From an uncultured Chlamydiae bacterium (lineage in GTDB: Bacteria > Chlamydiota > Chlamydiia > Chlamydiales > Parachlamydiaceae): a DNA stretch of 33,846 nt. Both the position numbers and the translations under genes were made by a program. The notes beneath the pieces were generated by a model that saw only the letters and a program-made list of their open reading frames with translations, did not search any database and had not been told where the DNA came from. Shown here piece after piece: positions 1 through 33,846 of the stretch; positions within the stretch are counted from its first letter, which is position 1, and every line of letters starts with the position of its first letter. The stretch is from positions 1-33,846 of the forward strand of contig CAWHMU010000023.1 of the NCBI GenBank assembly GCA_963830365.1. The letters run 5' to 3'.

Positions 1-180
1 TAAAGTGGTCCCCTTTGTCTAGACAAAAAATGGGAAAAGTTAAGCTAATAACCTCAAGTTTTTGTTGTTCTTGCAGCTAAAGGGGAATTGAGGGGGCTTG
101 CCCCTCAAGTTCCTTTAAAAATCAAGGTAATCCAAGTCCAACGAAGGCGGAAGGGGGGTAAGGGGGCTTGCCCCCTTTTC

Positions 181-1023
181 CTAAAGGCTCTGCCTAGAAA
201 AATACACCTCCGCAGGCGTTTTATAACCCAGTCCTTGGTGTGGCCTGCTCTCGTTGTAAAACTTAAAATAACTCTTAAGTCCATTACGGACATCTTTCAA
301 GCGTTCATTCCCTTTTGGATAAATCTCTTCATACTTCACGCTTCTCCAGAGCCTTTCAATAAACACATTATCAAGGGCTCTGCCTTTTCCATCCATACTG
401 ATTCTGACTCCGCCTGCTTCTAATCTCTCTACAAACCAACAGCAGGTGAATTGAACTCCTTGGTCTGTGTTGAATATCTCAGGACTAGCTCGAGAAAGCC
501 CTCTTTCTAATGCATTAATGCAAAATTCCGCATCCAGCAGATTCGAAAGTTCCCATTCGATCACATACCTGCTAAACCAATCGATGATCGCAAAAAGGTA
601 TCCAAATCCTTTCAACAAAGGAACGTAGGTGATATCTGCAGCCCATGCCAAATCGGGTTTATCTACTACAATCCCTCTTAGTAGGTAAGGAAACTTTTTA
701 TGCTCCTTATTTGCCGCACTCAGATTGGGCTTGGGATAGATTGCTTCTAAACCCATTGTCTGCATCGCCGTTCGAATCCTTTTTCCTCCTACAAAAAAAC
801 CTTGAGCTCTCATTGCTATCGTCATCCGTCTTCTTCCATAGAAGGGAGTTTGAAGATATTGTTCATCAATAGCCCGCATGAGTGCCAAATCTTCCTCGTT
901 GGGCTGTTTGGCCTTATAATACAACCCAGATCGTGACATTCCAAGCAAATGACACTGACTTGATAGCGACAACTTCTTATGATCTGGCTCTATTAGAAGT
1001 CGTCGAGAATTTAAGTCAAACAT
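181..1023 (-). CDS. IS3 transposase OrfB (rve/DDE integrase core), probably made as an OrfAB fusion
   Basis: Motifs WAADITY, IIDWFSR, FNTDQGVQF, DNVFIERLWRSVKYE and YNESRPHQGLGYKTP. Confidence 0.95.
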   Translation of the reverse strand: MFDLNSRRLLIEPDHKKLSLSSQCHLLGMSRSGLYYKAKQPNEEDLALMRAIDEQYLQTPFYGRRRMTIAMRAQGFFVGGKRIRTAMQTMGLEAIYPKPNLSAANKEHKKFPYLLRGIVVDKPDLAWAADITYVPLLKGFGYLFAIIDWFSRYVIEWELSNLLDAEFCINALERGLSRASPEIFNTDQGVQFTCCWFVERLEAGGVRISMDGKGRALDNVFIERLWRSVKYEEIYPKGNERLKDVRNGLKSYFKFYNESRPHQGLGYKTPAEVYFSRQSL

Positions 1024-1304
1024 CCTAACTTTTTTTTAAGCCACTCCACCTCCATTTTAAGACGTCCGATTTGCTCGAAAAGTTCTGCCTTTTCTTTAAC
1101 TTCCTGTGCTGTCCCAGTCATCTTGCTCGGTTTTTCAAATACAGTTGTGGCAGTTGATAAAAAGTGTTTTTTCCACTCCGACAACACGATAGGATGCACT
1201 CCCAGTTCACCGGATAATTGACTTGCAGTCTTTTCTCCCTTCAAAATCTCAAGCACGGCTTTGACTTTAAATTCTGGGGGATATTTTTTTCTTGTTCGGC
1301 TCAT
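1011..1304 (-). CDS. IS3 transposase OrfA (HTH)
   Basis: Sequence RKKYPPEFKVKAVLE...ELFEQIGRLKMEVEWLKKK is typical of IS3 OrfA. The start may be 1304 or 1310. Confidence 0.9.
   Translation of the reverse strand: MSRTRKKYPPEFKVKAVLEILKGEKTASQLSGELGVHPIVLSEWKKHFLSTATTVFEKPSKMTGTAQEVKEKAELFEQIGRLKMEVEWLKKKLGCLT
1029..1037 (-). other. Programmed -1 frameshift slippery site (A8G) joining orfA and orfB
   Basis: The minus strand reads AAAAAAAAG at the end of orfA (WLKKKL), which is the standard IS3 A-AAA-AAG motif. Confidence 0.8.
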
Positions 1305-1382
1305 TTTCACCTCTTTTCTTAAAGAGGGTATTAGCTTAGACCATTGTCCAAATTTCCGGGACCATTATAACCTTTGTCCTGC

Positions 1383-1397
1383 AAAACCGGATGAACC
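1383..1397. mobile_element. Orphan right TIR of a MITE (AAAACCGGATGAACC)
   Basis: Exact reverse complement of the left TIR at 12301-12315 (GGTTCATCCGGTTTT). Confidence 0.6.
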
Positions 1398-1559
1398 ATA
1401 TTGGGTGGTTTTACGATCATGCCATCGCGGGAGCTGTCGCGCCGTCCAAGATGTCAAACTCTCGCTAGATCATGGTATACATTAAAACATCGATCGATTA
1501 TTTGTTTTTAGTGTGTCTTGTATGCTTTGAGTGTATGTATTCTTAAAAGAGAGGATCTT

Positions 1560-1936
1560 ATGTCGACTCCCTATGCTACTACCGCAAATTCTCATCGCTC
1601 GTTTTTTACTTTGGCCGACAGCAGCGCAAGTCCTACCCGGCAAGGCTCAAGGGATAATTCTTGCTGGGGCAGAAATTGGCATAAAATTATGATGGGTGCC
1701 ATGGCGAGTTTGGTCAGCGGGACTGTTTTGGCCATCATAGGAGGAAGCTTAGCCCCCCAGACTGTAATGATGCTGATGATGCCCAATGCACTGCCGGTAA
1801 AACCCTCTTTTTCATTGGCTTAACTTTAGCCGCCCCCGCCATTAGCATAGGGGTGATAAAATGTGCAAAGAGCCTATGCAAGCAATGTGGTCAGGAAAAT
1901 GAAGGAGTATCATATGACGGCGGCAGCAGGGTCTAA
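1560..1936 (+). pseudogene. Inc-like membrane protein split by a frameshift in the C6 tract at 1753-1758; paralogue of 2112-2816
   Basis: RBS GAGGA precedes ATG 1560. Frame 1 gives NSCWGRNW plus a hydrophobic segment. The -1 frame continues PDCNDADDAQCTAGKTLFFIGLTLAAPAISIG...* (stop at 1936), matching TQCDDGDDGSCQTGKICCYAALGLMAPAIML in the next gene. Confidence 0.75.
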
Positions 1937-2111
1937 TGCCATATGATACGAGAAACGCCAGTTGAGCATGTGAAACGATTAGACAGATTTTCTGTGTGCA
2001 GCCGCCGCAGTTAGGATTATACCACGGGGCTTGGGCATAGCTAAAGACGTCAAACCTAAGCGCGTGTGGTGTAAATATCTTTGGAATATCCATTCTTTAA
2101 TTGAGGTTGTT

Positions 2112-2816
2112 ATGTCATTTTTTGCGTCCACCATCGCCAATCGACCGCCACATCTTTACCTTTTGCCATCCAATACAGCAGCGCCATTCCAACCGGTCTT
2201 GTCACCGATAGCTTCCTCACCGATAAAATCGCCACTAGCATCGCCGCTATCTTCACTTGGATCATTATCCATCTCCTCACTATCATCAGCATCACCGGAG
2301 ATGTCGCCATCAGATACGCCAACATGTGCCGCTTCCCCTTGCAATGGACAGACAAACCCTCCCTCATCCACATCGCTGAATCTGCAACAATCAGATTCTT
2401 CGATGTATTCGTTGACCATATCGCCGATAAACCCACTGCAGCCGCCTTTTAAAGTGTCTAGAACATCGCCAAGCGGCTATTTTTGTTGTGAGGTGAGAAA
2501 TTCCTGCTGGGGAAGGACTTGGAAAAGACTGCTCATTCCCGGCACTATCGGCATCATTAGCGGGGTCATCGGCGCCTATTTGGTATCGACGCAGTGTGAT
2601 GATGGCGATGATGGTTCTTGTCAAACAGGCAAAATTTGCTGTTATGCGGCTTTGGGCTTGATGGCGCCGGCCATCATGCTTAGCTTGGCGCGTTTGGGGG
2701 CTTGTATCGTCTATATCTCGTGCCAGCAAGCCGATGATATTCCGGCTGCTTCGCCAGATAGCCCGATCGGACAATACTATCGCGCATCATCGCCAAGGAG
2801 ATCCGCTACCGTTTAA
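2112..2816 (+). CDS. Putative inclusion membrane (Inc-like) protein with a Ser/Pro-rich N-terminus
   Basis: RBS GAGGT before ATG 2112. Low-complexity S/P N-terminus, then two hydrophobic segments separated by a short acidic Cys loop (bilobed hydrophobic domain). Confidence 0.65.
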   Translation: MSFFASTIANRPPHLYLLPSNTAAPFQPVLSPIASSPIKSPLASPLSSLGSLSISSLSSASPEMSPSDTPTCAASPCNGQTNPPSSTSLNLQQSDSSMYSLTISPINPLQPPFKVSRTSPSGYFCCEVRNSCWGRTWKRLLIPGTIGIISGVIGAYLVSTQCDDGDDGSCQTGKICCYAALGLMAPAIMLSLARLGACIVYISCQQADDIPAASPDSPIGQYYRASSPRRSATV

Positions 2817-2824
2817 GTTCTGCA

Positions 2825-2853
2825 TTGAGAATAATGCGGCGGCATGCTATCTT
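2825..2853 (+). promoter_or_regulatory. Putative sigma70/sigma66 promoter upstream of the SRP RNA
   Basis: TTGAGA-17 nt-TATCTT, with TGC immediately before the -10 box. Confidence 0.5.
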
Positions 2854-2919
2854 TAATGTTCACTCGCTAAAATAGCGATCGATCTTTCGCAAAGAACCTC
2901 TTTCGCAAAGAAAATCTTT

Positions 2920-3018
2920 CACCGGGGACCTCATGGAATAGAACAGTCCGAACCAGGTCAGGACAGGAATGTAGCAGCCTTAAGGATAGCGTTTTATGCC
3001 TTGAGATAATCTCCGGTG
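2920..3018 (+). ncRNA. ffs: Signal recognition particle 4.5S RNA
   Basis: Core GGTCAGGACAGGAATGTAGCAGCC matches the SRP helix-8 motif (CAGG...GGAA loop...AGCAG). The ends CACCGGGGA and TCTCCGGTG pair, and a T-run follows. Confidence 0.9.
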
Positions 3019-3028
3019 TTTTTTTTAT

Positions 3029-4018
3029 CTATTCCCAAACTTGTCTTTTATGTTTCATTTCGCGCGGCATCTCGCCGGCCGGCAGAGGGAAGGTCAATGG
3101 ACGTCTTCGGCCGATAAATAAGGCATGGCTGATACCCGACTCGCTCCACAGGAATTTGGTGATGCGTTCCAGCGCTGTCAATAGCGGTTTATTTTGGCGC
3201 AAGCCTGCTGCCAACGGGGCTGAGGCTAAGTTGACGATTTTCCAGCATAGCGCCAGCACGGCTGTCGAATTCCATTTAAACCAAAAGCGGCTGAAATATG
3301 CGCGCTTGGCCAGCTCCTGTTGGCGCACATCGCGGCTTTGGCTGGCTTTGACAAAGGCCGCCGGCGCCTCCAACAAGCGCAAAAGCTGGATGAAGAGGCG
3401 GTGATAGCTCAGCACCCACTGGTCGATGATGAATTCCGTCTCGCCAAGCGCCGCAAAGCGTTCTAGCGCATCGTCGGTATCTATATCCAAGCCGGTAGAA
3501 CAAGCCACCAGGCCGTCGGCTTTGACCAGGCGCGCAAGCTCGGCAAACAGCAGGCGGTATTCATCGGCCGGCAGATAACCGATGACTTCAGTGCATACCA
3601 CCAGGTCATAAGCGTTGTCAGCCAGGCGCGTGTTGGGCAGGCAGTCATGGATCGGGGTGATGTGCTGCATATCTGCGCTTTTTAACAGCTGCAAGGCATT
3701 GGTGGCTACATCGACGGCATCGATGGCGGCGCCGCCATCGCGCAAAAGACGCGAAATTACGCCCCCGCCGCAGCCGAGATCGACGGCCTTTAGGCCTGTC
3801 AGAGAGGTGCGCGTGCGCAGCGCTTCGATGGTGCGCTGCACCCTTTGGCGCTGCATGCAGTCGCGTTCGGGATTAAATTGCTGCACATCCTGGTGCCATA
3901 GGCGTTCCATCCTGGCTTGGGTTTCCTGGCGGCGCGAGCTTTTGCCGCCAAGGGCTGCAGATGAGGGGAAAGAAGATTTCTTTTCCACAAAATTGACCTT
4001 AAGGCGCTGATCACACAT
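3029..4018 (-). CDS. Class I SAM-dependent methyltransferase
   Basis: Motif I VDLGCGGG, AVDVA, YDLVVCTEVIGY and LVKADG; RBS-like AGGTGG upstream. Confidence 0.85.
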   Translation of the reverse strand: MCDQRLKVNFVEKKSSFPSSAALGGKSSRRQETQARMERLWHQDVQQFNPERDCMQRQRVQRTIEALRTRTSLTGLKAVDLGCGGGVISRLLRDGGAAIDAVDVATNALQLLKSADMQHITPIHDCLPNTRLADNAYDLVVCTEVIGYLPADEYRLLFAELARLVKADGLVACSTGLDIDTDDALERFAALGETEFIIDQWVLSYHRLFIQLLRLLEAPAAFVKASQSRDVRQQELAKRAYFSRFWFKWNSTAVLALCWKIVNLASAPLAAGLRQNKPLLTALERITKFLWSESGISHALFIGRRRPLTFPLPAGEMPREMKHKRQVWE

Positions 4019-4055
4019 AATTCCACCTGCTAGCTGTTAAGATTCTAAATTCTCA

Positions 4056-4220
4056 CTATACCACGCGCGGTTAGGTTGTGCACATTTTGGCAACGCGACA
4101 GCTCCCGCGGTTGAACGATCGAAAGCGACCCCATATTGCAATATTGGGTCGCTTTCGATCGTTCAACCGCGGGACTTTGGCGCAGCCGAAATATGCACAA
4201 CCTAACCGCGCGTGGTATAG
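4056..4220. repeat. 165-bp near-perfect palindrome, MITE-like with CTATACC...GGTATAG ends
   Basis: The ends CTATACCACGCGCGGTTAGGTTGTGCA and TGCACAACCTAACCGCGCGTGGTATAG pair, and the inner CCCGCGGTTGAACGATCGAAAGCGACCC arm is also inverted. A partial extra end lies at about 4520-4533. Confidence 0.85.
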
Positions 4221-4229
4221 ATCATGGTA

Positions 4230-4475
4230 TAAACATCCAGCATCAAGAATCTTTAAGTTAGCCGTGAAAACGGCGGCGGCATGTAGCCACAGGTGAAAAC
4301 CTGTGGTAAATACATCGGCAATATCAAGCCGTGGCTACGGCGGCAGAGCGCTCGAAGACCCTGCCGCCGTAGCCACGGCTTAATCTCTTGGGCTGTGATT
4401 ACCACAGGTTCACACCTGTGGCTACATGCTGCCGCCGTTTTCACGGCTAACTCAAGATCTTGGCCTGGATGTTTA
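4230..4475. repeat. REPIN-like palindromic element (GTAG-hairpin arms)
   Basis: Arm AGCCGTGAAAACGGCGGCGGCATGTAGCCACAGGTGAAAACCTGTGG...AAGCCGTGGCTACGGCGGCAG and its inverted copy. Outer TAAACATCCAG and CTGGATGTTTA also pair. Confidence 0.85.
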
Positions 4476-4727
4476 AAGGCACGAAATTAAACCAATAGCC
4501 AAAAACGGCTGCATCTATACCGCGCGTGGTATAAATAGCAGAGCGAAAGACGTTTAGCATCTCTGTGCCGTTTTTTGTTAATTCCCGCTATGGTAGGGTT
4601 CCGCAGCTCCGCTTGGCGTTGAATTTTTTAGATTAGCTTGCCGGTGTGATAAATTGCAATTTTGATTCTAAATTCTACCAAGAAAGAAGGGGATTTGCTA
4701 TATTTCCCTGTCAAAGGAGATAATACT

Positions 4728-5384
4728 ATGCTTAAAATCATCTTGTCCATGCTAATAACCATACTGGCAGTTGGCTGTGGGGCCCCACGCTATGTCGATT
4801 ACTTTCCCTGCCGCGACGACGGCACACCCAAGCCCAAAGTGGCCTTGATTCCCGCTGTCGATATATCTCAATCAGGCTTACCTTGGGATGTATCTGCGGA
4901 AATCTCCGAAGCACTTTACTATGAGTTTATGAATAGCGGCGAGTTATACGTGCTATTGCCGAAAGAGATCGGGCCGGCCTGGTCGAAATACAAAGCCACC
5001 GATTTTTTTGATAGCCAGATGTCATTTTGCCCAGACTTCGCCTGTGCCGATTTCATCGTGGCCATGGAAGTGATCGAAGACTCGATCACAGACTGCGACT
5101 CTTGTGGCGGAGCGCCCATCTCGCCATCCAATGCCTGCAACGAAATAGCCACCATGCGCATGCGCTTAAAGGTTATCGATGTGCGCTGCGAGACACCCCG
5201 CGTTATCCTCTATGAGATCGTTAAAGCACATTATCTGATGGCGCCGTCACGGGATACGTGCGGTGAAGAGATTGTATGCTGGGGCAGCAAAGGCTATGCA
5301 CTGTCGCCCTATGGCATCGTGCATCGGCGCATGGCATGCAATCTGGCGCGGCGACTGGAAGAAGTCCTTTGGAGTACCAGATAA
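4728..5384 (+). CDS. Chlamydial lipoprotein (CT253-like)
   Basis: RBS AAGGAG; signal peptide with lipobox LAVGC; KPKVALIP motif; sits upstream of a CAAX protease, as CT253-CT254 do. Confidence 0.7.
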   Translation: MLKIILSMLITILAVGCGAPRYVDYFPCRDDGTPKPKVALIPAVDISQSGLPWDVSAEISEALYYEFMNSGELYVLLPKEIGPAWSKYKATDFFDSQMSFCPDFACADFIVAMEVIEDSITDCDSCGGAPISPSNACNEIATMRMRLKVIDVRCETPRVILYEIVKAHYLMAPSRDTCGEEIVCWGSKGYALSPYGIVHRRMACNLARRLEEVLWSTR

Positions 5385-5386
5385 GC

Positions 5387-6325
5387 ATGAATGCTGCGTT
5401 TGAAACCCTCTTGCAGGAGCGGCTATATGTCTTTTTTATCGCCGTAGCTGTCGGATTGTTCGCTTCTTTTGTGGCCTGGAAATTGGGGTATTATCGCCTG
5501 AAAGATCAAGCCCTGAAAGATCAAACTTTGGCCCATGTATCAGGCCAGGTAAGGCAAAGCTCCTGGCTCGGCTGGAAGGTCGTGCTGGGGGCTTTTGCCG
5601 TCTTCCTTTGCGTCGAACTGATCGCCGTGCCCTCCTTTTACATGTTCTGGCTCTCGCTGAAAGAAGGGCGGCTTGTCCCATCCGCCGAGGCCAATCCCGA
5701 CCAGGAGACACAAGGCTGGATCAATCTGCTGGGGATGGTCTGCACGGCGCTTGCGCTCGGCCTTTACTATCTGGAGCAAAACCGCAGTTGCCGCGGCGAG
5801 ATATGGGGTGAGGGGCATCCTCCCCGTAAAAGCTGGCAGGTGGCTGTTGATATGGCGCTTGGCGCCTCCACCTGGCTGCTGGCCTATCCTTTGATCATTG
5901 CCGTCAGTCAAGTCACTGACGTTATCCAGCAATTCGTCTATCAGGGCCCGCATGCAGATCAGGTGGCGGTATCGCATTTGAAAGACATTTTCAAGCATCC
6001 GTCCTTGTTTTGGCTGACGGTTGTCGCCATCGTCACCATTGTGCCTTGCTTTGAGGAGCTGTTGTTTCGGGGTTTTTTGCAGTCATGGTTGAAAAGCCTG
6101 TTTGGATCTGGCAAGTCCATTATCATGACGTCCATACTTTTCGCCTCGTTCCATTTCTCCATCAAGCAAGGCGTTGAAAATTTCGAGCTGCTGATTTCAC
6201 TGTTCCTGCTTTCCTGCTATCTGTGTTTTATGCGCGAGCGCCAAAATTCCCTTTGGGCTTCCATCGCCCTGCATGCCACCTTCAATGGGATCAGCCTGAT
6301 CCTGCTATTTTATGGCGATTTTTAG
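5387..6325 (+). CDS. CPBP/CAAX (Abi) family intramembrane metalloprotease
   Basis: Motifs PCFEELLFRG, FASFH and SIALHATFN; multiple transmembrane segments. Confidence 0.9.
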   Translation: MNAAFETLLQERLYVFFIAVAVGLFASFVAWKLGYYRLKDQALKDQTLAHVSGQVRQSSWLGWKVVLGAFAVFLCVELIAVPSFYMFWLSLKEGRLVPSAEANPDQETQGWINLLGMVCTALALGLYYLEQNRSCRGEIWGEGHPPRKSWQVAVDMALGASTWLLAYPLIIAVSQVTDVIQQFVYQGPHADQVAVSHLKDIFKHPSLFWLTVVAIVTIVPCFEELLFRGFLQSWLKSLFGSGKSIIMTSILFASFHFSIKQGVENFELLISLFLLSCYLCFMRERQNSLWASIALHATFNGISLILLFYGDF

Positions 6326-6443
6326 AATCCCGATGCTAAACCGTTGTAGAAATTAAAGATGCTATATGTTATGCTGATTTTTAATATATAACTGCATGGC
6401 CGGGCGAAAAATCAGGCCGTTCTCATTCGGAGCATACTCTTAA

Positions 6444-7238
6444 ATGGTGGCTGCACTTCTAATGCCGTACAAACTTCTGGCATTCGGTCTATCCGATATC
6501 GGCCTTGTCCGTCAAAATAATGAAGACATCTGGGCGGCGTTACCCGAAGACGGGTTTTTCCTGCTTGCCGATGGCATGGGCGGTCATCAGGCCGGTGAAG
6601 TCGCCGCCCGCGAAACGGCTAATATGCTCTGCCGCATCGTGCGCAAAAAAATCGCCCCCATGCGGGAAGCTGGCGGCTTGGCAGACAGTAAAGAGCTTAT
6701 GCGCCGAGCCATCCGGCATGTGAACACGCTCGTCTATAAGCTTAGCCGCACGCAGGATGAACTGCGCGGCATGGGCACTACGCTATGCTGCTTGCTCTTT
6801 CATGAACACAGTCTGATCTTTGCCCATGTCGGCGACAGCCGCATCTATCGCTTTCGCGATGGTAAGCTGCAGCAGCTGACAAGCGACCATTCGCTATTGC
6901 GCGAGCTGGTGGATCAAGGGCAGCTAAACGAGCGCGAAGCTTCGGATTTCGTCTATAAAAATATCATCACTAAAGCCATCGGCACAGAGCCTAAAGTAGA
7001 GCCTACTGTCGATACCGCGGATGTGTTGCCTAATGATCTATATCTCATGTGTTCCGATGGACTGTCTGATCTATTGACAGCACAGGAGATTCAGGCTATT
7101 ATTAAGGCCGCTGCCACTATCCAGCAAGCCGCCACTCAGCTTGTGGCCTGTGCTAATGAGAAGGGTGGACGCGACAACATTACCGTGGTGTTTACAAAGG
7201 TTGAAGAGTTGCATGAATCCAAGGATCTATCTCGATAA
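6444..7238 (+). CDS. PP2C-type Ser/Thr phosphatase (Stp1/IreP family)
   Basis: Motifs RQNNED, ADGMGGH, GMGTT, HVGDSR, CSDGL and GGRDNIT. Confidence 0.95.
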   Translation: MVAALLMPYKLLAFGLSDIGLVRQNNEDIWAALPEDGFFLLADGMGGHQAGEVAARETANMLCRIVRKKIAPMREAGGLADSKELMRRAIRHVNTLVYKLSRTQDELRGMGTTLCCLLFHEHSLIFAHVGDSRIYRFRDGKLQQLTSDHSLLRELVDQGQLNEREASDFVYKNIITKAIGTEPKVEPTVDTADVLPNDLYLMCSDGLSDLLTAQEIQAIIKAAATIQQAATQLVACANEKGGRDNITVVFTKVEELHESKDLSR

Positions 7239-8343
7239 TAATGGCAGCACCCCTTTAGACCCCCGTGTCAACGATCTAATCATCAGCCTGCTTCCTGAGC
7301 TGATCGGCAACCCCTCAAGTACCCATGCCTACGGACAAAAAGCCCGCAGTTTAATTAGCCGGGCGCGCAGCTCAATTGCCGCCTTTCTGCATGTCAAACC
7401 CCAGGAAATCATTTTCACCTCTGGCGGCACCGAAGGGGCCAATATGCTCATCCGCGGCCTGCTGCCGCCGCAAGCCGGCCACATCATCACCTCTGCCGCC
7501 GAGCACGCCTGCGTATTTACCACCGTCAAGCAGCTGGAGCTGTGCGGCTACAAGACGACTGTTTTGTCTCCCGGACTTTGGGGCGCGGTCACGGCCGAGG
7601 CCGTTGAGGCCGCCATCCAGCCCGCTACCAAGCTGATCGCGCTGATGGCCGTCAATAACGAGACGGGGGTGAAAACCGATCTTGCCGCCATCGGCAAAGT
7701 TGCCCAGAAGCACGGCATCCCTTTTTTCGTCGATGGCGTCGCGCTGCTCGGTAAAGAAGTGTTTGAGATTACCCCCGGCATCTCGGCCATGTCCTTCAGC
7801 GGACATAAGCTGCACGCGCTGCAAGGGATAGGTTTTTGTTATCTGCGCGGCGGCGTCAAATTCCAGCCCTTGCTGGTGGGCGGGGAGCAGGAGTTCGGCC
7901 GGCGGGCGGGTACGGAAAACGTCTTGGGCATTGCCGCGCTGGCAAAGGCTATCGAAGTGCTCTCTTGGGAACTGCCGGCAGCCTCGCTGCGCATGCAGTC
8001 GCTGCGCGATACGTTTGAAAAGACGCTCATGGAAGAGCTGCCGGGCGTGTCTGTCAATGGTCAAGGTCCGCGCACGGTCAATGTCAGCAACCTGGCTTTT
8101 GCAGGCGTCGATGGCGAGGCTATGTTGATGGGCCTGGACAGCGCCGGCATCGCCGCCAGCCACGGTTCGGCCTGCGCTTCGGGTTCGCTTGAGCCTTCGC
8201 GCGTGCTGCTCGGCATGGGGCTGCCGCTTGAGCTGGTGCGCTCTTCCATCCGTTTCTCCCTAAGCCGCTTCACTACCGGCGAAGAGATTGAGCGCGCCTG
8301 CCAGCTCATCAGCGCTCTGGTAAAACGCCTGCGCCAATCATAA
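7213..8343 (+). CDS. iscS: Cysteine desulfurase (NifS/IscS family)
   Basis: Motifs IYLDNNGST, GNPSS, FTSGGTE, NNETG, SGHK (PLP lysine), RAGTEN and SHGSAC. Overlaps the end of the PP2C gene. Confidence 0.9.
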   Translation: MNPRIYLDNNGSTPLDPRVNDLIISLLPELIGNPSSTHAYGQKARSLISRARSSIAAFLHVKPQEIIFTSGGTEGANMLIRGLLPPQAGHIITSAAEHACVFTTVKQLELCGYKTTVLSPGLWGAVTAEAVEAAIQPATKLIALMAVNNETGVKTDLAAIGKVAQKHGIPFFVDGVALLGKEVFEITPGISAMSFSGHKLHALQGIGFCYLRGGVKFQPLLVGGEQEFGRRAGTENVLGIAALAKAIEVLSWELPAASLRMQSLRDTFEKTLMEELPGVSVNGQGPRTVNVSNLAFAGVDGEAMLMGLDSAGIAASHGSACASGSLEPSRVLLGMGLPLELVRSSIRFSLSRFTTGEEIERACQLISALVKRLRQS

Positions 8344-8505
8344 AGCGCAAAGACAAGGCGGACGAAGCAGACACAAGGCGGACGAAGCCGACAATCGGGC
8401 ATGTATCCTAGTACCCATATATCTATATCGTCCGCTTTGTCCGCTAGCTGTTATAACTCATCTTTTGGCAACTTGGGTGTTTTGGCGAGTTCCCTTTCGG
8501 TAAGG

Positions 8506-10293
8506 TTAACTCCCGATTTTAACGACTTCTTGTTCTAGGGTGGCTGAAAGTGACTTCCAATAGTTGGTTTTCAAGGCTTTGCTTATGCGTCGGGCATCCC
8601 GCTTTAGATATCCCTTGATAAAGGTTTTATCAGCATCCGATAATGGTGATTTTCTATCCCACACCACCCAGTGTAAATGTTTCCAATGTTTTAGCAGTTT
8701 CTGGTCGCCATCTGCCAAGGCATTAATGGCGCTTGCTTCGGCCTGTTCCATCAGCGTCCATAAAGGGGAGGGGTCGGTAGGTTCCAGTTCATTGGAGGGA
8801 CTGCGTACGAAGCGATAAATATCGGCTAATGATTTGCCTAAAGAGGCGAATTTCTTGACTACCAGTGCGAGGGCGCGTGCATTCTTGGCCATTTGAGGGC
8901 CTAATTTGGCTTTGGAAACCGTCTTTTGTATCTGTGTTGGATTCAGTTGGCTGATAAGCTCGATAATTTCAGGACAAAAAGGCTCATTGGCACGTTGATG
9001 TTTATAAAGACCGTTCAAATTCCATAGTTTGTATGGCAAGATGGCATCGCAATCAATGGAAACCAGGTGGGGTTTGCCGTCAGTATCGCGGGTGACGAGA
9101 ATATTTTCGGGATGTCGATCTTCATTATACACCAGGATGTCCATCACGCCAATCTTCTGCAGCTCGGCCAGAGGGACTTCATTGAGGATCGGATTCCTTT
9201 CAAATTCATAGGCTGCTTCAGGGATATCGAGTCCGCCTTTTATGGTAGCATTCACTTTCACGCTAGGGTGAAAATTAATCACTGGGCCCGCATTTGGCAC
9301 CCAAGCCTGAAGGTAGCCTTCTTTGGTTTGCTGTCTTGGCGGGGAATGTGAAGCTTCGGCCTCCACATCAACGAAAAGGGAACTGGTCATGTTGGCCTTT
9401 CCGCCGGCTGGCAGAAGATTGCCGAAATCGAGCAGTTTGGCCAAATGCTGCCTCGCTTGCGTTTTTCCCTGTTCAAAGCTGCTCATTTTATGAAAATAAA
9501 TATCGTCAGCCGCGGCTGTTTGTTTCCGTTTGGCGGGGTCGGGATTTTGCGGTCCATTAGGCCGTTCATCTTCCGGCTTAAAAATAGCTAAGGGGGTGTC
9601 GAACTGGTCTTTGATTACATACAGACCGCTTGTCGTATCCCGTATAGGTTCCAGCCTCCCGCCATGTGCAAGGGCCTGGGCAACCTTTGCCTTCAGTGCC
9701 AGCGATTCTGTCTCAACGGCCCCGTTTTGCAAAGTCATCTGTGGCTCAATAGTTTCAGGAGTCAATGTGGCTGTATGATGCGCGGAAAAATCAATACCGG
9801 TTGATGGCAGGGGTGGCTGCGACATAATTGACGGATTTTCAGCTGCCGTGAAGATATTGAAAGTTATATTTAATGCCGGATTGCTTCGTCTGTCATTTTC
9901 TCTCTGCAGTGTTGAAGGGGTATTTGTTACATTTCCAATAAATTGCGTGGTGCCAAAGATGGCTCCGGATAGGGCCAGACGGGTAATGGCCTTATGCTTT
10001 TCACCCTTAAGGACGCAGCCGACACCCCATAACAGACATGACAGGGCCGAGCCCATGCTTGCAATGGAGAATCCATCCCACCGGCCGCTAGCCTCCGAGC
10101 TCGTGGCGACGGCATACCCGCCGATGGCCACATTGGCGGCGATGGCCAGCCGGGCGATATTGTCAAGACTGAATAGGTTAATAATTTTTTGCGTGGTGGC
10201 CGAAACAAGGCTGGGTTTGGCTCCATAGGGTGTGTTAAGGCCCACCGCCGGTGCCGGTTGCTGTCTTGTCTTAACATGTGAAGATATTGTCAT
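8506..10293 (-). CDS. Membrane-anchored phosphatidylinositol 3/4-kinase-like protein (type II PI4K-like), candidate effector
   Basis: Motifs SGLYVI...AIFKPEDE, GYLQAWV, DILVYNEDRHPENILV and LVSIDCD, with a hydrophobic N-terminal module. Confidence 0.75.
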   Translation of the reverse strand: MTISSHVKTRQQPAPAVGLNTPYGAKPSLVSATTQKIINLFSLDNIARLAIAANVAIGGYAVATSSEASGRWDGFSIASMGSALSCLLWGVGCVLKGEKHKAITRLALSGAIFGTTQFIGNVTNTPSTLQRENDRRSNPALNITFNIFTAAENPSIMSQPPLPSTGIDFSAHHTATLTPETIEPQMTLQNGAVETESLALKAKVAQALAHGGRLEPIRDTTSGLYVIKDQFDTPLAIFKPEDERPNGPQNPDPAKRKQTAAADDIYFHKMSSFEQGKTQARQHLAKLLDFGNLLPAGGKANMTSSLFVDVEAEASHSPPRQQTKEGYLQAWVPNAGPVINFHPSVKVNATIKGGLDIPEAAYEFERNPILNEVPLAELQKIGVMDILVYNEDRHPENILVTRDTDGKPHLVSIDCDAILPYKLWNLNGLYKHQRANEPFCPEIIELISQLNPTQIQKTVSKAKLGPQMAKNARALALVVKKFASLGKSLADIYRFVRSPSNELEPTDPSPLWTLMEQAEASAINALADGDQKLLKHWKHLHWVVWDRKSPLSDADKTFIKGYLKRDARRISKALKTNYWKSLSATLEQEVVKIGS

Positions 10294-10361
10294 TTGCCCG
10301 CCTCATAATGAATGTTCATTGATGGTTTCATTAGTGCATGCTCTTAATCGCGCGGAGTAAA

Positions 10362-11963
10362 TTAGCGCACGGTTTGATCGATCATAATTTTCAACTTGTC
10401 TTTCCGCAATGCGCCGGGCGGCTTGCCATTTGCCTTATCAGCACAGTGCCAGCCCCAGGTCGGTACGCCTGCTGTTTGCCCCATCCAATCGCCAGGACGC
10501 CATATCCCTTCTTTCGGGTCATTATAACTGATTTTTTCCTCTTTCCAGCCGTTCTGTTTGCGAACGAAGCATCCCTCTCTGGAAAATGTGTTCAAAGCTA
10601 ATTCAGTAGTGCCATAAGTGTCGCGAGGTTTTACGACTGTCATGACGCGATCCAGTAAGGAGCTGTCTTCCCTGATCAAACGGGCCAAGCCTTCTTGCTC
10701 ATGCAGCACGTCCTGATTGATGCACGTTCCTAGTGTGCGGCAGTGGTCTTTATAAGTCGCATAGTCGTTGCGTTTTTCCCAAAGCTTCTCGATGAGTTTC
10801 CGGCTGGCTTCATCTTTCCTAACAAAAAAGAGACCGGTGTTGACCGAGTCGTACTCCTTTCCTGTCCATGAAATGACATCTCTAGCGACGATCACACTGG
10901 TATCTTCCCCCCTGCGGAGGATGTCGATGGCTGCAAAGGGGTCGACTTTCATATTGGTGACGGGCATATCATCATCAGCCAGTACGTACCAATCTTCTAT
11001 TTTAGATTGCGCGGCTGGTTTATTCAACCATTCACGCAAAACGGCTACTTTATTCCAATAAGGCACGCAGTCTTTCGTTGAATGAATGCTATCAGAAGTT
11101 GTCGCACACTGTCCTTTCAATAAATTTTCAGAGACGACGCGATGTGTCAAACCCCAGCGCTCGGCATATTCCTTATGGTTGTCATCGACCAGCTTGGCCA
11201 GGGCCTGACGTTCCGGATTGTTTTCTGCGATGTAGGTTGATCCAAAGACAATGCGGCGTCCATGTTTCACCTTACCAGCCGGCACTTTGTTATTCTTTAG
11301 TGGGGGGGTGCGAGGGGGATCGGTTTTTGTTTTCTCGTCCGTGGGGATATCGTTTGGCCAAAAGCGCTGAAATATGTTTTTCGATTGAAAGTCACTTAAT
11401 TTTGCTTTTGCAGCAGCGAGTTTAGAGGTGGTATCAGCGAATTTAGCTTTGAGCCTGGCGTTTTTAGATGCGAGCCTAGTATTTCGATAATGAAGATTAA
11501 CATTTTCAGATCGAAGCTGAGCATTTTGCGATAGGCATACGGATGCATTGTGTCTTTGGTTCTTGTGGGTGGACATGACTTGTTGGGAGATGCCGGCAAT
11601 GGCTGCACCAAGTAGCATGCATTTGCCAGCTTTTGCTCTTTGACCTTTTAAGGCCGCGCCCATACCCATTAAACCGCAGGCTAAAGCGCTGCCATAAGCT
11701 GCAATGGCAAGCCCATCTAATTTGGCACCTAAGTCTGAACCTTTAAAAGCTACGGAAGCTCCTAAGGCAACACTTGCGGCAATAGAAATCTGGCCAATCT
11801 TGTCTAAGGTGATTTGGGTGCGGATAACCGATACAGTATTGCGGAGATAAGAAACACATCTACCAAAAAGGCCCTCAGAAGCAGGCGTGGTTGCCATTTT
11901 TATGCCGTCTAAAGCAGATGGTGGCTGACTAGGGGGGTGGTCGTTTTTAAGTTGTAAACGCAT
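10362..11963 (-). CDS. Membrane-anchored glycosyltransferase (GT34, GMA12/MNN10-like) with a coiled coil, candidate effector
   Basis: Motifs NHKEYAERWG, YWNKV, ADDDMPVTN (DxD), VNTGLFFVR and HEQEGL. Heptad-like stretch NAQLRSENVNL...AKAKL; hydrophobic N-terminal module. Confidence 0.75.
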   Translation of the reverse strand: MRLQLKNDHPPSQPPSALDGIKMATTPASEGLFGRCVSYLRNTVSVIRTQITLDKIGQISIAASVALGASVAFKGSDLGAKLDGLAIAAYGSALACGLMGMGAALKGQRAKAGKCMLLGAAIAGISQQVMSTHKNQRHNASVCLSQNAQLRSENVNLHYRNTRLASKNARLKAKFADTTSKLAAAKAKLSDFQSKNIFQRFWPNDIPTDEKTKTDPPRTPPLKNNKVPAGKVKHGRRIVFGSTYIAENNPERQALAKLVDDNHKEYAERWGLTHRVVSENLLKGQCATTSDSIHSTKDCVPYWNKVAVLREWLNKPAAQSKIEDWYVLADDDMPVTNMKVDPFAAIDILRRGEDTSVIVARDVISWTGKEYDSVNTGLFFVRKDEASRKLIEKLWEKRNDYATYKDHCRTLGTCINQDVLHEQEGLARLIREDSSLLDRVMTVVKPRDTYGTTELALNTFSREGCFVRKQNGWKEEKISYNDPKEGIWRPGDWMGQTAGVPTWGWHCADKANGKPPGALRKDKLKIMIDQTVR

Positions 11964-12100
11964 AAAAATCCTTATTTTATAACAATGCGTAATGATAGTT
12001 ATATATAGTAACGTATGTTATATCAGAATATTAATAATTTGTAAAGAAGTTGTTTTTAATGTAATATTTACTTGTGCTGTTTTTGTGATAATGGATTTTT

Positions 12101-12598
12101 GGGTCATCACACAAATGAGTGGTTGACAGAGATGACTACTCAAGAATTTATGACATGAAAGGTCTTTGCGGGGTGGGGTCAGGCTTGTGATTTGTGATTT
12201 GAAAGTCCTAAATACATTAGAAAGCCCGACTCCTTTCAAATCGCAAATCACAAGCCTGACCTCAATCCGTTCAGCCAAAGCCTACATTATGAGTTTTTGA
12301 GGTTCATCCGGTTTTATAGAACCCACCTAGAAAAGGATGCATAGAAATGGGGAAATGTAGGTAACACATCGGAGCAAAAATAACAGGATATTAGGATGGA
12401 CAGGATGAAAGATTTAAACTTTAGTTTGCCAACTTTGCGATTTACGTAGGTCTTGGGTGATCATCCTATTTTTCATATCCTGACCATCGTAATATCCTGT
12501 TATTTTTGCTTGCTCTTTTCTCTTTATAAAACTTGCAAAACCGGAAGAACCGTTTTTGAGATGTTAGCTCTGTCAACCACTCATTTGTGTGATGACCC
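12101..12598. mobile_element. MITE (outer element) with 31-bp TIRs and an 8-bp target-site duplication
   Basis: TIR GGGTCATCACACAAATGAGTGGTTGACAGAG (12101-12131) is inverted at 12568-12598. GGATTTTT is duplicated at 12093-12100 and 12599-12606. Confidence 0.9.
12301..12551. mobile_element. MITE (inner, nested) with 15-bp TIRs and an 8-bp target-site duplication
   Basis: Ends GGTTCATCCGGTTTT and AAAACCGGAAGAACC. GTTTTTGA is duplicated at 12293-12300 and 12552-12559. Confidence 0.88.
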
Positions 12599-12829
12599 GG
12601 ATTTTTTAGTTTAGTTTTAGGTTTGTGACTGTTGCATATGCTAATTTTATTTATTGTGGGCAGATCATCTATTAATTATATGTTCTTGCCATTTATATGC
12701 AGATAGGAAAATTTCAAATTGCGTCCCAAATAAAAGAAGGCGGAGCTCTCAGCCTGGCGGAGCGAAGCGCAGGCCTGGGTCATCCAAAACAACAATGGAG
12801 TCCATAAGAAACTGACAGGAAATTTAAGT

Positions 12830-14077
12830 TTACATGCGGGTGGAGACGCTGATGGTTTTGACATCGAGCAGTGAGGTCTCTTTGACGGTGAATTCGAAAG
12901 GGGCGATATAGATCTCTTCCCCTTTTTCAGGGTGATGGCCGAGGTGGTTGGCCAGTAGTTCCGACAGCGTGATGGTGGGATCTTTATCAAGGGTGATATC
13001 GAATTGGCGGTTGAACTCGCCGACGGTCATGTCGCCGGCGAAGGTCTTTTCGATGAGCATCAGCTTTTTCAGTTTCAGCAGCGTCGTTTCCTTGGTAGAA
13101 TAGGAAACCTCGCCGAAAATTTCTTCCAAGACATCATCGAGATTGATCAGCCCTACGGCCTTGCCCTGCTGGTTGAGGATGATGGCGACACTTTCGTTGT
13201 TGGTGCGGAACTGCTTCAATATCTGCATGATGCTGGCCTTCTCAGAAACGAACCATGGCGGCCTGGCATAATCGCGCACGCGGTGTGATTCAGCCGCCCG
13301 GATCAAATCCCTGGGATAGGCGATGCCAATGATATTGGAAAGGCTGCCGTTATACAGCAGGATACAGTCGGCACCGTTTTTATTGAGCAGCGTTTCGACC
13401 TGGGCCACGGTGGCATTATCGGGCAGAGTGGCGATGGAACTTATCGGTTCCATCACCTGGGTGAGGTCTTTGCCGCGCAGGCTGAAAATATTGGTGGCGA
13501 TGGCGCTGAATTCGGCACTCTCACTATCGGATGAGGATTCCTCATGATGCTCTTCAAGGATTTTCTGCAGTTCCTCTTGGCTTAAGTAGATGTTGGTTTC
13601 CGATTCTTTGCCGCCGACGATGAGGTTGCACAGTTTGGAAACGATTTCAAGGCACCATAAAAATGGCGCCATCAGTCTGGCCGAGGCATAGATTAACGGG
13701 ATGCCGATCATGGCCACATTCTCGGCGTATTGGCGGGCGGCAAACATGGGGGCCAGCTCTCCCAGGATCACCACCACGATCACTTGGGTGAGGGGCGAGA
13801 AATCGGGGTTTAAACCGATGGCGGTATAGAATTCGCGCGAGCATTCAGAGCCGATGACCAGGGCAATATTGACGCCGATAAGGGTGGTGCCAAAGAGTCT
13901 TGAAGGATGCTGCAGCAGGTAGTTCAGCCAGATGGCGCGTTTATATCCTTTGCTTACGTAGTACTGCAGGCGTACCTTGTTGAAAGAGACGCATGCCATT
14001 TCCAGCATGGAATACAACGCCAGCACAGCGATTGAGAACAGGTTGCAGATAAACCAAATCAGGGCGCTTTTATTCAT
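12830..14077 (-). CDS. Hemolysin-family CNNM/DUF21 + CBS domain protein (CT257-like)
   Basis: N-terminal TM region with YSMLEMA and GELAP, a CBS pair, the motif LINLDDVLEEIFGE, and a CorC-like C-terminus. Confidence 0.9.
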   Translation of the reverse strand: MNKSALIWFICNLFSIAVLALYSMLEMACVSFNKVRLQYYVSKGYKRAIWLNYLLQHPSRLFGTTLIGVNIALVIGSECSREFYTAIGLNPDFSPLTQVIVVVILGELAPMFAARQYAENVAMIGIPLIYASARLMAPFLWCLEIVSKLCNLIVGGKESETNIYLSQEELQKILEEHHEESSSDSESAEFSAIATNIFSLRGKDLTQVMEPISSIATLPDNATVAQVETLLNKNGADCILLYNGSLSNIIGIAYPRDLIRAAESHRVRDYARPPWFVSEKASIMQILKQFRTNNESVAIILNQQGKAVGLINLDDVLEEIFGEVSYSTKETTLLKLKKLMLIEKTFAGDMTVGEFNRQFDITLDKDPTITLSELLANHLGHHPEKGEEIYIAPFEFTVKETSLLDVKTISVSTRM

Positions 14078-14106
14078 AAGTTATATCAGTTGAAAGTAAG
14101 GTTTGC

Positions 14107-15378
14107 TTACCCCTTCTCCGGTGTGTTTTTTTTGGCCGTCGGATTGTTTAATTTGCGGATAAATAGCCGGCGGATCTTATTTGGATCGGCGGCCAATATC
14201 TGGAAGTTGAAATTCTGGATTTCAAATTTCATGCCGCTTTTAGGGATTTCTTGCAGCTGTTCGATCAGCCAGCCGCCGATGGTGAGCATCATATTTTCGC
14301 TCTTCAGATCGACGCCGAAGATCTCGTTGAATTCGCTCAGTTCAAGCCGGCCGCTGGCAATGATCTCATTGACGCCGGCTTTGGTATAGAGACTTTTGCC
14401 ATCGCGCAGATCGGAAATTTGTCCGATCACCTCTTCGATGAGGTCTTCGCTGGTAATCAATCCTGAAATCGATCCGTATTCATCGACGACCATGGCCAGC
14501 ACCTGGTGCGCTTCATCTAAGCGCCGCATCAGCGTCTTGGCAGGCGTTGTCTCCGGCACATACAGCGGTTTGATGAGGTTTCTGAGGAGGTCATGTCCGG
14601 TTTTTATATGCTGGCGGTGCAGGAAAAACTGCCTGGCACTGATGATGCCTAAGATGTTGTCGATGGATTTATCGCATACCGGCAGGCGGGAGCATTCCAG
14701 ATCGACGAAGAGGTGGGTGAGCTTTGAGATGGGGTCGTTGATATCATAATACAGGATATCTTCGCGCGGCCGCATCAGTTCTTTGACGGTGGCGTCTTGC
14801 AGCTTCAGGTAGCCCCAGACAAGCTCCGCCTCGTCGTGGTGCAACACGCCATGCTCTTGCGATGTCTTCAAGACGTGTTTGAGTTCCTCCTTTGAAATAC
14901 TTTCTTCCTTCTGCAGGAAAAAAAACAGCGCCCGCGAGACAGGGACGGTGATGTCGATAATCATTTTGCGCAGCGGACTTAAGATGTTTTGCAGGGCATT
15001 GATCAGCGGCGCTACCATATGGGAAAGCTGGACGTTATTTTGCAGGCCGATATATTTGGGGATGATCTCGCCAAAAAGCAGCATCAGCACAAAAGGGACG
15101 CCCACTTTTAGCGCCCAATTGGCGGCTTGTCCGAACATATGGGAGGCGGTATTCTGAATAAGAATATTCACCAGCGTATTCAGCATGAAGATCGTCACCA
15201 GCAGGGTGCGCGGTTCCAGTACCAGATTGGCAATCAGGCGCTTGCGCGGGTTGGCGTTGACCTGATAGGCTTTGATCTTGGAGGAGGAAAGGGAGAAAAG
15301 GGCAATTTCTGAGGCTGAGAAAAAGCCTGAACAAAAAAGCAGAAAGAGCAGAACAAAAGTAAGTATACCGTAATCCAT
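14107..15378 (-). CDS. Hemolysin-family CNNM/DUF21 + CBS + CorC_HlyC protein (CT256-like)
   Basis: Motifs FFSASEIA, FGEIIPK, SRLPV, VVDEYGSISGLITSEDLIEEVIG and TIGGW. Confidence 0.92.
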   Translation of the reverse strand: MDYGILTFVLLFLLFCSGFFSASEIALFSLSSSKIKAYQVNANPRKRLIANLVLEPRTLLVTIFMLNTLVNILIQNTASHMFGQAANWALKVGVPFVLMLLFGEIIPKYIGLQNNVQLSHMVAPLINALQNILSPLRKMIIDITVPVSRALFFFLQKEESISKEELKHVLKTSQEHGVLHHDEAELVWGYLKLQDATVKELMRPREDILYYDINDPISKLTHLFVDLECSRLPVCDKSIDNILGIISARQFFLHRQHIKTGHDLLRNLIKPLYVPETTPAKTLMRRLDEAHQVLAMVVDEYGSISGLITSEDLIEEVIGQISDLRDGKSLYTKAGVNEIIASGRLELSEFNEIFGVDLKSENMMLTIGGWLIEQLQEIPKSGMKFEIQNFNFQILAADPNKIRRLFIRKLNNPTAKKNTPEKG

Positions 15379-15476
15379 AAACAATAGCTATATCACGAAA
15401 CAGGAAAAAATATAAAGAAAATGCGTAGGCCCGCCTATTACAAGCCCTAGTTCAAACTAAGATTACGAGCCCGAGA

Positions 15477-15807
15477 CCGAATTCCAAAAAACTTAGGCCT
15501 TATGGTTGTTTGTTTCTGAGCTCCTTGGGAGCGGCCATATTTGTAGCCCATGGTGTAGCGCCAACGGCGCAAACCGTGGGTAGTAAAAAAAACAATTTAA
15601 CCCCAAGGGGGCGTTATAATTGCATTCCCGGATTTTCGTTATTGTTGATACAACCGAAGGAATTATATCGCCCCCTTGGGGCTGGCTTGTTTGTGCATTG
15701 TGACCCACGGTTTGCGCCGTTAGCGCTGCACCATAGGCTACAAATATGGCCGCTCCTCAGGAGCTCAGAAACAAACAACCGTATGGCCTAAGCCTCTTGG
15801 AATTCGG
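15477..15807. repeat. REPIN-like palindrome (15492-15792) inside CCGAATTCCAA/TTGGAATTCGG ends
   Basis: CTTAGGCC..ATGGTTGTTTGTTTCTGAGCTCCT..GGAGCGGCCATATTTGTAGCC recurs inverted at the right end; inner CCCCAAGGGGGCG and CGCCCCCTTGGGG pair. Confidence 0.85.
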
Positions 15808-15863
15808 GCACGCACATGGGCATGTAATTTTATTAGGGGCGGAAAAGACAACTTTGGCAAGGG

Positions 15864-16202
15864 CTATCGCTCATCCTTTCCCATCTTCAAAAGCTCCGGC
15901 TGATCGGTGAAGAGGACTTTTGTTTCCCCTTCGGCGACCAGACCAAGGCCTTTCATCAATGTCAATTCGACATAATTTGGATCGCTTTGGCTGTTGATCT
16001 GCAGCAGCAGATTCTCCTGCAGCGCCTTGGCTTGGCGGCTTTCATTTTGCAGCTCGACATACTGGAGATGCAGTTTGAAGAAATCATGGTCGCGCTTGCG
16101 CAGGCCCTGCTCATAGCATAGATAGCAGCCTAAAATAAATAGGATCATCCACCAGGATTTGATGAAAGTCTCCTCAAAGCTGCGGTATATTTTTGAAATC
16201 AT
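15864..16202 (-). CDS. Conserved chlamydial bitopic coiled-coil protein, possibly FtsB/DivIC-like
   Basis: Short N-terminus, one TM segment, a coiled coil, then SDPNYVEL...LGLV.EGE, which resembles the septum-formation-initiator C-terminus. Lies downstream of dcd. Confidence 0.55.
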   Translation of the reverse strand: MISKIYRSFEETFIKSWWMILFILGCYLCYEQGLRKRDHDFFKLHLQYVELQNESRQAKALQENLLLQINSQSDPNYVELTLMKGLGLVAEGETKVLFTDQPELLKMGKDER

Positions 16203-16230
16203 GGCTTACATTGTCGCTTTCATTAGGCGC

Positions 16231-16800
16231 TTACATCCTTGGGACGACGATGCCGCTTTGGTGCATATATTTGCCTTTGCGGTCTTTATATGAGGTCTCG
16301 CAATCATCGGTGGCTTGAAAGAAAATCACCTGGGCGATGCCTTCATTGGCATAGATCTTGGCAGGCAGGGGAGTGGTGTTGGAGATTTCAAGCGTGACAT
16401 GCCCTTCCCATTCCGGCTCAAAAGGCGTGACATTCACGATGATCCCGCAGCGTGCATAGGTGGATTTGCCAAGGCATATCGTCAGTATATTGCGCGGGAT
16501 GCGGAAATATTCCACGCTGCGTGCCAGAGCGAATGAATTCGGCGGGATGATGCATATGGGCGTGCGGATATCGACAAAGGCATTGGCGGCAAAGTCTTTC
16601 GGATCTACCACGGTATTGTAGACGTTGGTGAAGACTTTGAATTCATCAGACACCCTGATATCGTAGCCGTAGCTTGATAGGCCATAGCTTACGGCCTTAC
16701 TGCCGCATTCAAGATGGCGGACCTGTTTGTCGACGAAGGGTTCGATAAGGCCATGTTCAAGGGCCATCTGGCGGATCCAATGATCTGGTTGTGGGCTCAT
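16231..16800 (-). CDS. dcd: dCTP deaminase
   Basis: Motifs [28 protein letters not shown] and YANEGIAQ. Confidence 0.97.
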
Positions 16801-16824
16801 GGTGATTAAACCTTAGGTTGCATG

Positions 16825-17337
16825 TTAGCGGGTGTTGATGGGTTTGCCGAGGCGCGACAGCATAAAGCGCACCACTTGGACGGGATGGAGGCAGAGGTAT
16901 TTAAACAGCTTCCAGTAGGTGACTTGTGTCAACGCCTTAAAGATCACCTCAGGATGATGCTGCTGGGCGTCGGCCAGCCATTCGCGATGCAGGAAAAAGA
17001 GGGGCTTGGGCAGGGCGGTGAGTGGAAAAAAGCCGACCTGCTGTGTCTCGTCTCCCGTGGCCAGTTCCCCCGAGATGGGTTGGCAGTCAAAGACATAAGT
17101 GTCGCTGGCCAGCCGGTTGATCGGCGTATATAAAGCCACCTGGCGCTGAAGGACTACCTTAAGGCCAGTTTCTTCGTAGACTTCGCGCACGACAGCATTT
17201 TCAGGCGTTTCGTGCGCTTCGACGCCGCCGCCGGGCAGCACCCAGATGGAGACATCGCGTCTTTTTATTAATAGGACCTGTGCGTGGGATGGATCCAAGA
17301 CAATTCCAATGACGCTGCGCTTAGTCGGCATTTGCAT
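16825..17337 (-). CDS. NUDIX hydrolase
   Basis: Nudix box GGGVEAHETPENAVVREVYEETGL. Start placed downstream of the tRNA (17337 or 17331). Confidence 0.9.
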   Translation of the reverse strand: MQMPTKRSVIGIVLDPSHAQVLLIKRRDVSIWVLPGGGVEAHETPENAVVREVYEETGLKVVLQRQVALYTPINRLASDTYVFDCQPISGELATGDETQQVGFFPLTALPKPLFFLHREWLADAQQHHPEVIFKALTQVTYWKLFKYLCLHPVQVVRFMLSRLGKPINTR

Positions 17338-17363
17338 GGCGATTGTCCGGTTGAAAAGAGAAA

Positions 17364-17445
<82 letters not shown>

Positions 17446-17459
17446 AGAGGGAAGGCAGT

Positions 17460-17489
17460 AGCGTATCCGCTTTGCTATTTTTAAGTCAA
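17460..17489 (-). promoter_or_regulatory. Putative promoter for tRNA-Leu and the NUDIX-dcd genes
   Basis: TTGACT-18 nt-TACGCT, just upstream of the tRNA. Confidence 0.45.
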
Positions 17490-17554
17490 CCGTGTAGTTG
17501 CTAATTTTAAGATGCCTGTGTTATGCTGTCGTATAAACCAACAGATTTATTGAC

Positions 17555-18949
17555 ATGCCAAAGCGCTTTTTCCTTTGTCTTTCCCTTTTCTTTTTTTTTG
17601 CGCTGGAGGCGGCTGAAGAAGGCTACATGCTGCAAGAACTCGTGCTTTCGCAGCTGGCCAGGATGCAGCGGTCTGGCATCGTTGAAACGCGCGAATTTCC
17701 GGCCGTCAATCTTACCCAGCTGCGTTTGGGTAATGGCATGACGGTGTGGCTAAAGCCCACAGATTATGAAAATGACGAGATTGTCATCAAGCTGGCAGCC
17801 TTAGGCGGCTATGCTTCGCTGCCTGCCGCCGACCGCCCGTCGGGCGAACTTGCCGCCTCTATTGCCTGGGAATCAGGTATGGGCAAATTGAGCGGCGACC
17901 AGCTCTCCGTCTTGCTCTACGAGAATTCGTTGGATTTTGCCCCTAAAATCCAGGCTTTCAGTCGCACCATCGATGGGACGTCGGGTAATAATGGCTTGGG
18001 GGTTTTTTTTCATTGTGTGCAGATGTTGTTTACGCAGCAGAAGATGAGTGCTGCAGGCATGGATATCGCCCTTGCTAATGCCAAAGACAGCTTTGGGAAG
18101 ATGGCCAGCGATTACGAGCATATCTTTGAAACACTGTTTTTGAAGATCAACACCCAAGGCATGCCGGCATTGCAACCGCTGGCAAGCGCTGATCTAGCAA
18201 AAGTAAAGCTCGCCGTCACCAAGGAGTTCTTTCACCGTGCCTTTTCCGACCCGGCGGAATTCGTGTGTGTGGTGGTGGGCAGTTTCGACCTGCCTAGAAT
18301 GAAGGCCTTGATCAAGCGCTACCTGGGCGCCATCCCCAAGCTGAAACCAGCCGAAGGGTTTGTAAAGAACTTTGGACAGGTCTTTCCTAAAGGCGTGACG
18401 CAGCAGCAGATTAATCTACCTAAGCGCACCGATGCGTTGACCAGCCTGACCTTTCCGTGGAGGAAGCCGATGGATGAAGAGGGCATGTATAAGATGTCAT
18501 TCTCCTGTCAGGTCATCGAAGCCCATTTGCGCCGCGTGATCATCGAACGCATGAAATTATCGTATGGCATCGACGTGTTGTATGAGTTTCCTTTTTACCC
18601 CTATCTGGATTGTCCCTGGATTTCCATCCGCTTCAGGTGCGATGCCGACCGCGTGCAGCCCTTACGAGAACTGATCATGGCAGAGCTTAAGCACTTGCAG
18701 GAGAAGGGGATTACTCAGGACGATGTCGAGGCTATCCAACACCTTGAAGCCGGCAGCAATGAGTTCTGGCTGCACGACAACTTCTATTGGATGTCGATGC
18801 TTACCAACTACTACCTATGGAAATGGGATCCCCAGTGGATTTACCGCGGCGCCGCCATGATGCAGGATCTGGCGCCAGCGACTATCAACGCTCTGCTGAA
18901 AACCGCCATCTCCCTCGACAACTACAGCGCCATCACCGCCAACCCCTAG
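17555..18949 (+). CDS. M16 (insulinase/PqqL-like) peptidase-family protein, non-catalytic half, with a signal peptide
   Basis: Motifs LGNGMTVWLKPT, AFSDPAEFVCVVVGSFD and IKRYLGAIP; no HXXEH motif found. Confidence 0.75.
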   Translation: MPKRFFLCLSLFFFFALEAAEEGYMLQELVLSQLARMQRSGIVETREFPAVNLTQLRLGNGMTVWLKPTDYENDEIVIKLAALGGYASLPAADRPSGELAASIAWESGMGKLSGDQLSVLLYENSLDFAPKIQAFSRTIDGTSGNNGLGVFFHCVQMLFTQQKMSAAGMDIALANAKDSFGKMASDYEHIFETLFLKINTQGMPALQPLASADLAKVKLAVTKEFFHRAFSDPAEFVCVVVGSFDLPRMKALIKRYLGAIPKLKPAEGFVKNFGQVFPKGVTQQQINLPKRTDALTSLTFPWRKPMDEEGMYKMSFSCQVIEAHLRRVIIERMKLSYGIDVLYEFPFYPYLDCPWISIRFRCDADRVQPLRELIMAELKHLQEKGITQDDVEAIQHLEAGSNEFWLHDNFYWMSMLTNYYLWKWDPQWIYRGAAMMQDLAPATINALLKTAISLDNYSAITANP

Positions 18950-19027
18950 CCAGCCCTAAGCCCCGTCAATTTCTTTTGTTGGGCGACGTTGAACCCACGG
19001 CCAAATATACACCTTCCCGTCTAATAA

Positions 19028-19566
19028 GGATCATCGCATAATCGCGTACCTCCCCGTATGTAAACTAATGGAGGATGTTAAATAAATCATACAGAATGGC
19101 AAATTGCGCCTTCGATCCTTTGAAGGAAGGATTTGAGTTGGCACTGCCATACAAGAGATAGGGCACAAGCCATGAGAACATTTTTACAGCCTCGATAGAG
19201 GCGGCAGCATGTAGCCACATGCGTCAGCGTGTGGTCATCGCATGTTTAGAAACAAAGCCGTGGATACGGCGGCAGCAGTGACTAAAGGATAGTATATGCT
19301 ATAATAATTGCATCTAATTCAGCTTCCATCGAAATTGCTGTCGCCGTATTCACGGCTCTTTTTATACTACATTTTATTCCATAGGTTGACACCTATGGCT
19401 ACATGCTGCCGCCTCTATTGAGGCTAACTAGACCTTCTGTGCTAGAATGCCGATGTGTTTCAAAGAGAATATTACAAATAGATCATTACTTCTCATATTT
19501 AAACCATCAATTACTAGGGCTTTTTGACGAATCATCATGGGCAGGTACTCATTTGTACGATGAACC
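19028..19566. mobile_element. MITE with imperfect 28-bp TIRs and an 8-bp target-site duplication; same TIR family as 12101-12598
   Basis: Left end GGATCATCGCATAATCGCGTACCTCCCC versus right-end reverse complement GGTTCATCGTACAAATGAGTACCTGCCC. TCTAATAA is duplicated at 19020-19027 and 19567-19574. Confidence 0.8.
19188..19425. repeat. REPIN-like palindromic element
   Basis: Ends AGCCTCGATAGAGGCGGCAGCATGTAGCCA and TGGCTACATGCTGCCGCCTCTATTGAGGCT pair. Related to 4230-4475 and 21211-21448. Confidence 0.88.
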
Positions 19567-19678
19567 TCTAATAATTTAATTAATATATATGTTAAATATA
19601 TTAGATGATTATAATAGTAGTTGGCTGGTGTGTTAAATAGGTTAGTGGTGATTTATATGTTTTTAATGGAGGTTTAAT

Positions 19679-21121
19679 ATGACTGGTTCATTAGGTCCAA
19701 AAAATCCAAATGCAGAGCGACAAGTATCAGAGCATCCAGCAATTTTAACCACTACAACAACGACAACTACGACCGGCAGAAAATTAGCGGAAATAAAACC
19801 AACGAGATTTTTCTCGCCTGGTGTAAGCTTTTTTAAAAATATTGCCTATCAGATTAGCAAATTCTTCAATGGATTATTTAGAACAGAGTCGCATGCAGAC
19901 TCGAAATATGACCGTAAGTTTATTAATGAAAAAATTACACTTTTGAATGACCTTGTAAAAAAAATTAACAGGGGTGAAACGGTAGATTCAAAGACATTGA
20001 TCGCGATCGAAAAAGAAACATGCGATTTCCAAACGATGCCGGAAACCAACCTGCAAGAGCTAAGTGCCTTCAAGCAGCAAGATATACGAAAGATTCATGA
20101 TAAAGTTGCTGAACTGCTAAAGCTAGCCTCTTCTCATCCAGCATCGGATGAATGTAATGAGGGTGTTCCTGACACAACGTATAAAGACGGATTACCCCCA
20201 CCCCCGGCATCTTCGATTCCGCTAGCCAGCGGACCACTCCCTACTAAGCCAGGAGAAGTTGCTGGCAGCAGGCTTAATGCTCTTGAGGCGCTGAAAGCCG
20301 AAATTACCAGTTTCCAATCAGAAGCACCCCAAAAACCAAAAAATCGAGGAGAAAATAGAGCGGCGGATGACGCCTGGGACAAGCATATCGCTCAGCACAA
20401 AGATCTGCACAAAAAAATTGAAGAGATCCTATTTGAAGGCAAAGGTAAGATAGAACAACTAAAGGGAGATGTTAAGCATTATCTTCCAGCGTTGGGGGCC
20501 GAAAAATATCTTGAATTGATCGAACAGCAAATAAGTGCGCTGGCAGCTAAGCCAAGTCCAAAAGTACTGGTCAGTCCCAGTGAAGAAATAAAACAATCCA
20601 CCCCAGCCACTGCACAACAATCAACACAAGCAACAGCTCAACCCGTCTGGGACCCAAACGTAACTTACAGATATGTGCCTGATAAACCAGCATCGGAAAA
20701 CGGCATACCACCTCAAGTGCCGGCAGTCTCCGCAGCCACAGACAGCGCACAAGCAGGCGAAGGTGTGCAAACGCCGTCTACTGCCGAGCTGGCTAAATTA
20801 AGAAGCGAAGTTGAAACGCAACAACAGTTAGCCAGAAATATCAAAAGAGATGAGGAAGTTAGAAAGCAACTCGATAAATTGATAGATGCCGCTGCGGAAT
20901 ATACAAAAGATAAAACAAAGTTTCCTAAGGATCTCAGCGAGCATTGGGCTGAAGTCAAAGAGGTGTTTGCCGAAACGAAGGAGCAAATTTTAACCGAAGA
21001 AGACATTAAAGCTCAGGTGAATGCCATCCTCGATGTGGTAAAAGGCGATGAAGAGGGCGTTGAAACATTGCCATCCCAACTTCAGGTTTATATAAAAAAT
21101 ATAGTCGATCTTTTGCGTTAA
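19679..21121 (+). CDS. Hypothetical protein, low-complexity and coiled-coil, effector-like
   Basis: RBS GGAGG; 480-aa ORF with a T9 run, Pro-rich patches and charged helical regions; A-rich codon usage; no recognisable domain. Confidence 0.75.
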   Translation: MTGSLGPKNPNAERQVSEHPAILTTTTTTTTTGRKLAEIKPTRFFSPGVSFFKNIAYQISKFFNGLFRTESHADSKYDRKFINEKITLLNDLVKKINRGETVDSKTLIAIEKETCDFQTMPETNLQELSAFKQQDIRKIHDKVAELLKLASSHPASDECNEGVPDTTYKDGLPPPPASSIPLASGPLPTKPGEVAGSRLNALEALKAEITSFQSEAPQKPKNRGENRAADDAWDKHIAQHKDLHKKIEEILFEGKGKIEQLKGDVKHYLPALGAEKYLELIEQQISALAAKPSPKVLVSPSEEIKQSTPATAQQSTQATAQPVWDPNVTYRYVPDKPASENGIPPQVPAVSAATDSAQAGEGVQTPSTAELAKLRSEVETQQQLARNIKRDEEVRKQLDKLIDAAAEYTKDKTKFPKDLSEHWAEVKEVFAETKEQILTEEDIKAQVNAILDVVKGDEEGVETLPSQLQVYIKNIVDLLR

Positions 21122-21156
21122 GTAGGGCCAGGTCTGCGAAGCTAAGGAAAACCATC

Positions 21157-21201
21157 TGTCCATAATGTCCATTCCCTGTCCATGTTGTCCATACTGTCCA
21201 T
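21157..21201. repeat. Five spaced TGTCCAT heptamers
   Basis: TGTCCAT occurs at 21157, 21166, 21177, 21186 and 21195. Confidence 0.8.
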
Positions 21202-21210
21202 TTTTGCTAA

Positions 21211-21448
21211 AGCCTCGCTAGAGGCGGCAGCATGTAGCCACATGCGTAAGCGTGTGGTAACCGATTGTTTAGAAATAAAGCCGTGGACACGGCGACACCA
21301 ATGGCTGAGGTTGTTTTGCGCTAAAAATAGTTGCCTTGTATTCAGCATCGTTCGGTGCTGCTGCCGCCGTATGCACGGCTTCTTTTTTGCATGTTTATTC
21401 CATAGGTTGTGACACCTACGGCCACATGCTTTCGCCTCTAGCGAGGCT
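21211..21448. repeat. REPIN-like palindromic element, close relative of 19188-19425
   Basis: Starts AGCCTCGCTAGAGGCGGCAGCATGTAGCCACATGCGT and ends CGCCTCTAGCGAGGCT. Confidence 0.88.
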
Positions 21449-21563
21449 TATTAAAAACGTGCTAATTTCCTGTGTCCCGCCCTTGCCAAACTGCAGGGTG
21501 GCCAGTTAAGGGCAAACCGTGTATGCTGGAGTGTCTATATTTTGCTTGAACCATGATGGGAAT

Positions 21564-22280
21564 ATGAGCGGCGCGACAGCCTTGCAGAAACTTTATCTAT
21601 GCCTGTGCGCGGCCTTCTGCGTGATCGTGGTGGTGGCCAACATCATTTCCGTCAAGATGGTGCATGTGCCATATCCGGTGGATCTCTCTTTTCCGGTCGG
21701 ACTGCTTTTCTATCCACTGACATTTTTAATCGGCGATCTGGTCACTGAAATCTATGGGGCGAAAAAGGCCAAGCTGATCGTTTATATTGCGCTCGGCATG
21801 AACCTGCTTAGCCTAGGCATGATCCAAATCGCCTTGGCGCTGCCGGCGGCCTCATGGCAGGAAGAAAGCGCCTTTCAGGACGTGCTAGGACTCGGCAATA
21901 TCCGCATTATGGCTTCGCTTATCGCCTATCTGGTGGCACAGATAGCGGGCATCCAGCTATTTGCGCTGATCAAAAGCCGGACAGGTGAGCGTTTTCTCTG
22001 GCTGCGCAACAATGCTTCGGCCTGTGTGGCGCAAATCCTTGACACGGTGATTGTCGATCTCATCTATTTGTACTGGGGTTTGGGCATGCCGGCCGAGGTG
22101 GTAGGGCAGATCATCCTCTTCTCTTACGTCTTTAAGGTCTTTTTCAGCCTCGCCAACACGCCTTTATTTTATCTTTGCGTCTATTTGATCCGGCAGGCAA
22201 GCTGGGGGAGCACAAGTCAACTCTTGGCGCGTGACGAAATAACCATGGCCCATCCCACACAAGCGTTCATAATAGATTGA
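21564..22280 (+). CDS. Queuosine precursor transporter (VUT/YhhQ family)
   Basis: Motifs ANIISVK, YPLTFLIGDLVTEIYG, ASLIAYLVAQ, LWLRNNAS, QILDT and NTP. Start position uncertain. Confidence 0.88.
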   Translation: MSGATALQKLYLCLCAAFCVIVVVANIISVKMVHVPYPVDLSFPVGLLFYPLTFLIGDLVTEIYGAKKAKLIVYIALGMNLLSLGMIQIALALPAASWQEESAFQDVLGLGNIRIMASLIAYLVAQIAGIQLFALIKSRTGERFLWLRNNASACVAQILDTVIVDLIYLYWGLGMPAEVVGQIILFSYVFKVFFSLANTPLFYLCVYLIRQASWGSTSQLLARDEITMAHPTQAFIID

Positions 22281-22287
22281 CCGGCTT

Positions 22288-22384
22288 TCTCTGTGCCGCT
22301 GTGTCTCTGTGGTGAATTTTGTTCCGCGCTTTATGTATGATTGATCTCGATGCGGAAAATTTACCACCACAGAGCCACCGAGAG
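22288..22384. repeat. Inverted pair of CACAGAG-type repeats
   Basis: TGTGTCTCTGTGGTGAATTT pairs with AAATTTACCACCACAGAGCCACCGAGAG; same motif as at 30806-31215. Confidence 0.65.
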
Positions 22385-22452
22385 GTAGAGGCTTAGAATG
22401 AAAAGAATGGCTTTTGCAAGAATCATGAACATAGTTATCGATGAGAGTTATC

Positions 22453-24060
22453 ATGCACCACCCACATCCTTTTGAGAAATTCCTACAAACTTTCGCGCCG
22501 GCCGTGGCACATAAGTCGCGTCAGCTAAACAAGGCCGTATGGCTGTTAGAGACCACGGGCGCATCCGATGCCGCCGATTTAAAGGCCGAGCTGGATGCCG
22601 AATGCCGCCTGCTGTTTCATGATGCCGCCACCTATCAAAAGCTGCTGGCGTGGGATGGCGATGCTGCCATTACAGATGCGCAGCTTAAGCGGCAGCTGAA
22701 TGTGCTGATCCGCGCTTTCAAGCAAAATCAGCTCCCCAAGGCGCTGGTCGAAGAGATCGCGCAGAAAGAAGCGGCGCTTTCCCAAGCCTATGCCGGCTTC
22801 CGCGCCGAATTTGAAGGGCAGGCAGTCTCGGAAAACGAGATCCTGGCCCTCTTGAAAAAGGAAAATGACCCCCGCAGGCGCAAAGCGGTATGGCAGGCTT
22901 CAAAATGCATCGGCGACATCCTGGCGCCGCAGATCCTTGCGCTGGTCGCCTTGCGCAACCAGGCGGCCAAAAGCTTGGGTTATAGCGATTATTTCCAGTT
23001 GCAGTTAAATCTGCAGGAGGTCGATGGCAACTGGCTGACAGAAACTCTAGAAACCCTCATGCAGCGCTCCGATGACGCCTATACAGCCATACTTGGTGAA
23101 ATTGAAAGGCAGCAGGCCGAGCGTTTCGGCGTCGCTATCTCTGAGCTTGAGCCTTGGGCCTGGAGCGATCCCTTTGGCCAGGCCGATCCGCTCGGCACGC
23201 TTGAGCTTGACGCTTTGGTGACAGGCGTCGATCTATCTTTGGCCGGCGCCGCCTTTTACCAGCGCATCGGCATTGATGTGCAGCCCATTTTGGAGCGCAG
23301 CGATATGTACGAGCGTGTCGGCAAAAATCAGCATGCCTTTTGCATCAATATCGACCGTGGTAATGATGTGCGCACGCTGAATAATGTGCAGCCCACCATC
23401 AAATGGCTAGAAACCGTGCTGCATGAACTCGGCCATGCCGTCTATGAGCTGGGGTTTGCTGACGATATGCCGTGGCTGTTGCGCGAGCCGCCGCATATGA
23501 TCACGACGGAAGCGATGGCGCTTTTGGCCGGCCGCCAAGCCTATCGAAAAGATGCCCTCGCACGACTGACGCCATCTGCCAAAGCTAATGAACCGCTGAT
23601 GCAGACAGCCGCGCACAGCCTTAGGCGGCGCCAGCTGATTTTCAGCCGCTGGGTACTGGTCATGACGGCCTTTGAGCGCGAGTTGTATCGCGATCCCAAA
23701 CAGGACCTCAACCGCCTATGGTGGGAGTTGGTGGCTAAATACCAAAAGATTGCCGCACCCAAGGGGCGCGCCGGCAAAAACGACTGGGCGGCCAAATACC
23801 ATATCGGCCTGGCGCCGGTGTATTATTTTAGTTATCTGCTGGGGGAGATGTTTGCCTCAGAGATCGAAGAGATGCTGATGAAAGAGACCGGTTCCTACGA
23901 TTTTGCCTCGCCGCTTGTCGGCAATATCTTGCAGCAAAGGCTTTTCCAGCCCGCCAACAGCCTGAGCTGGCCGTCGCTGATCAAACATGTCACCGGCCAG
24001 CCGTTGAATGGGGAGGCCTGGCTCCGCCAATTCGCCAGCACAAGCACAAAAAACTGCTGA
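22453..24060 (+). CDS. M3/M2-family zinc oligopeptidase
   Basis: LRNQAAKSLGY, HEXXH motif VLHELGH, downstream TEAMA, and HIGLAPVYYFSY. Confidence 0.9.
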   Translation: MHHPHPFEKFLQTFAPAVAHKSRQLNKAVWLLETTGASDAADLKAELDAECRLLFHDAATYQKLLAWDGDAAITDAQLKRQLNVLIRAFKQNQLPKALVEEIAQKEAALSQAYAGFRAEFEGQAVSENEILALLKKENDPRRRKAVWQASKCIGDILAPQILALVALRNQAAKSLGYSDYFQLQLNLQEVDGNWLTETLETLMQRSDDAYTAILGEIERQQAERFGVAISELEPWAWSDPFGQADPLGTLELDALVTGVDLSLAGAAFYQRIGIDVQPILERSDMYERVGKNQHAFCINIDRGNDVRTLNNVQPTIKWLETVLHELGHAVYELGFADDMPWLLREPPHMITTEAMALLAGRQAYRKDALARLTPSAKANEPLMQTAAHSLRRRQLIFSRWVLVMTAFERELYRDPKQDLNRLWWELVAKYQKIAAPKGRAGKNDWAAKYHIGLAPVYYFSYLLGEMFASEIEEMLMKETGSYDFASPLVGNILQQRLFQPANSLSWPSLIKHVTGQPLNGEAWLRQFASTSTKNC

Positions 24061-24104
24061 TGCCGCTGAAAGATATATTTAGACATGAAAAGACATCATT
24101 GTTT

Positions 24105-24127
24105 GTAGCGCAGATTTCAGTCTGCGT
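24105..24127 (+). repeat. GTAG-type REP
   Basis: GTAG followed by the hairpin CGCAGA-TTTCAG-TCTGCG. Inverted relatives lie at 25316-25338 and 25407-25428. Confidence 0.7.
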
Positions 24128-24162
24128 CTGTAGTTTATATGTTTCTTAAGACTTTTTGTCTG

Positions 24163-24925
24163 TGCTAAGTCCGGAGCGTATGCGGAGGACGTTTGCTAAT
24201 AGCCCACCGTGACTGAGCGATTAGCGAAGGAACGGTGGGGACGGCCCAAAGTTTCATCGAGCCCGGAGCGGAAGCGAAGGGCGATTGATTTCATGCAGAT
24301 CACTCTTGCATCCAAGTCGTGCCCCATTGACGATTCAATAGTTCAATTTCATCATCGAAGGATTTTAATTTATGATGCTCCTTTTGATTTTCAATATATC
24401 TTCTAATTTGTTCTACATGAGATTTTGAACTAGAGAATCCTCCGTACCCTTCTTGCCAAGAAAAACTTCCAAATCCCTCTTTTTTAATCCATGAAGTACT
24501 GTATGACTTCACTTCTTTCACCAACGTGCTCAAGGCTATAGCAGGATGAAGATTTAATAGTATATGTATATGATTATCGGTTCCATTAATTTGTAAAACA
24601 GGGGATTTGCTTTCTCTAGAAATCCCACACATATATTGATGCAAGCGAGTTTCAATTTCCATCGGGATTAAAGAGGATCGATCTTTCGTTGCAAAAATTA
24701 TATGAAGATAATTCTGAACACAACTATGAGCCATATCCTATCCACGTAAAGAATTCGCTAATGTATCAACAGCTCAAATTTCGGTCCATTAATATCGAAT
24801 CAATCGCCCTTCGCTTTCGCTCCGGGCTCGATAAAATTTTGCTCTATTCCCACCGTTCCTTCGCTAATTGCTCATTCACGGTGGGCTATTAGCAAACGTC
24901 CTCCGCATGTGCTCCGGACTTAGCA
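24163..24925. mobile_element. HUH transposase gene bracketed by 128-bp inverted repeats (24163-24290 and 24798-24925)
   Basis: TGCTAAGTCCGGAGC...GAAGGGCGATTGATT recurs inverted as AATCAATCGCCCTTC...GCTCCGGACTTAGCA. Confidence 0.88.
24300..24734 (-). CDS. tnpA: IS200/IS605-like Y1 (HUH) transposase, RAYT-like
   Basis: Motifs HIIFATKDR, HUH NHIHILL, WQEGYGGFS and catalytic Tyr in RYIENQKEHH. No tnpB is present. Confidence 0.93.
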   Translation of the reverse strand: MAHSCVQNYLHIIFATKDRSSLIPMEIETRLHQYMCGISRESKSPVLQINGTDNHIHILLNLHPAIALSTLVKEVKSYSTSWIKKEGFGSFSWQEGYGGFSSSKSHVEQIRRYIENQKEHHKLKSFDDEIELLNRQWGTTWMQE

Positions 24926-24980
24926 TACACATGCACAAGATCTCAAGAAACCTATAAACTATAGAGCACAGGTTAAAACC

Positions 24981-25384
24981 CAATGTCGTCAAAATAAGGT
25001 GTAAGATATTTAAAAAGAACAGGATGTAAGGATGGTTAGGATAAATCAGCATCCTGTCCATCCTAATATCATGTTATTTTTTTGACCGAATATAATTGTT
25101 GAAATGGAGAACACAGCCTTAACGAGTGTGCAAAGTGATTTTGCAAATTTCATGAATCAAGGTGTTGCATTTATGAAGTATTTCGATCGCCGTTTTTAGA
25201 TTTAAAATGAGATCTGATCTTCAATTTCTCTTTTCGTAAGATGTGGATCATCGTTTACATTACTTGCGGGTTAAAACCCGCAAAAACGGACCCAGGTTAA
25301 AACCTGAGGTAACAAACGCAGACTAAAGTCTACGCTACATTATGAGGGATAAAACCTAATTTCTATTTTATTTTGACGACATTG
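24981..25384. mobile_element. MITE with perfect 17-bp TIRs and a 10-bp target-site duplication (IS4-like ends)
   Basis: Ends CAATGTCGTCAAAATAA and TTATTTTGACGACATTG. GGTTAAAACC is duplicated at 24971-24980 and 25385-25394. Confidence 0.88.
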
Positions 25385-25538
25385 GGTTAAAACCTCTGCA
25401 AACAAGCGCAGACTGAGGTCTACGCTACAAGCGCGGGGCTATCAAGAAATTTTAATCAAAAGCTCTCTGCAATCTTTATAAAATCTTTACTTCTTTGGCT
25501 TATAGTTGGCAGAAATGCACAACCTTAAGGAGAAAAAG

Positions 25539-26054
25539 ATGTCAGAAACAAGAACTCGGGTTTCCGGGGATTATATAAAACCGGCCACCTGTCCAATCAA
25601 TCCACAGCCAAGCTGGAGCACGACGACGCGTACGCGCGTATCGGACGATTATGTAAAGCCCAGCACCTGCGCGCCAATCTACACGCAACCGGGATGCGCA
25701 ACGACGACGCGTACGCGCGTATCAGGCGATTATGTAAAGCCAGCAGCCAGTTCATTTTCGGGCAGATCATATTATCACACCCCATGGTGGGGCTGGAGCC
25801 GGCCGGTGGTGACGCCTAGTTATGATCCGGTGGTTGTTAACGCCGGCCATAAAACCTTAGCCGATGTTGTGGCAAGCGTTATCATTGTCGGTGCCGTCAC
25901 GGCCCTGGCCATCGCCGTCTTAGGCATCGCGTCTTCAAATACAGGACCAATTCCATCATATGTACCGTCTTATGTGCGTTGCCATATCGAAGAGGTGTGC
26001 CACTATATAGGGTACGGAATGAAAGAGTGTCACGAGGAAGAAGTTTGCAGCTAG
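25539..26054 (+). CDS. Hypothetical membrane protein with three TRTRVSxDY[IV]KP repeats
   Basis: RBS AAGGAG; repeats spaced 26-27 aa apart; hydrophobic segment VVASVIIVGAVTALAIAVLGIA; Cys/His/Glu-rich tail. Confidence 0.75.
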   Translation: MSETRTRVSGDYIKPATCPINPQPSWSTTTRTRVSDDYVKPSTCAPIYTQPGCATTTRTRVSGDYVKPAASSFSGRSYYHTPWWGWSRPVVTPSYDPVVVNAGHKTLADVVASVIIVGAVTALAIAVLGIASSNTGPIPSYVPSYVRCHIEEVCHYIGYGMKECHEEEVCS

Positions 26055-26058
26055 CGCA

Positions 26059-26098
26059 AAAAAAAGGGTGAAACATCGCTGTTTCACCCTTAGCTTTT
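26059..26098. terminator. Bidirectional intrinsic terminator between convergent genes
   Basis: Hairpin AAGGGTGAAACA-TCGC-TGTTTCACCCTT, preceded by an A-run that gives a U-tail for pnp. Confidence 0.8.
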
Positions 26099-26116
26099 CT
26101 AGACGGTTGGATTTGC

Positions 26117-28201
26117 TTAGACGAGCAGCGCTTTGCGGCTGAGTTTAAGCTGTCCACGTTCGTTGATATCCAAGACTTTTACATTGACCAGATCGCCGAC
26201 TTTAGCAAAGTCGTTGAGGTTTTCGATACGCATGTTGTCGAATTCAGAGATGTGGCATAGCCCCTCTTTACCCGGCAGCACTTCGACAAAGGCGCCGAAC
26301 GGCATGATCGATGTGATCTTGCCCGCATAGGTGCGGCCGATTTCGATCTCGGCGGTCAGGCCGTTGATGATGGCTTTGGCTTTCTCGATCCCTTCAAGGT
26401 TTGCCGAAGCAATGCTGACCAGGCCTGAATCATCGATATCGATCTGGACGCCGGTGGCTTCGATGATGGCACGGATCTGCTTGCCGCCAGGTCCGATGAC
26501 GCTTGCGATTTTGCTTGGCTTAATCTGGATGTTTTCAATGCGCGGCGCATAGATGGACATCTCTTCGCGGTGCTTAGGCACGATGGCCAGCATCTTTTCC
26601 AGGATGTGCAAACGGCCGGCTTTGGCTTGGGTCAAGGCGTCACGCATGATCTCCAGCGTAATCCCTTCGACTTTGATGTCCATTTGGAACGCCGTGATGC
26701 CCTCTTTATCGCCGGTGACTTTGAAGTCCATATCGCCGAGCGCATCTTCGATGCCCAGGATATCGGACAAAATGGTGTAGCCGTCTTTTTCCAGTACCAA
26801 GCCCATAGCGATACCAGCTACCGGACGTTTGATCGGCACGCCGGCATCCATCATCGCCAGGCAGCCGCCGCAGACGGTGGCCATCGATGATGAACCGTTG
26901 GATTCGGTGATATTGGATTCGATACGGATGACGTAAGGGAATTCCTGCTTCGTCGGCAGCGTAGCTCTTAAAGCGCGCTCGGCGAGCTTGCCGTGGCCGA
27001 CTTCTCTGCGTCCTGGACCGCCCATGCGTCCGACTTCACCGACGGAGAATGGGGGGAAGAAGTACTGCAGGTAGAAGCGGTGGCTGCTTTCGCCATGCAG
27101 ATCTTCGAAGCGCTGGGCCATGTTTTCGCCGCCGAGGGTGCAGATAGCCACGGATTGCGTTTCGCCGCGCGTAAATAGGGCGCTGCCGTGGGTGCGGGGG
27201 AGGAAACTTTGCACCACATCGATCGGGCGGATCTGGGTGGAGTTTCTGCCATCGGGACGGAGATTTTCCTTAACGATGATGCGGCGCATATGTTTGGAAG
27301 AAATCTGTTTTAGCGCTGCGGCGATATCGGCCGGCTTGTATTTCGCATCTTGTCCTTCAGGCGCGAGGGCGGTATTGACGGCCTCTTTGACGCTGCCGAG
27401 GGCGGTTTCGCGCTTTTGCTTTTCTTTGATACGCAGGGCCGGGTCGAGCAGTGGCGCGGCAGTCTTTTCGACTTCATCGAGCAGTGCCGGCGCAAGCGTG
27501 CGCAAAGTGGCGCGGTGCTTAGGCTTGCCGATTTGTTTTTGCCAGGCGTCGATCGCCAGGCAGATCTTGTTGATGGCTTCATGGCCTTGCGCGATCGCTT
27601 CGATGATCTGCTCTTCGGTAAGAAAGTCGCAATAGCCTTCGATCATCAAAACGGCATCATGCGAGCCGGCAATCAGCAGGTCGAGTTTTGAGGTCTTTTG
27701 CTGTTCGGCAGTGGGGTTGATGATGAATTTGCCTTCCAACAGGCCGACTCTTACGGCGCCGATCGGCTTGATGAGCGGGATGTCTGATATCGCCAGGGCT
27801 GCAGAAACGCCGCAGATGGCCAATGGTTCCGGAGAGTTGGCGCCATCATAGGACCAGACGTATGAAAGGACTTGTACTTCGTTATAATAGCCTTCTTCGA
27901 ACATCGGGCGCAGCGGGCGATCGATCAGCCGTGATACGAGGATTTCTTTTTCGGTTGGACGTCCTTGGCGCTTAATGAAGCCGCTTAAGGTTTTGCCGAT
28001 GGCGGAAAAATTTTCTTGGTAGTCGACGCGCAGTGGGAAGAAATCTGCCGCTTCGGCCGCTTCGGGTGCCGCGCAGGCGGTGCATAGCAGCATGGTTTCG
28101 CCGCTGCGCACGATGATGGCTCCATTGGCTTGGCGGGCCACTTGGCCGGTTTCGAAGCTGATGTCTTGTCCGCCGACATTAATGGTAATCGTATGTTTCA
28201 T
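26117..28201 (-). CDS. pnp: Polyribonucleotide nucleotidyltransferase
   Basis: Motifs FFPLRVDY, RLIDRPLRP, HGSALFTRGETQ, SNGSSSMA and GDMDFKV, with KH and S1 domains. Start ATG 28201 follows RBS AGGAG. Confidence 0.98.
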   Translation of the reverse strand: MKHTITINVGGQDISFETGQVARQANGAIIVRSGETMLLCTACAAPEAAEAADFFPLRVDYQENFSAIGKTLSGFIKRQGRPTEKEILVSRLIDRPLRPMFEEGYYNEVQVLSYVWSYDGANSPEPLAICGVSAALAISDIPLIKPIGAVRVGLLEGKFIINPTAEQQKTSKLDLLIAGSHDAVLMIEGYCDFLTEEQIIEAIAQGHEAINKICLAIDAWQKQIGKPKHRATLRTLAPALLDEVEKTAAPLLDPALRIKEKQKRETALGSVKEAVNTALAPEGQDAKYKPADIAAALKQISSKHMRRIIVKENLRPDGRNSTQIRPIDVVQSFLPRTHGSALFTRGETQSVAICTLGGENMAQRFEDLHGESSHRFYLQYFFPPFSVGEVGRMGGPGRREVGHGKLAERALRATLPTKQEFPYVIRIESNITESNGSSSMATVCGGCLAMMDAGVPIKRPVAGIAMGLVLEKDGYTILSDILGIEDALGDMDFKVTGDKEGITAFQMDIKVEGITLEIMRDALTQAKAGRLHILEKMLAIVPKHREEMSIYAPRIENIQIKPSKIASVIGPGGKQIRAIIEATGVQIDIDDSGLVSIASANLEGIEKAKAIINGLTAEIEIGRTYAGKITSIMPFGAFVEVLPGKEGLCHISEFDNMRIENLNDFAKVGDLVNVKVLDINERGQLKLSRKALLV

Positions 28202-28430
28202 ATATAAATTGACTCCTAAATTGTTGTAGGCTAGGGGGTTGCAGCCGTCGGCCGCTTTATGCCTGCGGCGCTTGTATGCCTTGGGCTGACCTATGCCTTG
28301 CGCGGGTTGATGCGCTATGATGAATTTATGGGTTTTATAGGAGGGTAAATAGAATTCAGAAAACACGCTTCAATAGACTTAAAGGGGGTTTTCTGATTTC
28401 TATCACACCTCGTCTTCGTTATAAACAACA

Positions 28431-28458
28431 AAGGCAGCTCTATCGAGAGCTGCCTTTG
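28431..28458 (-). terminator. Intrinsic terminator after rpsO
   Basis: Hairpin AAAGGCAGCTCT-ATCG-AGAGCTGCCTTT with a T-rich tail on the minus strand. Confidence 0.75.
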
Positions 28459-28482
28459 CCTTATTTCTTGCTTGCTTCAATA

Positions 28483-28752
28483 CTATCGACGCAGCTTAAG
28501 CTTCGTGATAAGCGATTGATAGCGACTAGTGTCTGTCGAGTTTAGATAATCGAGCAGACGGCGCCGTTGACCAACTAGCTTCAAAAGAGATAGTCTCGAG
28601 CCGTGGTCTTTTGGAGCACGTTTTAGATGCTCCGTAAGTTCCGCGATGCGCTCTGTCAGGATGGCGATTTGAACGTCAGCAGATCCCGTGTCTTTCTCGT
28701 GAAGCTGGAACTTTTTAGTGATTTCTTCTTTGGTGCCTTTATCTAGAGACAT
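28483..28752 (-). CDS. rpsO: 30S ribosomal protein S15
   Basis: [13 protein letters not shown]...[12 protein letters not shown]...RRRLLDYL; lies upstream of pnp. Confidence 0.98.
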
Positions 28753-28826
28753 TCCACGTATCCCCCGTATTTATGTTGCCTGGAGAGGCTGTGTTTTATC
28801 TATAATTACTTCAAATGTATTGTTCT

Positions 28827-28855
28827 ATTGTAGCATGCTGGAAATTATAAATCAA
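28827..28855 (-). promoter_or_regulatory. Putative rpsO promoter
   Basis: TTGATT-17 nt-TACAAT with a TGC extended -10. Confidence 0.65.
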
Positions 28856-29040
28856 GGGTAAACACAAAGTATGCCGTCAGAAGGCCAAATATTGCCAGTT
28901 GCCGGCCGCCGAAAATTTTGGAATGTGGTCCCTGGCATATTTCAAGCCTTAATACGGCCTGGCAGCAAAAAAAGCGCCCGCCGCCGCTCAGCCAAAAAGA
29001 ATGGAGGGTTATCCAGCAATTGCACCTATCCTATTCTCTT

Positions 29041-29295
29041 TCAGACTTTTGTGTCCAGAATGATTTCGATGATATCCGGAAAGTTCCCGTACGGGTCGCG
29101 CCGTACAGCCATTTTAAATGGAATGGTCACGCGCCCAAGGTGTTTTTCCATCTGCAGTTCATCCCACACCCTTTTTTTTAATTCTTCGCTAACGGGTTCT
29201 GCTTGGTATTTCTGCAACAGCTTTTTGATATATTCTTCTTCCTTGCGGCGGATGATGGCTTGTCCGTAGAAAGGATGTGCGTGCGCGTGTGTCAT
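29041..29295 (-). CDS. Small hypothetical protein
   Basis: RBS GGAGAG; charged, protein-like composition (KKRVWDELQMEK...IEIILDTKV). Confidence 0.65.
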   Translation of the reverse strand: MTHAHAHPFYGQAIIRRKEEEYIKKLLQKYQAEPVSEELKKRVWDELQMEKHLGRVTIPFKMAVRRDPYGNFPDIIEIILDTKV

Positions 29296-29369
29296 TATCA
29301 ACTCTCCCTTGCATTTTCCTATGCGGCTTGGTAAAGTTTTAACATGATATCAACCTCATAGGACAATTT

Positions 29370-30044
29370 ATGCTAAAAGATGCCACATATAAAGACAAGT
29401 TTGCCAGACTTTCACAATGGCTGCCAGTGATTTTGGAAGCTATTAAAAAAGATCTAAGGACCGAGCACTTGATGAAGGATCCCGTGTTTGTGCGCCAATA
29501 TTTTGCCGGCAAAAATCCGAGCAAGCTATCGATAGATGAGCTGGCTAAGGGTTACAGCCAGCATTTGGCTAACGGGGAGAATGCTGAGGATTTGGGAGAG
29601 TTTATCTCTAACCGCTGGCTGTTGAAACACACCGAGCTGTATCAATATTTCGAGCAGGAACTTTCTAAAATAAACCCCAATTTCCATGAGCTTGACGTGC
29701 TGGATCATAAAACGGCCACGCCACTGATGGAAGGTGCTGTGGCGCAGTTTGGCGCGCCCAACACCTATATGTTCTGTATCTTAAACTCTGTCGTTTTCCC
29801 TGATGACATCTATAAGGCGCTCAAGCAGCGCGCCGAAGAAGTCGTGCATAAGGCGCACACCGAAAGCCAAGCCCGGCAAGAGCTGCAATCTTTGGAAGCT
29901 ATGCAAAGAAACTACGAGCAGCAGCTGGCGCGCCAGGCAGATAAATATGAGAAGAAGCTCTTAGGTCTGCAGAAGAAATATGTCATCGATACCGAGAGTT
30001 TGAAAAAGCAAGTATCCACCCTGCAGCGCAAGCTCAATACATAA
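29370..30044 (+). CDS. Conserved hypothetical chlamydial protein with a C-terminal coiled coil
   Basis: 224-aa ORF with RBS AGGA; first gene of an apparent operon with tadA. Confidence 0.75.
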   Translation: MLKDATYKDKFARLSQWLPVILEAIKKDLRTEHLMKDPVFVRQYFAGKNPSKLSIDELAKGYSQHLANGENAEDLGEFISNRWLLKHTELYQYFEQELSKINPNFHELDVLDHKTATPLMEGAVAQFGAPNTYMFCILNSVVFPDDIYKALKQRAEEVVHKAHTESQARQELQSLEAMQRNYEQQLARQADKYEKKLLGLQKKYVIDTESLKKQVSTLQRKLNT

Positions 30045-30057
30045 CTAAGGTAGTCGC

Positions 30058-30564
30058 ATGCCCCCATTCCCATTCACCCTGGCGCCGCAAAATGATGACG
30101 AACGTTTCATGCTTGAAGCGCTAAAAGAGGCATGGAAAGCTTTCCAGCGGGATGAAGTGCCTGTAGGAGCGGTGCTGGTGCATCAGGGGCGTGTGATTGC
30201 CAGGGGCCACAACCAGGTCGAAATGCTGCATGATGCCACGGCCCATGCCGAAATGCTTTGCATTACGGCCGGGGAAGTGGCCCTTGAGAATTGGCGACTT
30301 TCCGGCACTACGCTCTATGCGACAATAGAACCTTGCAGCATGTGCGCCGGTGCTATGCTGCTGTCGCGCGTGTCGACGCTTGTGTGGGGGGCGCCAGACC
30401 TTAGGCATGGCGCTAATGGCAGCTGGGTGGATCTTTTTGCCAAGCCCCATCCCACCCATGCCGTCGCCATCCGCAGCGGCGTGCTCGGCGAGCTGTGCGC
30501 GGCATTGATGCGTGATTTCTTTCTGAAACGGCGCGAAGAAAACAGGGCGAAAAATGACGCATGA
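30058..30564 (+). CDS. tadA: tRNA adenosine(34) deaminase
   Basis: Motifs EVPVGAV, HN, DATAHAE and EPCSMCAGA. Confidence 0.93.
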   Translation: MPPFPFTLAPQNDDERFMLEALKEAWKAFQRDEVPVGAVLVHQGRVIARGHNQVEMLHDATAHAEMLCITAGEVALENWRLSGTTLYATIEPCSMCAGAMLLSRVSTLVWGAPDLRHGANGSWVDLFAKPHPTHAVAIRSGVLGELCAALMRDFFLKRREENRAKNDA

Positions 30565-30799
30565 AGCTTTAGAGGGCAAAGTGTTTGCCGGCACGCTGGA
30601 TGAGATGGTTGAAAGGCAGAAGAAAACCCTGCTGTTTTTAGGCCGCCGGATCGTGCCGACGTTGACGCCAGAGGATATGCTGCAGCCCAACGACTACCCC
30701 GAGCTGGAAAATCACCCCGCCTTCCGCTATGAGGAAGGTGTTTTGGCTGGTTTGCAGACGGCGCAGATGGCCTTGCGCGCGCTGCGCTGCGCTGTCTAA
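30554..30799 (+). CDS. Small conserved hypothetical protein (CT845-like)
   Basis: Overlaps the tadA stop codon; motif LTPEDMLQPNDYPELE.HP.FRYEEGVL. Confidence 0.7.
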   Translation: MTHEALEGKVFAGTLDEMVERQKKTLLFLGRRIVPTLTPEDMLQPNDYPELENHPAFRYEEGVLAGLQTAQMALRALRCAV

Positions 30800-30805
30800 A
30801 GGTCT

Positions 30806-31215
30806 TCACCACAGAGACACCGAGAATCAAACAACTTAAATGAATTCCCTTAAAATGGTTGTTTTGTAGCTTGCTGCGTCGTTGCGTCTCTGCGTTGAAA
30901 TGCATTAACAGGCTATCCAAAGGTGCATTGGTTCAAATTCTTTGCAATGTTACGTCTGAGAAATCTTAACGCAGAGACACAGAGAAGCAAATAACTTCTA
31001 TGTACTCCTTTGAAATGGTTATTTTGTAGCTTGCTGCGTCGTTGCGTCTCTGCGTCGAAATGCATTAACAAGCTATCCAAAGGTGCATTGATGCAAATTC
31101 TTTGCAATCTTATGTCCGAGAAACCTTAACGCAGAGACGCAGGGAAGGCTGTTAAGGCTCTGTAGCTGTGATTGAAGCCTGCCATCTTCTCTGTGTCTCG
31201 GTGTCTCTGTGGTGA
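30806..31215. repeat. 160-bp tandem repeat (2 units plus a partial) enclosed by 20-bp inverted repeats
   Basis: Units start at 30811, 30971 and 31131. TCACCACAGAGACACCGAGA (30806-30825) is inverted at 31196-31215. Confidence 0.88.
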
Positions 31216-31264
31216 CATGCTTTCCTTTGCGCCGCTTGACTGTTCTTTTGCATCGAATGTAGCT

Positions 31265-32014
31265 TTAAGGATTATGCTGCAGATGGGTATGTCTGAAGCT
31301 ACGCGTCAGCACCATCAGCTTTTCATTGAGCTCTTCGATCGCCTGATTGAATAGGGCTTCTTTTTCACCGCTATCTAGCGTGTGGGCGGTTGAGATGCGG
31401 TGGATCAGATGCAGCGCTTCGTCTTTTTTATCGTTGATCTTGTCTACGATTTCATCATACGTCTGCTTGAGAGTCAGCGTCTGGCGGCGGTGCGGACCGA
31501 AGAAAGCAAAGAAGCGTTTTAGTCCGAGACGCATGCGTTTGCGCGTATAGACCGCGGCTAAAAGGGTTTTGGCTTTGCGCACGCATTGCATGACGGCTTC
31601 CCGCTCACTGCGCAAACTAAGTGCCATGACGAACGAACATACTGATAAAAGCATGCATAGGGTGACGATGCCGCTTTTTATTACATAGCAGGAGTTGGCG
31701 AAGAAACCGCAGCCAATGGCGGATGTCAGTGCCAAAGCTCCCACGCCTAGGCTTAGGAATATAATCGCAAAGGCAAAGAAGATCAGTTTATACCATCTGA
31801 CGCTGATTTTACTGTAGGTATACGGCTGGTGGTAAAGGCAGGCTTTGCTTTGCTCAATCTGCTGCCTGAAGATGTCGAGTTCGTCATAGCGCTGGCGGGT
31901 AAAGGACAATTTGGCAGAGAAGACATGTTTCGGTACTTTCGGCGTATCCGGATGCATCGGCGAGGAATTAATGGCGAAGGATTGAAAGGCGGAAGTTTGT
32001 GCGAAATTTGTCAT
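31265..32014 (-). CDS. Hypothetical protein with a bilobed hydrophobic domain (Inc-like)
   Basis: Two adjacent hydrophobic segments (LIFFAFAIIFLSLGVGALAL and GIVTLCMLLSVCSFVMAL), followed by a helical charged C-terminus. Confidence 0.7.
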   Translation of the reverse strand: MTNFAQTSAFQSFAINSSPMHPDTPKVPKHVFSAKLSFTRQRYDELDIFRQQIEQSKACLYHQPYTYSKISVRWYKLIFFAFAIIFLSLGVGALALTSAIGCGFFANSCYVIKSGIVTLCMLLSVCSFVMALSLRSEREAVMQCVRKAKTLLAAVYTRKRMRLGLKRFFAFFGPHRRQTLTLKQTYDEIVDKINDKKDEALHLIHRISTAHTLDSGEKEALFNQAIEELNEKLMVLTRSFRHTHLQHNP

Positions 32015-32046
32015 GTTAACCCTTGTTGTGTTAATTAAGTAGGTTT

Positions 32047-32075
32047 ATTTTATAACAAAATAGTTTAAATGTCAA
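32047..32075 (-). promoter_or_regulatory. Near-consensus sigma70/sigma66 promoter for 31265-32014
   Basis: TTGACA-17 nt-TAAAAT, about 30 nt upstream of the start codon. Confidence 0.7.
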
Positions 32076-32465
32076 ATGTTAATTGGTTCTTGTTGAATGG
32101 TTGTTTTGTGTTTGATAAAAAAATGGAAAAGAGGAACTAGATCCCTGGTTAATTTTGGTTACCGGGAGTCCCGCACCGGTGACTTGTCTGCGCTTCGCTC
32201 GCGAGTCTTGGTGTGGGCTGCAAAATAAGAGAAAAGGGGTAAATAATAAGAGAAAAGGGGTAAATATCAGGGCGATTTCATGAAAAAGATTTGATGGACA
32301 AAGCAGAAAAAGTAAAATCCTGTTATATCGCGCGAGGCATATTTCTCCTGATTTTTTTATGAGAATACCGTTGGGCGAATTGTCAAATATTTTTGATGAA
32401 ATTGCCATGGGGCAAAAATGAATGTGTTTTTTGCCTTAATTGACGAGCCTTAGTTCCTTTGGCAT

Positions 32466-33410
32466 TTATCTTTTGTTTTTATCTTTAAGCTTGCGCTCGG
32501 AGATCTGCTGCAGGCGGCGGCGTTCGCTCCAGGAGAGGGCGCTTTCGCCGTGTGTGGAGATTTTAGCGAGCATGACATCGACAAAGGCGTTGTCGCTTTC
32601 GGTTGTCTGGCCGGTCTCGATATCAATGATAGAGGCTTTGGCAGCATTGTTGGCGGCTTTGTTGCCTTTTTTGCTTCTGCCTGGCAGGTAGCTGCCATAG
32701 CGCATATCCAGCGTAGTCAGCCAATGGTCAAGGCGCTGCATGCGGGGAAAAGGGCTGCGCCATCCCCAGGCGATGGCGGCATAGGCATAGCCGAACAGGA
32801 TGGCAGATAAATACAGGGCTAGATCTGCCAGGTCCCACTGGGAAAAGGTGGTCAGTGTTAAGACTGCGATGATGCCGGCCACAAGCCACTTGACTTTGAC
32901 AGGGATTAAAAAGAAGAGGCGCACTTCGGCTTCGGCAAAAGCCATGCTCCAGGCCGTGAGCAGTGCCAGGAGGGCGGCGCTGTTGCCGGCCAGCAGGCTG
33001 TAGTTGCCGCTGAGTTTCATCACTGGCAAGGCGATCAAGCCGGCTACGCTGCCGCCGATGAAATAAAGGCGCAGGAAAGGGGCCGTGCCGACGAGGCCGA
33101 TGAGGGCTGTGCCCAGCACCCATAGCATGTACATGTTAAAGCTAAGCGACAACAGATAGAAGAAGGTGATGCCAGCCGTGGAAGAGGCCTGGATGAAAAG
33201 ATAAGTCAGCGGCTGCCACACGTAGCCGCGACTGAGGCCTTGCCACGACAAACTCAGCAGCTCCTGGGGGCCCGGCGCCAGGCCGAATTGGTTGAAGATG
33301 GTTTGGATGGCGGCAGACAGCAGCGTTGCGATCGCCGTGAAAATAATCAACCGCCTGATCGTCGTCGGTGTCACTACTGGTCCCCAGTTTGATAATGTCG
33401 TGTAGCTCAT
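32466..33410 (-). CDS. Rhomboid-superfamily intramembrane protein, probably lacking the catalytic His
   Basis: Motifs VWQPLTYLF, FNMYMLWVLG, LAGNSAA and LFFLIPVKVKW, with a C-terminal VDVMLAKISTHGESALS helical domain. Confidence 0.8.
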   Translation of the reverse strand: MSYTTLSNWGPVVTPTTIRRLIIFTAIATLLSAAIQTIFNQFGLAPGPQELLSLSWQGLSRGYVWQPLTYLFIQASSTAGITFFYLLSLSFNMYMLWVLGTALIGLVGTAPFLRLYFIGGSVAGLIALPVMKLSGNYSLLAGNSAALLALLTAWSMAFAEAEVRLFFLIPVKVKWLVAGIIAVLTLTTFSQWDLADLALYLSAILFGYAYAAIAWGWRSPFPRMQRLDHWLTTLDMRYGSYLPGRSKKGNKAANNAAKASIIDIETGQTTESDNAFVDVMLAKISTHGESALSWSERRRLQQISERKLKDKNKR

Positions 33411-33616
33411 CAGACCCTCTTATTCTTTTCGCTGAATTTTCATAGTTATAAAGCAAGCTGATAAAAATCTCGAGTAAAAGTGCTTGTTTTTTAAGGCAAA
33501 AGTGCATATCCTTGCTTCTTGATCTATAAGAATTAATCAGGCAGAGGCTGTCATTATCTGCTGCGTCGTGCGCAAGAGAGCCTTTTTCTATGTTGGAATT
33601 ACAGTTGGAGCAAACC

Positions 33617-33846
33617 ATGAAAAAAAATATTCATCCAAAATATCAGCAAGTTTTATTTGTTGATTCGTCAACCGGACATAAATTTGTCTGTGGTTCGACG
33701 TTGCAATCACAAACGACAGAAAAGTTTAATGGCGTCGAATACCCAGTGTGTAGAGTGGCTGTTTCTTCAGCTTCCCACCCTTTCTTCACCGGAAGCAAGC
33801 AGCTGGTCGATGCCGAAGGCCGTGTCGATAAGTTTAAGAAGCGTTA
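33617..33846 (+). CDS. rpmE: 50S ribosomal protein L31 type B (truncated by the window end)
   Basis: My translation, not in the ORF track: [20 protein letters not shown]...[34 protein letters not shown]. Confidence 0.95.

Follow-up and report, generated by a model that had tools for sequence, protein, structure and literature searches.

The locus and the shared anchor block

The window, the whole stretch of 33,846 nucleotides that was analyzed, belongs to a genome that is 82% complete and whose source is likely an environmental chlamydia. It carries two co-oriented genes, 68 bp apart, encoding P0002 and P0001 (Table 1). An SD-like AAGGA lies 5 nt ahead of the P0002 ATG. No terminator-like site was found in the spacer, promoter-like sites occurred at chance level (7 vs 6.5), and the two genes are presumed to be co-transcribed.

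Table 1. Features of the P0002-P0001 locus
Feature	Position	Strand	Remarks
P0002 gene, 533 aa, upstream	10362..11963	minus	ORF; low-complexity stretch at the N-terminus, followed by anchor, stalk resembling a coiled coil, and GT34-like glycosyltransferase
P0001 gene, 595 aa, downstream	8506..10293	minus	ORF; low-complexity stretch at the N-terminus, followed by anchor, linker rich in Ser/Thr/Pro, and kinase of PI4K-II fold
Intergenic spacer P0002-P0001, 68 bp	10294..10361	minus	SD-like GAGG ahead of kinase start
Anchor block of P0002, residues 52-127	11583..11810	minus	Three Gly/Ala-rich hydrophobic segments; loop 1 neutral-acidic, loop 2 basic
Stalk of P0002, residues 128-233	11265..11582	minus	Coiled-coil-like (by eye), then Pro/Lys-rich
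GT-A/GT34-like domain of P0002, residues 234-532	10368..11264	minus	D330-D331-D332 metal motif; cysteines 286, 299, 408, 414, 465, 507
Anchor block of P0001, residues 42-117	9943..10170	minus	Alignment with P0002 block
Kinase domain of P0001, residues 197-593	8515..9705	minus	K239, D392, N397, D414 kept; PI-pocket positions altered (R244, N246, H268, S271, E391, A417)

A sequence-only reading of this DNA had described an ungapped 76-residue block common to both proteins, with 32/76 identities and unrelated C-terminal parts, and this description proved exact. Identities in 5000 shuffles averaged 7.7 and reached at most 18, and the local score of 149 compares with 30.7 ± 5.8 (maximum 70) for shuffled sequences. 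Given that BLASTP of P0001 against P0002 (E 6e-16, 41/134) returned no second significant stretch, the C-terminal parts were taken to be unrelated. By hydropathy only, the block comprises three hydrophobic segments with mean Kyte-Doolittle values of 1.52, 1.49, and 1.48 over 26 rows. Helices 1 and 2 (18 and 22 residues, both at about 1.5) are joined by a loop of 10 residues, and helix 3 is short (15 residues, 0.99 in P0001). Loop 1 is net negative in 23 of the 26 rows and positive in none; loop 2 is net positive in 24 and negative in none.

The anchor had not been recognized as a named domain, and it gave no match above the curated cut-offs of Pfam and NCBIfam and no usable Atlas match, a blank that does not amount to proof of novelty. 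A search of 1.84 billion representatives yielded 25 true matches; P0025 was removed as a repeat artefact. In these 25 proteins the anchor precedes cargo of six or more kinds (GT34-like, kinase, ankyrin, PRTase-CE, and two hydrolase types), and the proposal of a modular anchor with swappable cargo therefore holds. Five copies occur in a single genome (G019), and the anchor was found in 4/73 genomes of the window's family. No copy beyond P0001 and P0002 was detected among the 33,676 ORFs of the incomplete source genome with either a 2-row or a 26-row profile. Eight of the nine matches bearing a glycosyltransferase (GT) have no kinase in the same chain. Single-sequence structure prediction of the homologue P0005 scored a pLDDT of 38.4, so that no usable model of the anchor was obtained, and prediction of an anchor-anchor complex scored 0.01, with the fold of the partner uncertain. 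Cysteine enrichment in the stalk was marginal (43/2317 residues, 1.9% vs 1.4%, p 0.04).

Kinase and glycosyltransferase domains

P0001 matched Pfam PF00454, PI3_PI4_kinase (E 9.6e-9, 35.9 bits, cut-off 27.1). Folds were compared using a model of a homologous natural fusion (pLDDT 92.9), the domains of which are 37% and 49% identical to those of the window. In this homologue model, the kinase part matched PI4KIIα with a Z score of 23.2 (rmsd 3.3, 267 aligned), the best among the matches listed. Fam20 was considered as the closest fold and rejected (Z 12.6 vs 23.2 for PI4KII). LepB, OpiA, and MavQ are not among the matches listed, an absence that is not an exclusion. The catalytic residues are well kept (K239, N397, and D414 in 15/16 rows, D392 in 14/16), and the PI4KII-specific insertion after the ATP lysine is of equal length. 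By contrast, D308 alone is kept of the seven PI-pocket residues E157, Y159, R181, L184, T307, D308, and L349, which derive from simulation and mutagenesis (PMC3974213, in part), with L349 placed by offset from D346. The position of human E157 is occupied by Arg in 13/16 rows and that of T307 by Glu in 15/16, and Leu occurs in 0/16 rows at that of L349.

The CCPCC palmitoylation motif is absent from the kinase, where the aligned stretch is polar and devoid of cysteines. An amphipathic membrane helix of the mammalian type is likewise absent, the insertion helix having no hydrophobic face. The nearest Atlas clusters comprise plant PF00454, type II PI4K-like proteins (score 0.96). For several type II PI4Ks of plants, protein kinase activity but no lipid kinase activity has been reported (PMC3741686 and PMC3823935, both in part). 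A lipid kinase conferring Golgi-like PI4P, as had been suggested, is weakened by the altered pocket, the missing palmitoylation motif, and the plant-type neighbors. When the kinase alignment was used in a word-based search of proteins, 0 of 7996 candidates matched; because relatives are known, this null result was regarded as a failure of sensitivity. No relatives of P0001 were found in plasmids.

P0002 matched PF05637 (GT34) slightly below the cut-off of 23 (22.7 bits, E 9.6e-5), which its close homologues P0003 (23.2) and P0005 (26.3) passed. In the homologue model, the best matches of the transferase part were domain 1 of PBCV-1 A064R (2p6w; Z 17.8, rmsd 3.1, 203 aligned) and XXT1 (6bsu; Z 17.0, rmsd 3.4, 223 aligned). 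The next glycosyltransferase fold among the matches listed scored Z 13.3, and the protein-modifying toxin transferases LtpM and YGT scored much lower (9.0 and 8.9). Structure prediction of the fusion thus bore out both the PI4K-II and the GT34 assignments that had been read from the sequence. In the DxD-type motif, D330, D331, and D332 are kept in 27, 26, and 29 of 29 rows, respectively, and Gln496 presumably sits where GT34 enzymes have the C-terminal metal-binding His. Six cysteines are conserved as pairs in 28, 28, and 23 of 29 rows; they probably form disulfides, although four of them could bind metal instead. The acceptor of XXT1 is a glucan. A064R domain 1 transfers rhamnose to xylose (PMC9614988, in part). 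No relatives of the transferase were found in viral contigs or phages.

Pairing of the two enzymes across chlamydiae

Close relatives of the transferase were present in 12 of the 13 genomes with a close kinase, compared with 6/387 others (18/400 chlamydial genomes overall); the thresholds that define "close" (100 and 170 bits) were fixed with the scores already known, and the genomes are not independent. Conversely, 6 of the 18 genomes with a close transferase have no close kinase. Within the window's family, a close kinase occurs in 3/73 genomes, all three with the transferase. The 12 genomes with both comprise seven kinase-GT fusions, one anchor-GT-kinase protein in reverse order (P0005), two cases of adjacent genes, and two in which the genes are unlinked; additional adjacent cases were seen in G019 and L094. 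In the 13th genome, the kinase is fused to a phosphodiester glycosidase (PF09992). This fusion recurs in genes of G019 and G202 and in two more distant kinases; PF09992 itself is present in 91/401 chlamydial genomes and 8/14 controls. A metagenome scan yielded 11 loci, three close (36-48%) and eight distant (23-27%). Congruence of the kinase and transferase trees was not robust, with r falling from 0.63 (13 pairs) to 0.00 (9 pairs) once one tight clade was thinned.

The kinase and transferase are thus a recurrently fused or linked pair (eight fused and two adjacent among 12 genomes), not the two independent cargoes originally envisaged, and it is the enzyme pair that constitutes the conserved unit deeper than the anchor.

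Export, topology, and comparison with known systems

The content of S/T/P/N/Q in the N-termini was at or above the 90th percentile of this genome in 18/25 anchor carriers (P0001 96th, P0002 93rd), a crude type III-signal-like trait that reflects composition only. The source genome also contains a FHIPEP export-gate gene. A "GR" motif present in several N-termini was considered as a secretion signal and rejected, being unenriched genome-wide (28, 25, and 30 ORFs in three windows of 1457). By eye, homologues in G182, G308, and G202 have a signal-peptide-like start, and those in G019, G185, and L094 begin with one basic-flanked helix.

These features suggest that the block very probably serves as an exported membrane anchor, and the two enzymes are likely to act in one pathway. 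We tentatively favor an exported, lumen-facing kit of two enzymes in which the GT34-fold transferase glycosylates, and the PI4K-II-fold kinase phosphorylates, one acceptor. Both proteins would leave the bacterium by type III secretion, as N-terminal composition and the FHIPEP gene suggest. The anchor would span the membrane three times with the basic loop 2 in the cytosol, and the enzyme domains would then come to lie in the lumen of the vacuole. Loop charge, the cysteine pairs, and the signal-peptide-like homologues hint at this orientation, which is slightly more likely than not. Transferase and kinase would then be held on the same, probably non-cytosolic, face of the vacuole membrane, the former adding sugar from a host NDP-sugar and the latter using host ATP to phosphorylate the same glycan or glycolipid. 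The prospects that the acceptor is a sugar or glycolipid appear evenly balanced; the shared acceptor would not be plain PI but a glycan or an inositol lipid that bears sugar. There is a precedent in Chlamydia trachomatis, where glycogen enzymes reach the vacuole lumen by type III secretion and UDP-glucose is imported there (PMC4829429, in part).

The same proteins might instead be Inc-like effectors, with a two-helix hairpin, a surface-lying helix 3, and enzymes turned toward the cytosol. The kinase would then produce PI4P or some related phosphoinositide, and the transferase would act either on that lipid or separately. The cytosol is rich in ATP and NDP-sugars, and ankyrin and PRTase cargoes suit it better. 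Moreover, helix 3 may lie on the membrane surface, and the cargo would therefore stay cytosolic. The low-complexity N-termini, the PI4KII fold (by far the best for the kinase among the matches listed), and its equally long insertion agree with such effectors, and secreted bacterial PI kinases are known (Risk1, LegA, LepB, and OpiA; PMC11077975, in part). The earlier proposal of an Inc hairpin stands insofar as helices 1 and 2 with their short loop fit the Inc definition, but not as regards the third helix or the acidic loop 1, since known Inc loops, where the source describes them, are without charged residues (PMC3048545, in part). The cytosolic placement of the cargo is weakened by these same two features together with the six conserved cysteines and the signal-peptide homologues. 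The altered pocket includes a charge reversal at E157, mutation of which abolishes human activity, and repeated fusion would go unexplained unless both enzymes cooperate; we consider this reading unlikely.

Slightly less likely still are bacterial envelope enzymes. These would be three-pass inner-membrane proteins inserted by Sec, or proteins with signal peptides, and their domains in the periplasm would make or decorate a phosphorylated glycan or glycolipid of the bacterial surface. Such an arrangement would account for the loop charge bias as ordinary N-in, C-out topology, for cysteine pairs suited to the periplasm, for the signal-peptide-like homologues, and for PF09992 being common in bacteria. 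Furthermore, the 82%-complete genome yielded neither a type II secretion ATPase nor an F protein. Set against it are the patchy presence of the anchor, eukaryote-like cargoes such as ankyrins, and the long low-complexity N-termini; no neighboring genes are common to G000, G019, and G020, and there are no sugar-pathway genes near the pair. NDP-sugar enzymes are, in addition, unusual in the periplasm. The plant type II PI4K-γ resemblance noted above also admits a protein kinase whose partner transferase attaches sugar to the very host protein or complex that the kinase modifies, which would explain both the altered pocket and the kinase-transferase fusion. This we regard as improbable: the toxin transferases match far less well, the phosphodiester glycosidase partner suggests sugar-phosphate chemistry, and the closest solved transferases use sugar acceptors (A064R domain 1; PMC9614988, in part).

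A doubtful extension of the lumen-facing two-enzyme reading is that of a mobile, Golgi-like phosphoglycan kit. It would consist of a repurposed PI4K-II-fold sugar or glycolipid kinase and a GT34 enzyme, sometimes with the phosphodiester glycosidase, delivered to the lumen by interchangeable routes (three-helix anchor, single signal anchor, or signal peptide). The anchor would then represent a new class of inclusion-membrane module, with its cargo directed toward the lumen and not the cytosol. The usual picture of chlamydial vacuole proteins is one of cytosol-facing hairpin scaffolds that recruit host enzymes. An anchor that can be aligned and is joined to many enzymes provides a handle for effector discovery in uncultured chlamydiae, and the repeated PI4K-II-fold/GT34 fusion makes a concrete, testable prediction of a common substrate. 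Should a sugar or glycolipid prove to be the kinase's substrate, this would be a new activity for the PI4K-II fold and would reveal a bacterium that makes phosphorylated glycans of Golgi type within its host. If the product is instead a phosphoinositide, formed via a rebuilt pocket, the enzyme would still be a chlamydia-encoded lipid kinase, of which no description was found in the literature searched.

The chlamydial kinase resembles type II PI 4-kinases (human PI4KIIα/β and plant PI4K-γ/UbDK) in fold, ATP lysine, catalytic D/N/D, and insertion length, but differs in the lack of CCPCC, six of seven altered pocket residues, a separate N-terminal anchor, and a glycosyltransferase partner. The transferase shares the GT-A fold, DxD-type motif, and anchor-stalk-enzyme layout of the GT34 enzymes A064R domain 1 and XXT1, yet is only 14-18% identical to them and has six conserved cysteines. 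PF00454-type PI kinases are secreted by the intracellular bacteria Legionella (LepB/LegA), Francisella (OpiA), and Rickettsia (Risk1/Risk2), with likely action at the vacuole; these are not among the fold matches listed, and the relevant part of the source (PMC11077975) mentions no partner transferase. Like the window's pair, Inc proteins have an N-terminus of low complexity, two helices whose connecting loop is under 30 residues long, frequently a coiled-coil stalk, and genes clustered in tandem, whereas the window's anchor has a third hydrophobic helix, a charged loop 1, alignability across unrelated cargoes, and catalytic cargo. Golgi glycan kinases also pair with transferases, as in Fam20B with GalT-II and POMK upstream of LARGE. 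Although the window's kinase is not a Fam20 protein by fold, these pairs offer a functional analogy, in that an atypical kinase phosphorylates a sugar of a lumenal glycosylation pathway.

A shared membrane module and its cargo

The sequence-only reading had placed one hydrophobic module in tandem genes for a GT34-like glycosyltransferase (P0002) and a PI4K-II-fold kinase (P0001). This was confirmed: the 76-residue blocks of the two proteins, whose genes lie 68 bp apart, align without gaps at 32 identities, compared with a mean of 7.7 and a maximum of 18 in 5000 shuffles. BLASTP of the pair (E = 6e-16) revealed no further significant stretch, in agreement with the claim that the C-terminal parts are unrelated. 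Given that a Shine-Dalgarno-like stretch precedes both start codons and that no terminator-like site was found between the genes, co-transcription is plausible. GC3 is 0.50 and 0.48 in these genes, compared with a median of 0.57 for the genome, and the flanking genes are of housekeeping type (cysteine desulfurase-like and, by eye, a CBS-domain pair). The source genome (G000; 2.73 Mb, 82% complete), probably that of an environmental chlamydia, contains three full genes for an ATP/ADP translocase (TLC) as well as a FHIPEP export-gate gene.

Features in the window and at loci (L) of other genomes (G)
Feature	Location	Strand	Remark
P0002, transferase gene	window 10362-11963	minus	ORF 533 aa; upstream of P0001
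P0001, kinase gene	window 8506-10293	minus	ORF 595 aa
Nested inverted repeats	window 12101-12598		upstream of pair; arms 46, 37, 34 nt, 89-94% complementary; possibly miniature mobile elements
Transposase-like ORFs	window 181-1310; 24300-24734		presumably IS3-like and IS200-like
Orphan ORFs	window 19679-21121; 2031-2816; 25506-26054		low-complexity N-termini; no Pfam family above cut-off; candidate secreted proteins
Second anchor-GT gene, G019	L009:10550-10810		frame break in N-terminal region near C-rich run; either real or assembly error
Kinase-PF09992, G185	L114:4461-7658
Kinase-PF09992, G019	L113:6887-9472		second kinase
Kinase-PF09992, G202	L053:12697-15003		degenerate kinase
Kinase-PF09992, G333	L132:3368-5386		distant kinase
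Kinase-PF09992, G411	L131:3296-4903		distant kinase
Kinase-GT with C-terminal repeats	L051:3706-7674; L052:5025-8801; L057:4766-8626; L053:8647-12507		~500 aa of helical repeats; Cys-x-x-Cys-x-Trp-Pro-like unit; no Pfam family
Tandem GT-GT proteins	L062:6099-8474; L063:7580-10576; L064:5623-8202; L066:5128-7881		one family; DxD often changed in first copy, suggesting two distinct transfer steps or a dead copy

In line with the same reading, which did not recognise a named domain, the block (the anchor) has no Pfam or NCBIfam match above cut-off and no usable Atlas match. A profile search over 1.84 billion representatives gave 26 matches at E ≤ 0.001, of which P0025 was dropped as a repeat artefact; the library lacks taxa, hence the 25 true carriers are not necessarily all chlamydial. 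Their cargo was GT34-like in eight, GT plus kinase in one, kinase in one, ankyrin in three, PRTase-CE in two (one below cut-off), carbon-nitrogen hydrolase-like in one (below cut-off), alpha/beta hydrolase in one, without Pfam family in five and a short coil alone in three. The proposed modular anchor with swappable cargo is therefore real, and wider than first seen. G000 has two copies, and the anchor is present in 4 of the 73 genomes of its family. In G019 it is present on two GT genes and three ankyrin genes, five copies in all; G074 carries the anchor on a PRTase-CE protein, and G020 encodes anchor, GT and kinase in one 923-aa protein. Among cargoes without a Pfam family (P0024, P0032, P0036 and P0026), inspection by eye revealed two with His/Cys motifs recalling caspase-like peptidases (mutually dissimilar by BLASTP), one protein-kinase-like motif and one HExxH-like motif.

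Coupling of kinase and transferase

The transferase profile matched 24 of 401 sampled genomes of the phylum (18 above 170 bits), and the kinase profile 84 of 400 (13 above 100 bits; G101 was left unscored); these cut-offs for close homologues were placed at score gaps noticed after the search. A close transferase was found in 12 of the 13 genomes with a close kinase, compared with 6 of 387 others (Fisher p = 8e-18, overstated since related genomes are not independent). Within the window's family, all three genomes with a close kinase (of 73) have the transferase, itself present in four. Kinase-GT fusions occur in G359, G406, G223, G202 (two genes), G228, G255 and G182, and the reverse order in G020; the genes are adjacent in G000 and G308 and unlinked in G347 and G362. 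Further adjacent cases were observed in G019 (divergent neighbours) and at locus L094 (kinase, kinase, GT). Five families contain linked pairs, and no common flanking genes were found among the G000, G019 and G020 loci. Twenty transferase-related loci comprised 14 labelled chlamydiae, five uncultured bacteria and one Verrucomicrobia. The two gene trees have three clades in common, one across family labels; the distance correlation fell from 0.63 to 0.00 once one tight clade was thinned, so that co-evolution beyond linkage is unsupported.

In the thirteenth close-kinase genome, G185, the kinase is fused to a phosphodiester glycosidase (PF09992), a fusion found in five chlamydial genomes in total, the two distant cases (G333 and G411) by same-frame match overlap. 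In the latter proteins the kinase motifs look canonical and a hydrophobic N-terminus was not seen. PF09992 is frequent by itself (91 of 401 genomes) and was not found in G000 at 82% completeness.

Structural matches and active-site residues

A model of the G182 kinase-GT fusion (38-row alignment; pLDDT 92.9, pTM 0.67), to which the window domains are 37% and 49% identical, matched PI4KIIα in its kinase domain (Z 23.2, compared with 12.6 for Fam20, 12.3 for CtkA and ≤11.5 for HipA-type folds). The best matches of its transferase domain were PBCV-1 A064R domain 1 (Z 17.8) and XXT1 (17.0; next best 13.3), which fits a GT34-type fold. Foldseek agreed, and the top matches in a viral library bear GT34 labels.

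The proposed lipid kinase stands as to fold and catalytic residues (K239, D392, N397 and D414 of P0001 are kept) but is weakened by the features around them. The phosphatidylinositol pocket reported for human PI4KIIα (E157, Y159, R181, L184, T307, D308 and L349; PMC3974213) corresponds to R244, N246, H268, S271, E391, D392 and A417 in P0001, which has neither the CCPCC motif nor the membrane-inserting residues. The nearest Atlas neighbours are plant PF00454 clusters, and for plant type II enzymes protein kinase rather than lipid kinase activity is reported (PMC3741686, PMC3823935). Given the changed pocket, these relatives and the absence of CCPCC, the fold leaves the substrate unfixed. In the transferase, the DDD motif is intact and three cysteine pairs are conserved (28, 28 and 23 of 29 rows); we infer these pairs to be disulfides. 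A064R domain 1 is reported to move rhamnose onto xylose, its donor having at first been mis-assigned from structure (PMC9614988); for this reason, no donor is predicted here.

Compartment of the cargo and comparison with known systems

A hairpin of the Inc type had been envisaged; the anchor instead shows three Gly/Ala-rich segments whose mean hydropathies are equal (1.52, 1.49 and 1.48; 26 rows). Loop 1 carries a net negative charge in 23 of 26 rows and loop 2 a net positive one in 24. Positively charged loops face the cytosol (the positive-inside rule), which places loop 2 there. If helix 3 spans the membrane, the cargo would lie on the far side; if it rests on the surface, the cargo would be cytosolic and helices 1-2 would make up an Inc-like hairpin. 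A cytosolic site is matched by the ankyrin and PRTase cargoes and by the shortness of helix 3. Anchor-less homologues begin, by eye, with a signal-peptide-like start (G182, G308, G202) or a single basic-flanked helix (G019, G185, L094), and if all forms share one compartment, the vacuole lumen or periplasm would be the best fit. Another point against the lumen is that G000 (82% complete) yielded no type II secretion genes, which are present in all four of the other genomes checked. There is a reported precedent for the lumen, where glycogen enzymes are type III-secreted and UDP-glucose is imported (PMC4829429). The bolder reading, phosphoglycan-building enzymes within the lumen, is tentative and rather doubtful.

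The N-terminus is in the top decile for S/T/P/N/Q in 18 of 25 carriers examined. P0035 has, by eye, the anchor, a cysteine-rich coil, a C-terminal hydrophobic helix and then basic residues, a layout that fits a non-cytosolic coil. N-glycosylation sequons downstream of the anchor (P0002 and 25 other anchor proteins) are depleted (34 versus 57 ± 7 in local shuffles; genome-wide ratio 1.02), chiefly in nine related GT rows (9 versus 25) and weakly among the rest (25 versus 32).

No literature was found on a chlamydial GT34 glycosyltransferase or an environmental-chlamydial phosphatidylinositol kinase plus glycosyltransferase, within a scope mostly outside subscription papers; genome-paper tables may name these proteins. 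The portions available of PMC9758233 and PMC11077975 describe Legionella and Rickettsia phosphatidylinositol kinases and no chlamydial case. Whereas charged residues are absent from known Inc loops, according to the available part of PMC3048545, loop 1 of this anchor is acidic; P0001 resembles PI4KIIα in fold and catalytic residues but differs in its pocket and in lacking CCPCC. Modular vacuole effectors, the PI4K-II fold and GT34 are already known as kinds, and the modular anchor is less surprising than the conserved coupling of the transferase to a kinase whose pocket is rebuilt.

Follow-up and report, generated by a model that had tools for sequence, protein, structure and literature searches.

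An environmental chlamydia carries, side by side, the genes for a kinase with the fold of the type II PI4Ks (PI4KII) and for a putative glycosyltransferase (GT), and the two proteins have a hydrophobic anchor in common. Our favoured reading, held with about evenly balanced confidence, is that they form an exported kinase-GT module in which the kinase phosphorylates a glycan, a sugar or a glycosylated inositol lipid head group. The window (by which we mean the whole 33,846-nt stretch of DNA that was analysed) belongs to a genome of 2.73 Mb that is 82% complete and has a GC content of 0.486; it also contains a match to the CT253-family lipoproteins which, at E 7.6e-27, lies below the cut-off and which speaks for a chlamydial genome. 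The kinase gene (P0001; 8506-10293) and the GT gene (P0004; 10362-11963) lie on the reverse strand of the window, as do all features of the two genes given below, with the GT gene upstream and its end 68 bp before the kinase start.

The kinase gene is an intact open reading frame (ORF) of 595 aa. Its product begins with an S/T/P/Q-rich N-terminus, which is followed by the three-helix anchor, by the PI4KII-fold domain (residues ~191-570; 8584-9723; delimited by alignment, model and fold match) and by a helical C-terminal extension. A profile search against Pfam returned PF00454 (PI3_PI4_kinase) at 35.9 bits (E 9.6e-9; cut-off 27.1) and no match to Fam20C or POMK, and no NCBIfam model matched the protein. 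For residues 185-595, an AlphaFold2 model based on a 73-row alignment reached a pLDDT of 95.7; with this model, Foldseek gave human PI4KIIalpha as the best match (E 2.4e-13) and VIA-align also ranked PI4KIIalpha first (Z 23.6, rmsd 3.8, 273 aligned). Among the best 50 VIA-align rows the next kinase folds were Fam20 (Z 13.1), CtkA (12.8), CotH (11.3), actin-fragmin kinase (10.5) and MavQ (7.8), and LepB, AnkK, OpiA, Risk1 and POMK were absent from these 50 rows. A preliminary description of this DNA, made from its letters alone, had taken the protein for a kinase of PI3/4-kinase-like fold, and both the profile match above the cut-off and the closeness of the model to PI4KIIalpha bear this out. 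Going by the model, this is a PI4KII-fold protein of a chlamydial genome; it fails three sequence features of the type II PI4Ks and is therefore not classed here as a PI 4-kinase.

A search of 1.84 billion representatives with the kinase yielded 415 matches, 32 of them with E <=1e-30, and the best 150 of the 415 were retrieved. Together with the chlamydial loci these gave an alignment of 174 distinct kinase domains (8 duplicates and rows of <180 profile positions were dropped), in which the window kinase belongs to a clade of 47 rows, or 46 after removal of one near-duplicate; the other 127 domains constitute the outgroup. The clade branch was supported by FastTree (0.997) and, in a 65-row subset, by SH-aLRT (95). 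Residues were mapped onto PI4KIIalpha by alignments and by the residue list in the portion of PMC3974213 used here, with a numbering offset that we inferred. On this mapping, the ATP-binding K239 (K152 of PI4KIIalpha) lies in FKPEDE (residues 238-243; 9565-9582), GYLQAWV spans residues 326-332, and the catalytic loop NEDRHPEN (residues 390-397; 9103-9126) provides the base D392 (D308) and the metal ligand N397 (N313); all three motifs, which the preliminary description had called retained, are found in the intact ORF. The IDCD that it had read in place of the ID[HN]G of type II PI4Ks is likewise what residues 413-416 (9046-9057) spell. Its phrase ‘altered metal-binding motif’ holds for the motif, in which D416 has replaced the Gly at the second position after the metal Asp, but not for the metal ligand, which is unchanged since D414 is equivalent to D346 of PI4KIIalpha.

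Asp at this second position was found in 43/46 clade domains compared to 1/127 outgroup domains (L079), while the position between the two Asps, occupied by His in 116/127 outgroup domains, has been released in the clade and is variable there. IDCD is thus one spelling of a clade-wide IDxD, and a DxD present in 43 of the 46 domains is neither a private mutation nor a sequencing error. At the alphaC position, which is Glu in 126/127 outgroup domains, the window kinase has Q282 (9448-9450), and Gln occurs there in 43/46 clade domains compared to one of the 127 outgroup domains. An independent origin of the Gln-Asp pair in L079 was considered and found no support: this sequence joins the clade weakly (52) in the 65-row tree and falls on the other side in FastTree, and, its placement being inconsistent, the covariation of Gln and Asp within the PI4KII fold may be one event.

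By analogy with POMK, where the second Asp of the DLD motif has this role, we infer that D416 is now the ion-pair partner of K239; the Tyr kinase VLK and CotH have DLD-type motifs too. In the glycan kinase POMK the alphaC Glu is lost and the Asp that occupies the DFG-Gly position pairs with the Lys, and the substitution D229G did not reduce catalysis (cited part of PMC5142810). Since D229G is harmless, a DxD alone is no signature of a sugar kinase, and POMK serves as a precedent for activity but does not prove that the substrate is a sugar. The same precedent bears on the possibility that loss of the alphaC Glu is loss of catalysis and that the protein is a pseudokinase or a nucleotide-binding regulator of the GT. 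The Glu is lost throughout the clade, and at least one of the four catalytic residues (K/D/N/D) is missing from 6/46 clade domains (one of them a truncated row) compared to 4/127 outgroup domains, both of which agree with such a role. However, 40/46 clade domains, including the window kinase, keep all four residues at an identity of 35-50%, and POMK has activity although it lacks this Glu (again from the cited part of PMC5142810), and we regard a pseudokinase as very improbable. As a separate observation, clade kinase domains that do lack catalytic residues adjoin, or lie in tandem with, intact ones at L034 (6794-9388), L033 (7260-9515) and L039 (12697-15003), an arrangement that suggests, by analogy, kinase-pseudokinase pairs as in Fam20C/Fam20A.

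The PI pocket of PI4KIIalpha has been derived from an MD model and mutagenesis (PMC3974213, in the portion used). Its putative residues E157, T307 and L349 align with R244, E391 and A417 of the kinase, R244 coming right after FKPEDE. Only the E157 position of the three is conserved in the outgroup, where it is Glu in 109/127 domains; in the clade it is Arg in 31/46. Of the ATP-site residues that have been listed for PI4KIIalpha, most are retained (K239, P295, Q329, L399, I413 and D414). The sequence therefore does carry signs of the altered specificity that had been suggested for this protein, as the pocket positions are changed across the whole clade. These changes weigh against the alternative that the kinase is a phosphoinositide kinase effector, which would produce PI4P or some other PIP at the inclusion membrane and be co-delivered with a GT that has a separate target, although Arg at the E157 position could equally suit an already phosphorylated PIP. 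Such an effector would fit with the largely intact ATP site and with type II PI4Ks being the closest relatives in both fold and sequence, and effectors of this kind are known in Legionella, Francisella and Rickettsia (parts of PMC9758233 and PMC7298712). On the other side, paralogues that keep the canonical Glu and ID[HN]G exist in chlamydiae separately from the clade, and we consider this alternative possible but doubtful.

The GT gene encodes 533 aa that comprise an anchor, a possible coiled coil and a putative GT-A domain of GT34/A064R type. The match to PF05637 (GT34) is borderline: with a cut-off of 23 bits, the full-length protein scores 22.7 and its domain 25.2. The protein contains conserved Cys pairs and a DDD metal/NDP-sugar motif (residues 330-332; 10968-10976), which is invariant in 11/11 rows, its outer Asps being invariant in 36/36. 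The model of the GT domain (pLDDT 94.5) was nearest to domain 1 of chlorovirus A064R (Z 18.6, rmsd 3.0, 203 aligned) and to plant XXT1, a GT34 enzyme (Z 17.4, rmsd 3.7, 236 aligned); it shares with them the GT-A fold and the DxD motif and differs from them in its extra Cys pairs and in an identity of 11-17%. Judged by the model, the partner is a GT-A glycosyltransferase with a DxD, similar to GT34 and A064R. Domain 1 of A064R is a retaining, Mn-dependent beta-L-rhamnosyltransferase (cited part of PMC9614988). Sequence search of the PDB with the GT gave no match, the named matches are all from Chlamydiae or from unclassified or mislabelled MAG records, and 0/94 pattern matches in viral contigs were confirmed. 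A predicted complex of the kinase and GT domains scored 0.00 and was counted neither way. A scan for promoters and terminators stayed at chance level (7 vs 7.5; 2 vs 5.9) and hence does not demonstrate co-transcription of kinase and GT, and Rfam gave 0 matches in window positions 8300-12900. Three tandem GT genes at another locus (L088, 2281-9740) have classic signal peptides and N-terminal regions of 370-570 aa that match no Pfam family.

The kinase-GT linkage recurs across chlamydiae. In an even sample of 401 genomes the kinase was matched in 23 at E <=1e-5, and 13 of the sampled genomes, from 6 family codes, have a clade kinase (12 with E <1e-30, and G104, which was confirmed separately); the GT was scored in 400 of the 401 and matched in 24. 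The GT is present in 12/13 clade-kinase genomes compared to 24/400 scored overall, counts that come from related and not from independent genomes. Kinase and GT are fused or adjacent in 10 of the 13; in G301 and G320 the GT is elsewhere in the genome, apart from the kinase, and G104 is without a GT, its kinase being fused to a NAGPA-like domain. By the clade profile, a strong clade kinase is found in only 12 of the 24 GT-bearing genomes, and one more, G389, has the divergent Gln-Asp kinase L079. Among the best 150 of the 415 matches, the GT is in the same chain in 12/38 clade members (a number that includes two short fragments assigned by score) compared to 0/112 others. Both fusion orders occur, GT-kinase in P0003, P0013 and P0026 and kinase-GT in nine other proteins; since P0003, which is from the same family, is ordered anchor-GT-kinase, the pair in the window can be interpreted as this arrangement split in two, with the anchor duplicated. 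Loci obtained with the GT as query added further kinase-GT neighbours at L085, L101 and L102. The distances in the kinase and GT trees correlate (Mantel rho 0.48 over 21 pairs; 0.39 without 5 near-kin), and the groups that the trees share indicate co-inheritance among kin, not co-evolution. The phosphoinositide kinase effector in the style of LepB that the preliminary description had in mind disregards this partner, which is the strongest signal, and the absence of GT fusions from the 112 outgroup matches also speaks against it. A better candidate for a plain effector of that kind, judged from its sequence, would be a second PF00454-like protein of the same genome (L002; contig C36, 150111-152279, reverse strand; ~720 aa; DRHEEN and IDN motifs), which was left out of the tree as its alignment was too weak. 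We found no literature on the chlamydial clade or on the pairing of kinase and GT in a search that covered titles and abstract openings, largely of open-access journals. At L037 and L039-L042, the kinase-GT fusions have C-terminal tails of 290-560 aa with only weak TPR/PPR-like matches.

Pfam analysis of 51 of the 150 retrieved proteins revealed further fusions, to NAGPA (3), GT11 (1), ankyrin (4) and DnaJ (1); NAGPA-like domains are on P0009, P0010, P0032 and L044 and GT11 is on P0033. Every catalytic fusion partner found is thus a carbohydrate enzyme, and it is this, together with a PI4KII ancestor that phosphorylates a lipid-borne cyclitol ring and a pocket that has been rewired, which leads us to a sugar or a glycosylated inositol head group as substrate; the phosphoinositide kinase effector leaves the fusions to three carbohydrate-enzyme families unexplained. 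Other evidence tempers our preferred reading. The ankyrin and DnaJ fusions in 4 members indicate the host cytosol and not a lumen, chlamydial effectors are often domain-shuffled so that a fusion may mean co-delivery and not a shared substrate, and the closest solved fold to our model is a true PI 4-kinase (Z 23.6, compared to 13.1 for Fam20), which weakens the case for a glycan kinase. The ankyrin and DnaJ fusions, and the TPR/PPR-like repeats of others, suggest protein targets, and would suit a protein kinase similar to plant PI4Kgamma/UbDK, CtkA or actin-fragmin kinase, which would share a host protein target with the GT, its phosphorylation priming or competing with glycosylation. Some PI4KII-type plant enzymes phosphorylate proteins in vitro (as cited in part of PMC3823935), and the fold is common to CtkA (Z 12.8), CotH (11.3) and actin-fragmin kinase (10.5). 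We nevertheless think a protein kinase unlikely: the pair in the window has no protein-binding repeats, the nearest folds of the GT, A064R domain 1 and XXT1, transfer to sugars and not to amino acids, and the GT11 and NAGPA fusions indicate glycans.

NAGPA as an obligate third part of the system was rejected: a search of the 82%-complete genome did not find it, and it is not enriched in kinase genomes (3/13, compared to 89/401 overall). The NAGPA-like domains do allow for a lipid mark that no host enzyme makes, where the kinase would phosphorylate an inositol lipid, the retaining GT would cap it with a sugar and the NAGPA-like phosphodiester glycosidase would uncap it, a scheme that strikes us as quite improbable. 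Its product would be a glycosylated or sugar-phosphodiester-capped phosphoinositide, with an eraser carried by some members, and, if true, it would amount to a bacterial writer-writer-eraser system that hides the lipid identity of the inclusion from the PIP readers and phosphatases of the host. The fullest form of the system that we observed is at L102 (2756-11580), where two GT genes, a kinase gene and a NAGPA-like gene follow each other in a row with abutting stops and starts, and a GT11-kinase fusion gene is divergent from them.

The anchor is a module of ~100 residues that forms a predicted three-helix hydrophobic segment both in the kinase (residues ~31-135; 9889-10203) and in the GT protein (residues ~41-144; 11532-11843), and its N-terminal position in the kinase agrees with the membrane tether proposed previously. 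A profile search for it in the 2.73-Mb genome returned exactly 2 ORFs, the kinase and GT genes, and in relatives it is carried by GT proteins, by the fusion P0003 and by the kinase P0039. Chlamydial Inc proteins have a bilobed hydrophobic hairpin near the N-terminus; the anchor helices are three, without a clear two-helix hairpin, and are moderately hydrophobic (mean KD 1.3-1.6). In a set of 12 anchors, basic residues prevail in the loop that joins helices 2 and 3 (+38/-8) and acidic ones in the loop that joins helices 1 and 2 (+6/-21), which, by the positive-inside rule of membrane topology, gives an N-in, C-out orientation if all three helices span the membrane. This would place the catalytic domains of kinase and GT on the non-cytoplasmic side of one membrane, a predicted topology that is at odds with a phosphoinositide kinase effector. 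Export of both proteins from the bacterial cytoplasm seems likely from these features, and the conserved Cys pairs of the GT are in line with it. A crude signal-peptide screen was passed by 7/29 proteins checked, all 7 from two genomes with one family code; other members start with S/T/P-rich tails or ankyrin repeats, and such N-termini suggest type III delivery. The genome contains a type III secretion FHIPEP gene, a point that also favours a phosphoinositide kinase effector, whereas T2SSF (PF00482) was not found in the 82%-complete sequence, so that a Sec-to-type II route is unsupported here. The compartment reached (periplasm, inclusion lumen or host cytosol) may differ between members.

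In the mechanism that we propose for a module directed at a glycan or a glycosylated inositol lipid, the anchor would keep kinase and GT together in a single membrane, their catalytic domains facing its non-cytoplasmic side, where they would act sequentially on one acceptor. This acceptor would most likely be a glycolipid or glycan on the surface of the bacterium or at the inclusion membrane; the GT would build or extend it, and the kinase would phosphorylate the resulting sugar or glycosylated inositol head group. ATP and nucleotide sugars would be supplied by the host, and the phosphate would have the role, known from Fam20B or POMK, of capping or licensing the glycan.

The preliminary description had also considered that the kinase was acquired from a protist host. 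The sequences nearest to the clade are eukaryotic PI4KII-type proteins and several chlamydial paralogues that are separate from it and have kept the canonical Glu and ID[HN]G, and 2/20 proteins that we looked up carried a eukaryote label, both being euglenozoan. Descent from a eukaryotic gene is plausible on these comparisons. The phylogeny, however, names no donor: the clade has a stem of its own, and the deepest nodes of the trees do not fix its order relative to protist-type PI4Kgamma and the other chlamydial paralogues. A recent transfer is ruled out by the composition of the kinase gene (GC 0.49, GC3 0.50), which matches that of the genome (0.486), so that any transfer is old.

The closest sequence relatives of the clade are the type II PI4Ks, including the euglenozoan proteins. 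With this group (human PI4KIIalpha/beta, plant/protist PI4Kgamma; PF00454) the clade shares the fold (Z 23.6), the G-loop-FKP, the LQ hinge, the DxH..N loop and the ID metal ligand; it differs in the changes from alphaC Glu to Gln, from ID[HN]G to IDxD and from the putative PI-pocket Glu to Arg, and also in lacking a CCPCC insert and in having extra C-terminal helices, a three-helix anchor or signal peptide, and a GT partner. Two secretory glycan kinases, the protein O-mannose kinase POMK and the xylose kinase Fam20B, are also comparable. In POMK, too, the alphaC Glu has been lost and an Asp gained in place of the DFG Gly (PMC5142810, cited part); both enzymes act outside the cytosol as part of a glycosyltransferase pathway, as proposed for the kinase, and Fam20 is the second-best fold family for the kinase model. 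POMK, however, is near the eukaryotic protein kinases and probably not homologous to the clade at family level, and the likeness would be convergent; by analogy, the kinase may work like POMK or Fam20B without being classed as a member of either. LepB, MavQ, LegA5/AnkK, OpiA and Risk1 are similar in being atypical PI3/PI4K-like kinases of intracellular bacteria that are aimed at host membranes, but among the best 50 fold rows the kinase model is far closer to eukaryotic PI4KII (MavQ reaches a Z of only 7.8), and the parts of PMC9758233 and PMC7298712 used here describe a GT partner for none of the effectors of this type. If our preferred reading is true, a eukaryote-type lipid-kinase scaffold has been turned into a carbohydrate kinase in chlamydiae, with an active-site rewiring that POMK reached independently, and environmental chlamydiae export a small pathway that builds and phosphorylates glycans, which would bear on the ways in which these symbionts modify the vacuole they live in or their own surface. 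It would also follow that reading PF00454 matches in intracellular bacteria as PI kinases by default is unsafe.

Several further elements were observed around the gene pair. A MITE-like element of 498 bp (window 12101-12598) lies 137 bp upstream of the GT gene; it has 46-nt terminal inverted repeats, nested inner repeats and a folding z of -16.5, and no Rfam match was obtained for it. The genome contains five near-full copies of the element at 95-96% identity, 4/5 of which have an 8-bp target-site duplication, and 93 partial matches. Where the kinase gene and a cysteine desulfurase-like gene converge, two direct repeats of 20 nt and, after them, a partly complementary stretch lie between the genes (window 8347-8450) and are possibly a bidirectional terminator. 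Elsewhere in the window, positions 19679-21121 hold an ORF of 480 aa with a strong AT skew and without a confident family match, and positions 181-1023 and 24300-24734 hold an IS3-type integrase ORF and an IS200-like transposase, respectively.

Follow-up and report, generated by a model that had tools for sequence, protein, structure and literature searches.

The tnpA Locus

The window, by which we mean the whole 33,846-nucleotide stretch analysed here, comes from an uncultured Chlamydiae bacterium of the Parachlamydiaceae (genome G000) and lies on contig C23. It contains a tnpA gene for a Y1 (HUH) transposase, set between two long inverted arms, each built from three hairpins (Table 1). As the earlier note had it, no tnpB accompanies tnpA. 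The neighbours are a gene for a peptidase of M3/M2 type, which ends at 24060, and an ORF of 182 amino acid residues without a Pfam match (25506–26054), which encodes three peptide repeats of the TTTRTRVS type and a hydrophobic C-terminal segment. A promoter scan returned three sites where 4.3 are expected and is uninformative.

Table 1. Features of the hairpin-armed tnpA unit and of the host repeat around it (window positions).
Feature	Position	Strand	Description
Host repeat, first half	24103–24126	+	GTAG-footed hairpin of another family
Left arm	24127–24290	+	Downstream of tnpA; from outside in: terminal extension of about 40 nt (starts TCTGTAG-TTTA), A, B, A'
Hairpin A, left arm	24168–24191	+	AG foot, GTCC/GGAC stem, enlarged G/A-rich loop
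Foot and hairpin B, left arm	24199–24239	+	ATAG foot, 8-bp stem
Hairpin A', left arm	24260–24283	+	GCCC/GGGC stem, inner GC-GGAA-GC mini-hairpin
tnpA	24300–24734	-	Y1/HUH transposase, subclass 1.2; 144 aa; GC 35%; Pfam Y1_Tnp, E 5.5e-26
Right arm	24798–24965	-	Upstream of tnpA; from outside in: extension (starts TCTATAG-TTTA), A, B, A'
Hairpins, right arm	A 24920–24897; foot and B 24889–24849; A' 24828–24805	-	
Host repeat, second half	24966–24997	+	
Partner arm of the host doublet	25368–25430	-	Intact; in-window picture of the empty site

The two 128-bp arms first described, 24163–24290 and 24798–24925, are identical at 116 of 128 positions, and their hairpins follow the order that had been claimed, A, then a TAG-footed B, then A', mirrored on the minus strand. 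The inverted repeat reaches further outward, to 24127 and 24965; over its 168 columns the identity is 87% and the score 199 bits, whereas 50 shuffled versions of the surrounding 3 kb scored 34.6 bits at most. The foot of hairpin B is ATAG in both window arms and NTAG or NNAG across the family, and the family alignments show no variation in an AGCC at this foot. Folding by itself exceeds chance only in part: z is -3.5 in the right arm and -0.9 in the left one.

Elsewhere in the window, there are four gene-less inverted doublets of three-hairpin arms, at 4257–4451, 15516–15768, 19185–19428, and 21208–21451. GGAT-rich units form a palindrome at 25012–25081, and related copies of it are numerous across the genome.

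The TnpA Protein

The catalytic motifs are intact, as stated in the earlier note: H55, H57, and Y113 are invariant in a 27-row alignment. The motifs read H55-I-H57 (HIH), WQ, and YIENQKEHH with Y113, and in front of the HUH motif stands N (NHIH) instead of the D of most relatives. In the fold prediction (pLDDT 90), the best matches are the TnpAs of ISDra2 and IS608, which are also the nearest solved sequences. Helices at 117–137, after the catalytic helix, form a short C-terminal extension in the prediction, and there is no HTH tail.

The proposed membership in the RAYTs does not stand. The protein scores 70 bits against the NCBIfam IS200 model NF033573 (cut-off 55) and has no match to the RAYT model NF047646 at E<=1, the reverse of the pattern given by the E. 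coli RayT control, which scores 179 bits on NF047646. The RAYT motif Y---NP is absent. An overlay of monomers gave an rmsd of 3.1 for RayT and 7–8 for IS608, but the E-value was worse for RayT, and the closer kinship that it might imply was discounted. In a 63-row tree, the window TnpA falls on the class-1 side, in a 99/99 clade of nine proteins, all chlamydial, and the five class-2 rows branch off with a support of 93/92, on long branches and with a bootstrap that had not fully settled. The four IS605 TnpAs of this tree group by themselves with a support of 100/100. With its long inverted arms, its lack of tnpB, and its own clade, the element is not a canonical member of IS200/IS605, as the earlier note had held.

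Judged by published motifs and the 63-row tree, the protein is a TnpA-Y1 of subclass 1.2. Quentin et al. 2018 (PMC6006769 / 10.1101/279083) list this subclass with "REP: no", without IS properties, and mainly in Cyanobacteria and Bacteroidetes. As described there, it shares with the window protein H-I-H, WQ, and Y---Q--HH, a length of about 148 residues (144 here), and a short C-terminal extension, together with low copy number, divergent paralogues, and no tnpB. What differs from that description is the presence here of long inward arms, of duplicates bounded by arms, and, in relatives, of gene-less cognate repeats, and the Chlamydiota as hosts.

The Arms Accompany the Gene across the Family

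This TnpA family is present in 49 of 400 Chlamydiota genomes, and in 20 of the 46 that belong to the window's family. Homologous loci with both flanks number 163, of which 127 are non-redundant, and 122 of these encode Y---Q--HH. By a strict stem detector, 29 of the 127 have an inward arm upstream of the gene and five an outward one; downstream, the numbers are 32 and two. The detector gave no arms inside genes and 0–1 in 92 distant windows.

A covariance model, R1, was built from 25 arms, the window arms being excluded, and was applied to 75 of 80 GTDB loci (the five with short flanks were left out). R1 matches both window arms, the left at 24165–24285 (+) with E 4.8e-5 and the right at 24803–24923 (-) with E 3.6e-7, and both point inward toward tnpA. 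Of the 66 loci outside the training set, 45 have an arm no more than 300 nt from the gene, and R1 found none at the other 21. The nearest arm is inward rather than outward in a ratio of 34:2 upstream and 33:8 downstream, the weakest and partial rows not being tallied. Homologues from Acidobacteriota, Planctomycetota, Verrucomicrobiota, and Bacteroidota have the same arm at their side; the hairpin-armed system is not special to chlamydiae.

These observations bear on one alternative, that an ordinary insertion sequence of the IS200 type landed between pre-existing repeats. It would suit the score on NF033573, the kinship in sequence and fold to IS608 and ISDra2, and the existence of deleted copies (see below). 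Against it, the arms move together with the gene and differ between lineages, they keep their inward orientation across phyla, the enzyme stands apart from the IS605 TnpAs, and the element is not high-copy. We regard this alternative as largely refuted.

The stems covary, with six of the eight pairs of helix B changed on both sides, a figure that is partly circular since the arms had been chosen for perfect stems. The two strands of an arm are not equivalent. G.T wobble pairs number 14 on the A-B-A' strand and none on the opposite strand (three families, the copies of which are not independent). Short GNA or GNNA loops number 57 on the A-B-A' strand and one on the other, in 43 arms. Hairpins of the type GCGNAGC/GCGNNAGC are described, in the portion of PMC13037366 consulted, as extraordinarily stable DNA mini-hairpins. 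As read from these sequences, the asymmetry of wobble pairs and loops fits a single-stranded DNA that is read on one strand.

Relation to the Acido-Lenti-1 RNA

The reverse complement of hairpins A and B, as found in the arms of relatives, is the Rfam family Acido-Lenti-1 (RF01687). Of 20 homologous loci, three have arms that match it above its cut-off, with ten matches between them, on the opposite strand. RF01687 has no match that reaches the gathering cut-off in the window segment 24000–25600, likely because of the enlarged loops of the window arms, which are tied to Acido-Lenti-1 through R1. The Rfam search of this segment gave five weak matches (E 0.64–4.1), none near its cut-off.

The arms could then be genes for small RNAs, or other RNA elements, as Acido-Lenti-1 is catalogued, with their position beside tnpA being secondary. 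Rfam classes RF01687 as an sRNA, Table 1 of Weinberg 2010 (PMC2864571), the part that we draw on, marks it "probably RNA", and GNRA loops and G.U pairs suit RNA too. However, the wobble pairs and GNA loops point to the strand complementary to the Rfam model, tnpA has one arm per strand around it, and the doublets and arrays behave as repeats. We hold an RNA role to be improbable as the explanation of the arms.

Copies of the Whole Unit

A second copy of the window unit, at C25:2991–3565, is internally deleted: it retains the two arms together with a remnant of the gene, its 3' part, at 92% identity. This copy and its site are known from the assembly alone. Arms on the same side of the two elements are 94.0 and 93.9% alike, and the two arms within each element are 89.0 and 89.4% alike. 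Since same-side arms are closer to each other than are the arms within each copy, the C23 and C25 copies descend from one unit. Two metagenome contigs, L129 and L131, carry copies that are 95–96% identical in amino acids, both damaged; their flanks are unrelated, and the terminal extension is common to both. In two other chlamydial genomes, the duplicated stretch sits on separate contigs and extends as far as the arms or slightly past them (G002, 640 bp, 95%; G412, 839 bp, 89%). Among the sequencing runs listed, three DNA runs contain this DNA as a small share, and no RNA run does; the contigs from these runs do not span the element, and neither an empty site nor a circle junction was seen in them. 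One short contig skips 24341–24651 at a 9-nt microhomology, which hints weakly at another, third deleted form.

Such close copies are few. Among the within-genome paralogue pairs of 23 chlamydial genomes, 6 of 91 are at least 80% identical, three being neighbouring duplicates and three lying on different contigs, and 85 are below 80%. Most within-genome paralogues are old. The low GC of the window gene was considered as a sign of recent arrival and was ruled out, as it is common to the other subclass-1.2 genes of G000 (38–40%). In 849 plasmid records with a match, only two of the matches listed are at 40% or more, both on replicons larger than 600 kb, and no close relatives were found on phages, where the best match is 31%.

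Alternatively, the unit could be a fully domesticated REPtron that does not jump. Its second copies would then stem from abundant hairpin repeats that recombined or underwent conversion, or from the action of another Y1 enzyme of the genome. The low copy number with divergent paralogues, the chlamydia-only clade, and the imprecise junctions agree with this, as do the nine Y1 matches in G000 and the near lack of close relatives on plasmids and phages, which the portion consulted of 10.1101/2021.07.10.451892 gives for RAYTs as well. Yet in three genomes (G000, G002, and G412) the duplication runs to the arms or slightly past them and ends there, near-identical copies lie in unrelated flanks, and the arms of host and element are too different for ordinary homologous recombination. 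We consider a domesticated unit unlikely, though less so than the two alternatives above.

Insertion Sites and Ends

The C23 element splits a GTAG-hairpin repeat, uninterrupted paralogues of which lie at C45:14956, C43:12946, and window 25428(-). In these paralogues, the first half is followed by a 7-nt spacer and the second half; the spacer, CTYGTTT, has no exact match to the letters at the C23 junctions. The C25 element lies directly after a GTAG foot, inside an arm of a three-hairpin family of 171 copies. A direct repeat of 14–17 nt accompanies the C25 insertion, and none is seen at C23. The search for empty sites that the earlier note had suggested was answered with paralogous sites, and no orthologous one was found.

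Five of eight mapped ends read CTRTAG-TTT (both of C23, one of C25, one of L131, and a lone end at C42:41761), and the remaining three read ATGTAG, CATAG, and CATGG; the ends of L129 are CATRG, not CTRTAG. The junctions are fixed only to within a few bases, and the C of the CTRTAG ends may belong to the element or to the target. The guide rule of IS608 was tried for the cut site, and no position fitted all ends. The lone terminal motif of G000 at C42:41761 stands directly behind a hairpin of another arm family and is possibly a scar.

Gene-Less Arms

The earlier note took the unit for a master element of dispersed repeats. The genome-wide count of arms in the G000 assembly (82% complete) speaks against this for the window's own genome: only four cognate arms were found, all on the C23 and C25 elements, and no gene-less copies. 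In the nearest relatives, the idea does hold. Gene-less matches to the arm, mostly inverted doublets, number at least 65 in G018, a genome of the same family as G000, at least 128 in G234, and at least 74 in G299; with 40 candidates scored in each genome, these are floors and not copy numbers. A further relative, G013 (57% complete), has eight gene-less loci of the window arm type, and its three tnpA genes bear other arms. A phylum-wide DNA search with the arm gave matches in 5 of 401 genomes, G000 included, none of them close enough to add junctions.

G000 has four intact, mutually divergent loci of subclass 1.2 plus one remnant. For two of its other subclass-1.2 genes, the respective arms occur at 29 and 33 loci; for a third, the arms at the gene itself are the only ones.

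A Proposed Mechanism

We propose that the locus is a hairpin-armed unit of a subclass-1.2 Y1 (HUH) enzyme which binds its arms strand by strand, cuts near RTAG-marked ends, and copies gene-less arms often and the whole unit occasionally, likely by preference into other hairpin repeats. We think this account probably correct. TnpA would bind one arm per DNA strand once that strand is exposed; as there is one arm per strand, either strand could be processed. Cutting would take place near the RTAG-marked ends. The gene-less arms would then be copied often, and the unit of gene plus arms only occasionally, with insertion likely by preference into other hairpin repeats. Binding of a footed hairpin, 5'-phosphotyrosine chemistry, and strand transfer are supposed by analogy with IS608, ISDra2, and TnpA-REP of E. 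coli. Under the REP rule, by which A and G of the foot select C and T (PMC3479197, in the part drawn upon), the AG foot, being invariant, would direct the cut to C^T.

The window unit likely represents an intermediate, still mobile, on the path from IS200 transposons to REP systems that have been tamed. A broader proposal, which we put forward only tentatively, is that subclass-1.2 elements at large are living intermediates on the way from IS200 to RAYT/REPIN: symmetric single-strand transposons that still move their own gene, recognise a strand-specific three-hairpin DNA end (the Acido-Lenti-1 "RNA" of Rfam), insert at the RTAG feet of sister repeat families, and seed lineage-specific populations of gene-less doublets. 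The C23 element might then be a recent arrival that precedes such a population.

Comparison with Known Systems

By analogy, the unit may work like a REP-type system, as the earlier note held, in having inverted footed hairpins on both flanks, even though its enzyme is not a RAYT. Going by what we draw from PMC3479197 and 10.1101/2021.07.10.451892, REPtrons (RAYT/TnpA-REP with REP/REPIN) likewise have a HUH-Y1 gene of low copy number between inverted hairpins with feet, each with a single active strand, and are rare on plasmids; their lineage-specific gene-less doublets have counterparts in the nearest relatives of G000. In contrast, the window enzyme is class 1 and RAYT class 2, the unit has three hairpins over 90–165 nt whereas a REP, in those sources, is a short single hairpin, and RAYT genes are said there not to transpose, whereas the arm-bounded second copies of G000, G002, and G412 are signs of gene copying.

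The TIRtrons (TIRYTs), so far as we draw on Di Nocera 2013 (PMC3733652), also have a Y1 gene between long terminal inverted repeats, some of which are self-complementary and some of which form dispersed families; an overlap with the window arms is possible. In the portion of Quentin (PMC6006769 / 10.1101/279083) consulted, all 26 TIRYTs are class 2, with 20 in subclass 2.1 with HTH tails. The window TnpA, by contrast, is not class 2 and is without such a tail.

With IS200/IS605 (IS608, ISDra2), the unit shares the fold, the catalytic motifs, and deleted non-autonomous derivatives, and it differs in its symmetric inverted ends, absence of tnpB, low copy number, and separate clade. The small subterminal hairpins, high copy number, and near-identical copies of subclass 1.1 (IS200/IS605) are not features of the window element.

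If the proposal is right, a TnpA subclass published as having none would gain cognate DNA substrates and a likely activity, an abundant orphan "small RNA" of Rfam would be reassigned as a DNA end, and the proposed transition from IS200 to RAYT could be put to the test on an enzyme that seems to perform both functions. Large populations of REP-like repeats are also present in several environmental chlamydiae. In the literature covered, mostly as titles and abstract openings, we found no report linking subclass 1.2 or Acido-Lenti-1 to three-hairpin arms or describing such arms in chlamydiae. New at the window locus are the mapped ends, the interrupted host repeats, and the arm-bounded gene duplicates.

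Other Repeats and Y1 Genes of the Genome

The 171-arm three-hairpin family of G000 has many near-identical doublets spaced by 213 bp and includes a tandem array at C18:90–1363; its cognate tnpA was not found in the assembly. In another tandem array, at C16:73753–79012, a doublet of C45-family arms recurs 14 times, roughly every 360–400 bp. Four long class-2 Y1 proteins of 301–332 residues with an HLNP motif (C20:43615 and 48594, C28:30322, and C17:28013) probably belong to subclass 2.1. Single ORFs of about 290–307 residues with two fused Y1 domains are found at C45:169619–170494 of G000, with doubled arms on both sides, and at C2:38729–39598 of G019. Finally, a group II intron-like element is present in three copies in G000 (C43:17887, C45:171773, and C46:73434), encoding an identical reverse transcriptase of 419 residues (YADD). 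All three copies interrupt hairpin B of a C45-family three-hairpin arm, each at the identical base, and the element appears to home into these repeats.
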